Of a stretch of DNA of 64,000 bases, positions 1 through 64,000 are shown in pieces. Each line of letters opens with the position of its first letter. The stretch's first letter is position 1. The notes below the pieces were generated by a model. The model ran no database searches, had not been told where the DNA came from, and saw only the letters and a program-made list of their open reading frames with translations. The stretch is taken from contig CAVZMI010000021.1 in assembly GCA_963776275.1 (NCBI GenBank), positions 64,001-128,000 of the forward strand, read 5' to 3'. A program made the translations under genes and the position numbers. The DNA comes from Ignavibacteriota bacterium. Its GTDB lineage: Bacteria > Bacteroidota > Ignavibacteria > UBA10030 > CAVZMI01.

Positions 1-177
1 TAGCATGAAGATTAGTAATTTTACAAAAATCTTCTAAAATAATAAATATCAACAGGTTAGGACCTGGGAGACTGAAATAACCCACAAAAAGGAATAGCAG
101 GCTCGGTTCTTTTAGATAATAATGGTTGATGCATGGTTGATGCGTTGAGGAAATGATTAAATATGGAGGTATGATGG

Positions 178-1596
178 TTATTCTTCATTGGCCGCGTAGG
201 TTTTTGGTTGCGTTTGGATCCCGAGTTGTTCCATTCGATATCGAAGTTTCGATCGAGTCAGTCCAAGGACTTTCGCAGCCTTGACCTGATTTCCTCCGGT
301 AATCTCAAGTGTTTTCAGGATCAGTGCTTTCAAGACTTTTGACATTGAAATCCCTGTTGGTGGAATTGTGAGTGAAAACTCTTTATTACTGAGTGATGTT
401 TTATCAGTCATTTGCGACTCCTCATGGCGCAGAAACCGCAGGTGCTGCTGCTGAATTACATTATCGGCTTCAACAAGCACAACTCGTTCAAGGACATTAC
501 GTAGCTCACGAACATTGCCTTTCCAGGGATTGTTCTCGATTATCTCCATTGCTTCCCGTGTTATCCCGTGGACGCGCCTGTTGAATTTTTTATTGAATTC
601 CTCGATAAAGCTGTTGACCAGAAGCACGATATCTTCACGCCTTTCACGGAGCGGTGGTATTTTGAATGCTGCGACATTCAATCGATAAAAGAGATCTTCA
701 CGGAATGCAGCACGTTCGACCTCCTTCCAGAGATCACGATTTGTGGCAGCAATTACTCGTGTGTCGACAACAATCTCTTTTGATCCGCCGAGTCGAAAAA
801 ATTTTTTATCCTGAAGAACCCGAAGCAATTTTACCTGCATCTCCAGACTGAGGTCGCTTATTTCATCAAGGAAAATTATTCCTCCGTGCGCAAGTTCAAA
901 TTTTCCTTGCTTCATTCGTTCCGTTGCACCGGTAAATGCACCCTTCTCGTATCCAAAAAATTCGCTCTCGGCAAGTTCTTTGGGGATTGCACCGCAATTA
1001 ACCGACACAAATGGACCCTCGGCCCGAAGACTTGCACGATGGATATATCGCGCAAATAATTCTTTTCCGACGCCGCTTTCCCCTTCAATGAGAACCGTGG
1101 TGTCTTCGCTCTGAGCAAACCGTTCAGCAAGTTTGAGCGTTGATTTGATTGCCGGACTGGTTCCGATAATTTCTTTTGAATGGATCTGATCGTCTATTTC
1201 ATTTTTCAGACGATTGACTTCACGCTGCAGGTGCACAGTACGTAGTGCTTTGGAGAGAATCACTTCCAATTGATCGATATCCAATGGCTTTACAATAAAA
1301 TCTTCTGAACCCAGCTTCATTGCCTCAACCGCCAGCTTGACATCAGAGTAGGCGGTAATCATGACAACCGGAAGAGTTGCATCGTTTGATTTAATCGACT
1401 TAAGAATTTCGATCCCATTGGTATCACCCAGATAAATATCGAGCAGGACAACATCCGGTCGAACATTGTTGATCATTGGCAATGCTTTGGTTCCGTGAGA
1501 ACAGACGGAAACATCATATCCACAGTGTTTGAGTACTGATTCCAGCGAGGCTGTCAGTAATTGATCATCGTCTACAATGAGAACACGGTATTTCAC
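178..1596 (-). CDS. sigma54-dependent response regulator (NtrC/AtoC family: REC-AAA+-Fis HTH)
   Basis: REC (VLIVDDD...VLLDIYL), Walker A GESGVGKE, ESEFFGYEKGAFTGA, LFYRLNV, WKGNVREL, C-terminal GGNQVKAAKVLGL. Start reset to GTG at 1596 with a GGAGG SD; the track start at 1692 overlaps the upstream gene. Confidence 0.93.
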   Translation of the reverse strand: MKYRVLIVDDDQLLTASLESVLKHCGYDVSVCSHGTKALPMINNVRPDVVLLDIYLGDTNGIEILKSIKSNDATLPVVMITAYSDVKLAVEAMKLGSEDFIVKPLDIDQLEVILSKALRTVHLQREVNRLKNEIDDQIHSKEIIGTSPAIKSTLKLAERFAQSEDTTVLIEGESGVGKELFARYIHRASLRAEGPFVSVNCGAIPKELAESEFFGYEKGAFTGATERMKQGKFELAHGGIIFLDEISDLSLEMQVKLLRVLQDKKFFRLGGSKEIVVDTRVIAATNRDLWKEVERAAFREDLFYRLNVAAFKIPPLRERREDIVLLVNSFIEEFNKKFNRRVHGITREAMEIIENNPWKGNVRELRNVLERVVLVEADNVIQQQHLRFLRHEESQMTDKTSLSNKEFSLTIPPTGISMSKVLKALILKTLEITGGNQVKAAKVLGLTRSKLRYRMEQLGIQTQPKTYAANEE

Positions 1597-1600
1597 TGTT

Positions 1601-3169
1601 TTATTCCTCCGATATTTTTTGGGTAAGCGGGAACGTGATCCAGAAAGACGTTCCTTCTCCCAGTTTGCTCGAGACATCGATAGATGCCCCATGGAAATTC
1701 AAAATCTGTTGTGATACGGAAAGACCGAGTCCCGTACCGCTTGCTTTTTTTGTATAAAATGGATCGAATATTTTCTTCATTTCTTCTTTTGTCATTCCCT
1801 CACCATTATCAATCACTGTTACAACGACGCCGTCGGGATTACCGGATGACCGGGTAATATCGCTTCGAATAATAATCCGCCCCTTCCCCTTTACAGCATC
1901 GGCTGCATTCGTCAGGAGATTGACAATCACCTGTTGGATCTGTTTAAAATCGACAGAGATAGGCGGTAAATTTTCCGCGAGCTCGAGAATTACTGTGACA
2001 TTCTTTTTTTCCATCGTGACTTTCGCCAGAGGAACGGTCGCACGGATAATCTCATTTATATCATGAAATTTAAACACTGGTTTCGCCGGTTTTGCGAAAT
2101 TTAATGTTGCACTCACAATACCATCGATTCGCTCAACACCCTGCAAAGCAGTCTCGATCACTTTCCGTTCGGGTTTATCTTTATCGATTGTACGCAGCAG
2201 AAACTGAAGATTAATATTTACAGCTGCTAAAGGATTACGTATTTCGTGGGCAATCCCGGCAGAAAGCTCTCCCAGAAGAGCGAGTCGCTCTGCCTGAAAA
2301 AGTTTATCTTTTAGTCTTCGTTGCTCTGTGACATCTCTGACAAACGCCATGACAACAGAACGATCCGTATTATCAATCAGACCGGCATTGACCTCCACAA
2401 ATAATTGGTACCCATGACTGGTGGTGATTTCACCTTCATAGAAAACCGGCCTTTCGCTGTGTCTTGCCTGCTGCAGAAAGTCTTTGTAAAAATGAAACGG
2501 CTTCCCTAGCATTTCTTCCCGCATCATACCCAGAAGTTTTTCAGCCTGCCGATTGGCGTCAATAATATGCCATGTATCGGGTTCGAGTATAAATGTTGCG
2601 ATGCTTGCACTCTCGAATAAATTTAGATAGCGCTCGCGGGACAGTTGAAGTTCCTTATTTTTCTGGATCAGCATATCGTTGACACGTTCAAGCTCGAACA
2701 TTTTATCTTCGAGCTTTTTGATTAAGACGGCATTGTACTCCTTGAGATATTCTGATTCCCCCGTATCCAGCTCAGTATCATGAAGCGGTACAGTCCTGCC
2801 CCTGTCTGTTCTTGTCGTTTCATTGACAGCATTTATTAAGACTGATATATCAATCGGTTTAATCAGATAGCGATCGGCTCCCACGCTCCTAGCAAAATGT
2901 TCGTCAGCCGGATCGATATAGTTTGCCGTATAGAAAATGAACGGGATTGACTTAAGATGGGTTTGTTTCTTGACTTCCCGACATAGCTGAAATCCATCCA
3001 TCTTTGGCATTAGTACATCTGAAATAATCAGTTGGACCTGATGCTTGGCAAGCTGTTCCAGTGCCTCATACCCGTTTCTGGCCCGTATCGTTTCGAAATT
3101 ATATGTTGTGAGGATATCTTCAAGAAGATCGAGACTCTCTTTGATATCATCCACTATTAATACTTTCAA
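1601..3169 (-). CDS. hybrid sensor histidine kinase (REC-PAS-HisKA-HATPase)
   Basis: N-terminal REC (IISDVLMPKMDG), PAS (DANRQAEKLLG), H-box AGIAHEIRNPL, N-box NLLTNAADA, G-boxes DNGEG and GTGLGL. Confidence 0.92.
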   Translation of the reverse strand: MKVLIVDDIKESLDLLEDILTTYNFETIRARNGYEALEQLAKHQVQLIISDVLMPKMDGFQLCREVKKQTHLKSIPFIFYTANYIDPADEHFARSVGADRYLIKPIDISVLINAVNETTRTDRGRTVPLHDTELDTGESEYLKEYNAVLIKKLEDKMFELERVNDMLIQKNKELQLSRERYLNLFESASIATFILEPDTWHIIDANRQAEKLLGMMREEMLGKPFHFYKDFLQQARHSERPVFYEGEITTSHGYQLFVEVNAGLIDNTDRSVVMAFVRDVTEQRRLKDKLFQAERLALLGELSAGIAHEIRNPLAAVNINLQFLLRTIDKDKPERKVIETALQGVERIDGIVSATLNFAKPAKPVFKFHDINEIIRATVPLAKVTMEKKNVTVILELAENLPPISVDFKQIQQVIVNLLTNAADAVKGKGRIIIRSDITRSSGNPDGVVVTVIDNGEGMTKEEMKKIFDPFYTKKASGTGLGLSVSQQILNFHGASIDVSSKLGEGTSFWITFPLTQKISEE

Positions 3170-3415
3170 GAAAACTCCAAAAGTATTATATCATTATGTC
3201 TCGTTTTACCTGTTTTTTTACGCCCCCTGTTCAATAATAACCAACTGTCGAATGTTAAGCAAGGAGGATTTTGATAAATCTTGAAATTAGGCTTTTTTCC
3301 GAAGTATTTTAGTGATATAGGCTTGATTGTTAATCTTGGTAAGGATTAAAATCTGTAAAATATGCAAGGAGGCAAAAGTCTTTATAGATATGAGATGATA
3401 TCTCGACAAAATTAC

Positions 3416-3649
3416 TCATTGCCGGATATGACGATAAATTGCGTCGGCAACCTTCCCCAATACTTCACGTTGTTCATAAAACCCCGAATTGAGTTTCATA
3501 CGAATATCTTCTATCCTTTTTTCTCGTTGTGTTATATATAATTGATGAATTGCAGACGATGCACAGTTTTCTATCTGTTCTTTCTCGCGTCGCTTGGGAG
3601 CAGAATCGTCAGGTTGAATTTGACCGTGGAGAATATCCTTGATCCGCAT
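3416..3649 (-). CDS. flgM: FlgM-like anti-sigma28 factor
   Basis: C-terminus REKRIEDIRMKLNSGFYEQREVLGKVADAI fits the FlgM pattern R-x2-(R/K)-(I/V)-x2-I-(R/K)...G-x-Y...(K/R)-(I/V)-A-D. Two sigma28-like promoters lie upstream. Start may be 3649 or 3691. Confidence 0.6.
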   Translation of the reverse strand: MRIKDILHGQIQPDDSAPKRREKEQIENCASSAIHQLYITQREKRIEDIRMKLNSGFYEQREVLGKVADAIYRHIRQ

Positions 3650-3746
3650 GTTTGTGCTCCTTCTTCGGAGTATTGCTATGTGACGTTTCATGTATCTTTT
3701 ATGATCCCCACATCAAAATTATAGTGTACCCTTGAGTCTTTCACTC

Positions 3747-3773
3747 TAATCGGAACCAGAATATATATTCCTA
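3747..3773 (-). promoter_or_regulatory. putative sigma28 promoter (proximal)
   Basis: Minus strand TAGG-N15-TCCGATTA versus consensus TAAA-N15-GCCGATAA. Confidence 0.4.
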
Positions 3774-3815
3774 CATATACCCCGGTACTGCTCACTCACA
3801 ACCCACTTATTTTCA

Positions 3816-3842
3816 TTATCGGAACATGCTTCCAAAACATTA
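3816..3842 (-). promoter_or_regulatory. putative sigma28 promoter (distal)
   Basis: Minus strand TAAT-N15-TCCGATAA with exact 15-nt spacing, upstream of the flgM-like gene. Confidence 0.55.
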
Positions 3843-3893
3843 GGCTGGCATAGAAAAATACAAAATTGCCTTTAAAAATGCTAATTGTACATA

Positions 3894-5675
3894 TTATTTG
3901 CCTATGGTCTCCCATCCGCGTTTATTCATATCAAAATAAATAATTCCTCCGAATACAATACCCGAAACAAGAAATAACAAACCTGGCACAGTATCGCCGA
4001 GGACGATTTTCCCTACTCCGAACAGGAATGAATAAATCATTGCCACACCGCTAATCCAATCGATGAGATTGAAATATCCATCTTTTGCCGGTATAACGTC
4101 GGTTGCCTCTTTAGCAATGTCCCCCCAGAGCATGGGGCTTGGTCGCACCCTGCGATAGAATGAGAGCAATAACTCTTTCGGCTCCGGTCTTGTAAGAATT
4201 GTTACGGTGAGCCACACGATGGTTGTGATACTCATTGTAACAAGGACCAAATATGCGAATCCTAACGGATCCTGACTCGTCAGGCCGAACTTCCACTGAG
4301 CGATGAGCGAGGTAATGAACGCAGTCGCCATCGCTGAGACCTCACTCCATGCATTAATACGCCACCAGAACCAACGGAGAAGATAGACAAGTCCTGTTCC
4401 CGCTCCGAGTGCTATGAGAAAACTCCACGCACCTGCAATTGAATCCATAAAGTACGTTACGATCGCAGAGAAGACCATGAGAATCATGGTGCTTACCTGT
4501 GATGCGGACACGTAATGTTTTTCCGTTGCATTACGTACCAAAAAAGGTCGATAGAAATCGTTCACGAGGTAACTTGCACCCCAATTGAGTTGTGTCCCAA
4601 CGGTGGACATATATGCCGCAGCGAATGCCGCAAGCATTAATCCCCGAAGTGATGCAGGAAGGTCGGTAATAAGTATTCTGATATAGCCGGATTCCGGATC
4701 GGCAGCGAACGCAGCATCACCCTGAAAACGTGCCACTGCAACGAGAGCGACAATGATCCATGGCCATGGGCGGATAGCAAAATGTGCAATATTAAACCAG
4801 AGTGTAGCAAGGAGCGAATTTTTTTCATCCTTCGCACAGAAAATTCTTTGTGCGATATATCCGCCGCCTCCCGGTTCTGCTCCTGGGTACCAAGATGCCC
4901 ACCAGTTCACTGCCACATACACAATAAATGTAATCATCGGCATCCACGTCGAATTGAGATCGGGTATCAACGAGAGAATCGAACCTGTGCCGTTTCTGTG
5001 TGCATCGATTGCATGAATTTTTTCCAGAAGAGCATCCATTCCTCCTGTTGCCTGCACAGCAAAAACTGCCAGGACGATCACCATTCCCATTTTCAATACA
5101 AATTGAAAGAGGTCGGTCACCAACACGCCCCAGAGTCCGGAAAGTGTGGAAATTGAAGCTGTGATGAACATGATGACAAGGGCGATTAAGAGGGCTTCAA
5201 TTCGTGAAACGCCAAGGACGAGCATCATAATCCTGACGATTGCTAAATTCACCCATCCCAGAATAATAAGGTTTATGGGGAGTCCCAGATACAGCGCACG
5301 AAAACCCCGCAGGAAGCTGGCGGGTTTCCCGTGATAGCGGATTTGTGCAAACTCGACATCGGTCAGGACATGTGCCCGACGCCAGAGCCGCGCATAGAAA
5401 AACACTGTCATCATTCCGCTGAAGGCCATGCTCCACCAGAACCAGTTGCCGGCAATACCATTTCTGGCAACAAATCCGGTTACTGCCAGAGGTGTGTCAG
5501 CGGCGAATGTTGTCGCGACCATTGATGTCCCGGCCAACCACCATGAGACATTCCGACCCGAAACAAAGAAGTCACTGACACTCTTGGTCGCTCTTCTGCG
5601 ATAATACAACCCAATACCAAGGTTGAAAAGAAAATATAGAGCGATGATAATCCAGTCGATAAGGGCGAGTTGCGT
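3894..5675 (-). CDS. sodium:solute symporter (SSS/SLC5 family)
   Basis: DFFVSGRNVSWWLAGTSMVATTF, QRIFCAKD, AAYMST and many TM helices. The frame extends 22 codons upstream of the track start (xQLALIDWIIIALYFLFNLGIG) to an ACG at 5675 preceded by an AGGAGG SD. Confidence 0.9.
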   Translation of the reverse strand, partial: TQLALIDWIIIALYFLFNLGIGLYYRRRATKSVSDFFVSGRNVSWWLAGTSMVATTFAADTPLAVTGFVARNGIAGNWFWWSMAFSGMMTVFFYARLWRRAHVLTDVEFAQIRYHGKPASFLRGFRALYLGLPINLIILGWVNLAIVRIMMLVLGVSRIEALLIALVIMFITASISTLSGLWGVLVTDLFQFVLKMGMVIVLAVFAVQATGGMDALLEKIHAIDAHRNGTGSILSLIPDLNSTWMPMITFIVYVAVNWWASWYPGAEPGGGGYIAQRIFCAKDEKNSLLATLWFNIAHFAIRPWPWIIVALVAVARFQGDAAFAADPESGYIRILITDLPASLRGLMLAAFAAAYMSTVGTQLNWGASYLVNDFYRPFLVRNATEKHYVSASQVSTMILMVFSAIVTYFMDSIAGAWSFLIALGAGTGLVYLLRWFWWRINAWSEVSAMATAFITSLIAQWKFGLTSQDPLGFAYLVLVTMSITTIVWLTVTILTRPEPKELLLSFYRRVRPSPMLWGDIAKEATDVIPAKDGYFNLIDWISGVAMIYSFLFGVGKIVLGDTVPGLLFLVSGIVFGGIIYFDMNKRGWETIGK

Positions 5676-5722
5676 AGCGGTACCCTCCTGAGTGATAAGA
5701 TATAATGAAAAAATCCCGGTTT

Positions 5723-7225
5723 CTATCCTTTGCCGTCAGTGAATGAATGCTTGTGGGGAAACATTCCGACACGAACGAAGCGACTGATCGTTCCTGCAAT
5801 AATTGTCGCAGCGCATCCTATACAGGTATGCCATGTAAATCCGATTGTCGTCCATCCAACAATCCATACCATTGTGAGAAGACCGATAATAAACCCTATC
5901 GTCGCATCAAGCTGTGACGATCGCGACGACAATAGACCTAGGAAGAATATGCCGAGCAAGCCGCCGTAGGTGAAAGATGTAATTTGAAGTCCCATTTCAA
6001 TTACTGTGTGCGGAGTGTTGATAAACAGCATCGCTCCTCCAATCAGAATCGCTCCCCACCCAAAGGTCATAATTCGCGACCAGAAGATTTCCCGATTCAG
6101 TGCCTGCAGTTCACGTCTAACCGACTCCCGCACAAGATCTAGGTATGTCGATGAGGCTAGGGAGCTGATTGCCGACGATAGCGAACCCATAGCCGAGGCG
6201 AACACTCCCGCCACGACCAAACCGGTAATCCCTACCGGAAGGTTTTCAACAATAAATTTCGGGAATATCTCGTCGGACGACCTCAATCCTAATTGATTTA
6301 CCGAAAGCCCGTTGTAAAAAGCGAACAGGCAAAGTCCCAGTATCAAGAAAAAAGCAAATTGGATGACAATGAAAGTAGCATCGAGGAAAATTGCTTGCTG
6401 ACTTTCCTTACGGGTTTTGCATCCAAGAAGTCGCTGGACGAGCAGTTGATCGGTTCCATGCGATGCCATGCTTAAGAACGTCCCCCCAATAACTCCTCCG
6501 GCAAATGTATACGGATACGAAAAAAATTCCTGTAACGATTGTCCGGATGAAAAATTGAAAATCCGGAATTTATTTACACCATCCGCGGTAGCCATCCGGA
6601 CGACATCATCCCATCCATGAGGAAGTCGCTGGAGAATGAGGACCATTGCAGCTAACGCCCCGCCCAGGTAAATACACATCTGTACAACGTCCATTGTGAC
6701 CACGGCTTTCAGACCGCCGAGATAGGTATATATCAGCGTAAAAATGCCGATGATGAGTATGGATGTGACGTAATCGTATCCGGTAATGAGATGTACCGGA
6801 ATCGCCGCCGTGAACAGGCGTACTCCCGAAGCAAGGACTCTTGTAACAAGAAAGACTGATGAGGCAAATTTTCTTAGTGCCAATCCAAATTTTTTACCAA
6901 GAAAATCATACGCTGTTTCTAAAGCGCCGCGATAATATGCCGGAATGAACACCGTACTAACAATCATTCGTCCGATAAAAAAACCGAAGACGAGCTGCAA
7001 GAATTGCATCGTCGAGCTGTACCCGAGTCCAGGCACACTGATGAATGTAATGGTACTTGTTTCACTGGCAACAATGGAGAAGCCGACCGCCCACCATGAA
7101 AGCCTCCTACCGCCGAGAAAATAATCCTGGCTGGTGCGTTGATTTTTCCCGATGATGATTCCTGCGAGCGTAACCCCGGTGAGGTATGCGACGACAATCA
7201 CTGTGTCGATGAAAGAAAGGCCCAA
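5723..7225 (-). CDS. sodium:solute symporter (SSS family)
   Basis: DYFLGGRRLSWWAVGFSIVASETS, YTYLGGLKAVVTMD, GTDQLLVQRLL. Confidence 0.92.
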   Translation of the reverse strand: MGLSFIDTVIVVAYLTGVTLAGIIIGKNQRTSQDYFLGGRRLSWWAVGFSIVASETSTITFISVPGLGYSSTMQFLQLVFGFFIGRMIVSTVFIPAYYRGALETAYDFLGKKFGLALRKFASSVFLVTRVLASGVRLFTAAIPVHLITGYDYVTSILIIGIFTLIYTYLGGLKAVVTMDVVQMCIYLGGALAAMVLILQRLPHGWDDVVRMATADGVNKFRIFNFSSGQSLQEFFSYPYTFAGGVIGGTFLSMASHGTDQLLVQRLLGCKTRKESQQAIFLDATFIVIQFAFFLILGLCLFAFYNGLSVNQLGLRSSDEIFPKFIVENLPVGITGLVVAGVFASAMGSLSSAISSLASSTYLDLVRESVRRELQALNREIFWSRIMTFGWGAILIGGAMLFINTPHTVIEMGLQITSFTYGGLLGIFFLGLLSSRSSQLDATIGFIIGLLTMVWIVGWTTIGFTWHTCIGCAATIIAGTISRFVRVGMFPHKHSFTDGKG

Positions 7226-7289
7226 AAATTACTCCACCCATGCAATTTAAAAACGAACAGGACAGAGTTCGTGGCGGGACGAACGCCTG

Positions 7290-7622
7290 TCAGTGTTTTG
7301 CTACCTTAGGCACTTCGTTGACGATTTGGAAGACCCGATCGAGTTGAGAGATTTTTATCAGGCTTAAAACTTTTTTTCGGAGACCGGCCAGTTTCACCGT
7401 TCCTCCGCGTTCCCGCATCTTGCGCTCCGCAATAAGAAGGGCACTCAATCCTCCGCTATCACAAAAATCCACCTCCGAAAGGTCGACGATTAACTCTGTC
7501 GTTTTCGGTTTACAGAGAAGAAGAAATTCACCTTTTAATTCTGCAGAGATGGTGGAGTCAAGTTTCTTTTCATGAAGCAGAAATAGTGTTGAGGAACCAT
7601 TTTCTTTTACATCAAAGCGCAT
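7290..7622 (-). CDS. STAS-domain anti-sigma factor antagonist (RsbV/SpoIIAA-like)
   Basis: IVDLSEVDFCDSGGLSALL with the phospho-Ser motif; ATG at 7622 with a GGAGG SD. Confidence 0.88.
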   Translation of the reverse strand: MRFDVKENGSSTLFLLHEKKLDSTISAELKGEFLLLCKPKTTELIVDLSEVDFCDSGGLSALLIAERKMRERGGTVKLAGLRKKVLSLIKISQLDRVFQIVNEVPKVAKH

Positions 7623-7633
7623 ACATCCTCCCC

Positions 7634-8170
7634 TTAAAACATCCCCAGACAAGCAGCAAGTCGCTCATATGTTGTTTTAACGTTACGAGCTCCATCCGTC
7701 TTTATCTGTAAATTGAAGAAAGTATCGGCATATTCCGTGGCAAATCCGACACGGAGCCTGGATCGTGACGCTTTACACAAATATGCCGCTGCAAGAGAAA
7801 ACTCTAAATTCAAGTCGAGCACGAGATCATACTCGTTCCTCTGAATGCGGTTGATAATTCCCCGTTTTGGAAGCGCGAACGACCCGATATCATCACGATG
7901 CAGGTGAATCACTTCACACCGCGGTAGCTGACGAACGACAGGCCGGGCTTCTTCAGGAACTATGACTGTGAGATTGCTACCACGAAACCGATTTTGTACG
8001 AACTGCAGAAGTGGCCGCGACATTTCAGAATGTATCTGTTGAAAAGGCATGATGATTAATGCACTTCGTGCCCGTTTGACCGCATCAGTAAATGTCTGTA
8101 CTTTATCGGGTTCATGGAAATGAATCTTCGCATAGAATAACCCGATTCGTTTTCGCAATCTTTCAAACAT
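7634..8170 (-). CDS. conserved hypothetical protein resembling the GT9 N-terminal half (DUF6913-like)
   Basis: YDLVLDL...YLCKASRSRLRVGF...FFNL motif; adjacent to ligA. Confidence 0.6.
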   Translation of the reverse strand: MFERLRKRIGLFYAKIHFHEPDKVQTFTDAVKRARSALIIMPFQQIHSEMSRPLLQFVQNRFRGSNLTVIVPEEARPVVRQLPRCEVIHLHRDDIGSFALPKRGIINRIQRNEYDLVLDLNLEFSLAAAYLCKASRSRLRVGFATEYADTFFNLQIKTDGARNVKTTYERLAACLGMF

Positions 8171-8234
8171 TCTCTTGTACCACTCCTTTTATACCTTACC
8201 AATTATCCTAAAGTATTTTGACAAATGCAAGCCG

Positions 8235-10256
<2,022 letters not shown>

Positions 10257-10276
10257 TCACCTTAGCGTTATGAAAA

Positions 10277-11053
10277 TTACCGCCGCTCACTATTTTGTCG
10301 CTGAATACTTTCTTTTGAAATGACAACATTTCTCACAACAGCCCGGTTTCTTCCGAGCGGTTCAAGAGTTGTACCATTCAGTGTGAAACGAATCCCTCCG
10401 GCATTTCCAAGCGTGACAGTAAATTTTTCTTTTGCTGTCCATGCGTACTTCGCTTTTGGAGGGAAGAGATATTCTTCGGTGCGTTTTCCGTCGATGATAA
10501 TACTCAACCAGACCGAATCACTAGTGCTTGAAATGAGGTGCAGGCTATCCTGGGTAGCCCGGGAAGCCGCCGTCTCGACGGGTTTGTGTAATACCTGTTG
10601 TGGAGTTGATATTCGTTCGGTTTCCTTCACTACATCATCAAATGCTATTTGACGCACCGGTTGAGAGTCTGATGAATGAACGAAAATATATATACCGATG
10701 AGCCCAAGTAGTACAAGTATGACCGCCGAGATAAGAATTTTCGTGGATCTCGGCCATTGTTGCGATACTGTGGGCCCTTCCTGTCGGTCCGGCTTCACCG
10801 GTTCGGGTGCAGGTTCAAGTCTCTTTCCAAGAAAGAGATCATATCGCTGGAGGGCTTCAACCGGATTCAGGCCGACGCTGATTGCATATTCTCTTATGAA
10901 TGCGCGAATATAGGTCTGCTGAAGCGTTTCAAAGTTTCCCTGTTCGAGAGCTTCAAGAAAGTGGATGTTGATACGGGTCATCAAGGCGATTTCATTCAGA
11001 CTGATCCCCTTGGTGACGCGTTGTTTCTGAAGTTCTTCAGCAAACCAGTTCAT
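10277..11053 (-). CDS. RodZ-like HTH membrane protein with C-terminal DUF4115-type domain
   Basis: N-terminal HTH (TRINIHFLEALEQG...YIRAFIREYA), single TM, C-terminal VWLSI...LGNAGGI...NG. Confidence 0.85.
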   Translation of the reverse strand: MNWFAEELQKQRVTKGISLNEIALMTRINIHFLEALEQGNFETLQQTYIRAFIREYAISVGLNPVEALQRYDLFLGKRLEPAPEPVKPDRQEGPTVSQQWPRSTKILISAVILVLLGLIGIYIFVHSSDSQPVRQIAFDDVVKETERISTPQQVLHKPVETAASRATQDSLHLISSTSDSVWLSIIIDGKRTEEYLFPPKAKYAWTAKEKFTVTLGNAGGIRFTLNGTTLEPLGRNRAVVRNVVISKESIQRQNSERR

Positions 11054-11081
11054 GTATAGGCTGAATTTTTCGTGAAGAAAA

Positions 11082-11120
11082 ACGCCAAAAGTATTTTATA
11101 TTCCCGGATACTTTTGGCGT
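11082..11120 (-). terminator. rho-independent terminator downstream of the tRNA-Pro locus
   Basis: 13-bp stem ACGCCAAAAGTAT/ATACTTTTGGCGT followed by a T-run on the minus strand. Confidence 0.7.
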
Positions 11121-11183
11121 CATAAATTCTGACTCTGAGACTTGCGTTTCTTCGAACACATTAATGCATTACAAAAAATATTG

Positions 11184-11263
11184 TCGGAACATCCCAACGT
11201 CGGGCAGGCGGGATTTCCTACCCGTTCATCAATGGCTCGGGATAATCCATGATCCTATTTTAA
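11184..11263 (-). repeat. degenerate tRNA-Pro 3'-half copy with two insertions
   Basis: + strand TCGGAAC[16 nt]GGCGGGATTT[~26 nt]..AATCCATGATCC versus tRNA TCGGAACGGCGGGATTTGAACCCGCGACCC. All mismatches in the last block are transitions. Confidence 0.65.
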
Positions 11264-11283
11264 TATTTCTCTGACCGGATCTA

Positions 11284-11321
11284 TCCGACGAAGTTTCGAC
11301 ATCAGTCGAAACGTAGTCGGA
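11284..11321. repeat. palindromic (REP-like) hairpin overlapping the 3' end of the tRNA half-copy
   Basis: TCCGAC-gaa-GTTTCGAC-atca-GTCGAAAC-gta-GTCGGA nested inverted repeat. Confidence 0.75.
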
Positions 11322-11397
11322 ACGGCGGGATTTTCCGCCGTAGGCGGATCCGCCTCACCGAACCATAATCCTTAGCGGAGAACCCGCGACCCATTGA
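11317..11397 (-). repeat. tRNA-Pro 3'-half copy with a 46-bp palindromic insertion in the T-loop
   Basis: Minus strand TCAAT GGGTC GCGGG TTC[46 nt, 11334-11379]AAAT CCCGC CGTTCCG A. Identical to the tRNA 3' half except TCAAT for TCAAG. Confidence 0.9.
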
Positions 11398-11425
11398 ATA
11401 TCATTTTGTATTATGAAACTTCTTG

Positions 11426-11499
11426 TCGGAACGGCGGGATTTGAACCCGCGACCCCTTGAACCCCATTCAAGTGCGCTACCGGGCTGCGCTACGTTCCG
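11426..11499 (-). tRNA. tRNA-Pro (anticodon GGG)
   Basis: CGGAACG TA GCGC AGCCCGGTA GCGC A CTTGA AT GGG GT TCAAG GGGTC GCGGG TTCAAAT CCCGC CGTTCCG A gives a full 74-nt cloverleaf. CCA is not encoded. Confidence 0.97.
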
Positions 11500-11500
11500 C

Positions 11501-11740
11501 TTAAATTAATTTTTCAATATACAATCGCTTTTTATGTTTCTTGATTTCTTTCTCTCGTTTCATTGCATCACTGCGATTCACGAAGTCTTCAGTGTACATT
11601 AACTTCTACGGTTGATCCGACTTTGTCGATTGAACCTGTCCGTTATTATGTCTCTGAAGTCTCCTTTCCAAATCGTTCGTTTGCCCTACATAATAATTTC
11701 CATTTTTTATACTTCGTAATATGTAGACAAAAAAAGACAT
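11501..11740 (-). pseudogene. small GIY-YIG nuclease (UPF0213/Slx1-like) with an in-frame TAG at codon 45
   Basis: Hand translation: MSFFVYILRSIKNGNYYVGQTNDLERRLQRHNNGQVQSTKSDQP*KLMYTEDFVNRSDAMKREKEIKKHKKRLYIEKLI. It has VY..YYVG, R, HN, STK and REKEIK motifs. The TAG (11606-11608) falls at the family's conserved PW tryptophan. Confidence 0.9.
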
Positions 11741-11742
11741 GT

Positions 11743-11840
11743 TCAATTGCGCTACCGGGTCCCGACCTGACGAAGTTAGGGCGCGGATTCTCGTCCCGTT
11801 CCGTTGTAGACGGAACGGGGCGGAACTGCGCTACGTTCCG
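11743..11840 (-). repeat. tRNA-Pro 5'-half copy with a 66-bp palindromic insertion in the D-loop
   Basis: Minus strand CGGAACG TA GCGC AG[66 nt, 11760-11825]CCCGGTA GCGC A ATTGA. Identical to the tRNA 5' half except ATTGA for CTTGA. Confidence 0.9.
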
Positions 11841-11852
11841 CTGAATATATCA

Positions 11853-12263
11853 TTACTGGAGTTTGACAAGCAATGACTCGAGGAATTCTTTCATCTCGAT
11901 GAGATCAGAATGAAGCTGTTCGTCTTTAACCGGACGTTTCTGTGGAGTGGAAAGGAGTTCAAGTTGTTCACCTTCATTTTCGTCATGATATGAAAGGAGA
12001 ACCTGTTTCGCTCCCTCGATCGTATATCGCTCTTCACGAAGCAGTTTCTTGATATACAGTATTAGTTTGATATCCCGATTCGTGTAGATGCGATTGCCGG
12101 CCCGATTTTTTGCCGGCTTCAACTGCTCGAACTCTGATTCCCAATACCGAAGGACATATTGTTCGAGATCGGTCAACTTGCTGACCTCACTGATCGAATA
12201 ATACAGCTTCTTAATCCCGAGCTGTTTCATAACGTTATCATCCGAATAATGATAATGGCTCAT
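11853..12263 (-). CDS. MerR-family transcriptional regulator (type typically upstream of tRNA-Pro GGG)
   Basis: KLYYSISEVSKL...YVLRYWESEF..LKPAKNRAGNRIY...YTIEGAK. Confidence 0.9.
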   Translation of the reverse strand: MSHYHYSDDNVMKQLGIKKLYYSISEVSKLTDLEQYVLRYWESEFEQLKPAKNRAGNRIYTNRDIKLILYIKKLLREERYTIEGAKQVLLSYHDENEGEQLELLSTPQKRPVKDEQLHSDLIEMKEFLESLLVKLQ

Positions 12264-12319
12264 AAAATATACATAAATCGATTTTGAGTTGCAAATAATG
12301 CAGGAAGCTATTAAAAAAG

Positions 12320-12348
12320 AACGCCGATTCCGGCAAAGAATCGGCGTT
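12320..12348 (-). terminator. rho-independent terminator
   Basis: 11-bp stem AACGCCGATTC/GAATCGGCGTT followed by CTTTTTT on the minus strand. Confidence 0.75.
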
Positions 12349-12382
12349 GCCCGATCGTACTGATTTCTAATTAATAAGGTAA

Positions 12383-13009
12383 TTACGGAGTTCCATAAGC
12401 GGTCCCGAACGTTACATCAAAGCTTCCGGCTGATACTTGGACTGGTGTACCCGAGGCAGAACCTGATATCCCCATACCGGTCCCGCTAAAGTTCCCTTTC
12501 ATGCCTGTGGACGAATATGAGGTAATATTTGCGGTGCCGCTCTCAAGCATATAATAATTCCCGTTTGTACTGGTTTGACTGCTAGCCCCTTTAATAAAGA
12601 TGAGCATGGCTGTATTATCAGTTCCAGAAGCAAAACTATAAGTGCCTGTACCCACTTTGTTACTAGAAGGGGTGCGTTCTAATTCAAGAATCGCATAATC
12701 CCAGTCATTACTGGATCTCCACAGAAATGCATAAACCCATGCAACATTTGAACTCGCATCATACCAACTCATTACACCACTGCCGGTTTGACCGGTGCTA
12801 GTCGGATTAAACGAACCGCTTATGTTCCAGGAGTTACCAGCCGTACTCGAATTCGTATTAAAGGACAATGACCCTGAACCATATGATCCTGTGTTTGGAT
12901 TATTCGGACCCGTGGTATCACTACCACTATCACTCTTTTTACATGATGCCATAAGCATGACGAGTGCAATACTTATGATCATCACAAGCACAAATTTGAA
13001 TTGTTTCAT
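12383..13009 (-). CDS. hypothetical Ser/Gly/Thr-rich lipoprotein
   Basis: Signal peptide with lipobox LMASC followed by KKSDS; GGAGG SD. Confidence 0.75.
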   Translation of the reverse strand: MKQFKFVLVMIISIALVMLMASCKKSDSGSDTTGPNNPNTGSYGSGSLSFNTNSSTAGNSWNISGSFNPTSTGQTGSGVMSWYDASSNVAWVYAFLWRSSNDWDYAILELERTPSSNKVGTGTYSFASGTDNTAMLIFIKGASSQTSTNGNYYMLESGTANITSYSSTGMKGNFSGTGMGISGSASGTPVQVSAGSFDVTFGTAYGTP

Positions 13010-13080
13010 GGGAACCTCCCTCTAAAAGCATTTAATGAAAAATATTGGGAATTATGTATAGAACACTTCAGAAATTCCTA

Positions 13081-13446
13081 TTATTCGATCACCGCAACGG
13101 CGACAACTATCGTTTCTGCATGAGAAAGCGATAGATGAATACGTCGATCGTGCAGATTGTCGCCAAGATGACCGAGAAATCGCACCTCGGGTTTTCCGGC
13201 TGCGTCGTTTATAACCTCGACATCCTGCCACCTAAAAATTCCGGTCCATCCTGTTGCGAGGGCTTTTGAAACCGCTTCTTTCGCCGCAAAACGGGCAGCA
13301 AGGTGCTGATAGGGATTTTTGCGTGCCAGGCAGTAACGAAGTTCATTTTCTGTAAATATCTTTTGCAAAAATCGATTTCCCCACCGTTCCATCGTCTGCC
13401 GGACACGGCCAATCTCAATCACGTCGATACCGATTCCCTGAACCAT
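13081..13446 (-). CDS. acpS: holo-[ACP] synthase
   Basis: GIGIDVIEI, LAARFAAKEA, GKP, LSLSH. Confidence 0.96.
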   Translation of the reverse strand: MVQGIGIDVIEIGRVRQTMERWGNRFLQKIFTENELRYCLARKNPYQHLAARFAAKEAVSKALATGWTGIFRWQDVEVINDAAGKPEVRFLGHLGDNLHDRRIHLSLSHAETIVVAVAVIE

Positions 13447-13458
13447 TTGCTATTCTCG

Positions 13459-14139
13459 TCATCCATTCTCACGACGCACAATATCAATAAGCTGGGAAAC
13501 ATCGTCGATATCGTATGTCGCTCGTGAATCGTGTGTCTTGAACGTATCACCGTACCGGGCAAACGCAGTTTTCATTCCGATTTTTGCCGCTCCGACTACA
13601 TCGCGTTCTGGCCAATCGCCTACCATTAATGCTTCTGCCGGCTGGACATCAAGAAGCTCCAGTGCTTTCCGGAACGGCGCCTCATTGGGCTTGCGCTCTC
13701 CCGTATCGTCATAGGTAATGACACGATCAAAGATATGGTGAAAATTTAAATAACACAATCGAAGCCATGCTTCCCGCGCCGGCGCATCTGTAACGACAGC
13801 CAGTTTTAATCCCATTTTTAGAAGTTCCATCAATGTCAAATAGACATGCGGATATGGAACGAGTGCCGCCTCACGTGCCCTTCGATAAGCGATAATGCCG
13901 GCAGAGAGAATTTTGTAATCAACTTTTTTGAAAATATCGTAAAGCAATTCATCGAAAACATTTTGAAATTCGATCCCACGCTCCTTATATATCGCTTCGA
14001 TGCGCTGCTTCGCCTCATCAAAGGAAAGAAGAAGCCCCGCGTCGATCATCGAATGTATGGCAGCATCAATAGCCTGCCGTTTCATCGCCATGAAATCGAC
14101 GAGGGTATTGTCGAGATCGAAAATAATGGCTTTGATCAT
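13459..14139 (-). CDS. HAD-superfamily hydrolase (subfamily IA)
   Basis: FDLDNTL, KP, MVGDWPERDVVGA motifs. Confidence 0.9.
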   Translation of the reverse strand: MIKAIIFDLDNTLVDFMAMKRQAIDAAIHSMIDAGLLLSFDEAKQRIEAIYKERGIEFQNVFDELLYDIFKKVDYKILSAGIIAYRRAREAALVPYPHVYLTLMELLKMGLKLAVVTDAPAREAWLRLCYLNFHHIFDRVITYDDTGERKPNEAPFRKALELLDVQPAEALMVGDWPERDVVGAAKIGMKTAFARYGDTFKTHDSRATYDIDDVSQLIDIVRRENG

Positions 14140-14573
14140 TTCGGACGCTGAACAATACGACGAAGAGCCTCGACGGCAAGTGAGTAACTTCGCGGTCCAA
14201 AACCGGCGATCTGCCCTGCACAGACACCCGCCGTCACCGAATGACTTCGGAACTCCTCCCGCGCATGAATATTCGAAAGATGGACTTCAATCACCGGTGT
14301 ATCGAGTGCGGCAATCGCGTCCCGGATTGCATATGAGGTGTGTGTATATGCACCGGGATTGAGGATCACTCCATCATACACCTTCCCGATTGTTCCCTGC
14401 AATGTATCGATGATCGCCCCTTCACTGTTATTCTGGAAAAAAGTAAACACAACCTCGGGAAATTCTTTTTTGAGATCGGCATTCACCTGGTCGAGTGATA
14501 GTGTCCCATAGATTGCAGGCTCCCGTTTTCCCAGCATATTCAGATTAGGGCCATTGATGACAAGAATTTTCAT
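14136..14573 (-). CDS. aroQ: type II 3-dehydroquinate dehydratase
   Basis: INGPNLNMLGKREPAIYG, NPGAYTHTS, EVHLSNIHAREEFR. Confidence 0.97.
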   Translation of the reverse strand: MKILVINGPNLNMLGKREPAIYGTLSLDQVNADLKKEFPEVVFTFFQNNSEGAIIDTLQGTIGKVYDGVILNPGAYTHTSYAIRDAIAALDTPVIEVHLSNIHAREEFRSHSVTAGVCAGQIAGFGPRSYSLAVEALRRIVQRPK

Positions 14574-14845
14574 GCAGCAGCTCCTCTCCGGACTTTAGCA
14601 ACTTCGTCTTCGATGAAATCCCGTAATGCCGGCCTTATATATACATTCTCAAGACCGATTTCATGAATACTCAGCGCAATGACAGCAGCTTTTCGTTGAG
14701 GCGAAAGCTTTTTATTCACGACAATAAGACGTTCTTCATGAAGAACACAGTATCCACCGTCAAAATCCCCCTTTTCATACCTAATACGAATAGAAAGACC
14801 AGATGCAAGCTCATGAAGTTCCTGAATGATCGATTCGTATTCCAT
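14570..14845 (-). CDS. conserved hypothetical protein
   Basis: Translationally coupled to aroQ; IRYEKGDFDGGYC...IVVNK motif loosely resembles the ImmA/IrrE N-terminus but lacks an intact HExxH. Confidence 0.7.
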   Translation of the reverse strand: MEYESIIQELHELASGLSIRIRYEKGDFDGGYCVLHEERLIVVNKKLSPQRKAAVIALSIHEIGLENVYIRPALRDFIEDEVAKVRRGAAA

Positions 14846-14848
14846 AGG

Positions 14849-15370
14849 TTATGATTCCGGTAAAGATTTCCTCAGCGGCTGCCAAATCGCAAGGATGACG
14901 ATGGTGTAGTATGTCAGCGTAGCGATCACCGGCACACCGCGTAAGGCGGCTATTCTTTTTATATATAACTCTCGCAATTGTGGAATATCAGCAGATCTGA
15001 AAAACTCTGCATGGATGAAATTCCAATCAAGCTTCATCGTATAAAATTCTGCTGGTGAAAAAAGAAAGAAAAGGATTGTGCACATCATCAGCCAACCCTG
15101 CTCTTTCAGCTTCAGTCGTGTTGTTCTAAGATAGAGAATCGCACTTAGAAAAACAATACAGTAGCTTAGATTCACGACAATCGATGTCATGGCAAGCAGA
15201 GCATAGATTTCCCGCTCCGCATGCGGCTCTATGTAGGGCAGGAATTCAAAGGTTCCTGTATACACAAGTGCATCTCCTATCAGTGCCCGGATATTGATGC
15301 TCCCCAGCCATAGAATCCCGGTGATGATGACAAACGTAAGCGAGAGTTTTGCAGATAGTCGTTCTTTCAT
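14849..15370 (-). CDS. hypothetical membrane protein (~4 TM)
   Basis: Hydrophobic segments; ATGA overlap with the upstream gene. Confidence 0.75.
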   Translation of the reverse strand: MKERLSAKLSLTFVIITGILWLGSINIRALIGDALVYTGTFEFLPYIEPHAEREIYALLAMTSIVVNLSYCIVFLSAILYLRTTRLKLKEQGWLMMCTILFFLFSPAEFYTMKLDWNFIHAEFFRSADIPQLRELYIKRIAALRGVPVIATLTYYTIVILAIWQPLRKSLPES

Positions 15371-15819
15371 ACCGGTCTATCCGATTTATGGTCGATCGAC
15401 CAATTCTTTATCCAGCTTATATCATGTAACAATTCAATCTGGGCCTGGAGAGATGCCCGAGTATTGACGAAAAATTTCTCTTCAAACTGTTTGCGGACTT
15501 CATCCGGCGAGGGCCCCAGAAGCACTTTGAGCGATGAAATTACTTTCACAACATTCTCGTTAAATTCAGACATCAGGCGCTCGTAACCTTCGACTCCGGG
15601 TCCAATACGTTTCATCACTGAAAAGATGTTCCAACAAAACTTGGCTCCAAAAGCAAGTTCAGCAAGCTGCGTCCTCTGATCGTGACGTCTGGAAAGCTCG
15701 AGCACGATACCCACTTCGTTTCTGTGAATGAGTGAATTGTTCGATAGCCCGTCAAGCCGTTTAAGAAATACTTCCGTCTCCGGCGAAAATACCACGACAT
15801 CCATCCCTGTCATTCTCAC
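15367..15819 (-). CDS. hypothetical protein
   Basis: 4-nt overlaps on both sides within the operon; helical composition. Confidence 0.65.
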   Translation of the reverse strand: MRMTGMDVVVFSPETEVFLKRLDGLSNNSLIHRNEVGIVLELSRRHDQRTQLAELAFGAKFCWNIFSVMKRIGPGVEGYERLMSEFNENVVKVISSLKVLLGPSPDEVRKQFEEKFFVNTRASLQAQIELLHDISWIKNWSIDHKSDRPV

Positions 15820-16505
15820 AACTCAAATCGTATCCCGACCGATACGATAAAGGTCGATGGAAGCGATGCGGTTGACATCCCGTTGATCGGTTCGAAATAC
15901 GGTCCGAAAAGAAAATAATGGTTCAGCATCAAGTACGGTTTGACAACGTCCAGTACAAGGATGGTCACACCATAGGAAATATCAAAACCGACAAACGATG
16001 CCCGTGTTCCTTTGATTACAGTCGTTGCTCCACTCTGCCGAAGATCGCCAGTTGAAAAGACAGCACCATAAAAACCGACACTGATAAAAGGTGATATCCA
16101 ATCGGCCTGCGGAATGATTAACCGATGAACCGGTTTGATTTCAATCGCTGTAATGACCGAATTGGCTCCGTCAAATCCATTACGAGAAAAATAATCATCA
16201 CCATAACGATTTTCTTGCGCGATGCGAATAAAATTGCAGGTGGAGTAATTCACAGCCGCTTCGATCTCAAGATGATATTCATAATTTCCAATAGCCGTCT
16301 GATAAATATCGTATCCTATTCCACCGGCAACCAGCAGTGTCGCCCCCCCCCATTGTACTTCCTCGTTTTGCAGTAATCCACGGACTCGAATTGAGCTTAT
16401 TCCGACCCGCGCGGTACCGTACGGTTGAGCGAAGAGAATGGAAGGAAGAATTAAAAGAAGAGCTATCAGGCTGTTGAAATGTTTTTGTGGGCGATTATTA
16501 TTCAC
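15816..16505 (-). CDS. putative outer-membrane beta-barrel protein
   Basis: Signal peptide, alternating beta-strands (SPFISVG, GFDISYGV), terminal SVGIRFEL. Confidence 0.65.
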   Translation of the reverse strand: MNNNRPQKHFNSLIALLLILPSILFAQPYGTARVGISSIRVRGLLQNEEVQWGGATLLVAGGIGYDIYQTAIGNYEYHLEIEAAVNYSTCNFIRIAQENRYGDDYFSRNGFDGANSVITAIEIKPVHRLIIPQADWISPFISVGFYGAVFSTGDLRQSGATTVIKGTRASFVGFDISYGVTILVLDVVKPYLMLNHYFLFGPYFEPINGMSTASLPSTFIVSVGIRFEL

Positions 16506-16661
16506 TGGCTAACTTTCCGAGTTGATCGTACCGTATCAAAAAATATAATAGTTTTCTCACCGATAATCAACCGTTGATTCTCGACCCCTAATTCTGTACC
16601 TTCAATAAGGAGACCGTTATTATCCATCCACCATCTATTCAGGTGAATTGAAGGTACTGGC

Positions 16662-18107
16662 ATGACAACCGCACATCATCTGACGTTTTCACCCCCCGTC
16701 CCGACTACAATTCTTATCGTCGATGATGATCGGGCATTCCGTTCCGTTCTCAGCACCATTCTTACCGATGCAGGTTACACCGTCGTTCTAGCGGCAAGCG
16801 GCAGGGAAGCTCAGGATCACCTCGGCGCTCGGCATTTTGATCTGGTGCTCACCGATCTTGTTATGGATGATATCAGCGGTATCCATCTCCTTCAATACAT
16901 CAAGGCGAATTATCCCGATACGATTGTCTTTATGGTAACAGGATTCGCATCAATTAATACTGCTGTTGAAGCAATGCGACTTGGAGCCTATGACTACCTG
17001 ACAAAACCCTCGAACAACGACGAGCTTATGATAAAAATCCTGCGTGCTGTCGAAGACCGCTGGAAGACACAACAGCTTGCACAGCTCCGGAGCGAAGTCG
17101 AATTGATTTACAGTCTTGATAACATCATCAGCCGCAGTGAAAAAATGAAGGACGTTTTTAAACAAATTCGCCGTGTTGCCGATACAGATGCAACGGTGTT
17201 AATCCAGGGTGAGACGGGTACGGGAAAGGAACTCGTCGCAAAAGCCATCCACTATCATAGTGCACGGAAAGACAAGCCGTTGAACATAGTCGATTGTTCC
17301 GCCGTCCCTGAGACATTAATGGAAAGCGAGTTATTCGGACATGAGAAGGGATCATTCACTGGAGCGCTGAAACAACGAATCGGAAAATTTGAAGAAGCTC
17401 ATGGCGGAACGGTGTTTCTGGACGAGATCAGCGATATTCCTGTGAACCTCCAGGTAAAATTACTCCGTACTCTTCAAGAAAAAACTATTCAGCGTGTCGG
17501 AAGTAACGATACCATCGTAGTAGATGTTCGAATAATTGCGGCAACAAACCGACCTATCGACGTGCTGGTTGCCGAAAATTCATTTCGTGAAGACCTATAC
17601 TACCGGTTGAATGTCTTTCCCATTTTTCTACCGCCCCTCCGGGAAAGAATCGATGACGTTCCGCTTCTTGCAGACCATTTCCTAAAAAAGTATGCTCAAC
17701 TCTCTTCGCGTCCTATTTATACAATCGCTCCGTCGGCGATGGCACAATTGGTTTCCAACTCGTGGCGGGGGAATGTCCGTGAATTAGAAAATATCATAAA
17801 GCGGGCAATTATCCAATGTGAAGGGGAAACAATCACATCCTTCGATATTCCTACACTCGCTCCACCAGCAGGTACTTTGGTTGATCAATCATCAAGAGAG
17901 CCTGCGGAGATGCTGACGATTCAAACACCTTACAAAGAATATCTCCGTTCAATAATTATGAACGCTGAGGCAAAATACCTCGTCCAAATGCTGTCTCTCT
18001 GGAAAGGGAACATCAACAAGGTTGCTCACCTCATGGGTCTCGATCGTAAAACTATCTACAAAAAAATGGTGGATAATAATATCGATGTAAATAAATTCCG
18101 CTCATAA
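16662..18107 (+). CDS. sigma54-dependent response regulator (NtrC family)
   Basis: [42 protein letters not shown]-terminal HTH. Confidence 0.94.
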   Translation: MTTAHHLTFSPPVPTTILIVDDDRAFRSVLSTILTDAGYTVVLAASGREAQDHLGARHFDLVLTDLVMDDISGIHLLQYIKANYPDTIVFMVTGFASINTAVEAMRLGAYDYLTKPSNNDELMIKILRAVEDRWKTQQLAQLRSEVELIYSLDNIISRSEKMKDVFKQIRRVADTDATVLIQGETGTGKELVAKAIHYHSARKDKPLNIVDCSAVPETLMESELFGHEKGSFTGALKQRIGKFEEAHGGTVFLDEISDIPVNLQVKLLRTLQEKTIQRVGSNDTIVVDVRIIAATNRPIDVLVAENSFREDLYYRLNVFPIFLPPLRERIDDVPLLADHFLKKYAQLSSRPIYTIAPSAMAQLVSNSWRGNVRELENIIKRAIIQCEGETITSFDIPTLAPPAGTLVDQSSREPAEMLTIQTPYKEYLRSIIMNAEAKYLVQMLSLWKGNINKVAHLMGLDRKTIYKKMVDNNIDVNKFRS

Positions 18108-18169
18108 ATTTTACAGACCCGTTTTCCAACAACCGATCACCCCTTTTTTAAAAATTCAAGGGATTCAAG

Positions 18170-18231
18170 TGTTGACTCTTTTCCACATTATACTGGAAAA
18201 AAATTTCTATCTCTGTTGACTTTATTCCACA
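18170..18231 (+). promoter_or_regulatory. pair of TGT-N12-ACA boxes (putative bEBP enhancer sites)
   Basis: TGTTGACTCTTTTCCACA (18170-18187) and TGTTGACTTTATTCCACA (18214-18231): 16/18 identical, 44-bp period. Confidence 0.6.
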
Positions 18232-18292
18232 GTCATCTATATTTTATTTCTCAAAATATAGAAAAAACCGGCTTTCCTCCCTTTTTCCAAAA

Positions 18293-18307
18293 TGGCATAT
18301 AACTTGT
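18293..18307 (+). promoter_or_regulatory. putative sigma54 (-24/-12) promoter
   Basis: TGGCAT-ATAAC-TTGT versus consensus TGGCAC-N5-TTGC; correct spacing, GT variant at -12. Confidence 0.55.
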
Positions 18308-18365
18308 GGTAAATATGATGTTTGATTAATCCATTCCCTACTTTCATAATTGAGGGGGCAAGACC

Positions 18366-18950
18366 ATGGTATCTGCAGACGAACAAAAGCGACTCGATTT
18401 CGATCGTGAAGCACTGCCTCATCTGGATGACATGTATCGATTTGCTTTGTATATGAGCGGCAACATCGACACGGCACAAGATCTTGTTCAAGAAACATAT
18501 CTGAAGGCATTCCGATTTTTCTCGACATTCGAGCGTGGGACAAACTGCAAGGCATGGCTCTTTCAGATTCTAAAGAATTCTTTTATTAACCGTTTCAGAC
18601 GTAGCCAGATTCAACCGGATTCAATGCATCTTGAAGCAATCACCGACTTCTATCCGATCTTTCAGGATGCAGATGAAGCGTTGGTGCATGATCTTGACTA
18701 TCAGCTTGAAAGCCACATGATGAACGATGATATTACCAAGGCTATTGCATCGCTCCCTGACGACTATAGAACCGTTGTCATTCTTTGCGATATAGAAGGA
18801 ATGAAATATGATGAGATTGCGGAATTTGTTTCCTGTCCCATTGGAACGGTTCGGTCGCGAATACACCGTGCACGAAAAATTCTTCATAACAAACTCCTCG
18901 GCTATGCACGCAGACACGGCTATGCACCGATTCCGCAGTTTTCGGATTGA
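18366..18950 (+). CDS. ECF RNA polymerase sigma factor (SigH/SigR-like)
   Basis: AQDLVQETYLKA, GTNCKAWLFQILKN, YDEIAEFVSCPIGTVRSRIHRAR. Confidence 0.95.
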   Translation: MVSADEQKRLDFDREALPHLDDMYRFALYMSGNIDTAQDLVQETYLKAFRFFSTFERGTNCKAWLFQILKNSFINRFRRSQIQPDSMHLEAITDFYPIFQDADEALVHDLDYQLESHMMNDDITKAIASLPDDYRTVVILCDIEGMKYDEIAEFVSCPIGTVRSRIHRARKILHNKLLGYARRHGYAPIPQFSD

Positions 18951-19256
18951 AACCGCCGGCTGCTATTCACTATAGATATACGTGCATTCAAGTCCCTCCA
19001 AAAAGAAATAGCAGAAGTTCTTTCCAAGCATCAGAGTATTGCGCCTGTCCCTTTCCTTATATTTTTTCTTGCTTTTCAGTTCACTCTTTCATACATTTTT
19101 TAAACATTGAAAAATTTTACAACATTCAAAACCTTAAAGATATTCGTTCCCCTCATTACCAGATGGCATGAAATACAGCACGGGGTTTTTCCTATCACAT
19201 CGCATACACCCCAAGATGCATTATGTATAATCCACGAATAGAAGGAGCTCATAGCA

Positions 19257-19670
19257 ATGCTACAACCAGACACTCATGATACAGGTTCTCGCTACCCCTG
19301 GTATCACACTCTTCTCGGGTATCATAAATTCTCTGGAAGCTGGGCGTGGATTATCCATCGACTTACAGGCATAGGACTGATTACATACATCATCATACAC
19401 ATTTATACCCTTAGCAGTCTCCAAAAAGGAAAAGAGGCATTTGACACAGAAATGAGGCTCTTCACCAGCCCGTTCTTCCTATTCCTGGAGTGGGCTCTTG
19501 GAGCTTTCGTATTATATCATGCCCTAAATGGTATTCGAATCGTCCTAATTGATCTTGGCAGCAGGTCGAAATACCACAAGGCATTGTACTATGCCACATG
19601 GACCGTCGGTATCATTTTGCTGGTCATTATGGCGATTCTTATTTTTGATCCTCACATAGTCCGCCAATAA
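19257..19670 (+). CDS. sdhC: succinate dehydrogenase cytochrome b subunit
   Basis: HRLTGIG, YHALNGIRI, 3 TM; first gene of the operon. Confidence 0.93.
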   Translation: MLQPDTHDTGSRYPWYHTLLGYHKFSGSWAWIIHRLTGIGLITYIIIHIYTLSSLQKGKEAFDTEMRLFTSPFFLFLEWALGAFVLYHALNGIRIVLIDLGSRSKYHKALYYATWTVGIILLVIMAILIFDPHIVRQ

Positions 19671-19698
19671 ACCACAAAAACACAAGGGAAATTTATGC

Positions 19699-20052
19699 AT
19701 GGCCTATAAAAATCTTGGATCACGGACTTCAGGAGCTTCATCATGGCTCTGGCAGCGGATTACCGGCCTCGTCCTCGTTGTGGTAATGGTCGGACATTAC
19801 TTTCTAATGCATTATACTCCCGATTCCGGACATACCTATGAAGCAGTGCTTTACCGCTTGCAAAATCCTTTCTGGAAAGTTTTTGATCTTACTTTTGTTG
19901 TATTTGGATTATATCACGGTCTTCAGGGAGTCTGGAATATTATTCGCGATTTCACAATGAGCAATACAGGACGCATCGTGGCAATGATCCTGCTTTTAAT
20001 TATCGGCGTCGGGTTCGGCGTGCTGGGATTTACCACAATCCTGAAATTCTAA
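19699..20052 (+). CDS. sdhD: succinate dehydrogenase membrane anchor subunit
   Basis: WLWQRITG, YHGLQGVWNIIRD. Confidence 0.92.
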   Translation: MAYKNLGSRTSGASSWLWQRITGLVLVVVMVGHYFLMHYTPDSGHTYEAVLYRLQNPFWKVFDLTFVVFGLYHGLQGVWNIIRDFTMSNTGRIVAMILLLIIGVGFGVLGFTTILKF

Positions 20053-20079
20053 TCGGTAACCGCCAGAAGGAATAAATTA

Positions 20080-21815
20080 ATGGTTCACACATATGATATT
20101 GTTATCGTTGGAGCAGGCGGGGCCGGATTGCGTGCTGCGATTGAAACACCCCCCGGTGCAACCTGCGCGGTAATTACAAAAGTTTTTCCATCGCGCTCGC
20201 ATACGGGAACGGCACAAGGTGGCGTGTGTGCGGCATTAGCCAATGAAGAAGAAGATTCTTGGGAATGGCATATGTTCGATACAGTTAAGGGCGGTGACTA
20301 CCTTGGTGACCAGGATGCAATCGAGATTATGTGTCAGGATGCCATTCGTGCAATCATCGAACTCGAGCACATGGGGCTCCCCTTCTCGCGCACCCACGAT
20401 GGAAAAATAGCACAACGCCGTTTCGGCGGTCACACACGGGATTTCGGCAAAGCACCGGTGAAACGCGCGTGTTATTCTGCAGATCAGCCGGTCACGTCAT
20501 GCTGCAAACGCTGTTCGAGAATTGCATCCGCAACAGAGTAAATTTTTTTCCCGAATATTTGGTCACAGATCTTATTATCGATAAAAAAGGAATTTGCTGC
20601 GGTGTTGTTGCATACGACATCGCAACGGGTGAGATACATACATTCCACGCACGGGCGGTAATGTTTGCTACAGGCGGATACGGCCGCGCATATCGCATCA
20701 CCTCGAATGCAATGATCAGCACGGGAGACGGATTTGACATTATGTACGAACGGGGTATCCCGCTGGAAGACATGGAGTTCGTCCAATTCCATCCAACGGG
20801 TCTCTGGAAACTTGGTATTCTTGTTTCCGAGGCAGCCCGTGGTGAAGGTGGAATTCTCCTGAACAACAGGGGTGAAAGATTCATGGAACGATACGCTCCG
20901 ACGGTGAAAGACCTTGCACCACGCGACATGATCTCGCGTGCCATCATGACCGAAATCCGCGAAGGTCGCGGCTTTCAAGGAACTGATGGAACGTACTATA
21001 TCAATCTCGACGTTTCCCATCTCGGGAAAAAAGTCATCGATGAAAAAATCCCGGAGATTACAGGATTCGCCCGCACCTATCTTGGCGTCGAACCGACGAA
21101 AGAACCGATCCCGGTTCAGCCGACTACACATTATGCGATGGGAGGGATTCCCACAGATATCGACGGCCACGTATTGATCGATGCCAAAGGAAACAATATG
21201 CCTGGATTGTACTCTGCCGGCGAATGTGCCTGTGTCTCTGTTCATGGTGCGAATCGTCTGGGCACAAATTCGCTTCTCGACATTGTTGTTTTTGGCCGGC
21301 GGGGAGGAAAAGCGATTGCCGAGTATTTGAAGACAGCCGAATTCGTCCCGCTTCCAAAAAACGCGGAAGAAAAAAGCCGTGACCACATATCTACAATTCT
21401 CTGTAACGTAGGCAAGGAATCGGTTGCAACACTACGCACCAAGCTCCAGGAAACAATGATGGAGAATGTCGGCATCTTTAGGACGAAGGCTGGCATTAAA
21501 AAGGCCCTGAAGAAAATTGAAGAAATCAAGAGCCGGTACAAACATACCGCCATTGAAGATAAGGGAAAGACATTTAATACCGATCTGGTGGAAGCAATTG
21601 AACTGAAACATCTCATCGGGACTTCGGAAGCGATTGCCATTTCCGCCTTGAACCGCGAGGAAAGTCGTGGCGCCCACGCGTGTGAAGATTTTCCAAAACG
21701 CGACGACAAAAAATGGTTAAAGCACACTTTCCTCACACTAAAAGATGGAAAGACAAGGATCACCTATAAACCGGTAACGATTACACGATTCCAACCGCAA
21801 GAGAGAAAGTACTAA
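20080..21815 (+). CDS. sdhA: succinate dehydrogenase flavoprotein subunit (1-nt frameshift near 20486)
   Basis: [35 protein letters not shown]. Two track ORFs join at the expected ADRTGH motif. Confidence 0.95.
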
Positions 21816-21835
21816 GGGAACCTTAAGGAGACTTT

Positions 21836-22545
21836 ATGGAAGTGGTGTTCAAAATACAACGATTTGATCCCCAAAAAGATCAAGCTCCATATTATCACGA
21901 ATATAAAGTTCCGAATGTAGACACGAACTGGAGCATACTGGACGTGCTCAACGAGATCAAATGGAAACAGGATGGCACGTTAACCTATCGCCGCTCATGC
22001 GCACACGGCATCTGCGGTTCGGATGGTGTACGGATCAACGGGAAAAACCGACTCGCATGCGCACTGCTTCTACAGGATATAGAATATAAGAAGACCGTAA
22101 CGATCGAACCGCTCCCCGCACTGCCCGTCATCAAAGATCTTGTGGTGAACCTGCAAAGTTTTTATGATAAGTATGAAGTAATCAAGCCATACCTGATAAA
22201 TAAGAATCCGCCGCCTGAACGCGAACGACTCCAGAGTAATAAAGATGCGGAACTGCTTTTCGAATCGGCAAAATGTATTCTGTGCGCCTGTTGTACAACG
22301 TCATGCCCATCGCTCTGGGCACGAACGAGAATTATCTGGGGCCTGCTTCATTCTTGAAAGTATTTCGATTTGTGTTTGATACGCGTGATGAAGCTGCAGA
22401 CGAGCGTCTCAATATTATCGACACACAGGATGGAATATGGCGGTGTCATACAATCTTCAATTGCGTTGAAGCGTGTCCGAAAGAGATCGATATCACATGG
22501 CACATTTCGCAATTGAAGAAGAAACTGGTGGCAAGAAAATATTAA
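21836..22545 (+). CDS. sdhB: succinate dehydrogenase iron-sulfur subunit (1-nt frameshift near 22318)
   Basis: RRSCAHGICGSDG, CILCACCTTSCP, CHTIFNCVEACP; the break is in a G-run. Confidence 0.95.
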
Positions 22546-22683
22546 TGATTGGTTTTTTAAACACTTCGTTCTCTGCGGATTCTTTGAGTTCTCCGTGTTT
22601 TTCTTTTTCACATTGATAAAAATATAAACACTGAGTCACAGAGGACACGGAGTGGAGATTGTTTTAGACTGTGTCTTTCAGAA

Positions 22684-22730
22684 AAAACCGGCTGATTTGC
22701 GAACTCTGAACGATTCAACCAGCCGGTTTT
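22684..22730. terminator. putative bidirectional terminator between convergent genes
   Basis: AAAACCGGCTG...CAGCCGGTTTT inverted repeat. Confidence 0.6.
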
Positions 22731-22766
22731 ATTATAAGGTTCTATAGGAAATGATGCACCATCTTC

Positions 22767-23243
22767 CTATTTATTCACTACCAATGTTCCCGCCATCATA
22801 TCGTGCAGCGCTTGTTTTTTCTCTGTGAACGCCGCCATGATAAATCCGATGTATAATATCATTCCTGATATTATTTTCCCGAAGTATCGGCCGGTCGCTT
22901 TTCCAAAGCTTATTTTCCCCGCATTTAGATCCGTTACTATAATCCCCAGCGCCATTTTCCCCAGTGTCGCCTGGCGGGACGACGATTCCATCAACGCAAA
23001 ATAGAGCCATGCTAGGATCATCAACACGAGGAGTGCAAAAAATAATCCCCCGAAAATGAGACCGATTAATCCTGCGGCGGCCTCCGGGTTATCCATCGAA
23101 CTTCCGACTCCTGCACCCACGCCGATCACAGCCAGGAATGGGACGAGCACAAGAAAATTAACCAATCCCAGAATCAGACCATCGATGAGATATGCTGCAA
23201 CACGTTTCCAGAATCCCGCATACGTTACAACTTGAGGTTCCAT
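22767..23243 (-). CDS. RDD family membrane protein
   Basis: YAGFWKRVAAYLID, QATLGKMALGI, KKQALHDMMAGTLVV. Confidence 0.93.
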   Translation of the reverse strand: MEPQVVTYAGFWKRVAAYLIDGLILGLVNFLVLVPFLAVIGVGAGVGSSMDNPEAAAGLIGLIFGGLFFALLVLMILAWLYFALMESSSRQATLGKMALGIIVTDLNAGKISFGKATGRYFGKIISGMILYIGFIMAAFTEKKQALHDMMAGTLVVNK

Positions 23244-23318
23244 GGCGTATCCTTTCTTTTTGTAAGGGGTGGATAATGTAACGAAATTACTGTATAATGG
23301 AATCTACGGAATCATTTT

Positions 23319-23720
23319 ATGGAAATCAAAACATATATTATATCAATCGTATTAGTGTGGCTCACCGTGGTTGTCACTGAATATATCGGCCATCATTTGA
23401 TTTTTTCGAGGGTCTGGAAGAAGTTTGGCGAATATCCTCCCGTCGAAGAGATTGGTTCCGATAAAATGTCATGGAATATGCTGGCGGCATTAATTTATTC
23501 AGTCGTTTTTGTTCAGCTTTACACGCTGAATTTTATCGGTACGGGGCCCACGGTCGGACTCCAATTCGGGCTTCTTATCGGCTGTATAATCTCCATACCC
23601 CGGCTTCTTCACCAGCGTGCCCATTCACCGCTTAGATGGGAACTTGAAATTATCTCCCCCTTCATCACCATCGCAGAATCGGGATTCTCAGGGATCCTGG
23701 TGGCATGGATGTTTCAATAG
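23319..23720 (+). CDS. hypothetical membrane protein (~4 TM)
   Basis: Four hydrophobic segments; GLQFGLLIG. Confidence 0.7.
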   Translation: MEIKTYIISIVLVWLTVVVTEYIGHHLIFSRVWKKFGEYPPVEEIGSDKMSWNMLAALIYSVVFVQLYTLNFIGTGPTVGLQFGLLIGCIISIPRLLHQRAHSPLRWELEIISPFITIAESGFSGILVAWMFQ

Positions 23721-23786
23721 GCTTTATTAAAAAGATTAGTTGAAATTTCGGATTTGGGACTTATCCTGAGTTTATCGAGGGATAAA

Positions 23787-24422
23787 TCATCGAAATGAAA
23801 ATATAATTAGGCAAACTTTTGGATTTAGTTTCTGCATTGCTTTATTACTTGATTGAAAATCACGATCTCCCATAACTGAATCATATTCTTTTTCATGGAT
23901 TGTTCTTACATCTATATCAGGTACAAGATATAGACGAATCTCAGACAGTCGATCAGCAAGTTTACCTTTTTCCCATGAAATAACAGCTCCTTCATAATCC
24001 CAGGCAAATCCTGCAAGCACAAACGATTTTCCATTAAGTAATTCCAGTTCTTTAAGCGAAGTACCAAGTGTAATATCTTTATATGTCCGCCATAAAGTTT
24101 TTGACCCACTAATTCTTACTTCTTGGGGATATTTTTGATTTATCGAATCTTTCCATAAAATGCGAAGAGTTTTTTGTTCATCATTAGGAAAAATAACACT
24201 CCCGGGTTCGGTAAATCCTTCTCCTATATATATTCTGTCGCTGACGACATTTGGTTCTCCGAAAATCATTTTTAATTCTGAAGCGGTTGTCCCGGGAGAA
24301 ATCGGACCGATATTTTCCTGGGGAATAATACGCCAATCAAATGGTTTTGAAATTTCCTGGGCCGACAGGAATTGCGGAACAATAAAAACAACAGTGATGA
24401 ATTTTAATAAAAACTTTTTCAT
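23787..24422 (-). CDS. hypothetical secreted protein (AT-rich)
   Basis: Signal peptide MKKFLLK...LSAQ; ITLGTSLKELELLNGK..GFAWDY motif. Confidence 0.75.
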   Translation of the reverse strand: MKKFLLKFITVVFIVPQFLSAQEISKPFDWRIIPQENIGPISPGTTASELKMIFGEPNVVSDRIYIGEGFTEPGSVIFPNDEQKTLRILWKDSINQKYPQEVRISGSKTLWRTYKDITLGTSLKELELLNGKSFVLAGFAWDYEGAVISWEKGKLADRLSEIRLYLVPDIDVRTIHEKEYDSVMGDRDFQSSNKAMQKLNPKVCLIIFSFR

Positions 24423-24658
24423 AGCATGCCTTATAATATTTTCTATTGATTTGTTGCTATGTATCTTTTGCAGTCTATCAGAACTTCCTTACGACGGGAA
24501 AGCCAGGCTCCCCTCCTTTTTCAATTGGCCGAAATTCTCTTTCTAAAAAGATTTGGAGTAGACTTGTCCGTCGGAATCCCAATGGCTTGCCATGAGCTTT
24601 CGGCCCGAGCGGCTCGACCCGCTTCGGCGAGCGAGGCGAGAACTCCCTCGGAGCTGGC

Positions 24659-25243
24659 TCATTTCTTCAACCATTCTTCGAACAAAGCATCAAAAACATT
24701 TTTTGAAAATTTTCTGGACTTGAATTGTCCCGCCTCCATTCGCTGGCGAAAGGCTTCATAGAGCGATACTGCACAGGCAACCGAGACGTTGAGGCTTTGA
24801 ATCATTCCCATCATCGGAATCAGAAAATTCCCGTCGGCTTTCTCTGCCGCTTCATCCGATACACCGCGGTGCTCGTTGCCGAATACAAGCGCTACCGGAC
24901 GCGTGAGGTCGAGCGAATAAAGCGACACGGCCTCTTCGCCAAGATGGGTAGCATAGATATGAAAACCTTCGCTGTGAAGTTTTGAGTAACATTTGTCTAT
25001 TGAAGTAAATTTCCGTCTCAATACCCATTTTCGTGCACTTGCCGAACTTTTTTCGCCTATTTTGGGAAATTCCTCCTTCGTGTAGACCAGCTGCACTTCC
25101 ATTACGCCGACGGCATCTGCGGATCGAAGCATTGCACTCACATTGTGCGGATCGTGGATATTTTCCATGACGATGGTCAGGTCGGGCTGCCGGTGTCTCA
25201 GCACCGAGTGTATTTTTTTTAAGCGCTGATCGGTGCGTTTCAC
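24659..25243 (-). CDS. trmH: tRNA (Gm18) 2'-O-methyltransferase, SpoU/TrmH family
   Basis: ENIHDPHNVSAMLRSADA, VFGNEHRGVS, IPMMGMIQSLNVSVA. Confidence 0.9.
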   Translation of the reverse strand: MKRTDQRLKKIHSVLRHRQPDLTIVMENIHDPHNVSAMLRSADAVGVMEVQLVYTKEEFPKIGEKSSASARKWVLRRKFTSIDKCYSKLHSEGFHIYATHLGEEAVSLYSLDLTRPVALVFGNEHRGVSDEAAEKADGNFLIPMMGMIQSLNVSVACAVSLYEAFRQRMEAGQFKSRKFSKNVFDALFEEWLKK

Positions 25244-26130
25244 TATTCCTCCGATTCTTCACGATTTATCTCAATGAGGCTGACTGCAGCTAGAACAGTT
25301 ATTGCTCCCGTGATCTGGACAAAACTTAATTTTTCACCTATGAAGAGATATGCTGAAACAATCGCCACTACCGGCTCGAGCGTACTTACGATACTTGCGC
25401 GACTCACCTGTACGAGATGGAGTCCGGCACTGAAAAACGAATAGGGAATCAGGATGGAGCCGATGGAAAAGAGGAGGAAAATTCCCCAATCATGAAGCGT
25501 ATAGCCCTGTGATATAATTTCGACCGGTGTATTGATGCAAAGCCAGAACAGCATAGCAAACCCGAATGCATAGATGAGCATTGTCCAATGCTGGTACCGC
25601 CGTAAAATATGTTTGCCCATGATGATCATGAAAGAAAAAGTTAAAGCCGAACCTATCCCCGTTACTATCCCCAATCCCTGGAGGTGGATTGTCGTTATGT
25701 CGCCGCCGCTCACTGCTAGAAAACAACCTATCATCGAGAGAGCAAGAGCAAAAAATTTTATCTTTGTAAATCGTTCTTCGTGAAAGAAGGTCGCATAGAG
25801 TGTCACCATCACCGGTGCGGTATACTGGATGAGAATTGCTGTCGCGACCGTGGTCTCTTTAACCGTAAAATAGTACAGGAAGTTCGTTGCCGCGATCCCG
25901 ATGACGCCGAGCGTAATGAGTGAACCAAGATCACGGATATGAATTTTCAACATCGCACGATTGGTTATACTAAAGTACCCGAAGAGGAGCAGAAATGCCA
26001 GTGACGAACGAGTCTGTACAATAATGAGTGTGTCGATATTATGCATGAAAAGATATTTAGCAACCGTTGCAGATACACCCCAGAACAGCACTGCTATCAT
26101 GATAAAAATATAGCCGCGGAGTGTCTTCAT
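25243..26130 (-). CDS. EamA/DMT family transporter
   Basis: Two EamA repeats (~10 TM), LIQYTAP, STLEPV. Confidence 0.92.
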   Translation of the reverse strand: MKTLRGYIFIMIAVLFWGVSATVAKYLFMHNIDTLIIVQTRSSLAFLLLFGYFSITNRAMLKIHIRDLGSLITLGVIGIAATNFLYYFTVKETTVATAILIQYTAPVMVTLYATFFHEERFTKIKFFALALSMIGCFLAVSGGDITTIHLQGLGIVTGIGSALTFSFMIIMGKHILRRYQHWTMLIYAFGFAMLFWLCINTPVEIISQGYTLHDWGIFLLFSIGSILIPYSFFSAGLHLVQVSRASIVSTLEPVVAIVSAYLFIGEKLSFVQITGAITVLAAVSLIEINREESEE

Positions 26131-26735
26131 GCTGAAGGCGATGGTTGATCGGGCGGGGACGGCGGTTCGACCGGAGATGATGGGGGTGAGCCCGCTCCGC
26201 CGCGAGGCGAGCCCGCTTCATCGGCTTTGAGTTTATAATATTCGCTCAGATCGGCATCTCCGAGGATCGCATACAGTTTGGAAAGTCTTCGGAGCAAATG
26301 TTCGGATTCAACCACATGCTCTAGACCGAATTTAAGGAACTCGATCAGACCGTCAATCGGGGGAATGTTTAAATCCGGTTCGTAACAATCACTTGCGTCA
26401 AGATACGAGGCGGGGTCCGTAGGCCGCGTATATGCGGCTTTTTTGTAATATGTCAACGCAAGTTCGTAGTTGTCGTATGCCGAATATGTGACGGCAAAGA
26501 CGCTCGCAAGCCATCGATATACTTCAAAGGCAATGTCCGGAAACTCCTTGGCAAGTTTTTCACCAAACAAACAGAGTTCATCGGGAGTAAGTGAATGGTT
26601 CCAGAACAATAATCGATAGAGCTCAAGATCGACGAGTCGTTGATTCACAGCATCTTCAAACGCATCAAAGATTTCGTTGAATTCGTTGGAACCGGCAAAG
26701 CGTCTTCTTATTTCTTCGACTGCAAATCGTGCCAT
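26127..26735 (-). CDS. hypothetical TPR-like protein with a Pro/Ser-rich tail
   Basis: YELALTYYKKAA helical repeat; start reset to ATG at 26735. Confidence 0.65.
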   Translation of the reverse strand: MARFAVEEIRRRFAGSNEFNEIFDAFEDAVNQRLVDLELYRLLFWNHSLTPDELCLFGEKLAKEFPDIAFEVYRWLASVFAVTYSAYDNYELALTYYKKAAYTRPTDPASYLDASDCYEPDLNIPPIDGLIEFLKFGLEHVVESEHLLRRLSKLYAILGDADLSEYYKLKADEAGSPRGGAGSPPSSPVEPPSPPDQPSPSA

Positions 26736-26797
26736 GGGTTGACGCGTGGACGTGACAAACACCGATCTAATTGAACAGTAGATATAAAAATTCAATT

Positions 26798-26828
26798 TGG
26801 GGGCGCCGCCTACCTCCCTTGCCCCCAA
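26798..26828 (-). terminator. hairpin, possible terminator
   Basis: TTGGGGGC...GCCCCCAA stem followed by AT-rich/T-run sequence on the minus strand. Confidence 0.45.
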
Positions 26829-26909
26829 TTCCCGGTGAGAATGCGTTCTTTTCTGGTTTTTTCCAGTTGAAAAAAACTTACAAAACATGTATCTGAAAAG
26901 CAACTCCGG

Positions 26910-28717
26910 TCACCGTATCGTCATATATTTTGAAATCGTTTCCTTTTCGGTTTTGAGTGTATAGCGATAAGAACCTTTTACAAGTTTCAGGCGATAGAGA
27001 GGAACGACAAACGAACCCGCGCCTTGCATTGCATCCACCATCGTCTCAATATAATTTCCATTCTCATCGAAGAGCTGAAGGGATACCTGTGAAGGTTGTG
27101 CAAGCTGATATGCAATATATGTCTTACGGTCCATCGGATTTGGTATGTTTTGTGCCAGCATTGTTTTCGGCTCGAAATATTGCCGCATTACAACTGCTTC
27201 CTGAAATTCAGCAGTTGTCATATTCGACGGCTGACTTTCAATGTTCGCTTTATCGAATGCTGTGACTACATAGAAATATTTCAATGCTGTGGGTCGGTCT
27301 ATGATATCTGTGAATGCGGTCTGTAATCCGGATGTAACAGCAACGAAACAGTCGGATGTGGAGATATCGATCGTCGGAGAGATCGAGCGATAGATGGCAT
27401 ACCGTTGCGGTGCATATTCTTCAGTGGCAGACGATGGTGGATCCCATTCCAGTGTAAACATACCGGCACTTACTTCTTTTACCCGTAGGTTCTTGGGTGT
27501 GCCGGGAGGCAATGTGTATTTCCATCGCATTGGAGGAATAAGCGCCGGCTTTGAATATCGATTACGAAAGACGGCAACATCTTTCACATCGTTATAAGTG
27601 AAGTAACATTCACCCCCAGCGCCTATGACACGGACGAATCGATCATAGCCGGAATTTGTTGAGGGATACCGGGCCGGAACGCTCCGATTCCGGCATAGAC
27701 ATGACGTCCCCATGAATTATCCTGCCAATCGCGTAATAGCACTGAGAATCGCGGATTGGAATATAGTTCCCAGTACAGTTGCGGTATGATATAATCCACA
27801 ATCCCTTCACGAAGCCACTGCCTTGTGTCCTGATACAGCAATGAATACGACTGCCATCCGGATGCTTCCGGCAGATTTTTATAAATCCCAATCGGCGCAG
27901 CACCGATCTTCAATAATGGCTTTACTGCTGTCGCCCGCTTATAAAATTCCCTGAGGAACAATGTGACATTAAGCCGACGCCATTCATCGCGCGATAAGGA
28001 ACCGCCATAGATCGCATAGGATGAATAATCGTCAAATTCCGGCCCCGGATAGCGCAGATAATCAAAATTAATAGCATCGATATCATACTTCTCCACTAAC
28101 TCCATGGCTATGTCAATCAGTCGTGTACGAACTTGCGGGTAGCCGATATCAAGCCACCATTCAATACTCCCGTTACCGTTTCCGTTCTTATTTCTCCATC
28201 GTTTTAACCATTCAGGATGCGTATGTGCGATGTGGGCCGGAGAAGTCAGAGGCGGGGGATTTTCTCCATCTGCGACTTTGCAAACGTTCCACCACGCATG
28301 GAATTCCAGTCCAAATTTATGAGCCTCTTCGATGGCAAACTTCAGCGGGTCATAATCGGGTTTCCCTCCGAGCACTCCGGTTACGGATGAGGCGAAAGGT
28401 TCGAACTGCGAGGGATACATCACATCGCCGCGAGCACGGACCTGAAACACAACCGCATTAAGATTATTCAGACGGACTGTTTGATAAATATTTATGAGTT
28501 CGAGACGTTGTTCACGGGGATATTTCGACTTTGGCCAGATCGAACCATAGACTGTCGTAATCCAGACACCCCGAAACTCATACTTTGGAGAAAAAGAATA
28601 TGAAGTGTACGACTGGCCCTGAACCGGTCGTGGTAAAAGGTATGCGATGAATATTATAAGGCCAATAGCTACTCGATACATGAAAATAACTTTTTTACTT
28701 TTTTCCGAAGTTTTCAC
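26910..28717 (-). CDS. GHL10 (YddW/DigH-like) glycoside hydrolase + FN3 + T9SS C-terminal sorting domain (frameshift near 27635)
   Basis: EFRGVWITTV, NAVVFQVR, DPLKFAIEEAH..GLEFHAW, DYIIPQLYW; FN3 (LEWDPP...YYVVTAFD-like...ES); CTD LAQNIPNP. Confidence 0.85.
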
Positions 28718-28780
28718 ATCCTGGTTTAATTACATCATGGATAATCCTGATGCGATTCTTATGGGGAATAAATACCCTTT

Positions 28781-30313
28781 TCATTGTAATTTTCCGATTG
28801 ATTTTTCAACCGCCTGCAAAACCGCTCCGGACCGAAGCAAAGAAAGCGATGTCTGGATATCATCATAGATTACCCGGTCATGCTCGAGGTGCTCTATATG
28901 CCGTCGGACAGTCCGATAGGCAGCCTCCGTACCTTTTCCGCACTTCATCGGCCGATGGAAGTCAATCCCCTGACATGCCACCATCATCTCAATAGCAATC
29001 ACCTGCTGGACATTATGCAAAATTCTCCAGGCTTTCTGTGCACTGATCGAGCCCATACTATTATGATCCTCCTGATTGGCCGAGGTCGGAATAGAATCGA
29101 CACTGGCAGGATGGGCGAGAACCTTATTTTCCGATACGAGTGAAGCTGCAGTGTACTGTGCAACCATCAATCCAGAATGAAGTCCCCCCTTTTTTATCAG
29201 AAACCTCGGAAGACCACTTAGACTTCCATTAACCATCCGCTCAATCCGCCGCTCCGAGATATTTGCCAATTCCGCAAGAGCAATACCGAGGAAATCCATT
29301 GCCAGCGCAATCGGTTGGCCGTGAAAATTTCCTCCTTCAAGATAATCTTTTTCTTTTGAAAAAATAAGTGGATTATCGGTGGCCGCGTTAACCTCAACCG
29401 CTACAATATTATAGATATAGTCAATCGCATCGTGTGAGGCGCCGTGAACCTGGGGAATACATCGAAGTGAATATGCATCCTGGATCTTGTCGTGATGATG
29501 CAGATGCGATTCCCGTATTTCGCTTCCCTTCATCAACTTTCGAATATTCGATGCGACAATGATCTGTCCCGGGTAAGGACGGAGCCTGTGGATCCGCTCA
29601 TCGTATGAGCGGTCGGCTCCCTTGAGCGCATCGATACTCAGAGCTGCAGCAATGTCTGTGTGCTTGGCAAGGATCTTCGCTTCATGGATAGCAATCGCCG
29701 CATAACCTGTCATCATCTGTGTACCGTTAATCAGTGCAAGACCTTCTTTCGCCATCAATCTTACCGGCTGTAAATCAGTTTTCCGCAGGGCAAGGTTCGC
29801 ATCCATCACTTCATTCTGATACAGGACTTTCCCTTTTCCCATCATTGTCAATACTAGATGTGCCAGCTGGACGAGGTCTCCACTCGAACCTACAGAACCC
29901 TGTGATGGAATAACCGGTGTGATTCCATGGTTCAGGAATTTCACAAGTGTCTGAACGGTTTCAAGACGAACTCCTGAATAACCTTTAGCAAGAGCGTTCG
30001 CCCGTAGTACCATCATCGCCCTTACAATTTCTGGCGGCAGCGGATCGCCCGTCCCTGCCGCATGACTTACTACAAGATTTTGTTGAAGCGCCTCTATGTC
30101 TTCACGACTTATTTTCACATTGCTGAATTCACCGAAGCCGGTTGTGACACCATAGATAACAGCCTCTTTTTCAACCCACGAATCAATAAGTCGGCGTGAA
30201 GCTTTGATTGCACGGACGGCTTTTGGCGTTAGCCCTACTGGATTGTTTCGTACGGCAACCTGAGCAACCTGTTCGATTGTCAGGGAATTTCCATCAAGTA
30301 ATATGACATTCAT
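28781..30313 (-). CDS. hutH: histidine ammonia-lyase
   Basis: YGVTTGFG, GSVGSSGDL (MIO), KEGLALING, QDAYSLRC, GGNFHG, NQEDHNSMG. Confidence 0.96.
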   Translation of the reverse strand: MNVILLDGNSLTIEQVAQVAVRNNPVGLTPKAVRAIKASRRLIDSWVEKEAVIYGVTTGFGEFSNVKISREDIEALQQNLVVSHAAGTGDPLPPEIVRAMMVLRANALAKGYSGVRLETVQTLVKFLNHGITPVIPSQGSVGSSGDLVQLAHLVLTMMGKGKVLYQNEVMDANLALRKTDLQPVRLMAKEGLALINGTQMMTGYAAIAIHEAKILAKHTDIAAALSIDALKGADRSYDERIHRLRPYPGQIIVASNIRKLMKGSEIRESHLHHHDKIQDAYSLRCIPQVHGASHDAIDYIYNIVAVEVNAATDNPLIFSKEKDYLEGGNFHGQPIALAMDFLGIALAELANISERRIERMVNGSLSGLPRFLIKKGGLHSGLMVAQYTAASLVSENKVLAHPASVDSIPTSANQEDHNSMGSISAQKAWRILHNVQQVIAIEMMVACQGIDFHRPMKCGKGTEAAYRTVRRHIEHLEHDRVIYDDIQTSLSLLRSGAVLQAVEKSIGKLQ

Positions 30314-30596
30314 ATATACGTTGACCGCATGTCAGGTTGATCATTCTGATCCAACATCCTAAAAATGTATGTATAACTTAGAAAATCTTCAAGAAGAATC
30401 CATTTAAACTGGTTTTTTCATCGAGAAATAAGGAAAATGTAAAAATTACACTGAATATCATTCTGAAGATTGTTTCTATCTTTTTAGGCTTAAGAATCTA
30501 TATAATTTAATTATTATTGTTTACGACTGAATTTTTTACATGTTTGTGCCGAAAATAGTGACAGGTGGCATGTAAGATTTACATGGTACAGAAGGG

Positions 30597-33500
30597 ATGA
30601 TAATGTTTAGGCTTCGTCTCTCTCATAAAATTCTTACAGGATTTGTATTTCTTACAATCTTCTTCATTGTAAGAACTTTGATCGTTTCATCAAAGATAGA
30701 AGAGATCGTCAAGAAATCCAGCGGACTGGTTGAAGAAGGATACCAGACTTCCTCGCAGATTAGCAATCTAAATTCCGCAATTGACATTATGGAATCCAGC
30801 CTTAAGGGATTCCATGATACCGGAAAAGAATTGTTACTTGAATCGTACCGGGATGCACAAAACCGTTTTAAAGTAACCTCATATCGACTTCGCGAAGCAG
30901 TCTCGTACTCTCCAGAGTTGCTTCGTGATGTTGATAGTCTCATCACATTGAAAAACACTCTGGATCTTTCGATCACACGGAACAGAATATTCCGGCAATT
31001 GAAAGGCAGGTCGTCGAGCATTCACGAGGTTCACGATCGGAATGCTGAATATACTGCGCTATTCGATCGCATGCGTTCTGAATGCCGAATAATCGATAAC
31101 CTTCGTCGACAACAGAACACGGAGCGGATTCAAATGGTGGGTGGGCTGCATGCAAAAATGCTGGCTTTTCTGACGTTCATTGATATTCTCATTATCTTCC
31201 TTTTTCTCGTACTTGGAATTATTCTAGTGCGAGCCATGGTCGCACGCCTCCGTAACATTCAACAGGGTACAGAGACTATCGTTGACGGAACGTTCGAGAC
31301 AATTCCGGTTACAAGCCGTGATGAGATTGGTGAACTCACAGAGCATTTCAATACGATGGGTTCATTGTTGAAGCAGCGCAAGGACGAAGTGAATTTCAGG
31401 ATAGCACAGATCCGCGAAAAGGAGGAGGCCCTTTTTCAGGTTAATCGTGAGCTTCGACGCCGCAATTTTTATATCTCCACAATGCTCGACGGCCTCTGGG
31501 TTATCGATTCGAATTATGTTACAATCGATGTAAATGAAGCTATGTGTGCTATGGTGGGAGTTTCCCGTGAAAGTCTCATCGGAAAATCGGCGTATGATTT
31601 TTTCCCTCCCGAGCATCAGGAGAAACTTAAACAGAAAATTTCCACTCACGACAGCATTCAAAGCAGCGTGTATGAAACCGAAATGTTCAGAAGCGATGGG
31701 ACTAGATTTGTTGCTCTGATCAGTGGGGCACCCGTCATCGAAAAGGGCGTTGTGGTCGCACAGGTGGCACTGGTTAAAGATATCACCACCATCAAACGCG
31801 CCGAAGAACAGATTGCTGTATTTGAACACACCATCCGCAGCGCAAGCGATGCGATTACATTGCTGGATGTTTCGGGAAAAATCACATTTTTAAACGATGC
31901 GGCCGTCAGACTTTTCGGTTTTTCCCGTGAGGAACTTATCGGCAAACCGGTCACCCGACTTGTTTCTTCTCAGAATCGACCGGGTATCGCGCGTGAAATC
32001 TATCTGAACACACTCCGTGGTGGATGGAACGGCGAAATCACTAATCGAAGACAGGATGAATCGGAGTATGTCATTTCGCTCTCGACATCTCCCGTTGTCA
32101 ACCAACATGATGAAATCATTTCTCTTGTCGGCATTGCCCGCGATATCACCAATACAAAAAAGAGTGAACAGGCGCTCCAGGAAAGCAATCTGTTCATGGC
32201 CGCAGTACTATCGGGATCATTGCAGTACTCAATCATTGCCACCGATCTCGACGGCATCATCACCATATTTAATAAAGGTGCTCAGGAACTTCTCGGCTAT
32301 TCCCCTGATGAAGTCATAGGAAAACAAACACCAGAGATGTTCCATATCGAGGAGGAAATTCAGAACAGGGGTAAGGAAATATCACGTGAATTCAGGAAAC
32401 TGATCATCGGCTTCGATGTGCTGAGTGCATATGCTTCGCATGGCCGAATTGACGAACGCGAATGGACCTATGTACGAAAAGACGGAAAACACATTCCCGT
32501 CCTTCTAAGCGTTACTTCCCTCCGCAATACAGCCGGAGCCGTAATCGGATATCTCGCGGTCGCCCGTAGCCTTGAGGCCCAGAAACAGGCTGAGCGAGAA
32601 CTATCTGAAAGAGAAAAATATCTGCGCGGTATACTCGACACCATGGGGGATGCACTTGTCACGCTGGACACACGGTGGCTGATCCAGAGCGCGAATAGAG
32701 CCGCCCGGCATCTGACCGATATTTCTCCCGTTGATCTTTTTGAAAAGCCATTTAGCAATCTATTTGCTCCGGAATATCTGCCGGATGACGCCAACATCCG
32801 GGCCTCTCTTGAGAATTCCGATACTGTTAGTCTTGAGAGCATGTGGATACGGGAGAATGAAACGCGGTTCTGGGTTTCTCTCACTGTCTCCACTCTCCGG
32901 AACGATAAAGGCGATCGCATCGGTTACGTTGCCAATGCAAAAGACGTCAGCGAGCTTAAGCAAACCGAAGAACAGCGTTCGGTTCTTCTCGAGATTTCCC
33001 ATATCATCAACTCGGCCGAAACCATCGACGACCTCTGTGAACAGTCGGTTAATGCCATTTCGCAGCTTCTTGATATGTCCGCCGGGAACATCATGATATA
33101 TGATGAAACAACACGCACTCTCCGGCTGGCGTATCAATTGGGGTTTCCGGACAACGTCATTGAACAGTTCCAGACTCTGACAGTCGGTCCGGATGAAAAA
33201 AACGTTGCCGCACACACCGCCCATTATCAAGAAACGATCATCATCGACGATCTTGCGAATTCATCTCTTCGTCATTATGCGGAGGATATGGTCGGACGGG
33301 ATAATCTCAAGACAATGATCAGTACACCGCTTTTCACGGCTCGCGAATTAGTTGGAGTGCTTCAATTACTCTCCACGCGTCCACGGGAATTTCTCGACAA
33401 TGAATTTCAAATCGTTAAAATCCTGGCCTACGAACTTGCGAACGGCATCATCCGTAGACGACTGGAAGAACAGGCGCGTGCACAAGCCGAGCGCCTGAGC

Positions 33501-35276
33501 GCTGCAAACAATCGTCTGCAAACGCTCAACACAATCACTACTGTCCTCAGCAGTACGCTTGATCTGGCCGAACTGCTTGAAAGCAGTCTGCAGGCAATTC
33601 TTAAATACGTCGGTTTCATGGTTGGCCGTGTCTATCTCCGTAAAGAAGATTATCTGGAACTTGCGGTGACATACCCGGGTGTCGAAAAAGTCGGAGAACG
33701 GCTTCTGACGATCGATCTCCATGATACGATTCACGGCAAGGCTGCGCTGGGGGTGCCCGTGATTATTAACGACACCCATGCGCCTGAATCATTGCAGCTT
33801 GATCCGTGGTTTTCACGATTCCCACGCTACACTTTCGGCGCATTTCCGATTATCCATCATAACAGCGTCGTCGGTGTTCTCAACGTTACCCGTGCAACCT
33901 ATGAGCCGTTCTCACAAGATGTAATAGAGCTATTGATAGAAATTTGCCAGCAGCTCGGTGTAGCAATAGAAAACGCACGGCTGTACTCCGAAGAACAACG
34001 CCGCGCCGGGATCCAGGAGACATTGAACCGCATTTCTCAATTGACCGCGTCGGCCCTGGATATAAATACCGTGCTTGATACATCAATGAAGGAGTTTTGT
34101 AAGATTCTCAAAGCCGACCGCGGCAGCCTGTTCTTCTACAACGAAAGCAGCAATTCTATCGAGGGTCAGGTAGGACTCGGTTACAAGCGGGAAGAGATCG
34201 AAAAAGCACGGTTTGCAGTTACATCATTGCCTCTTGTTCAACAAGTGTTTCTCACACGCAGGCCGATCTTCGTCGAGAATGTTAAAGAACAGGAACCGGC
34301 GAGCAAGGCAGTTGATATAGAACAGACACCATGGTCGATTCTTTCGGCACCTCTGACAACAGAGGATAAAGTTACCGGATTACTCTTTGCAGTTTACAAT
34401 TCACATCGCCGGCTTACCAGTGATGAAATCGATCTTGCACAAAACATCGCCCATCAAATCGCAGGCGTAATTGCACGTGTCAGATTATTCCGGCAATTAA
34501 CGACAACAAATGAAGAGCTCGAGCGTGCCAATAAGGTGAAAGCCGCCTTCCTGGCAAATATGTCACACGAGCTGCGAACACCGTTGAACTCAATTATAGG
34601 ATTTTCCGATCTGCTCATGAAGAGTAAAAAGGAGCCGCTTAGTCCGCGGCAGCAGGACTCGCTCGGAAAGGTTCTGCGGAATGCCCGTCACCTGCTGCAG
34701 ATGATAAATGATGTGCTTGATATCTCGAAGATTGAAGCCGGACGAATGGAGATTGTGCTCGAAACCTGCTCACTCAACGATATTATTAACGCAAGCATAA
34801 CAACAATAGAACCTATCATTGGCGATAAACCGGTTACACTGCGCGAAGAAGTCCATGAAACGTTTCCATTGATCCGGGCCGATTCGACAAAGTTACGACA
34901 AGTGCTTCTCAATCTCCTCAGTAATGCGGCAAAATTTACTCAACAGGGCGAGGTTGTCCTGCGTGGATTCCGGAATGACGGTACCATCGTTATCCAGGTC
35001 CAGGACAGTGGTATTGGAATCGAGGAGAAGAATATTGAAAAAATATTCATAGAATTTGAGCAGGCTGACAGCAGTACAACTCGAAAATACGGGGGAACAG
35101 GACTTGGTCTGGCAATTTCTCGGAAATTTGCCCGGATGATGGGGGGCGACATCACCGTCGAGAGTGTTATTGGACACGGATCGACGTTCACGTTCACATT
35201 CCCGCTCATCCCGGTCGAGAAGGCCCATTCCTCATTCGAGCAATCAACACAGCCAGAAACAGCAGAAAAAAAATAG
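30597..35276 (+). CDS. membrane multi-sensor histidine kinase (TM-4HB-TM-HAMP-4xPAS-3xGAF-HisKA-HATPase)
   Basis: DEIGELTEHFNTM HAMP, four PAS/PAC units, GAF ends (QLGVAIENARLY), FLANMSHELRTPLN, NLLSNAAKFT, GGTGLGL. Confidence 0.93.
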   Translation: MIMFRLRLSHKILTGFVFLTIFFIVRTLIVSSKIEEIVKKSSGLVEEGYQTSSQISNLNSAIDIMESSLKGFHDTGKELLLESYRDAQNRFKVTSYRLREAVSYSPELLRDVDSLITLKNTLDLSITRNRIFRQLKGRSSSIHEVHDRNAEYTALFDRMRSECRIIDNLRRQQNTERIQMVGGLHAKMLAFLTFIDILIIFLFLVLGIILVRAMVARLRNIQQGTETIVDGTFETIPVTSRDEIGELTEHFNTMGSLLKQRKDEVNFRIAQIREKEEALFQVNRELRRRNFYISTMLDGLWVIDSNYVTIDVNEAMCAMVGVSRESLIGKSAYDFFPPEHQEKLKQKISTHDSIQSSVYETEMFRSDGTRFVALISGAPVIEKGVVVAQVALVKDITTIKRAEEQIAVFEHTIRSASDAITLLDVSGKITFLNDAAVRLFGFSREELIGKPVTRLVSSQNRPGIAREIYLNTLRGGWNGEITNRRQDESEYVISLSTSPVVNQHDEIISLVGIARDITNTKKSEQALQESNLFMAAVLSGSLQYSIIATDLDGIITIFNKGAQELLGYSPDEVIGKQTPEMFHIEEEIQNRGKEISREFRKLIIGFDVLSAYASHGRIDEREWTYVRKDGKHIPVLLSVTSLRNTAGAVIGYLAVARSLEAQKQAERELSEREKYLRGILDTMGDALVTLDTRWLIQSANRAARHLTDISPVDLFEKPFSNLFAPEYLPDDANIRASLENSDTVSLESMWIRENETRFWVSLTVSTLRNDKGDRIGYVANAKDVSELKQTEEQRSVLLEISHIINSAETIDDLCEQSVNAISQLLDMSAGNIMIYDETTRTLRLAYQLGFPDNVIEQFQTLTVGPDEKNVAAHTAHYQETIIIDDLANSSLRHYAEDMVGRDNLKTMISTPLFTARELVGVLQLLSTRPREFLDNEFQIVKILAYELANGIIRRRLEEQARAQAERLSAANNRLQTLNTITTVLSSTLDLAELLESSLQAILKYVGFMVGRVYLRKEDYLELAVTYPGVEKVGERLLTIDLHDTIHGKAALGVPVIINDTHAPESLQLDPWFSRFPRYTFGAFPIIHHNSVVGVLNVTRATYEPFSQDVIELLIEICQQLGVAIENARLYSEEQRRAGIQETLNRISQLTASALDINTVLDTSMKEFCKILKADRGSLFFYNESSNSIEGQVGLGYKREEIEKARFAVTSLPLVQQVFLTRRPIFVENVKEQEPASKAVDIEQTPWSILSAPLTTEDKVTGLLFAVYNSHRRLTSDEIDLAQNIAHQIAGVIARVRLFRQLTTTNEELERANKVKAAFLANMSHELRTPLNSIIGFSDLLMKSKKEPLSPRQQDSLGKVLRNARHLLQMINDVLDISKIEAGRMEIVLETCSLNDIINASITTIEPIIGDKPVTLREEVHETFPLIRADSTKLRQVLLNLLSNAAKFTQQGEVVLRGFRNDGTIVIQVQDSGIGIEEKNIEKIFIEFEQADSSTTRKYGGTGLGLAISRKFARMMGGDITVESVIGHGSTFTFTFPLIPVEKAHSSFEQSTQPETAEKK

Positions 35277-35371
35277 AACATGAATGGTATTTTCTCAAAA
35301 TCAGAAAAGAGCACATTTGAACAAGAATAATTTTGACGTGAACAAAAGAACCATCCGGGATTACGACACAT

Positions 35372-36481
35372 ATGCCTGACATACTACAAATGATTTTGGT
35401 TGTTGACGACACGCCGGATAATGTTGATCTTCTGGAAGCATTTCTTTCGGATTACGATTATATCGTAGTCACAGCCGGGAGCGGTAAAGAATGTCTGGTA
35501 AAAGCCGTCTCCGATCACCCAAACCTGATCATTCTTGATATCCGCATGCCGGAAATGGACGGATATGAAACGTTAACACGATTAAAAGCGCTTCCGCAAA
35601 CAAAACAGATACCTGTGATCTTACTGACCGCAGAACGCCGTGATCCGGGCGATATCGAAAAAGGATTCCAGCTGGGAGCCGAGGAATATCTCACAAAACC
35701 AATCAACATGGAAGAACTGCTCGTCCGAGTCAAAGCGATCCTTCAGAGCAAAGAGGCGGAGCAGCAGCTCGAAAGATATAAAGCTGATTTTACTTCCATG
35801 CTGGTGCATGATCTTCGGGGACCTCTTGGAGCAATGAAGGGCCTTATCGAATACGCCCTCAGTGAGGATAATTTATCTACGGCACAAGATGAAGTACTTA
35901 ATCTGGCCATTGATGCAAGTAATAAAATGCTCGATCTGGTAAACGATTTGCTGGATCTGTCACGGTTTGAATCCGGAAACATTCAATTGACAAAAGAACC
36001 GTCCGAAATGTATACGCTACTACAAACTGCCTGCCAGCGCATGCAACCGCTGGCACGAAAAAAAAACATCACGCTCGAATGTATTCCGGATAAATCCCTT
36101 CCCAAGATTACAATGGATGCCCGCCGGATCGATCAAGTGCTTATGAACCTCCTGACCAATGCCGTTAAATTTACAAAAGAAGGAGGCAGGATTACAGTAC
36201 GCTCGCAGAAGACCGAAATTGTCGACGATCTCCCGCAACAACTTCGTGCTGTGAGTGTTTCTGTGGCCGACACCGGGGAAGGAATCGGCCCGGAAGAGCT
36301 GCATCTTGTATTCGACAAATACAAACAAACAAAAACCGGCCGCCTTTCGCAACACAAAGGAACCGGACTTGGACTGGCAATCTGCAAGAGTATTGTTGAA
36401 GCGCACGAAGGGAAAATCTGGGTCGAATCTGTTGTCGGTCAGGGAACCACATTTACATTTGCTATTCCAATCGGGGATTAA
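35372..36481 (+). CDS. hybrid REC-histidine kinase
   Basis: REC (LDIRMPEMDG), LVHDLRGPL, NLLTNAVKFT, GTGLGL. Confidence 0.93.
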   Translation: MPDILQMILVVDDTPDNVDLLEAFLSDYDYIVVTAGSGKECLVKAVSDHPNLIILDIRMPEMDGYETLTRLKALPQTKQIPVILLTAERRDPGDIEKGFQLGAEEYLTKPINMEELLVRVKAILQSKEAEQQLERYKADFTSMLVHDLRGPLGAMKGLIEYALSEDNLSTAQDEVLNLAIDASNKMLDLVNDLLDLSRFESGNIQLTKEPSEMYTLLQTACQRMQPLARKKNITLECIPDKSLPKITMDARRIDQVLMNLLTNAVKFTKEGGRITVRSQKTEIVDDLPQQLRAVSVSVADTGEGIGPEELHLVFDKYKQTKTGRLSQHKGTGLGLAICKSIVEAHEGKIWVESVVGQGTTFTFAIPIGD

Positions 36482-36484
36482 ACT

Positions 36485-37844
36485 ATGGACCATTCACAGT
36501 GTCGTGTTCTTGCTGTTGATGACGAAGAGGCGTTCCGGGAAGTCATCATGTCGCTCCTTTCCGAAGAAGGATATCCTGTCACAACAGCGATAGATGGCGT
36601 CGAAGCTATCAATCTACTCCAGCAGAACCTTTTTGATGTAATACTCCTTGATATTCGTATGCCAAAAGTGGACGGTGTAGAGGTCATCAAATATCTCCGG
36701 GAACACATGCCGGACGCTCAGGTGATTATGCTCACCGGCGTGACGGAGTTGAAACTGGCGGTCGAATGTATGAAACTCGGCGCATATGATTTCATTGCAA
36801 AACCGCATTCGACGCCGGAGTTATTGACAACCGTCGAACGTGCATACGAGAAAAAACAGCTTCTGATCGAAAATAGAACGATGAAAGAGGAGTTAAGCAG
36901 AGTTGTGGGGCCGAGCGACATCATCGGGAAAAGCAATGCGCTCAAGGAAGTCATACGCATCGCGGGCCGTGTTGCTCCGACAGAATCAACCGTTCTGATT
37001 CAAGGTGGAAGCGGAACGGGGAAAGAACTCCTTGCCCATTTTGTCTTCAAAAACAGCAATAGAAAAGAGAAACAATTTGTAATCGTGAACTGCGCATCGA
37101 TTCCCGATACTCTAATCGAGAGCGAACTCTTCGGGCACGAAAAAGGAGCATTCACCGATGCCCATCAGCAAAAACAAGGGCTCGTTGAACTTGCCAATGG
37201 AGGAACGCTTTTCCTTGACGAAGTGGGCGATGTCAGTCCGATCATCCAGCCAAAACTGCTGCGGTTTATTCAATCGGGCGAATTCCGCCGTGTCGGCGGC
37301 AATACGGCATTACGAGCCGATGTACGAATCATTTCGGCAACAAATAAAGATCTCCGTGAAGAAGTGAAACTTGGACGATTTCGCGAGGATCTTCTGTACC
37401 GCTTGAATGTCATTACCATTACTATCCCGCCGCTTTGCGAGCGTAAAGAGGACATTCCCGATATCGCTCAGTTTTTCCTGCAGTCAAAATTGCGCTCGAA
37501 AACAAAGAAAACAATCAACCCGGCAGCAATGGATCTACTTATGCGTTATGATTGGCCCGGGAATATTCGTGAACTTGAAAATGTGATCGAGCGGGCAGCA
37601 ATTCTTTCACGGGGGACCGTCATTGATCCTGCCGATCTTTCACTCGGCACCTTCATCTCCGGTGGAAAAAGAGCAGAGCGAAATTGTCGGCACCTCGGTG
37701 TCGCTAGAGCATATCCAGCGTCTCCATATTGAAAAAGTTCTGAAAACACAGAATTGGAACAAGACATCCGCCGCCAAGATTCTTGAGATCAGCTTGAAAA
37801 CTCTTTACACAAAAATTCAACAATATGGATTAAAGCAGGAATAG
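36485..37844 (+). CDS. sigma54-dependent response regulator (frameshift near 37645 detaches the HTH)
   Basis: [29 protein letters not shown]. The Fis HTH ([21 protein letters not shown]) is in the other-frame ORF ending at 37844. Confidence 0.9.
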
Positions 37845-38236
37845 CTCCTTCGATATCACAATAAAAACTCCAAAAACCGCACCCCGCGCAATACGACTCA
37901 ATTGCAGGGGAATATTCTACGGCGGTGGAGGAAAAACAGCCCTCGACTGGAAATGCTACCGTGCATTCGAAAAGAGTATGAGACATTTGCGGCGTGCGCG
38001 AAAAAACATTTCAAAGGCAACCTTGCAGGAAAATTTTTATGTCATGTCAATGCGGGATATCGACAGTCAAATGAAAATGCTCGAAGATGGAATATTCATA
38101 TACCAATATTGAACAGATAAGAGGCAACATAGATTAATCCACATCCCCAGAAAAAGCAACATTTCTTTCTCATTGCACGTACATAGGGTAGATATAGGAA
38201 TGTTAATCGAAATATACAACAACGATACTATCTGTC

Positions 38237-39445
38237 ATGATTGACCCTGTTAAATTCAAAAAAATCATCTTTCTCGCACTCAAGATTATCATTGTCATCG
38301 AGCTTATTTCGGCATTTGGAGAGGGAATTCACGGTAATTGGACTCGTTTTGCGGGCGACCTGATCATCGCCGTCTTTCTTTATCTTACATGGGATAGATT
38401 GAAGTATGCCATTGCACAACGAAAGCAAATTTCGCGTCAGAAAATCGAACTCTCTACTGAACATATCCGGCTCTGGGATGCTCTGGCATTCTCGCTTTTA
38501 TGGAGCGATGAAATCTACACCGACATTCCGGAAGACCGGAAACGGCTTGTTGTGATTTCATATACGCTTATTGCGCTGGGAGTAATCGCCGCATTTTTCC
38601 ACATCGGCAGCGGACTGATGATGGTGGTAATCGTTGGCGGATTGATACTTGGTGCGGTCAATCTTCTCGCCTGGGTGGTCTCTCTCGAACGCGAGGCGAA
38701 AGAATCTCTTCAGACCGAACTCGCACTCGCCCACGATGTTCAAATTTCACTGATGCCAAAAACGGAGCCATCGTTACCGGGATACGATATTGCAGGCATG
38801 TCGCTTCCTGCCCAGGAGGTGGGTGGCGATTATTACGATTACACGTTTGTCGGCGGGGGAAATGAAAGATTTGGAATATCAATCGTCGATGTCTCGGGAA
38901 AAGGAATGCAGGCGGCAATGTCGGTCGTATTTACCAGCGGCGCATATGCAAGCGAAGCGAAACAATCGGGATCACCTGCAGAAATCCTCACACGACTGAA
39001 CCGCTCCATTTATACCCATACAAAGCGGGGACATTTCGTTTCGTTTCTTCTTACCGTTCTCAACCTCTCTGGTCAAACACTATGTTTTGCAAATGCGGGG
39101 CAAACAAAACCGATGCTGTATTCGTCAAAGCGCGCCGAACATCTGAATTCTGTTGGAATCACATTTCCACTCGGAATGAAAGAAGACAGCACCTATGAGG
39201 AACGAAGTATCCAGCTGCAAAGCGGTGATATTGTTTTTCTCCTGACCGACGGGATAACAGAAGCGATGAATGAACAGAAGGAATTGTTTGGTAACGAACG
39301 ACTTGAACAATGTATTAAACAGACCGATCTCTCGGGTATGAACGCCCGACAAATTATGAACCGCATTTCCGAGTGTGTCAGGCAGTTCAGCAATGGATCG
39401 GCGCAGCATGACGACATGACACTGGTCGTCGTCAAAGTCCTTTAA
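38237..39445 (+). CDS. membrane PP2C/SpoIIE-family (RsbU-like) phosphatase
   Basis: N-terminal TMs; VGGDYYD, DVSGKG, LTDGITEA, QHDDMT. Confidence 0.92.
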   Translation: MIDPVKFKKIIFLALKIIIVIELISAFGEGIHGNWTRFAGDLIIAVFLYLTWDRLKYAIAQRKQISRQKIELSTEHIRLWDALAFSLLWSDEIYTDIPEDRKRLVVISYTLIALGVIAAFFHIGSGLMMVVIVGGLILGAVNLLAWVVSLEREAKESLQTELALAHDVQISLMPKTEPSLPGYDIAGMSLPAQEVGGDYYDYTFVGGGNERFGISIVDVSGKGMQAAMSVVFTSGAYASEAKQSGSPAEILTRLNRSIYTHTKRGHFVSFLLTVLNLSGQTLCFANAGQTKPMLYSSKRAEHLNSVGITFPLGMKEDSTYEERSIQLQSGDIVFLLTDGITEAMNEQKELFGNERLEQCIKQTDLSGMNARQIMNRISECVRQFSNGSAQHDDMTLVVVKVL

Positions 39446-39533
39446 AAAACTTCGCGGCGCAAAACATGCCGCCGCACAAATTACCTCTTCTCTACAAATC
39501 CTCCTTCGTCTGTGTCGAATAAAAACCAATACT

Positions 39534-40604
39534 TCAGAATTTAATTTGAAGTCCCAACAATAACAGGTCGTTATCCACTGATGGAGTCGGTGAAGTCTCT
39601 GTACGTGCAAAATAATTTAGTTGCAGTTTGGCAATTTCTTTTTCTTCCTTCATAAAGAAATATGTTCCGCCGAGGACAAGTGTCTGATGCTCCCCTGTAA
39701 CCGAACCTCCGGTTTTTACTTCCATCCATTCATATCGGAGAACGCCTTGAATCTGCGGATTAAATTTATAATCGAACAGGATATAATATCCTTTGAAACT
39801 GCTTTCCTTTGCCGGATTATCCTTATTATTCCCGCCGGCATATTCAGCCCGAATCATCATCCCGGATGCATCGCTCACATTGACTACGGCTGAAAATGTC
39901 TGACGATCCAATTTTTTACTGCTCAAACCAGAACTTGTACTGTCTATGCTTTCTTGTTTATTTCTTGCATAATGGCCACCGACGATAATATTTTTCAACG
40001 GCTCGATATCGATGCGTCCTCCGATTAGTCCATCACCGAATTTTCTTGAGATGATGCCGGTTCTGCTGGCGTAATTAAACCGCCCTCTTCCGTTTCCAAA
40101 ATATGCACCATATTTAACCATATCAATATTCCCCGAGGCCATGAGTCCTACATCTCGGTATGAATCTAGATTCATCGTTGTGTAAATCGTGGAAGCTATA
40201 TCGGAGATTTCAAGACATTCAGTGTTGGCGCTCGAAATTGTCGATGTCTCGTACATCTGTGTCGGTGCAATGAATTGTCCAACGGTGATATTGAATGCAG
40301 GATCAATTTTCACCGTCGATGCAAAATCTAAAAGGATATTTTGAGAACCGGCAAATTCTAAGAGAACGTTGTAGTTGAACATTTCAGAGATATCGCCCTT
40401 AAAACCCAATCGTGCGCGTCGAATTCGAAATCCCGATGTATAGGGTGCAGGCGCGTTGGCTATCCCCTTTGTTCCTTCCCTCAAAATCAGCCAGTTCTGG
40501 ACATACCCTCCGATTTTCATCGTCGGTGTTTGTGCATTAACCACGGTCGATGAAAAGAAAAGAACAATCATTGTTACGATAAGATACACAACGGAGTTTT
40601 TCAT
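39534..40604 (-). CDS. porin (OprO/OprP phosphate-selective porin-like)
   Basis: Signal peptide, GFRIRRARLG, TVGQF, RDVGLM, C-terminal QIKF. Confidence 0.8.
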   Translation of the reverse strand: MKNSVVYLIVTMIVLFFSSTVVNAQTPTMKIGGYVQNWLILREGTKGIANAPAPYTSGFRIRRARLGFKGDISEMFNYNVLLEFAGSQNILLDFASTVKIDPAFNITVGQFIAPTQMYETSTISSANTECLEISDIASTIYTTMNLDSYRDVGLMASGNIDMVKYGAYFGNGRGRFNYASRTGIISRKFGDGLIGGRIDIEPLKNIIVGGHYARNKQESIDSTSSGLSSKKLDRQTFSAVVNVSDASGMMIRAEYAGGNNKDNPAKESSFKGYYILFDYKFNPQIQGVLRYEWMEVKTGGSVTGEHQTLVLGGTYFFMKEEKEIAKLQLNYFARTETSPTPSVDNDLLLLGLQIKF

Positions 40605-40799
40605 AAGAGATCCCTTTATGATGTGAGAATATTACAAACGAGAGATGTAAGTGTCGATAGTGCAATAATATAATAAATGATATAGAGAAGCAAGCTTTTC
40701 CATTCCTATATCACATTATCTTGCAGATGCTATATCTCTTTTGTATCTTACTTTTACTATGTTTAGCAATATCTTATTTTTACGCTATCCAGCAACAAC

Positions 40800-42047
40800 A
40801 TGATGAATTTGCTTATTACAAATATCGGGCAACTTGTTACCGTTGCATCCAATGGAGCTGCTGTGAAAACAGGTGCCGACATGCAGGATATCGGTGTGAT
40901 CGAGAATGCCGCGGTACGCATTATTAACGGAAATATCGAACGTATCGGTTCATCAGGTGTACTTTGCGGAGAAACAGACAACACTATTGATACACTCGAT
41001 GCAGACGGACGAATAGCTGTTCCCGGCTTTGTCGATGCTCATACCCACGCCTGTTTTGTCGGCGGCCGCCACCATGAATTTGCACTTCGGAGCCGGGGAG
41101 CTTCAGACCAGCAAATCGACGATCAAGAAGGAGGGGTTTTAAGTATGGTGAAATCGGTACGGCTCGCCACCCGAAGGGATCTAAAACGGGCTACCGATCG
41201 TCATCTCGACGCGATGTTACGCCATGGAACGACAACAGTTGAAATCAAAACGGGGTACGGTCTGAACATGGAAAGTGAAATCACGATGCTCGAAGCAATT
41301 CAAGATGTGCAAAAAGAACACTACGTCGATGTTGTTCCGACATTCCTACCAGCTCATGCTGTTCCTCCGGAATATCGAGAAGACAGAGCAGGTTATATCC
41401 GGTCAATCACTGAAAAAATGATCCCATACGTCGGGAAGAGAAAATTGGCCCGTTATTGCGATGTTATCTGTGAGCGCGGATATTTCTCGGTAGAAGAAAC
41501 CCGTGAAATTCTTACGGTTGTAAAGAACCATGGAATGCAGGCGAAAATCCACGCCGAGAAATTGACGAACACCGGCGGGACAGAACTTGGCGTAGAGTTA
41601 AATGCTGTTTCGGTCGATCATCTCGTACATGTTTCCGAAAGAGGAATCAAAGCATTGCAATCATCACGGACGATCGCAGTACTCCTGCCTGGCGTATCTT
41701 TTTTTCTCAACCATTCATATGCGCCTGCGCGAGCACTCATCGATGCCGGAATCCCTGTTGCTCTTGCCAGCGATTTTAATCCGGGCTCCTGTATGTCGTT
41801 TTCAATGCCCCTCATGATGACGATTGCCTGCACTCATATGCGAATGACGCCGGAGGAAGCCATAACCGCATCTACACTGAATGCAGCAGCTGCGATTGGG
41901 GTCTCGGACCGCCTCGGAAGTATTGAGGTTGGCAAAAAAGCTGATATAATAATTCTTGACATTCCTCACTACCTGTACGTTCCATATTTTTTTGGTGTCA
42001 ATCATGTGTGGCGAATAATTAAGAACGGCACTATCCTTGAATTCTGA
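40800..42047 (+). CDS. hutI: imidazolonepropionase
   Basis: PGFVDAHTH, GTTTVEIKTGYGL, AHAVP, ASDFNPG; adjacent to ftcD. Confidence 0.9.
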   Translation: MMNLLITNIGQLVTVASNGAAVKTGADMQDIGVIENAAVRIINGNIERIGSSGVLCGETDNTIDTLDADGRIAVPGFVDAHTHACFVGGRHHEFALRSRGASDQQIDDQEGGVLSMVKSVRLATRRDLKRATDRHLDAMLRHGTTTVEIKTGYGLNMESEITMLEAIQDVQKEHYVDVVPTFLPAHAVPPEYREDRAGYIRSITEKMIPYVGKRKLARYCDVICERGYFSVEETREILTVVKNHGMQAKIHAEKLTNTGGTELGVELNAVSVDHLVHVSERGIKALQSSRTIAVLLPGVSFFLNHSYAPARALIDAGIPVALASDFNPGSCMSFSMPLMMTIACTHMRMTPEEAITASTLNAAAAIGVSDRLGSIEVGKKADIIILDIPHYLYVPYFFGVNHVWRIIKNGTILEF

Positions 42048-43075
42048 TGGCTACAAAACAAATTGTCGAATGCGTCCCTAATTTTAGTGAAGGACAGAAT
42101 GCCGATACCATCAACGCAATCGCTGATGCAATCCGCCGTGTCCCCGGCGTCAAGTTACTCAATCTCGAACCGAATGCCGATTATAACCGGACAGTCGTGA
42201 CTTTCATCGGCGACCCTGAAGGTATTGTCGAGGCGGCATTTCAGGCTACAAAAGTTGCTGCAGAGCGGATCGATATGAGGGCACATAAAGGTGAACATCC
42301 ACGGCTGGGAGCCGCCGACGTCGTGCCATTTATTCCTATCATCGGTTTAACGATGCGCGATTGTGTAGAACTTGCAAACAGCTATGGTGAACGTGTGGCA
42401 AAGAAATTGAATATTCCGGTGTATCTATATGAGGAAGCCGCCCGGATTCCCGAACGGAAAAACCTCGCAACCGTACGCAAGGGAGAATATGAAGGACTTC
42501 CCGAAAAACTCCGCGACCCGAATTGGAAACCGGATTTTGGTGAGGCACAATTCAATCCGAAATCGGGAGCGACTGTGACCGGTGCCCGTACTTTTTTAAT
42601 TGCATACAACGTCAATCTCAACACAAACAACCAGAGCTATGCCCATGAGATTGCACTGAGGATTCGCGAAAGCGGCCGTCCGTTGAAGGATGAGCATGGA
42701 CAAATTGTGAAAGATGCTCATGGAAATACCGTCAATATTCCGGGATCATTAAAATCGGTAAAAGCAATCGGAGTCTTTCTCGAAAAATATAGCATTGCCC
42801 AGGTATCGATTAATCTTACAAATTATGAAATCACTCCTCCTCATGTCGCCTTCGAAGAAGTCTCAAAGCATGCACAAAAGCTGGGTATACAGACCAATGG
42901 AAGTGAAATCGTTGGATTAACACCAAAGGCTGCCCTGATACTCGCCGGACAGTTTTATTCACAGGGCAATCTGTTTCAGGAGGACCAATTAATCGATTTA
43001 GCAATCAAACGACTTGGATTGAGCCAGCTTGAACCGTTTGATCCACATAAAAAAATCATCGAATTTTTATTATAA
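42047..43075 (+). CDS. ftcD: glutamate formimidoyltransferase
   Basis: VECVPNFSEG, NRTVVT, HKGEHPRLGAADVVPF, GAR..LIAYNVNL, QVSIN. Confidence 0.94.
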   Translation: MATKQIVECVPNFSEGQNADTINAIADAIRRVPGVKLLNLEPNADYNRTVVTFIGDPEGIVEAAFQATKVAAERIDMRAHKGEHPRLGAADVVPFIPIIGLTMRDCVELANSYGERVAKKLNIPVYLYEEAARIPERKNLATVRKGEYEGLPEKLRDPNWKPDFGEAQFNPKSGATVTGARTFLIAYNVNLNTNNQSYAHEIALRIRESGRPLKDEHGQIVKDAHGNTVNIPGSLKSVKAIGVFLEKYSIAQVSINLTNYEITPPHVAFEEVSKHAQKLGIQTNGSEIVGLTPKAALILAGQFYSQGNLFQEDQLIDLAIKRLGLSQLEPFDPHKKIIEFLL

Positions 43076-43113
43076 AGATAATCCCACATCCACTATTAAA
43101 GACACATTAGACT

Positions 43114-43743
43114 ATGCTGACAGAACAACGAATTACCCAATTTCTCGATGAACTCTCATCGAATTCAGCTGCCCCGGGCGGCGGAAGTGTTGCTGCGCTC
43201 GCCGGCGCACTTGGTGCAGCCCTCACCTCAATGGTCTGCTCATTGACGATCGGAAAGAAAAAGTACGAAGCTGTCGATGCAGAAATGCAAAAAGTTCTTG
43301 ACCAGGCCGAAATTCTGCGGGCAAAATTTACAGAGCTCTTAGATAAAGATTCGGATGCTTTCACGAAAGTCATGGAAGCAATGAATCTGCCGAAAGAGAA
43401 TGACCAGCAGAAGGCTCTCCATTCAGCGGCGGTTCAGGCCGCAACGAAAGAGGCTGCTTTTCTTCCATTAACCATAATGCGGCATTGTATCGACGCACTG
43501 GCACTAACAAAAATTGTAGCAACCAAAGGAACTACAAGTGCCGTCGGAGATGCCGGTGTTTCAGCACTTATGCTCCAGGCAGCATGTGACGGTGCAGCGT
43601 TGAATGTCCGCCTCAATCTGGGTATGATCAAAGATGTGGAGTTTGTCGGTTGGACATCGAAAGAAGTGGAATCGCTCCAGCGGACATGCGAGAAAATGAG
43701 CCAGGAAATCCTCGCACACGTTGGTAAAGTGTTCATGCAATAA
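43114..43743 (+). CDS. formimidoyl-THF cyclodeaminase/cyclohydrolase family protein
   Basis: FLDELSS..APGGGSVAALAGA...MV..LTIGKKKY...NVRLNL. Confidence 0.92.
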   Translation: MLTEQRITQFLDELSSNSAAPGGGSVAALAGALGAALTSMVCSLTIGKKKYEAVDAEMQKVLDQAEILRAKFTELLDKDSDAFTKVMEAMNLPKENDQQKALHSAAVQAATKEAAFLPLTIMRHCIDALALTKIVATKGTTSAVGDAGVSALMLQAACDGAALNVRLNLGMIKDVEFVGWTSKEVESLQRTCEKMSQEILAHVGKVFMQ

Positions 43744-43838
43744 AAATTATGCCATTGTAATTCTATTTCCTTACAGGTCGGCGACCTCTACGCTTGATAG
43801 CCATTTTCACAGTCTCTGTATCTCTAACGTTGGGATTC

Positions 43839-44558
43839 TCAGTGGGTTGATGAAAGAATCAGGCTTGCCGCTACAACCGCTGCTGTTTCACTACGCAACC
43901 GCCGCTGACCGAGCGACACGGGAACAAATCCCGCCGCCATCGCCTGCCGGACTTCTTCTTCGGTAAATCCTCCTTCCGGTCCGATACAAACAATCGCAGA
44001 TGAGGCACCGGCGTTTTTATTCATGACGGAAAGAATATTCGTCGAATTTTCGACGGCTTCGTAAGCGATAAGTTTCACTCCGAAATGAGAGGATGCCGCG
44101 AGCATTGTTTCGAACTGTTGTATTAATGAAACGGAAGGAAGGATTGTGCGGCACGATTGTTTCATAGCGGCAAGAACGATATTGTTCCACCTGTTGATTT
44201 TCACTTTATGGGAGATGACTCGTGATGTATGAAGGGGAATGAATGTCTCAACTCCAATCTCGGTACACTTCTCAACGGCTAATTCCATCCGTGACGGATT
44301 CTTCAGCAAGCCGATCGCCAGAGTTAAACGGAGTGATGACTCATGATAATTTTTCTGAACATCAACGATGCGGGCAACTGCAAAATCGTTTTCAATTTGG
44401 GCGATGGTTGTCCTGTACAAATTCCCTGCTCCATCCGTCACCATTACTTCGTCGCCGATTCGTTTTCGCAACACACGGGTACAATGATGAAATTCATCAG
44501 CCCGAAGGATAACCGTTGTGATTGAGCAATCTGCCGGGGCCGTATAAAAGAGATCCAT
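43839..44558 (-). CDS. rsmE: 16S rRNA m3U1498 methyltransferase
   Basis: HHCTRVLR, EKCTEIGV, AAMKQS, IGPEGGF, SLGQRRLRSETA; start reset to ATG at 44558. Confidence 0.95.
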   Translation of the reverse strand: MDLFYTAPADCSITTVILRADEFHHCTRVLRKRIGDEVMVTDGAGNLYRTTIAQIENDFAVARIVDVQKNYHESSLRLTLAIGLLKNPSRMELAVEKCTEIGVETFIPLHTSRVISHKVKINRWNNIVLAAMKQSCRTILPSVSLIQQFETMLAASSHFGVKLIAYEAVENSTNILSVMNKNAGASSAIVCIGPEGGFTEEEVRQAMAAGFVPVSLGQRRLRSETAAVVAASLILSSTH

Positions 44559-44559
44559 G

Positions 44560-45906
44560 TTACAAAGCTGCTCCAAGGTCGAAGATAAATTGTGATTGTC
44601 CGTGTTCATCGAATCCGATTTCCGACCTGAAAATTATGCTGTAGGGAAGGAGCAGGTGAATCCCACCGCCGTATCCCCTCGTAAATCGTGGAAGGGCTAT
44701 AGACGATCCATGATACCAGACCTGTCCTGCATCCGCGAACACCGCTGCGACAATACCAAACCGCCACGTGGCAAATTGCGCGATCGGGACGTTCGAAACT
44801 TTGAAAAATATCGGATTCAATATTGGTACATGGATTTCGGCCGTTCCTCCGAGGATCGATTCGCCTTCCATAATATTTTTGAAATGTCCGCGGATTCGTT
44901 CTGCATACCCGAAATACTTATGATCATACAGAGGAACCGTACCGCCGGTTGCAATATTGATGAATCCCCTCAATCCCAACGATGCAAATGGTCCCGATTC
45001 ATCAAGGTAAATCGGGAAAAACCTGCGTACATCTGCATTCATCCGCCAATAATCAATCACTGACCCGAGTCCTTTTTTAATAATGTCAACCTCAAGATAT
45101 GATCCCATCCGTGGATATTCTGTGAGATCTCGTGTATCGTAGAAACCACCGACCTGAATAGCAAAATATCTATCTGTCCCATCGGGTGAAATCGTTCGTC
45201 CCTCGCCCGGGGCCGAAACGTTTACCGTCGCATATGACAGTTGGAACCATAACGCCGATGAATTACCAAATCGCCTTCCTATCTGGCATTCGGCGACATA
45301 TTGTCGCTCATCATATTCCTGTCCAAGTAGCTGCGCCTGCACACTTTTATTTCTCACCTGTGCGATAGCAGCCTGGACTGTGAGAAAAACGTTTCCGTCA
45401 GAGTCGAACCGGGGATTTTTATACGTCACCTGAGCAAAGGGATCGTATCCCAACACGAATGCTCCGTACAATTTCTGATTTTCACCCAGAAAATTATCAT
45501 GAAGAACAGCCAGTCCGTAGTACAATCTCGACCACTCTCTATCCTTGATTCCCAAGATGGGAATCGGAAAAATATACCACCGTTCATCGACATCGATATG
45601 GAGGAGAACAGCGTTGCTGTCGATCGGAACAGGTTCAATATCAACGCGATTAAAAAGCCGGAGACTGAAAATTCGATTCTTATCATATTCAAGCGCTTCG
45701 AATGTGACAGTGTCTCCGATATGGAGCGCCATCTCACGGGTAATGATATAGTCTTTTGTCTTCTTATTCCCCGTTATTATAATTCCCCGGATGATCGAAT
45801 TGGGCGGATACTTGGCAACAGCAAGAGTGTCATCGCATGCTGCGATTGCACCAAGAGGAATACACAAAAAAAATATGATGCTGAGAAATTTCACTAATGT
45901 CTCCAC
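44560..45906 (-). CDS. Omp85/BamA-TamA family outer-membrane protein with a single POTRA
   Basis: ITGNKKTKDYIITRE..LF POTRA, IRG lid motif, FADAGQVW, GYGGG, terminal FDLGAAL. Confidence 0.85.
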   Translation of the reverse strand: METLVKFLSIIFFLCIPLGAIAACDDTLAVAKYPPNSIIRGIIITGNKKTKDYIITREMALHIGDTVTFEALEYDKNRIFSLRLFNRVDIEPVPIDSNAVLLHIDVDERWYIFPIPILGIKDREWSRLYYGLAVLHDNFLGENQKLYGAFVLGYDPFAQVTYKNPRFDSDGNVFLTVQAAIAQVRNKSVQAQLLGQEYDERQYVAECQIGRRFGNSSALWFQLSYATVNVSAPGEGRTISPDGTDRYFAIQVGGFYDTRDLTEYPRMGSYLEVDIIKKGLGSVIDYWRMNADVRRFFPIYLDESGPFASLGLRGFINIATGGTVPLYDHKYFGYAERIRGHFKNIMEGESILGGTAEIHVPILNPIFFKVSNVPIAQFATWRFGIVAAVFADAGQVWYHGSSIALPRFTRGYGGGIHLLLPYSIIFRSEIGFDEHGQSQFIFDLGAAL

Positions 45907-45960
45907 ACTACAATTTTTCCAAAGCTACCTACCGGTGTTAGCGTTTAATGCAGAATATCG

Positions 45961-46371
45961 TCAACGCACTAGCCGGCGGTATTCAATAGCAATACAGTGA
46001 TCCATAACGACATCCATCCCTGCGTTTACTGCACGTTCTGCGGCTTCTTCATTTACCACTCCCAGCTGACACCAGAGAACACGCGCCCGGATTGCAATTG
46101 CATCGTCCACAATTGGTAATAATACATCAGGACGACGAAAGACATCAACAACGTCAATCGATACAGGAAGGTGTTGCAATGTGGGATAGCAGCGTTGATT
46201 GTCGATTTCTGTATAGGATGGATTAACCGGAAAAACCGTATATCCCTGTTCACGGAGGAAACGCGCAATATTTCCACTATCACGCCATGGTTTCGGCGAC
46301 GCGCCGACAACAGCAATGGATCTGGCTGTTTTCAATATCTCACGAATTTTTTCATCGTCATCCACCCGCAT
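45961..46371 (-). CDS. CoA-binding protein (YccU-like)
   Basis: IAVVGAS.KPWRDS..PVNP..DVVDVFR..WCQLG..MDHC. Confidence 0.92.
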   Translation of the reverse strand: MRVDDDEKIREILKTARSIAVVGASPKPWRDSGNIARFLREQGYTVFPVNPSYTEIDNQRCYPTLQHLPVSIDVVDVFRRPDVLLPIVDDAIAIRARVLWCQLGVVNEEAAERAVNAGMDVVMDHCIAIEYRRLVR

Positions 46372-46386
46372 GTCTTACCCCGCCAC

Positions 46387-47832
46387 CTATTCCTTATAAC
46401 GTACATTTACCTGTCGTGCAGCAAGTGCATCATCAAGTTTCCCGACAGGTGTGCTGTGAGGTGCTGAAACCACCACATCCGGGTGCTCTGTAATCTCCTC
46501 ATCGATTTTTATCAGGGCGTCGGCAAATGCATCCAGTGTTTCTTTCGTCTCGGTTTCCGTCGGTTCGATCATAAGCGCTTCATGAACAATCAGGGGAAAA
46601 TACGTCGTAGGCGCATGAAAACCGTAATCGAGGAGTCGTTTCGCAATATGCATCGCGTTTGCCCCTCTCTCTTTTTGCCGATCGGCAGAGAGAACGAACT
46701 CGTGCATTGTCGGTTCACGATATGGAACCTCGAACACATTATTTAATTTACTTAGAAGGTAATTTGCATTAATAATCGCATTCTCGGAGTTGGCACGGAG
46801 TCCTTCAGCACCATGCATCCGAATATAGGTGTACGCCCGGACCATCATGCCGAAGTTACCCGTGAATGAATGTATTTTTCCTATGGAATCGGGGCGATCC
46901 CAGTTCATCCCGAAAAATATTTCTTTCTTTTCGACGATCGGCACGGGAAAGAACGGAGCAAGGCGATCGTTAACCGCAACGGGACCGGAACCGGGGCCCC
47001 CTCCACCGTGGGGCGTCGAAAAAGTCTTATGCAGGTTGAGATGCATGCAATCAAAACCGATATCACCCGGGCGAACAATGCCGATGAGCGCATTCAGATT
47101 TGCACCATCCATGTACAGTAATGCTCCGACATCATGAACGAGCGTACTGATCCGGAAGATGTCTTTTTCAAAGATTCCCAGAGTGTTCGGATTGGTGAGC
47201 ATCAAGGCGGCGACATCATCATCCAGATTTCTTTTCAGATCTTCGATGTCCACCGTGCCGTGGGCATTTGATTTCACACTGACCGTTTTGTATCCTGCAA
47301 TTGCTGCACTCGCGGGATTCGTACCATGGGCCGAATCGGGTGCAAGAATTTTTGTTCTGCGTCGTCCCTGTTTCATATGATATGCACGAATCAGGAGAAT
47401 TCCCGTCAATTCCCCGTGAGCGCCGGCCGCCGGTTGCAGCGTAATGGCGCTCATCCCACAAATTTCTTTGAGATATTCACCGAGATTGTACATCAATTCA
47501 AGAGCTCCCTGCACAGTTCTTTCAGGCTGCAGCGGATGAAGATCGCGAAATGAGGTCATTCCTGCGGCAACTTCATTCACCTTCGGATTATACTTCATTG
47601 TGCAGGACCCGAGCGGATAGAACCCCTTGTCAATATGATAATTCATTGTTGAGAGTCGTACAAAGTGTCTGACGACTTCACTCTCACTGATCTCAGGAAG
47701 CGCGGCCGCTTGTCTCCGTAGAAATTCTTGAGGGATCAGGACATCCAATGGCTGCTCTTTTATATCGAGTTTCGGAAGTGTATACCCTTTTCGTCCGGGT
47801 TTACTCTTCTCAAACAGAAGTTGTTCTGGCAT
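46387..47832 (-). CDS. gcvPB: glycine dehydrogenase (decarboxylating) subunit 2
   Basis: [48 protein letters not shown]. Confidence 0.96.
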
Positions 47833-47878
47833 AGAAATCGAAAAAAATCAATGGTTGTTGGATTTAACCGATGACGGA

Positions 47879-48664
47879 TTATTCGCCGCGAAGTATATGT
47901 TCAAGTCCTTGTTCGGCTGCCTGTTGTTCTGCTTCCTTTTTACTTCGCCCGGAACCGCGGCCGATGCATTCTTCTGCGAGCGTCACCTCAACGGTGAAAA
48001 TTCTATCATGATCCGGACCTTCTTCTTTCACTATTCCATATCGGGGAATTCCATACCCGTGACCCTGGGCATATTCAAGCAGCATGCTTTTATAATTGTC
48101 ATCCGAGGTACTGAGAATGCCCTTTTTAACAGCGGCAAGCACCTGTCTCTCAACAAACTTCCGGGCTTCTTCGAAAGAGCTGTCGAGATAAATTGCAGCA
48201 ATAATTGCCTCATAGGCATTGGCCAGAATGGAATCGTTTCCCTTCTTGACAGCCTGTTCGGCACTCGTGCTCATAAACATATACTTATTCAATTCCAGTT
48301 CCCGGGCATACACTACGAGTGCTTTTCTATTGACGAGGCGTGATCGAATTTTGGTCAGTTCCCCTTCCTCGGCATTCTGATATCGGTCGAATAAATATTT
48401 CCCGACGATAAGATCAAGGATCGAGTCGCCGAGAAACTCAAGTCGCTCATTTGATACCCGCTGATGGGGTTTACTCTGGTATTGAAGAAACGAACGATGA
48501 AGGAGTGCTTCGAGGAACAGTTTTTCATTCCGAATCCTGTAGCCGATGATTTTCTGGAAGTTTTCGAAATCGAACGCCTTAAAGCGTTCATCATCAAATA
48601 ATGGATTTGCACCACCTGGTTCGGGAGTTTTCAACCATGCGATGATTTTTTGCAGCAAATTCAT
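47879..48664 (-). CDS. rnc: ribonuclease III
   Basis: SNERLEFLGDSIL, ANAYEAIIAAIYLD, C-terminal dsRBD; start reset to ATG at 48664. Confidence 0.96.
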   Translation of the reverse strand: MNLLQKIIAWLKTPEPGGANPLFDDERFKAFDFENFQKIIGYRIRNEKLFLEALLHRSFLQYQSKPHQRVSNERLEFLGDSILDLIVGKYLFDRYQNAEEGELTKIRSRLVNRKALVVYARELELNKYMFMSTSAEQAVKKGNDSILANAYEAIIAAIYLDSSFEEARKFVERQVLAAVKKGILSTSDDNYKSMLLEYAQGHGYGIPRYGIVKEEGPDHDRIFTVEVTLAEECIGRGSGRSKKEAEQQAAEQGLEHILRGE

Positions 48665-48671
48665 AAAGAAT

Positions 48672-49917
48672 TTATTCCCGATATTTCTTGAACAGGAGTG
48701 TTGCATTATGTCCGCCAAATCCAAACGTATTGCTCAAGGCGACATTCACAGTGCGTTTTACAGGAACATTGGGAGTATAGTTCAGATCACATTCCGGATC
48801 GGGAAATTCATAATTTATTGTCGGTGGGACTTCGTCATTGACAACCGCAAGAATAGATGCTATTGCTTCCACGGCTCCTGCTGCGCCAAGGAGATGGCCG
48901 GTCATCGATTTTGTCGAGCTTACATTGAGTGCCCGTGCGTATTCACCGAAGGCGGTCTTAATAGCGGCGGTCTCACTAATATCGCCCGGTGGTGTAGAAG
49001 TACCATGAACGTTGATATAATCGACGGCGGATGGTTCGATTCCGGCATCACGAAGTGACGCGCACATGGATCGTACCGCCCCTTCGCCCCCGGGAGCAGG
49101 AGCAGTCACGTGATGCGCATCGGCAGTAAATCCAATCCCAGCCAATTCGGCATAAATCCGTGCACCGCGCGCTCTGGCATGACCTAGTTCTTCAAGAATT
49201 ATTGTGCCGGCACCCTCTCCCATGACGAACCCATCGCGTTTTTTATCAAACGGACGGCTTGCTTTTTCAGGAGCATCATTCCGTGTTGAAAGAGCTTTCA
49301 TCTGATTAAAACCGCCGAGTCCCATCGGCGTAATGGAAGCTTCCGCACCTCCGCACACGATAATATCGGCATCTCCATATTGGATTGTGCGGAGTGCATC
49401 ACCGATTGCATGCGATGACGTCGCGCATGCTGAGACTGTTGCATAGTTACGGACCTTTCAATCCATATTTGATCGAAATAACCCCGCACGCGATGTCAGG
49501 AATCAACATCGGGATAAAAAACGGACTGATACGGCTGGGGCCGCCTGCTATGAAATTTCTGAATTGAGCATCGAAGGTAATCATTCCACCGATACCCGAT
49601 CCATATATGACTCCGATACGATCACGATCGAGCGTGTCGAGCTTGAGACCGGCATCAGCAATTGCCATGTCGGTTGCGATCACTGCATACTGGGTAAAAG
49701 GATCCATTCGTTGCACGGATTTGCGATCGAGGTAATCCGATGCTTTAAATCCTTTCAGTTCGCATGCAAAGTGCGTATCGAAGATTGAGGGATCAAAATA
49801 CGTAATGGGGGCGGCACCACTGACTCCTGCAAGAAGGTTCTTCCAGAACTCTCGAACATTGAGTCCTATGGGTGTTAATGTACCCATTCCTGTAACAACA
49901 ACCTGGCGTTTGTTCAT
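48672..49917 (-). CDS. fabF: beta-ketoacyl-ACP synthase II (+1 frameshift at ~49449)
   Basis: VVVTGMG; KGP/NYA junction with one extra base; [35 protein letters not shown]. Confidence 0.95.
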
Positions 49918-49987
49918 TTGAAAGTCCCCATTATGTTGTAGTACCGCACCCTCACTCTATGAAAAAAGGAAAAAACCACAAAGGAAA

Positions 49988-50224
49988 TTATGCAACTTTC
50001 CCTTTTAGGTAATTGACAGCATCACCGACAGTAGCGATTTTTTCTGCATCTTCGTCGGGTATCTGCAGATTGAATGATTTCTCGAATTCCATGACCAGTT
50101 CAACTGTATCCAGCGAATCCGCCCCCAGATCATTCGTAAACGAAGCCTGCAATGTTACCTGAGCTTCATCAACACCAAGCTTGTTAACTATAATTTCCTT
50201 CACTTTTGCTTCAACATCGGCCAT
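49988..50224 (-). CDS. acpP: acyl carrier protein
   Basis: [17 protein letters not shown]. Confidence 0.98.
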
Positions 50225-50297
50225 TGGAAAATCTCCTTCGAGGTGATTGATAGTTGTTTAACATGATCTATAATAATTAGTGGCGGTCTGAAGTACT

Positions 50298-51044
50298 TTA
50301 CATTACCAGACCGCCATCGACACAAACCAATTGTCCTGTAATATAACTCGCCGCCGGTGAAGCAAGAAAGAGCACGACGCTGGCGACTTCTTCAGGCTGG
50401 GCCATTCGTTTCATCGGAACCGGAGTGAGAAGTGTCTCACGTTGTTGCGGCGTTAATTTTCTCGTCATATCGGTCTCAATGACACCGGGCGCGACTGCAT
50501 TGACCTGAATATTCCGCGACGCCAGCTCTTTTGCCAGTGTTTTTGTGATACCGATGACACCGGCTTTCGAAGCCGAATAATTCACCTGTCCTGCATTTCC
50601 GACAACGCCGGCAATTGAAGAAATGTTGATGATCTTACCTTCACGTTGTCCGATCATCTGCCGGGCAACAGCTTTGCAGTAGTTAAATACTCCCTTCAGG
50701 TTTGTTCCGATCACCGCATCCCAATCGTCCTCCGACATACGAACCAGCAAATTATCGCGTGTGATGCCGGCATTGTTTATTAAAACATCGATCCGTTGAA
50801 ATTCTTTTACCACAATGTCGACTGCCTGTTGCGTTGATGCATAATCCCTTACATCCGATTGAAGCGCAAGGGCTTTAACTTCTTTTGAGCGGATTTCCTG
50901 CAACGTTATATCTGCGGCATCGCCGAGCACGATATCTGTAAATGCAATATGTGCGCCTTCGGCTGCAAATGCCAATGAGATCGCTTTCCCGATGCCGCGA
51001 GCGCCACCCGTAACGAGTACAATTTTATTCTGAAATACTCCCAT
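50298..51044 (-). CDS. fabG: 3-oxoacyl-ACP reductase
   Basis: [21 protein letters not shown]; fab operon context. Confidence 0.96.
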
Positions 51045-51222
51045 ATTCTAATCCCACTCTTCTCTTGTTATCTAAGATATCAAGTGACCTATAATCCGAC
51101 CTGCCAGTCTTGTATCTTTGAATATTAAGATATGCAAGTTCTTTTGCAAGTCTTTTTTATTACTCCGATAATATCTACTCATAATTTCCCACATAACCGA
51201 GAATAACTGCTGAAAAAGCTGT

Positions 51223-52139
51223 CTATCCTTTCGCTGCTTGATACTCTTGAAATGTATCAATTCCTGATATTTCGACAGCCGGGCTGATTCGTTTTACCAA
51301 TCCTTGAAGCACTTTTCCAGGTCCGACCTCGATGAATCGCGTTGCTCCGTTTTCCACCATTAAACGAATCGATTCTTCCCACCGCACCGGATTAAGTAAT
51401 TGACGGTAGAGAAGATCGCGGATTTCTTCCGCCGCTTTCACCGGCTGTGCTGTAACATTTGCATAGACAGGAATTTCAATATCAAAAATTTTTATCGTCG
51501 CGAGCGCTTTTCGTAATCCGTCACCTGCGCTCTGCATCAGCTGTGAATGAAATGCACCGCTGACAACCAGCTCTTTCGCCATTTTCGCACCGCGCCCCTT
51601 TGCCAGTTCCATCGATTTTCGTACACCAGGTATTGACCCTGAAACGACAACCTGTTCCGGTGAATTAAAATTTGCAGGTTGTACAATTCCTGCCACGCTT
51701 GCTTCCCGGCATATATCTTCGATTACATATCCTTCGAGTCCGATAATCGCAGCCATTGTTCCCGGGTGTTCCTCGCCGGCACGTTGCATCAACTCGCCTC
51801 GCAAACGGACAAGCCTCAGACCATCTTCGAATGACATCGCCCCGGAGCACACCAGTGCTGAATACTCACCAAGCGAATGTCCCGCCACCATCGCAGGACG
51901 GTACTGCTGAAGAAGCTTTGTCAGAACAACGCTGTGTAAAAAGATCGCCGGTTGTGTATTTTTCGTCCGTCGTAACTCTTCTTCCGTCCGTTAAAACAAA
52001 TTGAGCTTAATGAAATACCGAGTATATCATCGGCTTTTTGAAAAAGTTCTTTTGCGAGCGGGTGTTGCTCATAGAGATCTTTTCCCATTCCTACGTACTG
52101 GGAGCCCTGCCCCGGATACACAAATGCTGCGACACCCAT
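51223..52139 (-). CDS. fabD: malonyl-CoA:ACP transacylase (1-nt deletion near 51986)
   Basis: PGQGSQ..GMG, GHSLGEY, NFNS, SGAFHS, EVGPGKVL; frames join at the expected GPEEEL. Confidence 0.95.
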
Positions 52140-52149
52140 TAATTGTACC

Positions 52150-53154
52150 TTATTGTTTCAGGTCAAGAGACCAACGGAGAAGAGCGGCACCCCAAGTCCA
52201 CCCTGCACCGAAACTTGAGATAATTATTCGCTGTCCTTTCCGCAATTTCCCATTTTGCCACCATTCTGACAGACAGAGAGGAATTGTGGCGGCGGTGGTA
52301 TTTCCGTAACGGTCGATATTGACCATTACTTTTGACATTTCGAGTCCCATCCGCTCGGCCGTTGCCGTTAGAATCCGCATATTAGCCTGATGGGGAACCA
52401 GCCAGTCAATATCGGCGCTGGTGAGTCTGTTTCGCTTAAGGATTTCTACTGAGACGTCGGCCATTCCGACCACTGCAATTTTAAACACCGATTTTCCATC
52501 CTGATAGAGGTAGTGCCATCCCTTGTCGACGGTCTCGTGAGTTGCCGGATACAAGCTCCCTCCCCCTTTCAGATAGAGAAAGGGTGCTCCGGATCCGTCC
52601 GAGTAGAACTTATGGTCAATTAATCCGTATTGAAGATCTTCACTCGGCTCAAGAAGCACTGCTGCTGCTGCATCGCCGAATAAAATGCATGTGTTTCTAT
52701 CTGTATAGTCGGTCATGGAGCTCATTTTATCGGCGCCAACAACAACAACTTTTTTATATCTTCCATTTTCGATGAATTGCGCACCGACTACCAGTGCATA
52801 GATAAAACCGCAGCAGGCGGCTGACAGGTCGATACAAAATGCCTTCGACGCCCCGATTTTATTTTGAATTAAGCAGGATGTCGATGGAAACATCATGTCA
52901 GGAGAAATGGTCGCGACAATAAGAACTTCGATTTCCGATGGATCAAGGTTGCTGTTCTCCATCAACGATTGAAGAGCCTTTGCACCCATATCCGAGGTAC
53001 CGCCGTGTTCAAGGATATGCCGCTCCCGAATACCGGTGCGCGTTCGTATCCATTCATCGGAGGTATCAACCATTTTTTCAAGATCAAAATTTGTAAGAAT
53101 TTTATCGGGTACATAGTGTCCGATACCCGTAATTGTTGCACGAATGTTTCCCAT
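52150..53154 (-). CDS. fabH: beta-ketoacyl-ACP synthase III
   Basis: DTSDEWIRTRTGI, AAC, LFGDAA, PHQAN, GNTTAA, FGAG. Confidence 0.97.
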   Translation of the reverse strand: MGNIRATITGIGHYVPDKILTNFDLEKMVDTSDEWIRTRTGIRERHILEHGGTSDMGAKALQSLMENSNLDPSEIEVLIVATISPDMMFPSTSCLIQNKIGASKAFCIDLSAACCGFIYALVVGAQFIENGRYKKVVVVGADKMSSMTDYTDRNTCILFGDAAAAVLLEPSEDLQYGLIDHKFYSDGSGAPFLYLKGGGSLYPATHETVDKGWHYLYQDGKSVFKIAVVGMADVSVEILKRNRLTSADIDWLVPHQANMRILTATAERMGLEMSKVMVNIDRYGNTTAATIPLCLSEWWQNGKLRKGQRIIISSFGAGWTWGAALLRWSLDLKQ

Positions 53155-53170
53155 GAAAATCCTTCTATTA

Positions 53171-54181
53171 TTACGTAGCGAGTGCGTGTTGAATCTTTAT
53201 GTTTACCTGTTTAAGAACCATTTCTTCGGCTTTTAATATCATGTTTTTTATTGCCTTGGCGCTCGATTTCCCATGGCCGATAATGGTTACTCCATTGACA
53301 CCAAGAAGTGGAACGCCGCCATATTCCTGATAATCGAATTCCTTCAATACTTTTTTCAGAGTACCATAGGCAAAGGCAATACGTATTTTATTCCAGAGTG
53401 ATCCTTCTGCAAACATCTTCAGTTTTGCACGTAAGAGTTCGACCATCCCTTCAGCAAATTTTAAAACAACATTACCGACAAAACCGTCGCAGACCACAAC
53501 CTGGACATTACCTTTTAGGATGTCACGCCCTTCGATATTCCCGATAAAATTTAAACCGCTCTGTTCCAGCAGTTTGTATGCTTCAAGAGTGAGTTCATTT
53601 CCTTTATTTTTTTCTTCACCAAAACTTAAGAGTCCGATTCTTGGGTTTGGATAATGCAGAATTTCTTCCGCAAAAATACTTGCCATGATGCCAAATTCAC
53701 GGAGATGCTGAGGCCGGCAATCGACATTTGTCCCGGCATCTGTCAATAAACAATATCCTTTTTCTGACGGCAGCGTGGCGGCGATTGTTGGCCGCCCGAC
53801 TCCTTCGATACGTCCGAGGAGCAGTGTCGAAGCCGACATCACGGCACCAGTATGTCCTGCACTCACAAACGCATCGGCCTCGCCTGATTTATGCAATTGA
53901 AGTCCAACGGCAATCGATGATTGTTTTTTCGTACGTACGGGAGCAAGCGCATCGTCATCGAAATTTACCACTTCCGCAGCATGTTCGATCCGGATCGACT
54001 GCGACGGTCCGGGGTATTTCTGTAATTCGGTTGTTATTGCATTTTTATCACCGACAAGAATAACTTCGAACCGGTTTGCGGTTTGTCTAAGCGCATCGAG
54101 AGCTCCTTCTACAACGACATAAGGAGCGTGATCGCCTCCCATTGCATCAACAGCAATTCGTATTATACGACTTTTATTCAA
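53171..54181 (-). CDS. plsX: phosphate acyltransferase
   Basis: AVDAMGGDHAP, SAGHTGA, DAGTNVD, CDGFVGNV.LK, HGKS. Confidence 0.97.
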   Translation of the reverse strand: MNKSRIIRIAVDAMGGDHAPYVVVEGALDALRQTANRFEVILVGDKNAITTELQKYPGPSQSIRIEHAAEVVNFDDDALAPVRTKKQSSIAVGLQLHKSGEADAFVSAGHTGAVMSASTLLLGRIEGVGRPTIAATLPSEKGYCLLTDAGTNVDCRPQHLREFGIMASIFAEEILHYPNPRIGLLSFGEEKNKGNELTLEAYKLLEQSGLNFIGNIEGRDILKGNVQVVVCDGFVGNVVLKFAEGMVELLRAKLKMFAEGSLWNKIRIAFAYGTLKKVLKEFDYQEYGGVPLLGVNGVTIIGHGKSSAKAIKNMILKAEEMVLKQVNIKIQHALAT

Positions 54182-54271
54182 CGTCTGCCTAACCGGGTTA
54201 TTGGGGGTTGCATAAGATCATTCACGTTATTGATCCGTTCGTGTGATCACATGCGTCAAAGGAAATACATT

Positions 54272-54454
54272 TTAGGATTCTTTTGGGCTCACAATGGAAC
54301 GTCCATTGTAATAGCCGCAGTTTGGGCATGCACGATGGTGAAGTTTTGGCTCGTGGCAATTTGGGCATTCACCATACGAGGGGACTGTAGCTTTATAATG
54401 AGTTCAACGTCTGCGTCCACGTGCTTTTGAATGGCGTCGTTTTGGATTTGGCAT
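54272..54454 (-). CDS. rpmF: 50S ribosomal protein L32 (Zn-ribbon type) with an in-frame TGA at codon 17
   Basis: Hand translation [59 protein letters not shown]; GGAGG SD; yceD-rpmF-plsX synteny. Not in the ORF track. Confidence 0.95.
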
Positions 54455-54546
54455 ACTAACCTCCTATCAACATATATTTGACTTTCACCGAGACACCCGC
54501 ATCTCCTGAAGAAAAACACTGGAAATGGAACACGGTTTATCAGGCT

Positions 54547-55047
54547 TTAATTATCACGTAAACGTGCCAGCGCTTCCCACCGTGAATCCGTAGGTGCCGG
54601 TGCACAATCGCATTGTCCGGTATTTAAATTCTTTCCACAACGTGAGCATAAACCGGCACAATCTTCTCTGCAGAGAAGTTTCAAGGGGATTGCCAGTAAA
54701 ATTTCATCACGTACATCATTGGACAGATCAATGATGTTCATATCAGGGGAAATAATCTCGATTTCGTCCCCATTGAAAGCAACAGCATCAATTTCCCGGC
54801 TGACATACACTTTCCGGTAACTGCACGTAATAATCCTGCTGAACTCCTCAACACATCGGTCACATAGAAAATGACCTTCTACTCCAGGAATCCAGACTTC
54901 CAATAAAATCTGGCGGACACTCTTATCGAGCGTGACTTCGGCCTTGATAACCGAAGTAAAGTGCTGCTGGATCTCAAGATCTGCAGGTGCTGCTTCAAGA
55001 GAATAGGTGTGAATGCCCTGCGCCAGATTTGAGATATTTATTTGCAT
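54547..55047 (-). CDS. yceD: YceD/DUF177 family protein
   Basis: CDRC, LAIP..LCREDCAGLCSRCG.NLN...C.C, DSRWEAL; start reset to ATG at 55047. Confidence 0.9.
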   Translation of the reverse strand: MQINISNLAQGIHTYSLEAAPADLEIQQHFTSVIKAEVTLDKSVRQILLEVWIPGVEGHFLCDRCVEEFSRIITCSYRKVYVSREIDAVAFNGDEIEIISPDMNIIDLSNDVRDEILLAIPLKLLCREDCAGLCSRCGKNLNTGQCDCAPAPTDSRWEALARLRDN

Positions 55048-55202
55048 AATCTGACCGAATTCCCAATAAATATGCAGTTCTGTTGGATAAAACCACACCT
55101 TGAATCATGTTTGAAAGAACAGTCCTGCAAAAAAACGTTAAAATATAGAGAAAAAACCCAATAGAGTCAAGAAAAAAGGGGAACGGATTTATCCGAAATA
55201 CA

Positions 55203-55225
55203 TCGGGCGCCGTAAGGGCGCCCGA
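55203..55225. other. GC-rich hairpin downstream of the PUR-like gene
   Basis: TCGGGCGCC-gtaag-GGCGCCCGA perfect 9-bp stem; no clear U-tract. Confidence 0.5.
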
Positions 55226-55254
55226 ATAGTTCGTCAGCGACAATGTGTCATAAA

Positions 55255-55551
55255 TCAAGTCTCTTCGACAGGGGTCGCCTGCTTTTCGGTTAATTCAGAC
55301 TGAACGAAATCGATAGCTTCCGAGAGAGCCTCAATAAATTTATCGAAGTCTTCTTTATAGAGAAAGATTTTATGTTTTTCGTACTCCTCTTCCCCCACTC
55401 GTTTACTCTCGGTGATGGTAACGTAATAGTCTTTTTCTGATCTTGTGGACTTCACATCGAAGAAGTATGTCCGTTTTCCAGCCCGGACCCTCCTGGTAAA
55501 GACCTCTTCCTTGTACACCTTGTCTTTCGGATTCGTGTTCTCCAACGTCAT
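55255..55551 (-). CDS. PUR-family ssDNA/RNA-binding protein (DUF3276)
   Basis: RAGKRTYFFDV..T...YYVTITESK...EKHKIFLYKEDFDKF. Confidence 0.92.
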   Translation of the reverse strand: MTLENTNPKDKVYKEEVFTRRVRAGKRTYFFDVKSTRSEKDYYVTITESKRVGEEEYEKHKIFLYKEDFDKFIEALSEAIDFVQSELTEKQATPVEET

Positions 55552-55654
55552 CTCCTCCTAGCAATGAAAAGTAGCAACGGTTTTCCTTGATTGATAATTT
55601 GTAGTGACGGATGTATGTTCGAAAATCCTTCTTCGCTCATGTTCTTCACTGTGG

Positions 55655-57916
55655 TCACCTTCTTACCACTGCCACTTTCCCCGTGGCGACTTGATCTCCC
55701 TGTTGGGTATATGCAACGACAAGATAAATTCCACTGGCCACCGGCGCACCTTGCTGGTCGGTTCCATCCCAGAAGGCAATTCTGCCACCCGGAAGAGAAT
55801 TTTTATCTGACAGCTCGCGGACAAGTCTTCCATCATTCGAGAGTATTTTCACCGATGAATTTTGTACCAGGCCGTCAATAGTTAACGTTTTCCCAGTTGA
55901 AATAATAAACGGATTTGGGAAAAAGAAAAGATCTTGGAACGACGGCTGTGGTGCAATAAAGGAAGTTTTAATGCTTGCCAGACCTTTTTCCGTCCCGAGA
56001 TATGCAATACCTCGATTACCATCGAAAGCAATTGCCCGCACATCGTTGTCGGGTAGTTTTCCATTCGTGGAGTTCACCGTATATGATGCAACAACTGACG
56101 CCCTGTCCGAGAGCACAAAAATCCCTTCTTTTGTTCCGATCCATTTATTATTCAGAGGATCAACGGCAATGGCATTTACACTAATACCTGCAAGGGGGAT
56201 CACAATACTTTTATCTAATGAGGCCTCTGGATTTGACGGATTCAGAATAACATTCGCGCCACTGGTAGTGCCTACCCAGATTGATCCATCATTATCGACA
56301 GCCACTGTTGTGATATTATTGCTCACTAATCCCGATGAGGTTGTTAATAGTGTCCATGTGTCGTCTGACGGATCATCCAATGTCCCTTTTGAATCGACGA
56401 AAAACAAACCCGGCGAAAGAACTGTCGCCAATCGCTGATAAAGCCATTTATTCCCATTTTGGTCAATCGAAATGCCACTGAGAAACGAGTACGTTTTATT
56501 ATACCCTATCGGATATCCCTCCCAAGTCGAATCCGGATGAAGTACCCAGAGAAGTTTTTCGTCGGCGGGATCCCAATCGATAAACCATGTATTGCCTTTC
56601 CAATCATAAGCGACATCACAGATTAAGATGTATTTTGGATCCTTTTTAATACCCAAGAATGGTGCATTTTGAGAACTATATCGATAGAGAGTATTATCAT
56701 CGCGGACCATCATCATCCCGTCACCCCATGAACAAATCCATTTGGTATTATTTACTCCGATTGCAACGCGGTGATAGTCATCCGATTTGATCAGCGTATC
56801 GGTACTTGTTGTATAATTTGTCCATGTTTTTCCATCAAAGCTATAGAAACCTTTACCCTGAAGATTATATCCTGATGCAGCCCAGAGAATTCCCTTTTGA
56901 TCTATTGCAAGACTGACGAACTGATTCGATGCACGACCGTTCGGAATTGTATACCGGATACCCGTATCCTCGATAAATCCGATTCCTCGCGTACCCGAGC
57001 CAAGGATGATTTTTCCATTCTCCAGGGTGATATCTGTAAGGATATCCGCCGGAACATCGACAATTTTTTGAAATTGTGTCGGTGATTGAATTAAATAGAT
57101 TGCGTCTTTTGTGATTGCATATGCACCATTCGTTCCTACGACAGCATGTTGAATCGACAATGGGCCGAGTGCATCCATAATTGTCCATGTCGTCCCATTG
57201 AAATATGCGACACCGCGTCCGTTCCGACATAAACAAGATTATCGAGTGAAAAAATCGTTTTTACACTATCTGACGGTAGGCCATTAGACGATGTATATGT
57301 CCGCCATGCCGTCGGAGAAATCAGATTTGAGGAGCTGAGAGAGGCTGTGGCAGCACCGATTGCCGTCGCTATCCAGATGTTATCTCCCAGGATCATCAAT
57401 CCATTGACTTTATTCAATGCAGAAAAATTTCCAAACCGTACATAGCTATCGCGAAATTCAAACGTACGTTTATGAAAGAGCGATACGCCATAGTCTCCTG
57501 CAATGAACAATGAATCGCCGTAGAGAAGAAATGCATTTATTTGTTTTTTTAGAAAACTGGAGTTTGTGATGTCGAGATTCACCTGCCATTGAGCGTTTCC
57601 CGGATTGTAGTGGGCAATGCCTCCAGTTGCGTCTCCGGTCTGATACTCCGCCATCATCATCCGCAATTACACATGTAACATCGTTGGTCGGGAGTCCTTC
57701 GGAATTTGTGAACTGTTGGCAGGTTGAATCAGCGATGTGATAACAGAATACTCCGCCTTGCGTTGCAGCCCAAACATTACCTTTTATCGCACTGATACTT
57801 CGGACATTATTCTGTGCAGTATAATTTTTCCATTCGCCCGATCCCTGTGTCCATATCGGAACCCGCGCAATCATCATGCCCACCAGGAGAAGCAAAAGTC
57901 TACACATAGAGCGCAT
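55655..57916 (-). CDS. porZ: PorZ-like T9SS beta-propeller protein with C-terminal sorting domain (frameshifts near 57641 and 57215)
   Basis: GEWKNY N-terminus, two-component-regulator propeller repeats (DQNGNKW, GTLDDPSDD, AVDPLNNKWIGT), CTD FPNP...WDG...VASGIY. Confidence 0.8.
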
Positions 57917-58386
57917 TATTTCGTTGTCTCAAGTTGCTTTCTTACATCAATCATTTCGATAACGCTGAGTGCTGCATCCCATCCTTTGTTGCCTGATTTC
58001 CCTCCAGCACGATCAATCGCCTGTTCCATGGTATCGGTGGTGAGGATCCCGAAGCCGATAGGAATGTTACATGCGAGCGACGTTTGTGCAATTCCTTTTG
58101 TTACCTCTCCGGCGATGTAATCGAAATGAGGTGTTTCACCACGAACGAGACATCCGATACAGATGATTGCATCATAACGTTTTTTCTGTGCCAGTGTCTG
58201 CGCCATAAGAGGAATTTCAAATGAACCCGGGCAGTACACCGTATCGATTAACGATGAATCGGCTTCATGCCGTAAAAGGCAATCCATTGCCCCTTCCAGT
58301 AATCGGTGTGTGACAATATCGTTAAATCGACTAACGATAATGCCAATCCGTATTTTTTTTGCAGTGAGTTGACCTTGATACATCAT
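57916..58386 (-). CDS. ribH: 6,7-dimethyl-8-ribityllumazine synthase
   Basis: [35 protein letters not shown]; start reset to 58386. Confidence 0.97.
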
Positions 58387-58438
58387 ATTATTCTCTCTTC
58401 TTATCAATACTTCAATAAAAAAACCACCACGTTTATTG

Positions 58439-59263
58439 TCATGCAAAGAGTCTGCGTTTCATCGCATCAACGAGCGATTCTGATACCGTCACCGTACCGA
58501 GCGCCCAATCATCATTCTTTTTCCCTCCATGAAAATCCGAACCTCCACTTTCCAGAAGATAGTAATGGCTCGCGACATTTCTATAATATTCCTGAAGTTC
58601 AGGGGAATGTGAGGGATGCACCACCTCAATGCCATCAACTCCCCCTTTGATAAGCTGCATGAGCACAGCTTCGCTTGTATATTTCCCGGGGTGGGCTAAG
58701 AACGATATGCCGCCGGCCGAGGCAATAATATTTACCGCCTCTTCCGGTGATAACTGAAATTTTTTTTCATATGCCGGACATCCATACCCGATGTATTTCT
58801 CGAATGCCTCGAGGTAGGTATCCGTCAAACCCGTATCTAGAAGAGCGTTGGCTATATGAGGCCGTCCCACCGAACCGACACCTGCTTGATCGAGTACAGC
58901 ATCCATTGAGAGTGGAACGCGGAGATGATGAAGTTTCTCAACGATCCGCTCGGCACGTTTCAGACGTTCCTTTCGAAAAAGAGCAAGGTAATCGAGCAAT
59001 GTCGGGTTTTGGTAATCAAAAAAATACCCGAGGATATGGATATCACGATCACCGACTGCCGCACTGAGTTCAACACCTGCAACAACTTCGATCCCCTCTT
59101 GGACACCAAGGGTCATCGATTCTTCAAGTGCAGTAACATTATCATGATCGGTAATACCGAGGATTTCTATTCCCGCTTCTTTTGCTTTTATCACCAGCTC
59201 GTAAGGCGTCAACGCACCATCTGAATAGGTGGTGTGTGTATGAAGATCTACCTTACCCGCCAT
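58439..59263 (-). CDS. PHP-domain phosphoesterase (TrpH/YciV-like)
   Basis: DLHTHT..SDG, ITDHD, GVELS, HILGY, GRPH, AHP, GGSDFHG. Confidence 0.93.
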
Positions 59264-59317
59264 GCGCTCCGTATCAGTCTATATGTTTGAAATGAATGGA
59301 TTTACCCGTAGAAAACC

Positions 59318-60001
59318 TCACTTGAGTAGACTCTTAAATTTTTCATAATCATTAATAATTAATGCATTCCCCTGCATCTGGAGATATCCTTTCGTTATGA
59401 ATTGGTGGATCATGCGTGAAATTGTCTCACGGGATGTCCCAGCCATGTTTGCCAGATCCTGCTGCAACGGAAGGTCTTCAATCTCAACACGTCCGTTACG
59501 GATCCGCCCGATATCGTCAGCCAGCTGTACAATCACGTTTGCAACCCGACCCGCCGCATCACGTAACGAAAGACTCTTAATCTGAGCATCCGCCTTCCGA
59601 AGACGTCCAGTAAGTTCATTCAATAATACGACAGCAATGACGGGGTAATCGTGTAAGAGCTGCAGAAAATCTCGGCGGTGGATAATAAAAAGCTCGGATT
59701 TGGTTATCGAGACAACACTCGCAGATCGAGCGAGTCCATCAAGAAGAGCCATCTCTCCAAAAAACTCATCATTTCCAAGAATCGAAAGAATTACCTCGCG
59801 TCCGTCATCGTCCGTTCGGACGATTTTCACTTTTCCATTAATGATGGTGAACAGAGCCGATCCTGTTTCTTCTTCCAGAAGGATGATGCTTCCCTTTTTA
59901 TATTTCTTACGAACGCCAAGCGCAGCAATCTTTGCCAGATCTTTGTCGTCTAAATCGGCAAAAATTGGGACATTGCGTAAGAAACTCTTTTCATCTTGCA
60001 T
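59318..60001 (-). CDS. Crp/Fnr family transcriptional regulator
   Basis: cNMP-binding FGEMALLDGLARSAS; HTH QQDLANMAGTSRETISR. Confidence 0.95.
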   Translation of the reverse strand: MQDEKSFLRNVPIFADLDDKDLAKIAALGVRKKYKKGSIILLEEETGSALFTIINGKVKIVRTDDDGREVILSILGNDEFFGEMALLDGLARSASVVSITKSELFIIHRRDFLQLLHDYPVIAVVLLNELTGRLRKADAQIKSLSLRDAAGRVANVIVQLADDIGRIRNGRVEIEDLPLQQDLANMAGTSRETISRMIHQFITKGYLQMQGNALIINDYEKFKSLLK

Positions 60002-60190
60002 ATTCTACCCTACGGTAGTGTGTGTATGGATGTGATCGTTCCCCACTGTGTATCATCCAACTTCCGGGCTCCGGTAGGAGGAGATTAATGCCCAGAATAC
60101 CCAGTATCTCTACTATAAAAAATATAGCTCACTGAAATATGAAAGTCAAGCTCCATTGCGTATCCCCGTAAAAAAATTCATTAGAATATA

Positions 60191-60802
60191 CTATTCAGAA
60201 AGTAGACAGTAAGTAACCATGGCAAGTCCAATTTGACTTAAGGCCAATGTTACTCCGGCCATTGTATCAAACCGATGTGTCTCTCGTAAAGATTCGCGGT
60301 CTCCTGTCAGAAGATAATCATTATAACGGGCATCCGCCTTAATCTTGAAATATGCCGTCGCAATACCACATACAATACCCACGCTACCACCGATTGTTAT
60401 CAGAGAATGAAATTCAACTTTTCGCGGTTGAACCAGAATATCCTTTTGCACAGAACCTCTAAACCTAAGATTCGCAGCAGAGTCGGAAGGAAAATTACAG
60501 TAGTGTACCACCTGTGATCCTGCCGGAACTTCGATACACTGTTCTTTCCTCCGCGCATTCCACTGAAATGGGGTTCCATCAATAACCATGATGGTATGCT
60601 TTCCGGTAGAAAGGGCTATATTTAACAGTGGAGTAACCCCAAGAAATACCGAGTCACAAAATACATTCGCTCCAATTACATTGGAGGTGATTGTAACAAC
60701 TCCATCCTGATAAATTCCGGACTGCGCCTGCATCATATACGGCCATAGAATGACCCAGAAGGCAGCAACAACAAATATGTGAACCGACCGCTTTTTAATC
60801 AT
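60191..60802 (-). CDS. PEGA-domain protein with a hydrophobic C-terminal region
   Basis: ITSNVIGANVFCDSVFLGVTPL...LSTGKHTI; signal peptide. Confidence 0.7.
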   Translation of the reverse strand: MIKKRSVHIFVVAAFWVILWPYMMQAQSGIYQDGVVTITSNVIGANVFCDSVFLGVTPLLNIALSTGKHTIMVIDGTPFQWNARRKEQCIEVPAGSQVVHYCNFPSDSAANLRFRGSVQKDILVQPRKVEFHSLITIGGSVGIVCGIATAYFKIKADARYNDYLLTGDRESLRETHRFDTMAGVTLALSQIGLAMVTYCLLSE

Positions 60803-61965
60803 CGATTTTCATTGTTCGATACGTATGCATAAATATATTTATCCTCAACCGGAACAAAGATCATGCCGTTCCAGCTGATGGGGGGACTCTTGATTCTCCC
60901 TTCCAGTGTGTCGCTCCAGAACACTTTTCCACTCTGTATATCAAAAGCGTACAGGATATGATCAAGTGTACCGATGTATACAATGTCGCCACACACAACG
61001 CCCGGGGCACTAACGACGCTCGATGCTCTGTATTCCCAGACTCTATTCCCGGTTATGACAGATAGCGCTCGAATACATCCATTAGCTGCACCGATGACTA
61101 CAGTGCTCTCAGCAATTGCGGGTGAAGAATACAGGATACCGCCAAAATCGGATTTCCAGCATACCGATCCATCGGCAATGTTCAATGCATAAAGAACATG
61201 ATCCGTTGAACCTATGATGACGCGGTCGGCACTGATTGCCGGCGAACCAAGGATGCTCCTTCCTGTTTGTACCTTCCAGCGTAGCTTACCTGTTCTTGCA
61301 TTAAGTGCATAGAACACTCCATCATCACATCCGAATACGAGAACATTTCCATCGGTCGCAGGTGATGAATGAATATTCTTTTGCCCTTTTAAATTTGGAA
61401 TTGAATATTTCCATATTTCTTTCCCCGTGGCTTTTTCAATACAATAGACATGACCATCCATCGTTGTCACATAGAGATAAAGATTATGTTGAATCGGAGA
61501 AGTCTCTATGGGACCAAGCTTTTTTCCCCACAACATATCTCCATTTGTCACATCAACCGCCTGGAAGGTATTCTCTCCAGATGCGAGAGCAATATATATA
61601 ATAGAGTCATCTAGCACTGGAGTCCCATGAATTACCCCCTCAAGCGAAATCCTTCCGATCCGTTCACCATCGTTAATACTGATCGCGTGCAGCTCACCTC
61701 TGTATGTTCCCACAAAAAGGATGCTATTTGCTACCACAGGCGATCCGGTCGCCGATGATGCATCGTAGCTCCAGAGAAGTTTCAGTGGAGGGTGAACAGA
61801 CCTACCAGCATTCCATGTACGCCGGGCATCGTGTCCGCTCATGTTCCAACCTTTTTCTTGCATCAAATTGAGTTGCTGAATATTCCACCCGCTGCATCCG
61901 AAAAACATCAGCAACATCAACGACCAACTTCTTAGTACTACACTTTGGATCAATGATCTTATCAT
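60799..61965 (-). CDS. PQQ-like beta-propeller (BamB-like) probable lipoprotein
   Basis: Repeated SSP...G..DG..YAL...TG...W units; lipobox FFGC; start reset to ATG at 61965. Confidence 0.85.
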   Translation of the reverse strand: MIRSLIQSVVLRSWSLMLLMFFGCSGWNIQQLNLMQEKGWNMSGHDARRTWNAGRSVHPPLKLLWSYDASSATGSPVVANSILFVGTYRGELHAISINDGERIGRISLEGVIHGTPVLDDSIIYIALASGENTFQAVDVTNGDMLWGKKLGPIETSPIQHNLYLYVTTMDGHVYCIEKATGKEIWKYSIPNLKGQKNIHSSPATDGNVLVFGCDDGVFYALNARTGKLRWKVQTGRSILGSPAISADRVIIGSTDHVLYALNIADGSVCWKSDFGGILYSSPAIAESTVVIGAANGCIRALSVITGNRVWEYRASSVVSAPGVVCGDIVYIGTLDHILYAFDIQSGKVFWSDTLEGRIKSPPISWNGMIFVPVEDKYIYAYVSNNENR

Positions 61966-61984
61966 AAATCGGTTGTAATAATGA

Positions 61985-64000
61985 CTAAAAATCCCACCCA
62001 AAGAAAAATTGATAGAACAACCCCTCTTGAAGAGTCTTAAAATTATTCTCGATCTTCTTTCCAATATCATACCGCAACACCAGTACTCCTCCGATATTCC
62101 AGCGGACACCGCCTCCTATACTCCCAAGAGTTTCATGATATGCATCATCCCATGCATTACCTGCATCGAAGAATAATGCCCCACGGAATGATCCGAAATT
62201 GATTATACCGAACGGAAAGCGGACGGCCAGTTCATCGATGAAGGGAAAACGGAGCTCGTGACTGGTCAGCCACAATTTCTTTCCGCGAATTGACCATCGG
62301 TCAAATCCCCTTAAATCCCAGCTTCCGCCCATAAAATATCTTCGAGCCTCTTTCCCCTCATTATAATAAACGTTCAGACGAGCTGCATATGCCATTCGTT
62401 TGCTCAATCGAAAATAATATCGATAATCTGCAAGAACCGAATAGTACGTTACATTTGAATATTGAATATCGGTTGTATATGCAAGGGTGAGGAAGAAACG
62501 GCTGCCATCGAGCGGACCGCTGGGGCCCCACAACGAGTTATCATGGATAAACGAGATAGAGTTGGAAAGCAGTAATGCTTTGCGTGATGAACCAAGCTCA
62601 AAACGTTCTTTGTCCGATCGATTAATACTTGTACTCAATTCGATTCGCTTGAACTTAGAGAGAGGATAACTGAGCGCAACATAGCCGCCGAAAGAACACT
62701 CATAGAAATAGAGATCCGGATCGGTGAGATCATATCGGCGTCCTGCAAAATTAAAAATTCCATATTCGACATTGGTCCTCCGGCTCAAAGACAAACGCGA
62801 AATGGCGATATTGAAACTTGAGAGAAATTCGCTCTGAGCTTGAGCGGTGTTATAGATTAAGAAATAATACTGTTCATTACCTAGAACATCACTTACGGCT
62901 AAAGCAGCTCCGCCGCGCGTTCCAAACACCGGATCGGTCATGATCTGAGTTTGTGCAATATCCAGTGTATAGTCCGGGGTATATCGAAGTGCATTCACCT
63001 CATCTTTGCCGGGAATGCGGTTCGTCGTCCATAATTCGGTCGCTGAAGGGATACCGACGTATTTTTTTACGCTTGTCGTATCGAATCGCTTCTCTATCGA
63101 ATCAATCTGCATTATTCGGAAACTGTAATTCTCAAAAGCCGAAATCAGTATCCGGCCGTCGTCGGCTCACGCAGGGTCAAAAGCTGCCGTGCTCAGATTT
63201 GTGATCCGACAAATTTCACCGCCGTAAAGTGTCCGAAGTTTGCGTTTATTCATCGCCATAACCCACAGATTCGGGACTCCATCCGCATCACAAATGAACG
63301 CCAGCTTCGATCCATCGGGTGACCACGCCGGAGAGCTGTAGTCTTCCTCCCCGAGTGTGAGATGGTCTATAGTTCCGGAGTCGAGGGAATACAGAAATAG
63401 GTTGTAATGACCATTGACTCCATAGGTTGTCCGATCCGATCGAAATGCAATGGTACTGCCATCGGGAGACCAAGCCGGATCTCGATCATCGTAGAAGTCG
63501 TTTGTCAATCGTTCTAACGTTTGATGAACGCGGTCAAAAATGTAGAGATCACCGTAGCCCGATTTGTCTATTGCGGAGAATGCGATGCGGTTTCCATCAG
63601 GTGACCATGTCGGTGAACCGAGCGAAACAATGTCTTTAAAATAATAGTTAGCGATGCTTGAATCGCACTTTAGATCATACAGATGCAGTGCATCGTTTTC
63701 ACCGCTTTTTGTGATAAAGGCGAGCAGGCCGGCGTGCGATATATCCATCCCCGCCGAAAAGAAATGAAATGATTCGAATTCATCCGTTCGTTCTCCTTCG
63801 ATTATTAATCGCATCGGAGATTGTGGATCATTCAGATTCTTTCGATATACGCTGGTATATCCCGTATTATTACCTATAAAAAGTACTTCCCTTGTAGTAT
63901 CATTTTTATAAAATACCGGTTTGACATTGAACCCTTCCTTGACAATCTGCCGGGTAACGGAACTTGGCTGATCATAATGCGTCAGGAGAGGGTAATACCT
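61985..64000 (-). CDS. PD40/TolB-like propeller + Omp85/BamA-type barrel protein (5'-truncated by the window edge; in-frame TGA at 63167-63169)
   Basis: WSPDG PD40 repeats, then LRGF lid motif, ELRFP, FFDAGNAW and terminal FFFGWDF. The two track ORFs are in the same frame, separated only by a TGA in FDPA*ADDG. The frame is open to 64000. Confidence 0.85.

Follow-up and report, generated by a model that had tools for sequence, protein, structure and literature searches.

How does a tRNA gene come to lie in pieces around a nuclease gene and a second, unbroken gene for the same tRNA? This arrangement occurs on the minus strand of a stretch of Ignavibacteriota DNA, 64,000 nucleotides long, which in its whole length is called the window here. 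We have examined the locus itself, the loci of related nuclease genes in other genomes, and the known systems to which both may be compared. Features of the window are listed in Table 1.

Organization of the tRNA-Pro region

A search of the 64 kb with ARAGORN found a single tRNA, tRNA-Pro(GGG), at 11425-11499 on the minus strand. Its gene starts 1 nt past the TAA of a GIY-YIG gene, exactly as had been predicted from the sequence. Using blastn-short with the intact tRNA-Pro as query and the window as target, we located four further pieces on the minus strand, which cover 69 of the 74 positions of the tRNA (raw positions 1-33 and 39-74) and are co-linear, on the same strand and exactly abutting in tRNA coordinates. 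The matches are 17/17 for piece A together with two flank bases (11842-11826, E 2.4e-4), 17/18 for piece B (E 0.015), 18/19 for piece C (E 0.004) and 18/18 for piece D (E 6e-5), and the remaining matches of tRNA-Pro in the window are of 9-12 nt (E 0.24 to 15). Piece A is also found in repeat family D5 (95% over 20 nt). The lone mismatch in piece B is compensated in piece C; apart from these two bases, which pair with each other in the anticodon stem (A:T in the outer copy versus C:G in the inner), the outer pieces are identical to the inner copy. Thus, the outer pieces derive from one foldable tRNA.

The outer copy is broken in the D loop by a 66-nt insert, in the anticodon loop by 343 nt (11741-11399) and in the T loop by a 46-nt insert. 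The anticodon-loop insert consists of the GIY-YIG gene and the working tRNA, with almost nothing else. The four pieces therefore confirm the central claim of the original prediction, that a split tRNA-Pro brackets a nuclease gene and an intact tRNA.

Table 1. Features of the tRNA-Pro region of the window, in the order in which the minus strand is read
Feature	Position	Strand	Remarks
MerR-family regulator gene	11853..12263	-	Pfam MerR_1, E 5.8e-19
Outer piece A	11826..11840	-	Acceptor 5' strand, D-stem 5' strand, D-loop start (raw 1-15)
D-loop insert, 66 nt	11760..11825	-	Two adjacent hairpins (11825-11788, 11787-11760), the second degenerate
Outer piece B	11742..11759	-	Remaining D arm, anticodon-stem 5' strand (ATTGA), first loop base (raw 16-33)
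GIY-YIG nuclease pseudogene	11501..11740	-	79 codons + TAA; Pfam PF01541
Intact tRNA-Pro(GGG)	11426..11499	-	ARAGORN; Rfam tRNA 64.1 bits, full length
Spacer, 3' flank of inner tRNA	11399..11425	-	Resembles flank at 11183-11165
Outer piece C	11380..11398	-	Last anticodon-loop base, anticodon-stem 3' strand (TCAAT), variable loop, T-stem 5' strand, T-loop start (raw 39-57)
T-loop insert, 46 nt	11334..11379	-	Two hairpins (11379-11349; 11348-11334 = TCCGCC-tac-GGCGGA)
Outer piece D	11316..11333	-	Remaining T loop, T-stem 3' strand, acceptor 3' strand (raw 58-74 + 1)
Hairpin TCCGAC..GTCGGA	11284..11321	-	5' arm starts in acceptor 3' end of outer copy
Older tRNA remnants	11165..11216	-	Degenerate T-arm/acceptor 3' piece (11216-11199), then 11190-11165

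The MerR-family gene ends 12 nt before the outer pseudo-tRNA, in a locus of the order merR, tRNA-Pro, rodZ-like gene. At the other side, the second degenerate 3' half that had been noticed earlier is present as two older remnants. The first (11216-11199) is 83% identical to the 3' part of the tRNA (repeat family D2), and the second (11190-11165) comprises the last 8 tRNA bases, flank and a T run, at 77% identity to 11407-11432 (repeat family D4); blastn-short gives a 10/10 tRNA match at 11190-11181, and a terminator-like site lies at 11198-11183. A scan of 22 ORFs from 1.6 to 21.8 kb found no integrase or transposase, which bears out the earlier statement that none is present, and no gene of RAYT or IS200/IS605 type.

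The GIY-YIG gene

The gene within the anticodon loop belongs to the GIY-YIG superfamily: it scores 66.8 bits with Pfam PF01541 against a cut-off of 22.6 (E 2.1e-18; domain at residues 3-72), and in an alignment with 11 homologs there is no variation at Y6, Y17, G19, H31 and E63 and hardly any at R27. Codon 45 is an in-frame TAG (11608-11606), at a place where nine of the 11 homologs have Trp and two have Phe. With this nonsense codon and its degenerate hairpins (see below), the element in the window is probably dead.

When a profile of the window protein and its 11 homologs was compared with solved structures, the top matches were 1zg2 (BH0048; 5.8e-14) and 1ywl (EF2693; 3.1e-11), followed by SLX1, and in sequence the protein resembles the minimal nucleases of the UPF0213/Slx1 type. 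The two UPF0213 structures have the same minimal domain and carry no function or genomic context, and the profile similarity to UPF0213 members is clear; the protein may belong to UPF0213 or to cd10448. Assignment to the homing endonucleases of Seg/I-TevI type was tried and rejected, the protein having 79 residues and the homing-type NCBIfam model TIGR01453 giving 30 bits, over residues 4-41 only, against a cut-off of 56.05.

Related loci in other genomes

At E<=1e-10 the protein family has 8,239 representative members. We sampled the best 79 loci of 563 confirmed relatives; they include neither the window's own genome nor any close relative of it, the best identity being 61%. A tRNA lies on the same strand within 300 nt of the gene at 71 of these best 79 of 563 loci, a rate that describes the loci closest to a tRNA-adjacent protein and does not extend to GIY-YIG/Ssn proteins as a whole. 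It is upstream in 52, downstream in 18 and overlapping in one, and two loci with complete flanks (L006 and L052) have no tRNA called nearby. There are 82 tRNAs per 44.4 kb near the gene versus 27 per 452 kb farther out; 80 of the 82 are co-oriented with the gene, and the gap between gene and tRNA is 0-70 nt at most loci. The commonest layout, with the tRNA upstream, is a full tRNA, the gene and a hairpin-bearing pseudo-tRNA. The bracket of 5' and 3' halves is present in the window, as had been claimed, but it is one layout only.

At 59 of the 73 loci that have a neighbour tRNA, the locus contains extra pieces of that tRNA, 133 fragments in all, whereas a control with foreign tRNAs gave 0 of 73. 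An enrichment of tRNA halves beside GIY-YIG homologs is what the original prediction had made its own check, and these counts reject the view of the locus as a one-off decayed duplication. They also leave a minimal tRNA-associated selfish element, one of the readings first offered, as the best reading. The arrangement occurs on 14 tRNA amino-acid types, and in isolate genomes (for example L016, L028, L045, L059 and L065) as well as in MAGs, so that mis-assembly is unlikely.

Several further features recur. The ORF ends with TAG in 43 of the best 79 of 563 loci, and its stop often falls within a tRNA or pseudo-tRNA, at positions 8-10 or 20-22. Tandem gene copies exist at 20 of the same 79 loci, one of which (L040) has six identical copies, and tandem pseudo-tRNA arrays without genes are found at three (L024, L058 and L079). 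Repetition of the downstream flank past the pseudo-tRNA is recognized in only 11 of 26 testable loci. Peptides of the T arm occur in 14 of 59 N-extended protein predictions, versus a mean of 1.19 in shuffles.

On the nuclease tree the tRNA amino-acid label changes 26 times, versus 42-52 times in 500 shuffles, and the layout label seven times, versus 12-19; the tree is based on 79 columns and 38 of its 76 inner branches are unresolved. Its Asn clade includes three phyla. Because related rows share labels, the small numbers of changes do not prove horizontal transfer.

Hairpins in the window and its relatives

Pairs of hairpins form the D-loop and T-loop inserts of the outer copy, which the original prediction had not described. 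As DNA, the D-loop insert folds at -16.5 kcal/mol (z -2.47; 4 of 200 shuffles equally good), and inserts of the same double-hairpin kind exist in the D loops of L035 (z -8.2) and L038 (z -5.7). The T-loop insert, at -9.5 kcal/mol, is weak by itself (z -1.5); hairpins stand at the equivalent place in the pseudo-tRNAs of L041, L042, L046 and L076. The hairpin at 11284-11321 (inverted repeat I4) folds at -12.7 kcal/mol (z -4.84; 1 of 200 shuffles equally good). A fourth candidate, 11260-11217, was rejected, its fold being no better than those of shuffles (z +0.19). The hairpins of the window are variants of TCCG..CGGA, two of them weak (z -1.5 and z +0.19). The exact TCCCG..CGGGA palindrome is missing from the locus, and elsewhere in the window there are three matches versus 1.85 expected by chance; thus, the window copy has degenerate variants only.

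Among the relatives, 110 TCCCG..CGGGA palindromes lie within 500 nt of the gene (1.53/kb) versus 22 farther away (0.052/kb), an enrichment of about 30-fold. Of the 110, 65 directly adjoin fragments of tRNA, at the edges of the anticodon arm. The sequence of the stem differs between protein clades, and the loops are not conserved among loci. Pairing in the palindromes is almost purely Watson-Crick and without strand bias (593 Watson-Crick and 8 G-U pairs versus 599 and 4), which points to hairpins acting as DNA and not as RNA. Rfam searches found only tRNA and chance-level matches in the window (10900-12300, E<=10), and only tRNA and rRNA at 20 related loci (gathering threshold).

Comparison with known systems

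The gene-plus-hairpin layout resembles that of the Ssn nucleases, a likeness that was likewise absent from the original prediction. SsnA of Neisseria is a single-domain GIY-YIG protein of 94 aa that binds a hairpin in single-stranded DNA and cuts just upstream of it; the hairpin, NTS, has the core TTCCCGCG..GCGGGAA, and its authors compared the NTS-ssnA-NTS layout to insertion sequences (PMC11893778, Nat Commun 2025). The Ssn family of that paper (CDD cd10448) consists of nucleases that cut single-stranded DNA at specific sites and have hairpin repeats termed NTS/SRM; its members cleave single-stranded DNA only, beside their hairpin, and are assigned by cd10448 or by tblastn (E<1e-10) to N. 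meningitidis SsnA (PMC11893778).

In common with the Ssn nucleases, the loci described here have a small single-domain GIY-YIG protein, which at 79 aa in the window is within the Ssn limit of <150 aa, and a gene flanked by short hairpin-forming inverted repeats, concentrated near the gene, whose sequence varies with the protein lineage. The cores are similar as well, TCCCGNN..NNCGGGA in these loci versus the NTS core given above. However, the present hairpins are without the conserved HGTC leader of Ssn hairpins: the Ssn-related motif HGTCWYN(0-2)YYVSBRHN(0-5)WNVSBRGN(0-2)RNCYNB has no match in the window and none within 500 nt of the gene in the best 79 of 563 loci, where a single match lies farther off. 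Unlike Ssn hairpins they are inside tRNA-derived sequence, mostly at anticodon-arm borders, and as far as seen they are local to the gene, whereas Ssn repeats number hundreds per genome. The word 'tRNA' is absent from the main text of the Ssn paper (PMC11893778). Its Supplementary Data 4 gives, for Cyclobacterium xiamenense, two Flavobacterium species and Ignavibacterium album, no tblastn homolog of SsnA, only a lenient cd10448 match and SRM counts at chance, and for the species of L059 and related genera no CDD score >100 (PMC11893778).

GIY-YIG genes beside tRNA genes are otherwise familiar from phages. The tRNA-region endonuclease genes of T5 are lodged among tRNA genes. So is the GIY-YIG gene of T4 SegB, whose spread is attributed to recombination via conserved tRNA sequence (PMC2330249). 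The Seg proteins are several times longer than the bare 79-aa domain of the window and have DNA-binding domains; they are phage and not chromosomal genes, described with neither hairpins nor tRNA half-copies. In the available text of the superfamily survey by Dunin-Horkawicz et al. (2006), tRNA appears only for a TrmH fusion and in the references (PMC1564403). Full-text searches of literature that included few subscription journals found no paper describing small GIY-YIG genes within bacterial tRNA genes.

A comparison with REP/BIME-RAYT and IS200/IS605 elements is made in the Ssn paper (PMC11893778, section 12). In these, too, a small nuclease gene is flanked by cognate palindromes that form hairpins in single-stranded DNA, and the repeats amplify locally, as here; the enzyme fold, however, is HUH/Y1 and not GIY-YIG. 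We know of no embedding in tRNA for either group.

Interrupted or partly duplicated tRNA genes also result from integrase att duplications, from archaeal multi-intron or split tRNAs and from group I introns in the anticodon loops of bacterial tRNAs. In archaeal tRNAs the D, anticodon and T loops can all hold inserts. The inserts of the window are either palindromic DNA or the nuclease gene with an entire tRNA, and the interrupted copy is dispensable because an intact tRNA adjoins it. A group I intron in the anticodon loop was rejected, Rfam giving no ribozyme at E<=10 over 10900-12300.

Explanations for the locus

On balance, we think it likely that a selfish nuclease-hairpin module, which recurs and lives in bacterial tRNA genes, has left a decayed copy at this locus. 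Other explanations must be weighed against this. One is a device working in RNA, in which co-transcribed tRNA-like pieces and hairpins, through RNase P and RNase Z sites and protective stems, process or stabilise the mRNA of a leaderless or poorly expressed nuclease whose gene rides on a strong tRNA promoter. Such a device would suit the co-orientation of nearby tRNAs with the gene, the gap of 0-70 nt, and the ORFs that end within a tRNA or pseudo-tRNA, where tRNA 5' processing and translation must interact; in the window, moreover, a sigma-70 scan found no site between merR and the outer copy (sites upstream of merR and on the plus strand are overall at chance level). However, the palindromes have no sense-strand G-U excess (8 versus 4) and their loops are not conserved, no Rfam family beyond tRNA and rRNA appears in 20 loci, and neither the gene-less pseudo-tRNA arrays nor the tracking of protein clade by stem sequence is explained. 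The earlier suggestion that tRNA mimics delimit and process the nuclease mRNA is therefore unsupported as the main explanation, the hairpins being without strand bias. We regard the RNA-level device as unlikely, and it may be true in addition to the selfish module.

In classical homing, genomes without the element would have their double-stranded tRNA gene cut by the nuclease, and double-strand-break repair would copy in the nuclease gene together with a replacement tRNA, as with the free-standing Seg enzymes encoded in tRNA clusters of phages; the hairpins would then be scars of repair, or changes conferring immunity at the cut site. The window layout (5' half, gene and working tRNA, 3' half) is its expected product, and the compensatory pair marks the outer copy as a different allele, which is what a resident tRNA unlike the incoming one would leave. 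T4 SegB is located in a tRNA cluster and is reported to cut a tRNA gene (PMC2330249), and the window protein has a weak T5orf172 match (E 4.2e-6). But that protein is a bare catalytic domain with no DNA-binding module, well under the cut-off of the group I intron endonuclease model; the adjoining intact tRNA would stay a target; and the hairpins share lineage-specific sequence across unrelated tRNAs, unlike random repair scars. A phage collection gave just 10 matches, weak and partial (40-42% identity, 71% cover) and confined to Rhizobium phages, and homing of this kind seems to us quite improbable. We give hardly any credence to the remnant of an integrase-mediated island, or to a chance duplication of tRNA-Pro that received an unrelated small gene. 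Duplications of tRNA 3' ends are the usual mark of integrase att sites, and the window has three successive 3' remnants, but the scanned ORFs contain no integrase or transposase, the duplication extends to 5' as well as 3' pieces, and the gene family shows the same fragments at 59 of 73 loci and on 14 tRNA amino-acid types.

The selfish module that we favour would have three parts: (i) a gene for a single GIY-YIG domain of about 80 residues, its 3' end abutting or overlapping tRNA-like sequence; (ii) short and nearly perfect palindromes in DNA, with a stem sequence that differs from one nuclease lineage to another; and (iii) partial copies of the host tRNA, with palindromes in or replacing the D loop, anticodon arm or T loop. 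One intact tRNA, here tRNA-Pro(GGG), would always be retained, so that the host loses nothing. By analogy with the Ssn nucleases, the protein may bind its cognate hairpin in single-stranded DNA and nick nearby, and the tRNA-derived arms may be the homologous stretches through which it recombines with the resident tRNA gene. Crossing over in the 3' arm would then yield tRNA-gene-pseudo-tRNA and in the 5' arm pseudo-tRNA-gene-tRNA; arrays could result from repeated events or unequal exchange. In the window, the gene and the working tRNA lie within the anticodon loop of an older tRNA-Pro copy. This anatomy recurs over many tRNA types and phyla, is amplified in tandem and clusters on the nuclease tree by tRNA type; from that distribution we infer that the element is mobile.

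A wider proposal is more tentative, and we put it forward as a possibility that could well prove wrong: the loci may represent an undescribed class of mobile elements, in at least 17 phyla, for which tRNA genes serve as the landing site and also as homology arms that can be carried along. A GIY-YIG nuclease without further domains would recognise its own palindrome in single-stranded DNA, the palindrome being planted in a copy of the host tRNA, where it replaces the anticodon arm or sits in the D or T loop. Nicking at the palindrome would lead to recombination with the intact tRNA gene. There would follow tRNA-specific lineages that cross phyla, pseudo-tRNA arrays, and ORFs that use the universal U8-A9-G10 of the tRNA as their stop. 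If the hairpin plus tRNA arm acts as a DNA guide, these loci would be a natural DNA-guided system against tRNA genes.

Implications

Taken alone, the window has a modest practical message, namely that its nuclease gene is a pseudogene and its working tRNA-Pro is intact. If the selfish-module reading is true, a minimal parasite, with about 240 nt of coding sequence plus palindromes, would be hosted in the tRNA genes of many bacteria, including candidate-phyla lineages with tiny genomes. It would account for stray tRNA halves and for pseudo-tRNAs called as odd tRNAs at these loci, and likewise for contigs that end beside the gene and for database proteins with tRNA-derived N-termini. Lineage-specific nuclease-hairpin pairs would be in supply for single-stranded DNA tools. 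Ssn-type single-stranded DNA nucleases would gain a concrete genomic target, and a single-strand nuclease directed by hairpins could be tested for a link with recombination at genes that are highly transcribed.

The tRNA-Pro locus in the window

The only tRNA gene that ARAGORN recognizes in the window is an intact tRNA-Pro(GGG) (Rfam, 64.1 bits). Using it as a short-word BLAST query against the whole window, we recovered four additional same-strand pieces of tRNA-Pro, which abut in tRNA coordinates without overlap or loss and together cover raw positions 1–33 and 39–74. The outer copy is therefore a single tRNA with three interruptions, enclosing the intact inner copy. Of the 69 positions that the outer and inner copies share, only two differ, and these are partners in one anticodon-stem pair (C:G in the inner copy, A:T in the outer). 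This pattern is like that of two alleles of a working tRNA, and the compensatory difference indicates that the outer pieces derive from one once-functional gene and not from unrelated scraps. Folded as DNA, the D-loop and T-loop inserts each form two adjoining hairpins (z −2.5 and −1.5, respectively), and a fifth hairpin (z −4.8) begins in the acceptor 3' end of the outer copy. Downstream follow two further 3' remnants in a more advanced state of decay, together with a repeat of the tRNA 3' flank. The structure described in the original prediction was correct in every point checked.

The anticodon-loop insert contains a GIY-YIG ORF of 79 codons (Pfam E 2.1e-18), whose TAA stop codon ends 1 nt short of the intact tRNA-Pro. 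Codon 45 is TAG, in a column occupied by Trp in nine of 11 homologs and by Phe in the other two, so that the gene as it stands is a pseudogene. This substitution at a conserved Trp codon suggests decay of the element, and the degenerate hairpins are an independent sign of it. Of the 22 ORFs scanned (1.6–21.8 kb of the window), none was identified as an integrase or transposase, and the genes nearby are of the housekeeping kind: ligA, acpS, a HAD hydrolase, aroQ, sdh genes, a MerR regulator and a RodZ-like protein.

Three further features of the region were recorded. The tRNA region probably terminates at a perfect inverted repeat of 13 bp (13-nt loop, followed by a T run) located ahead of the rodZ-like gene, past the tRNA remnants; its long loop let it escape a simple terminator scan. 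The succinate dehydrogenase/fumarate reductase flavoprotein gene is split into two overlapping ORFs, which is a frameshift or a sequencing error, and isolated sequence errors may thus occur in the window. Upstream of merR, a 208-amino-acid ORF with a signal-peptide-like start followed by Cys is rich in Ser, Gly and Thr and has no Pfam match.

Coordinates of features in the window and in related loci (L numbers)
Feature	Position	Strand	Remark
Intact tRNA-Pro(GGG), inner copy	11499–11426	−	
Outer tRNA-Pro piece	11842–11826	−	17/17 identical
Outer tRNA-Pro piece	11759–11742	−	17/18 identical
Outer tRNA-Pro piece	11398–11380	−	18/19 identical
Outer tRNA-Pro piece	11333–11316	−	18/18 identical
D-loop insert of outer copy	11825–11760	−	66 nt
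Anticodon-loop insert of outer copy	11741–11399	−	343 nt; 5 nt including anticodon replaced
T-loop insert of outer copy	11379–11334	−	46 nt
GIY-YIG ORF	11740–11501	−	
Decayed 3' remnants and flank copy	11216–11165		
Inverted repeat	11082–11120	−	
ORF of 208 amino acids	12383–13009	−	
Split flavoprotein gene	20080–21815	+	
First flavoprotein ORF	20080–20541	+	FAD_binding_2 positions 1–131
Second flavoprotein ORF	20331–21815	+	FAD_binding_2 positions 140–414 and C-terminal domain
Pseudo-tRNA called as gene	L048:4226–4301		
Pseudo-tRNA called as gene	L027:2526–2601		
Pseudo-tRNAs called as genes	L028:4245–4309, 4617–4681		
Six gene copies	L040:3943–6407		412-nt period
Gene-less array	L024:3668–3994		
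Gene-less array	L058:3508–3844		
Gene-less array	L079:3653–3932		
Gene-less array	L045:3066–3597		
Module in rRNA operon	L023:2223–8237		

Recurrence among relatives

The read-through window protein was aligned with 11 database homologs, and a collection of species-representative genomes was scanned with this alignment. At least 563 relatives were confirmed, and the best 79 loci (L001–L079), to which all locus counts in this text refer, were analyzed; none of the 79 comes from the window's own genome, and the highest identity to the window protein among them is 61%. A same-strand tRNA (ARAGORN) lies within 300 nt of the gene in 71 of the 79 loci; it precedes the gene in 52 of them, follows it, as in the window, in 18, and overlaps it in one. 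Among the eight exceptions, L040, L045 and L057 are arrays in which other units stand between copy and tRNA, in L020, L054 and L064 the contig breaks off within 107 nt on the upstream side, and L006 and L052 have no ARAGORN call nearby. The density of tRNAs within 300 nt of the gene is 1.85/kb, compared with 0.06/kb in the remaining fetched DNA, and 80 of these 82 tRNAs are co-oriented with the gene. Extra fragments of the locus's own neighbor tRNA (E ≤ 1e-3; 133 in total) occur in 59 of the 73 loci that have a neighbor tRNA, whereas a control tRNA, drawn from a different locus and specific for a different amino acid, yielded fragments in none of the 73. The neighbor tRNAs represent 14 amino acids, and the hosts 17 named phyla, most commonly Bacteroidota; Ignavibacteriota, Thermodesulfobacteriota, Myxococcota, Fidelibacterota, Nitrospirota, Spirochaetota, Chloroflexota, Pseudomonadota and several candidate-phyla groups are also included.

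The original prediction had allowed for a mis-assembly, or for a one-off decayed duplication recognizable by a lack of tRNA pieces beside homologous genes. The enrichment of such pieces instead establishes a recurrent structure, and its presence in isolates as well as MAGs excludes an assembly artefact. Nuclease gene, lineage-specific palindromes and host-tRNA copies make up one recurrent tRNA-embedded unit, of which the window locus is very probably a member.

Anatomy of the family

In the common layout, a full tRNA is followed by a spacer, the gene and a pseudo-tRNA, that is, a partial, hairpin-bearing tRNA copy. In the second, that of the window, a pseudo-tRNA or 5' part precedes the gene and a full tRNA follows, sometimes with a 3' remnant; this bracket is clear in L023, L035 and L060, and weak in L001. 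The D arm of the pseudo-tRNAs and their segment from variable loop to 3' end are usually identical to the neighbor tRNA, and a near-perfect palindrome, typically of 16–18 nt with the consensus TCCCG..CGGGA, replaces the 17-nt anticodon arm. T-loop palindromes exist in some pseudo-tRNAs (L041, L042, L046 and L076), and D-loop palindrome pairs in L035, L038, L068 and L030, likewise in the window.

Within 500 nt of the gene we counted 110 palindromes (1.53/kb), compared with 22 in the other 425 kb (0.052/kb). Of the 110, 65 directly adjoin a tRNA fragment at the anticodon-arm borders. Their stems comprise 593 Watson–Crick and eight G–U pairs on the sense strand and 599 and four on the opposite strand; pairing that is almost purely Watson–Crick on both strands favors a feature of the DNA over an RNA structure. 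The stem shifts with the protein clade: a Flavobacterium clade has TCCCGC, a Flavobacteriaceae clade of window-type layout TCACGC, a candidate-phyla clade GTCCGAT, the Asp-linked Desulfobacterota clade TCCCGTC, and the Asn-linked clade TCCCGAC or TCCCGAA. Judged from sequence, this is the behavior of a protein and its putative cognate site.

The nuclease ORF is physically merged with tRNA-like sequence. It stops at TAG in 43 of the 79 loci, and often within a tRNA or pseudo-tRNA, at positions 8–10 (U8-A9-G10, universal in tRNA) or in the D loop at 20–22. In L001, L023, L051, L055, L056, L063, L065, L073 and other tRNA-downstream loci the ORF enters the functional tRNA and ends at the TAG of positions 8–10 or of the D loop, so that coding sequence and tRNA gene overlap.

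Tandem gene copies occur in 20 of the 79 loci. L059 has four, and L040 has six that are 100% identical, each preceded by the same 39-nt palindrome, in a series ending at tRNA-Pro(CGG). In L024, L058, L079 and L045, gene-less arrays of two to five pseudo-tRNA units, each a tRNA 5' part plus palindrome, lie directly upstream of a real tRNA. In 27 of the 79 loci the contig terminates within 1 kb of the gene, as is expected for repeated DNA. Many types of tRNA host the unit, which multiplies in tandem and in every case spares one intact tRNA. In L023, a Gracilibacteria-type MAG, the module is situated in the 16S–23S interval of an rRNA operon, in the order pseudo-tRNA, gene, tRNA-Ala(TGC), pseudo-tRNA, second gene copy (87% identical) and tRNA-Ile.

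Some hairpin-bearing pseudo-tRNAs are called as genes by tRNA finders (L048, L027 and L028); ARAGORN reports a 'tRNA-Ser(TGA)' and a tRNA with a 4-base anticodon, and two pass Rfam at 35–38 bits. Miscalls of this kind could swell or skew tRNA inventories.

Breadth and phylogeny

Searching 1.84 billion representative proteins with the family profile gave 29,478 matches at E ≤ 1e-3 and 8,239 at E ≤ 1e-10. Among the best 150, 59 have at least 15 residues preceding the domain, and a peptide translated from the T arm is present in 14 of these 59 extensions, compared with a mean of 1.19 and a maximum of four in shuffles. Several extensions are plainly translated tRNA, and the tRNA association thus reaches beyond the 79 loci. 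Database proteins of the family (P0013, P0035, P0051, P0069, P0074, P0079 and others) often have an N-terminal extension translated from the upstream tRNA, containing for instance ..AQLGER.. or ..GFES..; the start codons of such proteins are probably mis-set.

A quick maximum-likelihood tree was built from the 79 proteins plus that of the window (79 columns; 38 of 76 inner branches unresolved). Two labels were set by hand: L027 to Ala, because its odd ARAGORN call equals the neighboring tRNA-Ala, and L048 to Pro, tRNA-upstream, because its 'Ser(TGA)' call is a hairpin pseudo-tRNA. Neighbor-tRNA amino acid requires 26 changes on the tree (42–52 in 500 label shuffles), layout seven (12–19) and host phylum 25 (28–31), although few changes are no proof of transfer, since related rows share labels. 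Nuclease lineages follow tRNA type at least as well as host; the Asn-linked clade unites Spirochaetota, Thermodesulfobacteriota and Nitrospirota. The tree places the window protein, with weak support (86), beside L001 and further loci that share its layout.

Relation to known nucleases

The nearest solved structures by profile are the UPF0213 proteins BH0048 (1zg2, 5.8e-14) and EF2693 (1ywl), followed by SLX1. A superfamily survey of 2006 describes standalone Slx1-like domains as the minimal form and, in its available text, does not tie them to tRNA genes (PMC1564403). The closest functional precedent is the Ssn family of site-specific single-stranded DNA nucleases. SsnA of N. meningitidis, a 94-amino-acid single-domain GIY-YIG protein, binds the NTS hairpin repeat (CGTCATTCCCGCGMAVGCGGGAATCYRG) solely when the DNA is single-stranded, and its cut falls a few nucleotides upstream; most homologs are flanked by related hairpins with which their specificities co-vary, and the authors likened NTS-ssnA-NTS to insertion sequences and REP/RAYT (PMC11893778). 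The hairpin core TCCCGNN..NNCGGGA of the tRNA-embedded family resembles the NTS core, but the degenerate SRM motif of that paper occurs in none of the best 79 loci, nor in the window. The paper's genome table gives no SsnA tblastn homolog, only a lenient cd10448 match and SRM counts at chance, for Cyclobacterium xiamenense (the species of L059), two Flavobacterium species and Ignavibacterium album. With this motif mismatch and these table entries, the tRNA-embedded clade is at best a poorly captured fringe of the Ssn family. The word 'tRNA' is absent from the paper's main text, and tRNA embedding of the nuclease is not described in its available parts.

Full-text literature, in a coverage that excludes most subscription journals, contained no other account of bacterial tRNA genes with small GIY-YIG genes embedded in them. 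Seg-type endonucleases in phage tRNA clusters are a looser analogue (PMC2330249). Enzymes of the Seg type are long and have several domains, and the window protein scores under the cut-off of a homing-type NCBIfam model.

Proposed mechanism and alternatives

The selfish element put forward in the original prediction gains from the fragment enrichment and can be sharpened to a nuclease–hairpin module akin to Ssn/NTS. A selfish module of this kind in tRNA genes is, overall, the reading that we consider reasonably probable. The tRNA mimics might instead act at the RNA level, as also proposed originally. Strict co-orientation of gene and tRNA fits that idea, but the palindrome statistics and the gene-less arrays do not, and we regard it as unlikely, although an RNA-level role may exist in addition to the selfish module. 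Classical double-strand homing would account for the bracket in the window; the bare catalytic domain and clade-specific palindromes make it decidedly improbable. Integrase scars or chance duplication scarcely deserve credence, being ruled out by recurrence across the relatives' loci.

For the selfish module we tentatively propose a single-stranded nick followed by homologous recombination. By analogy with SsnA, the nuclease would recognize its own palindrome as a hairpin in single-stranded DNA and nick beside it, hence inside tRNA-derived sequence. Genes for tRNA are heavily transcribed, and form cloverleaves if single-stranded. Either this freed end or a single-stranded copy of the unit, circular or incoming, would then recombine with the resident tRNA gene via the tRNA-identical arms. 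Crossover in the 3' arm would give tRNA–gene–pseudo-tRNA and in the 5' arm pseudo-tRNA–gene–tRNA, so that both layouts and the arrays would result. The same flank follows both tRNA and pseudo-tRNA in 11 of 26 testable loci (random controls, 0 of 26), which fits repeated local events; the other 15, without flank repeat, fit a single entry. In the window, an older tRNA-Pro allele would have taken the gene and a working tRNA into its anticodon loop, and hairpins into its D and T loops; later, a stop codon would have arisen in the gene and the hairpins decayed.

Since tRNA sequences are conserved far past species borders, their arms would serve as portable homology, which would explain the tRNA-specific nuclease lineages. 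Furthermore, because the ORF ends at or inside a tRNA, RNase P cutting of the co-transcript would remove or abut the nuclease stop codon, and nuclease production may therefore be coupled inversely to tRNA processing.

Follow-up and report, generated by a model that had tools for sequence, protein, structure and literature searches.

Organization of the tRNA-Pro(GGG) Locus

The window analyzed in this study is a 64,000-nucleotide stretch of DNA from an Ignavibacteriota bacterium, and all features described below lie on its minus strand. A merR-family regulator gene (11853..12263) was identified from the ORF list and by its match to Pfam PF13411 (E=5.8e-19). An orphan 5' piece of a tRNA-Pro gene starts at 11840, 12 nt beyond the merR stop codon, and is made up of two parts. 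The first, corresponding to tRNA positions 1-15 (11826..11840), was identical to the intact tRNA of the locus in a scripted comparison, and the second, corresponding to positions 16-32 (11742..11759), has A in place of C at position 27 (11747). Sequence comparison placed a 66-nt insert between them, inside the D-loop (11760..11825). The second part forms the leader immediately upstream of the start codon of a GIY-YIG nuclease gene of 79 codons (11501..11740), now a pseudogene, which was recognized as UPF0213/Slx1-like from Pfam, PDB, alignment, and ORF data; its start codon sits at the site of the former anticodon loop.

The nuclease gene is followed by an intact tRNA-Pro(GGG) gene (11426..11499; found by ARAGORN and by Rfam, 64.1 bits for tRNA), whose anticodon stem reads CTTGA/TCAAG. 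This inner gene is the sole copy of its kind among the 46 tRNA genes detected by ARAGORN in the 3.7-Mb assembly. A 27-nt spacer (11399..11425) separates it from an orphan 3' piece, which is also in two parts: tRNA positions 38-56 (11380..11398), with T in place of G at position 43 (11393), and positions 57-73 plus one base (11316..11333), identical to the inner tRNA. A 46-nt insert inside the T-loop (11334..11379) lies between these parts. Further downstream, the flank of the 3' orphan contains an 8-bp hairpin (11293..11312) and an older 3' remnant (11182..11216) consisting of the T-stem 3' strand, a 16-nt insert, and the acceptor 3' strand; a counterpart of this remnant was found at the matching place in a relative of the same genus, G001.

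The two outer pieces do not overlap, and just five loop bases are absent between them. The D-loop insert, read from 11825 to 11760, comprises two hairpins with a GAATCC linker between them and CGGGA at its end, and homologues of it occupy the same place in five other cassettes (G002, G021, L052, L060, and L112). The T-loop insert, read from 11379 to 11334, is built of TCCGC...GGCGGA hairpin units, and 29 of 32 nt of its right part recur in tRNA-Thr orphans of the same genome. Both interruptions had passed unmentioned in the original prediction, which was concerned with the anticodon stem. In an Rfam scan of 10000-13000 (E <= 10), the inner tRNA alone exceeded its gathering score, and there was no match to an intron or splice signal between the outer halves.

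The GIY-YIG Nuclease Gene

The ORF in the window contains a GIY-YIG domain (PF01541, E=1.5e-19; score 70.5 bits, cut-off 22.6). Among proteins of solved structure, the UPF0213 proteins 1zg2 (E=4.9e-10) and 1ywl (E=3.5e-7) are closest to it. NCBIfam yielded a sub-threshold match alone, to group I intron endonucleases, and PHROGs yielded weak endonuclease matches; no phage relatives were found at E <= 1e-5. Residues Y6, Y17, R27, H31, and E63 were invariant in an alignment of nine sequences that included the window; across 94 aligned matches, the two Tyr residues of the catalytic set and its Arg, His, and Glu were near invariant. An in-frame TAG at 11606-11608 takes the place of Trp45, which is otherwise invariant in the nine-sequence alignment, indicating that the window copy is a pseudogene. 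Among relatives, 90 of 95 ORF matches were free of stop codons, and these comparisons showed purifying selection on the nuclease family. The family proteins are single-domain, 79-95 aa in length, and devoid of a separate DNA-binding domain, which suggests that they recognize structure, as Slx1 does.

The tRNA-Pro(GGG) Locus in Related Genomes

G001 has a merR gene 98% identical to that of the window and, 12 nt after it, a plain tRNA. The suggestion in the original prediction that the 5' half, 12 nt past the merR stop, marks a plausible ancestral tRNA site is therefore borne out: G001 has the merR stop, 12 nt, and then an intact tRNA. The same site thus shows a presence/absence polymorphism, with the cassette in G000 and a plain tRNA in G001, and the outer ends of the orphans fall where the single tRNA gene of G001 begins and ends. 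After its tRNA, G001 carries a copy of the window's 3'-orphan flank, 34 nt, a 3' orphan, and then the flank again. This 3' orphan begins at position 41/42, has G at position 43, and contains a different insert after position 53.

In G002, a member of the same family, a 5' orphan with the homologous D-loop insert is followed by a nuclease gene and a tRNA, with no 3' orphan. Its nuclease protein is 63% identical to that of the window, and its cassette DNA is 71% identical to the window, versus 74% for merR. These values fit a cassette that has long been co-resident with the locus and would have been lost in G001 by recombination between the copies of positions 1-15.

Forty genomes of the same order were searched. 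In the stretches that were fetched, a GIY-YIG gene was present at tRNA-Pro(GGG) in 10 of the 40; it may precede or follow the tRNA, and tandem copies are frequent. Within the order, G028 has a 3' orphan after tRNA-Pro(GGG) with a homologous insert at the position of the window's T-loop insert.

Similar Cassettes in the Same Genome and in Other Phyla

A tblastn search of the genome revealed 13 GIY-YIG paralogues, 8 of which lie beside tRNA genes or tRNA copies. Of the five that do not, four belong to another sequence type, in which G-x-G-A-x-Y/F-T replaces V-x-S-T-K. At tRNA-Pro(TGG), the tRNA is followed by a GIY-YIG gene; next comes a copy of positions 44-73 bearing a T-loop hairpin. A tRNA-Met gene is followed by four tandem 349-bp units, each with one GIY-YIG gene; in the tRNA copies between and after these units, a 15-nt hairpin takes the place of the D-loop, and the last copy has a T-loop hairpin as well. 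At both tRNA-Ser loci, 5' as well as 3' orphans occur, with inserts in the D- and T-loops. The genes for tRNA-Thr(CGT), tRNA-Gly(TCC), and others are followed by arrays of tRNA pieces that bear hairpins but are not accompanied by a nuclease gene. As for CCGCC-loop-GGCGG hairpins, 19 of the 49 in the genome are located less than 1.4 kb from a tRNA gene, a zone estimated at about 3.6% of the genome.

One GIY-YIG copy in the window genome resembles a gene flanked by terminal inverted repeats or placed within the loop of a hairpin. As a general rule for the family this arrangement was rejected, no consistent ends being found; exact inverted repeats around 93 ORF matches in the 80 loci described next were mostly self-complementary hairpins on both sides.

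A wider sample was drawn with a three-protein alignment search, taking one genome per species and the best 80 of 504 relatives. Selection was by resemblance to the proteins of the Pro cassettes, so that the counts hold for the subfamily and not for all UPF0213 proteins. The hosts were distributed over Ignavibacteriota, Bacteroidota, Desulfobacteraceae and other Thermodesulfobacteriota, Zixiibacteriota, Patescibacteria lineages, Omnitrophota, Dehalococcoidia, Nitrospirota, Gammaproteobacteria, and others. Within these best 80 of 504, a tRNA gene lay no more than 300 nt from the nuclease ORF in 71 of the 80 loci, on the same strand every time, and at least 14 tRNA isotypes were represented. Partial copies were detected near 67 of the 77 adjacent tRNAs, and nuclease copies were in tandem in 13 of the 80 loci.

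The best 80 of 504 loci also yielded 128 orphan pieces, with right ends at 26-27 in 36 of 98 and left ends at 43-45 in 25 of 73; lesser clusters of ends fall in the D-loop and the T-loop. The part missing from the orphans is the anticodon arm, whose place is taken by a TCCCG...CGGGA hairpin with an interior that is variable yet paired. A TCCCG-stem-loop-CGGGA hairpin was found in 45 of the 80 loci, versus 1.2 on average and at most 4 in shuffles (n=50). Complete chromosomes and genomes of isolates (L080, L099, L074, and L095) show this architecture too. Rfam detected no RNA family other than tRNA in six related loci.

Positions 27 and 43 of the Outer Orphans

The original prediction singled out a compensatory change linking the outer halves, and a scripted check confirmed the stems: ATTGA (11747-11743) is found in the outer 5' piece and TCAAT (11397-11393) in the outer 3' piece, as compared with CTTGA/TCAAG in the intact tRNA. 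Each piece differs from the inner tRNA by a single substitution, with A replacing C27 at 11747 and T replacing G43 at 11393, and complementarity does extend to ATTGAA/TTCAAT through A32/T38. Both changes are the same G:C-to-T:A transversion viewed from opposite strands. The anticodon arm begins with position 27 and ends with position 43, and these two positions coincide with both of the family-wide boundaries at which orphans break, which hints at a possible mechanistic link.

Under a uniform model with one substitution per piece, the probability that a Watson-Crick pair would be restored between the pieces is 0.0034, and on that figure coincidence is not a comfortable explanation. The probability rises to 0.046 when the substitutions are restricted to the 6 nt beside each junction. 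This restriction matches what was seen in the homologous orphans, since in five of five cassettes positions 1-26 were unchanged and at least one change had occurred in positions 27-31.

Read support was sparse and confined to the 3' side. A 139-nt contig from one public run (depth 2.3) spans 11316-11442 and differs from the window at 11374 only, and it therefore carries both T43 and the T-loop insert. Reads covering 11747 or the 5' piece were found in no public run, the best run accounting for a 0.15 share of the stretch. The four runs that were examined yielded the conserved tRNA and this single low-depth contig over 11316-11442.

A full tRNA-Pro(GGG) was recovered by ARAGORN from 35 of the 40 same-order genomes (36 loci, one genome contributing two), and the other five gave none in the stretches fetched. 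All 35 relatives have C27 and G43 in this tRNA, whatever the other bases of the stem, so that the A-T pair raised in the original prediction as a possible allele of relatives was encountered in none of them; the tRNA of G001 is identical to the inner copy of the window. A motif search for an intact tRNA with A27:T43 gave no match in 401 genomes sampled from the phylum or in metagenome contigs. Besides the stem, the motif also fixes the three preceding and the two following bases, and alleles differing there would be missed. The exact pattern of the window's 3' half with N at position 43 likewise had no match in metagenome contigs.

The homologous orphans were compared at the same two positions. 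Position 27 is C in four of five homologous 5' orphans (G002, G021, L052, and L060), and L112 has A there in a non-homologous leader. Positions 27-31 read CCCGA in G002, CTTTA in G021, CTTTG in L052 and L060, and ATTGA in the window, with a non-homologous AAAG in L112; this fast-evolving stretch immediately precedes the start codon. In all seven homologous 3' orphans that reach position 43, including the one in the orthologous flank of G001, the base is G. Because the tRNAs of relatives have C27:G43 and the homologous orphans have mostly C27 and always G43, A27 and T43 are derived states private to this genome. A27 would also have arisen after the orphan became attached to the nuclease gene, since the 5' orphan with the D-loop insert is shared with G002, G021, L052, and L060, all of which have C27. 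In the five homologous cassettes, positions 1-26 of the 5' orphan are identical to those of the local tRNA. The orphan thus tracks each host's own tRNA over this region, for which gene conversion or repeated re-creation would be needed.

Origin of the A27/T43 Pair

We consider it likely that the locus is a decayed tRNA-linked GIY-YIG cassette and that the outer halves are non-functional orphan pieces of tRNA. The A27/T43 pair, judged from these comparisons, is probably a by-product without function, and we give about even chances to its having arisen by two independent G:C-to-T:A changes in fast-evolving junction bases.

Common descent is a weaker candidate, though one to be taken seriously. 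The halves would then be the two sides of one contiguous tRNA or pseudo-tRNA that already had A27:T43, either as a working compensated allele or through templated correction within a short stem-loop, and that was later split in the anticodon loop by the nuclease gene and a replacement tRNA. The geometry of the locus agrees with this account, because the outer ends are the ends of the single tRNA site in G001 and the pieces fit together without overlap, lacking 5 loop bases; the uniform-model chance of 0.0034 for the pair also speaks for it. However, an A27:T43 tRNA was absent from 35 of 35 relatives, from the 401 phylum genomes, and from the metagenome collection, and the shared 5' orphan carries C27 in G002, G021, L052, and L060. 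The 3' orphans have G43 in the orthologous flank of G001 and in six other cases, and a change from C:G to A:U has no wobble intermediate. The proposal that a single ancestral tRNA was interrupted therefore stands as far as the pieces match the ends of one tRNA gene in G001, whereas an ancestral A:T allele found no support.

A footprint of cutting is unlikely but retains a small chance, because 27 and 43 are exactly the breakpoints seen family-wide. According to this explanation, symmetric action of the nuclease, or of the ensuing repair, at the base of the arm (26|27 and 43|44) would have led to the same misincorporation on both strands, with no selection involved. The altered bases are the arm's first and last, the breakpoints of the family pile up at 26-27 (36/98) and 43-45 (25/73), and an identical G:C-to-T:A transversion is seen on opposite strands. 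On the other hand, a contiguous arm would have been required at that time, which runs into the phylogenetic objection already raised against common descent, and other orphans of the cassette family do not display such a footprint.

The second alternative of the original prediction, that the halves are selected to pair with each other, fared no better and is improbable. A long-range stem, formed in the transcript or in extruded DNA, would in this case aid processing or mobility of the cassette. The change does keep 6-bp complementarity, and the hairpins of the family keep perfect stems although their sequences differ, implying that structure matters somewhere in the system. However, the homologous cassette in G002 has no partner half, and no second cassette with both halves was found, the G021 contig ending before that point. 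The orphan of G031 has a stem change, A42 to T, that is uncompensated. The outer anticodon stem was absent from both the minimum-energy and the centroid structures of 11317-11845; the predicted fold (-171.6 kcal/mol, z = -4.07) does not pair the outer halves with each other. Moreover, six base pairs over approximately 350 nt are weak, and the nuclease gene here is already dead. Selection for pairing would have implied that a bacterial tRNA is split over 350 nt and kept together in this way, which the evidence does not support.

Two further candidates were rejected. A functional split or intron-containing tRNA is contradicted by halves that are not conserved among relatives and not co-folded in the prediction, and by the lack of an intron signal. 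As for an integrase att-site duplication, only the 240-nt GIY-YIG ORF and the 27-nt spacer lie between the copies, so there is no room for an integrase and the prediction's view that att-like duplication is unlikely was upheld. Finally, a nested layout produced by a repeat-driven chimera in this metagenome-assembled genome is very improbable: the genome is in 38 contigs with an estimated contamination of 5.3%, and the whole stretch is present in no public run, but the identical runs common to the tRNA copies are only 15-19 nt, one run contig bridges the inner tRNA, spacer, 3' orphan, and T-loop insert, and the complete chromosomes and isolates noted above (L080, L099, L074, and L095) have the same architecture.

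Relationship to Known tRNA-Linked Elements

Several known systems produce partial gene copies of comparable form. Integrase attachment sites generate partial tRNA duplications, with the crossover in the anticodon loop or the T loop, and as in the present cassettes a partial tRNA copy flanks inserted DNA and the breakpoints lie in tRNA loops. Unlike them, the cassette in the window has no integrase, a single 240-nt ORF lying between the 5' orphan and the tRNA, and the family has tandem arrays, hairpin inserts, and orphans of the 5' as well as the 3' type. In archaea, tRNA genes that are split or contain multiple introns are interrupted at D-loop, anticodon-loop, and T-loop positions, the same interruption points as here. 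In contrast, the present host is a bacterium with an intact copy nested inside the interrupted one, no intron or other RNA family was detected in the Rfam scan, and the interrupted copy is not conserved in relatives. In fungal mitochondria, free-standing GIY-YIG ORFs arrive together with a substitute for one end of the gene, and the original end persists as an orphan. Like these, the cassette combines a nuclease ORF with a replacement partial copy, so that function is kept and a partial duplicate is left; the mitochondrial ORFs, however, target organellar protein-coding genes and show no replacement of arms by hairpins.

The closest parallel considered is SegB, which is larger than the present proteins and has a DNA-binding part. 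SegB of phage T4 is a GIY-YIG homing endonuclease whose 27-bp site includes the conserved TpsiC stem-loop motif found in tRNA genes, and the gene encoding it is preferentially inherited (PMC2330249). According to the available part of a survey restricted to proteins of phages and archaeal viruses, homologues of SegB are enriched near phage tRNAs without isotype preference and drive segmental amplification of a tRNA segment (PMC13096335). In both cases a GIY-YIG nuclease gene is embedded among tRNA genes, and the present family likewise has many tRNA isotypes, tandem arrays (13/80 loci, and an array of 4 units at tRNA-Met), and orphans in which the T-loop is disrupted. Unlike SegB, the present family is chromosomal and found in bacteria of many phyla, has no phage homologue at E <= 1e-5, and consists of the catalytic domain only (79-95 aa), with UPF0213 proteins as nearest solved relatives. 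Partial tRNA copies with hairpin replacements are not among the features of SegB described in the available parts of these two papers (PMC2330249, PMC13096335).

The UPF0213/YhbQ-type Slx1-like proteins 1zg2 and 1ywl belong to the same sequence family (Pfam PF01541); they differ in being structural-genomics proteins without an assigned function. A 2006 survey of the GIY-YIG superfamily, in its available part, mentions tRNA for a TrmH fusion and not for linkage to tRNA genes (PMC1564403). In the full texts searched, neither small bacterial GIY-YIG genes linked to tRNA genes nor hairpin-defaced tRNA copies were described.

On the basis of these comparisons, we class the cassette with the free-standing homing-endonuclease-like genes that are tied to tRNA genes. 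By analogy with SegB, we infer a course of events in which the nuclease would break tRNA genes and repair between short homologies would duplicate tRNA segments, leaving the nuclease gene between tRNA copies. Selection would preserve one whole copy, and the others may turn refractory, their target being lost as a hairpin replaces a loop or an arm. The upstream 5' orphan might serve as the leader, and perhaps as promoter context, for a nuclease ORF starting in the former anticodon loop. The orphan copies do have replaced loops or arms, and an unaltered tRNA still stands beside the nuclease gene. A simple homing logic, in which insertion destroys the target, fails here because the intact neighboring tRNA keeps whatever the enzyme recognizes.

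A more far-reaching reading, which we regard as doubtful, is that the UPF0213/Slx1-like subfamily consists of structure-guided parasites of tRNA genes that cut cloverleaf DNA at arm bases and loops, the conserved TCCCG...CGGGA hairpins being miniature mobile modules that they install where an arm had been. If this were true, A27/T43 would mark a place where the anticodon arm had been cut symmetrically at its base.

The significance of the locus lies in the family to which it belongs. A large, phylum-spanning subfamily of the UPF0213 nucleases, a group with solved structures but no assigned function, lives beside tRNA genes and partial tRNA copies in which one conserved hairpin stands in for an arm. 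The role proposed for it is that of a selfish element targeting tRNA genes, which would make it a cellular counterpart of phage SegB. Such a role would also account for tandem tRNA-like arrays, tRNA fragments that break assemblies, and muddled tRNA annotation.

Repeat arrays and a solitary nuclease gene in the same genome

The genome to which the window belongs (G000) carries further tRNA-derived repeats on other contigs. On contig C10 (locus L132:580-2100), a tRNA-Met gene is followed by four tandem, identical-looking units of 349 bp, each containing one GIY-YIG gene. A 15-nt hairpin takes the place of the D-loop in the tRNA-Met copies lying between and after these units, and ARAGORN called only the first, unaltered copy. 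Upstream there is also a 5' tRNA fragment whose D-loop carries a large insert. On contig C5 (L135:300-1000), tRNA-Thr(CGT) is followed by 252-bp pseudo-tRNA repeats, each bearing hairpin inserts at three places, namely the anticodon arm, the T-loop, and the junction of the T-stem and acceptor; the nuclease gene was absent from this stretch. Contig C23 (about 121340-121810) has five copies of the 13-nt hairpin core CCGCCTCCGGCGG downstream of tRNA-Val(CAC); four of them are 34 nt apart, and the copies lie within larger repeats.

A GIY-YIG paralogue with no adjoining tRNA was found on contig C22 (L136:520-830), where it splits an integrase-like reading frame that resumes beyond the insert. Inverted repeats of 10-11 bp, CCCGTGAGAT and ATCTCACGGG, bound this insert, which places the GIY-YIG ORF within a long hairpin's loop.

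Nuclease frames entering the tRNA

At four loci (L003:953-1228, L031:10-276, L024:583-852, and L033:947-1216), the nuclease gene precedes the tRNA and its reading frame continues into it. The TAG of the tRNA D-loop serves as the stop codon, and the proteins end in SERGAAR or RNVAQPG, residues read from tRNA positions 1-21. In contrast, the nuclease copy in the window ends 1 nt ahead of the tRNA.

Surroundings and predicted fold of the window cassette

Ordinary housekeeping genes flank the window cassette on both sides. The downstream neighbours (window 8235-11053) are a RodZ-like gene and an ORF termed NAD-dependent ligase-like, a putative name assigned from its translation; the upstream neighbour is merR. 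Many of the relatives covered by the order-wide search retain the merR-tRNA-Pro(GGG) neighbourhood.

In the predicted fold of 11317-11845, the D-loop insert stretch GAGAAUCCGCGCCC (window 11766-11785) pairs with the portion of the 3' orphan that belongs to the variable loop and T-stem (11378-11392), and the two anticodon-stem strands are not paired together. This modelled pairing may be due to chance or may be a trace of the origin of the insert.

Downstream, at window 11182-11216, lies an additional tRNA-Pro 3' remnant consisting of the 3' strand of the T-stem, a 16-nt insert, and the acceptor strand. Because a counterpart occurs at the matching place in the same-genus relative G001, this remnant suggests that the window locus was struck more than once.
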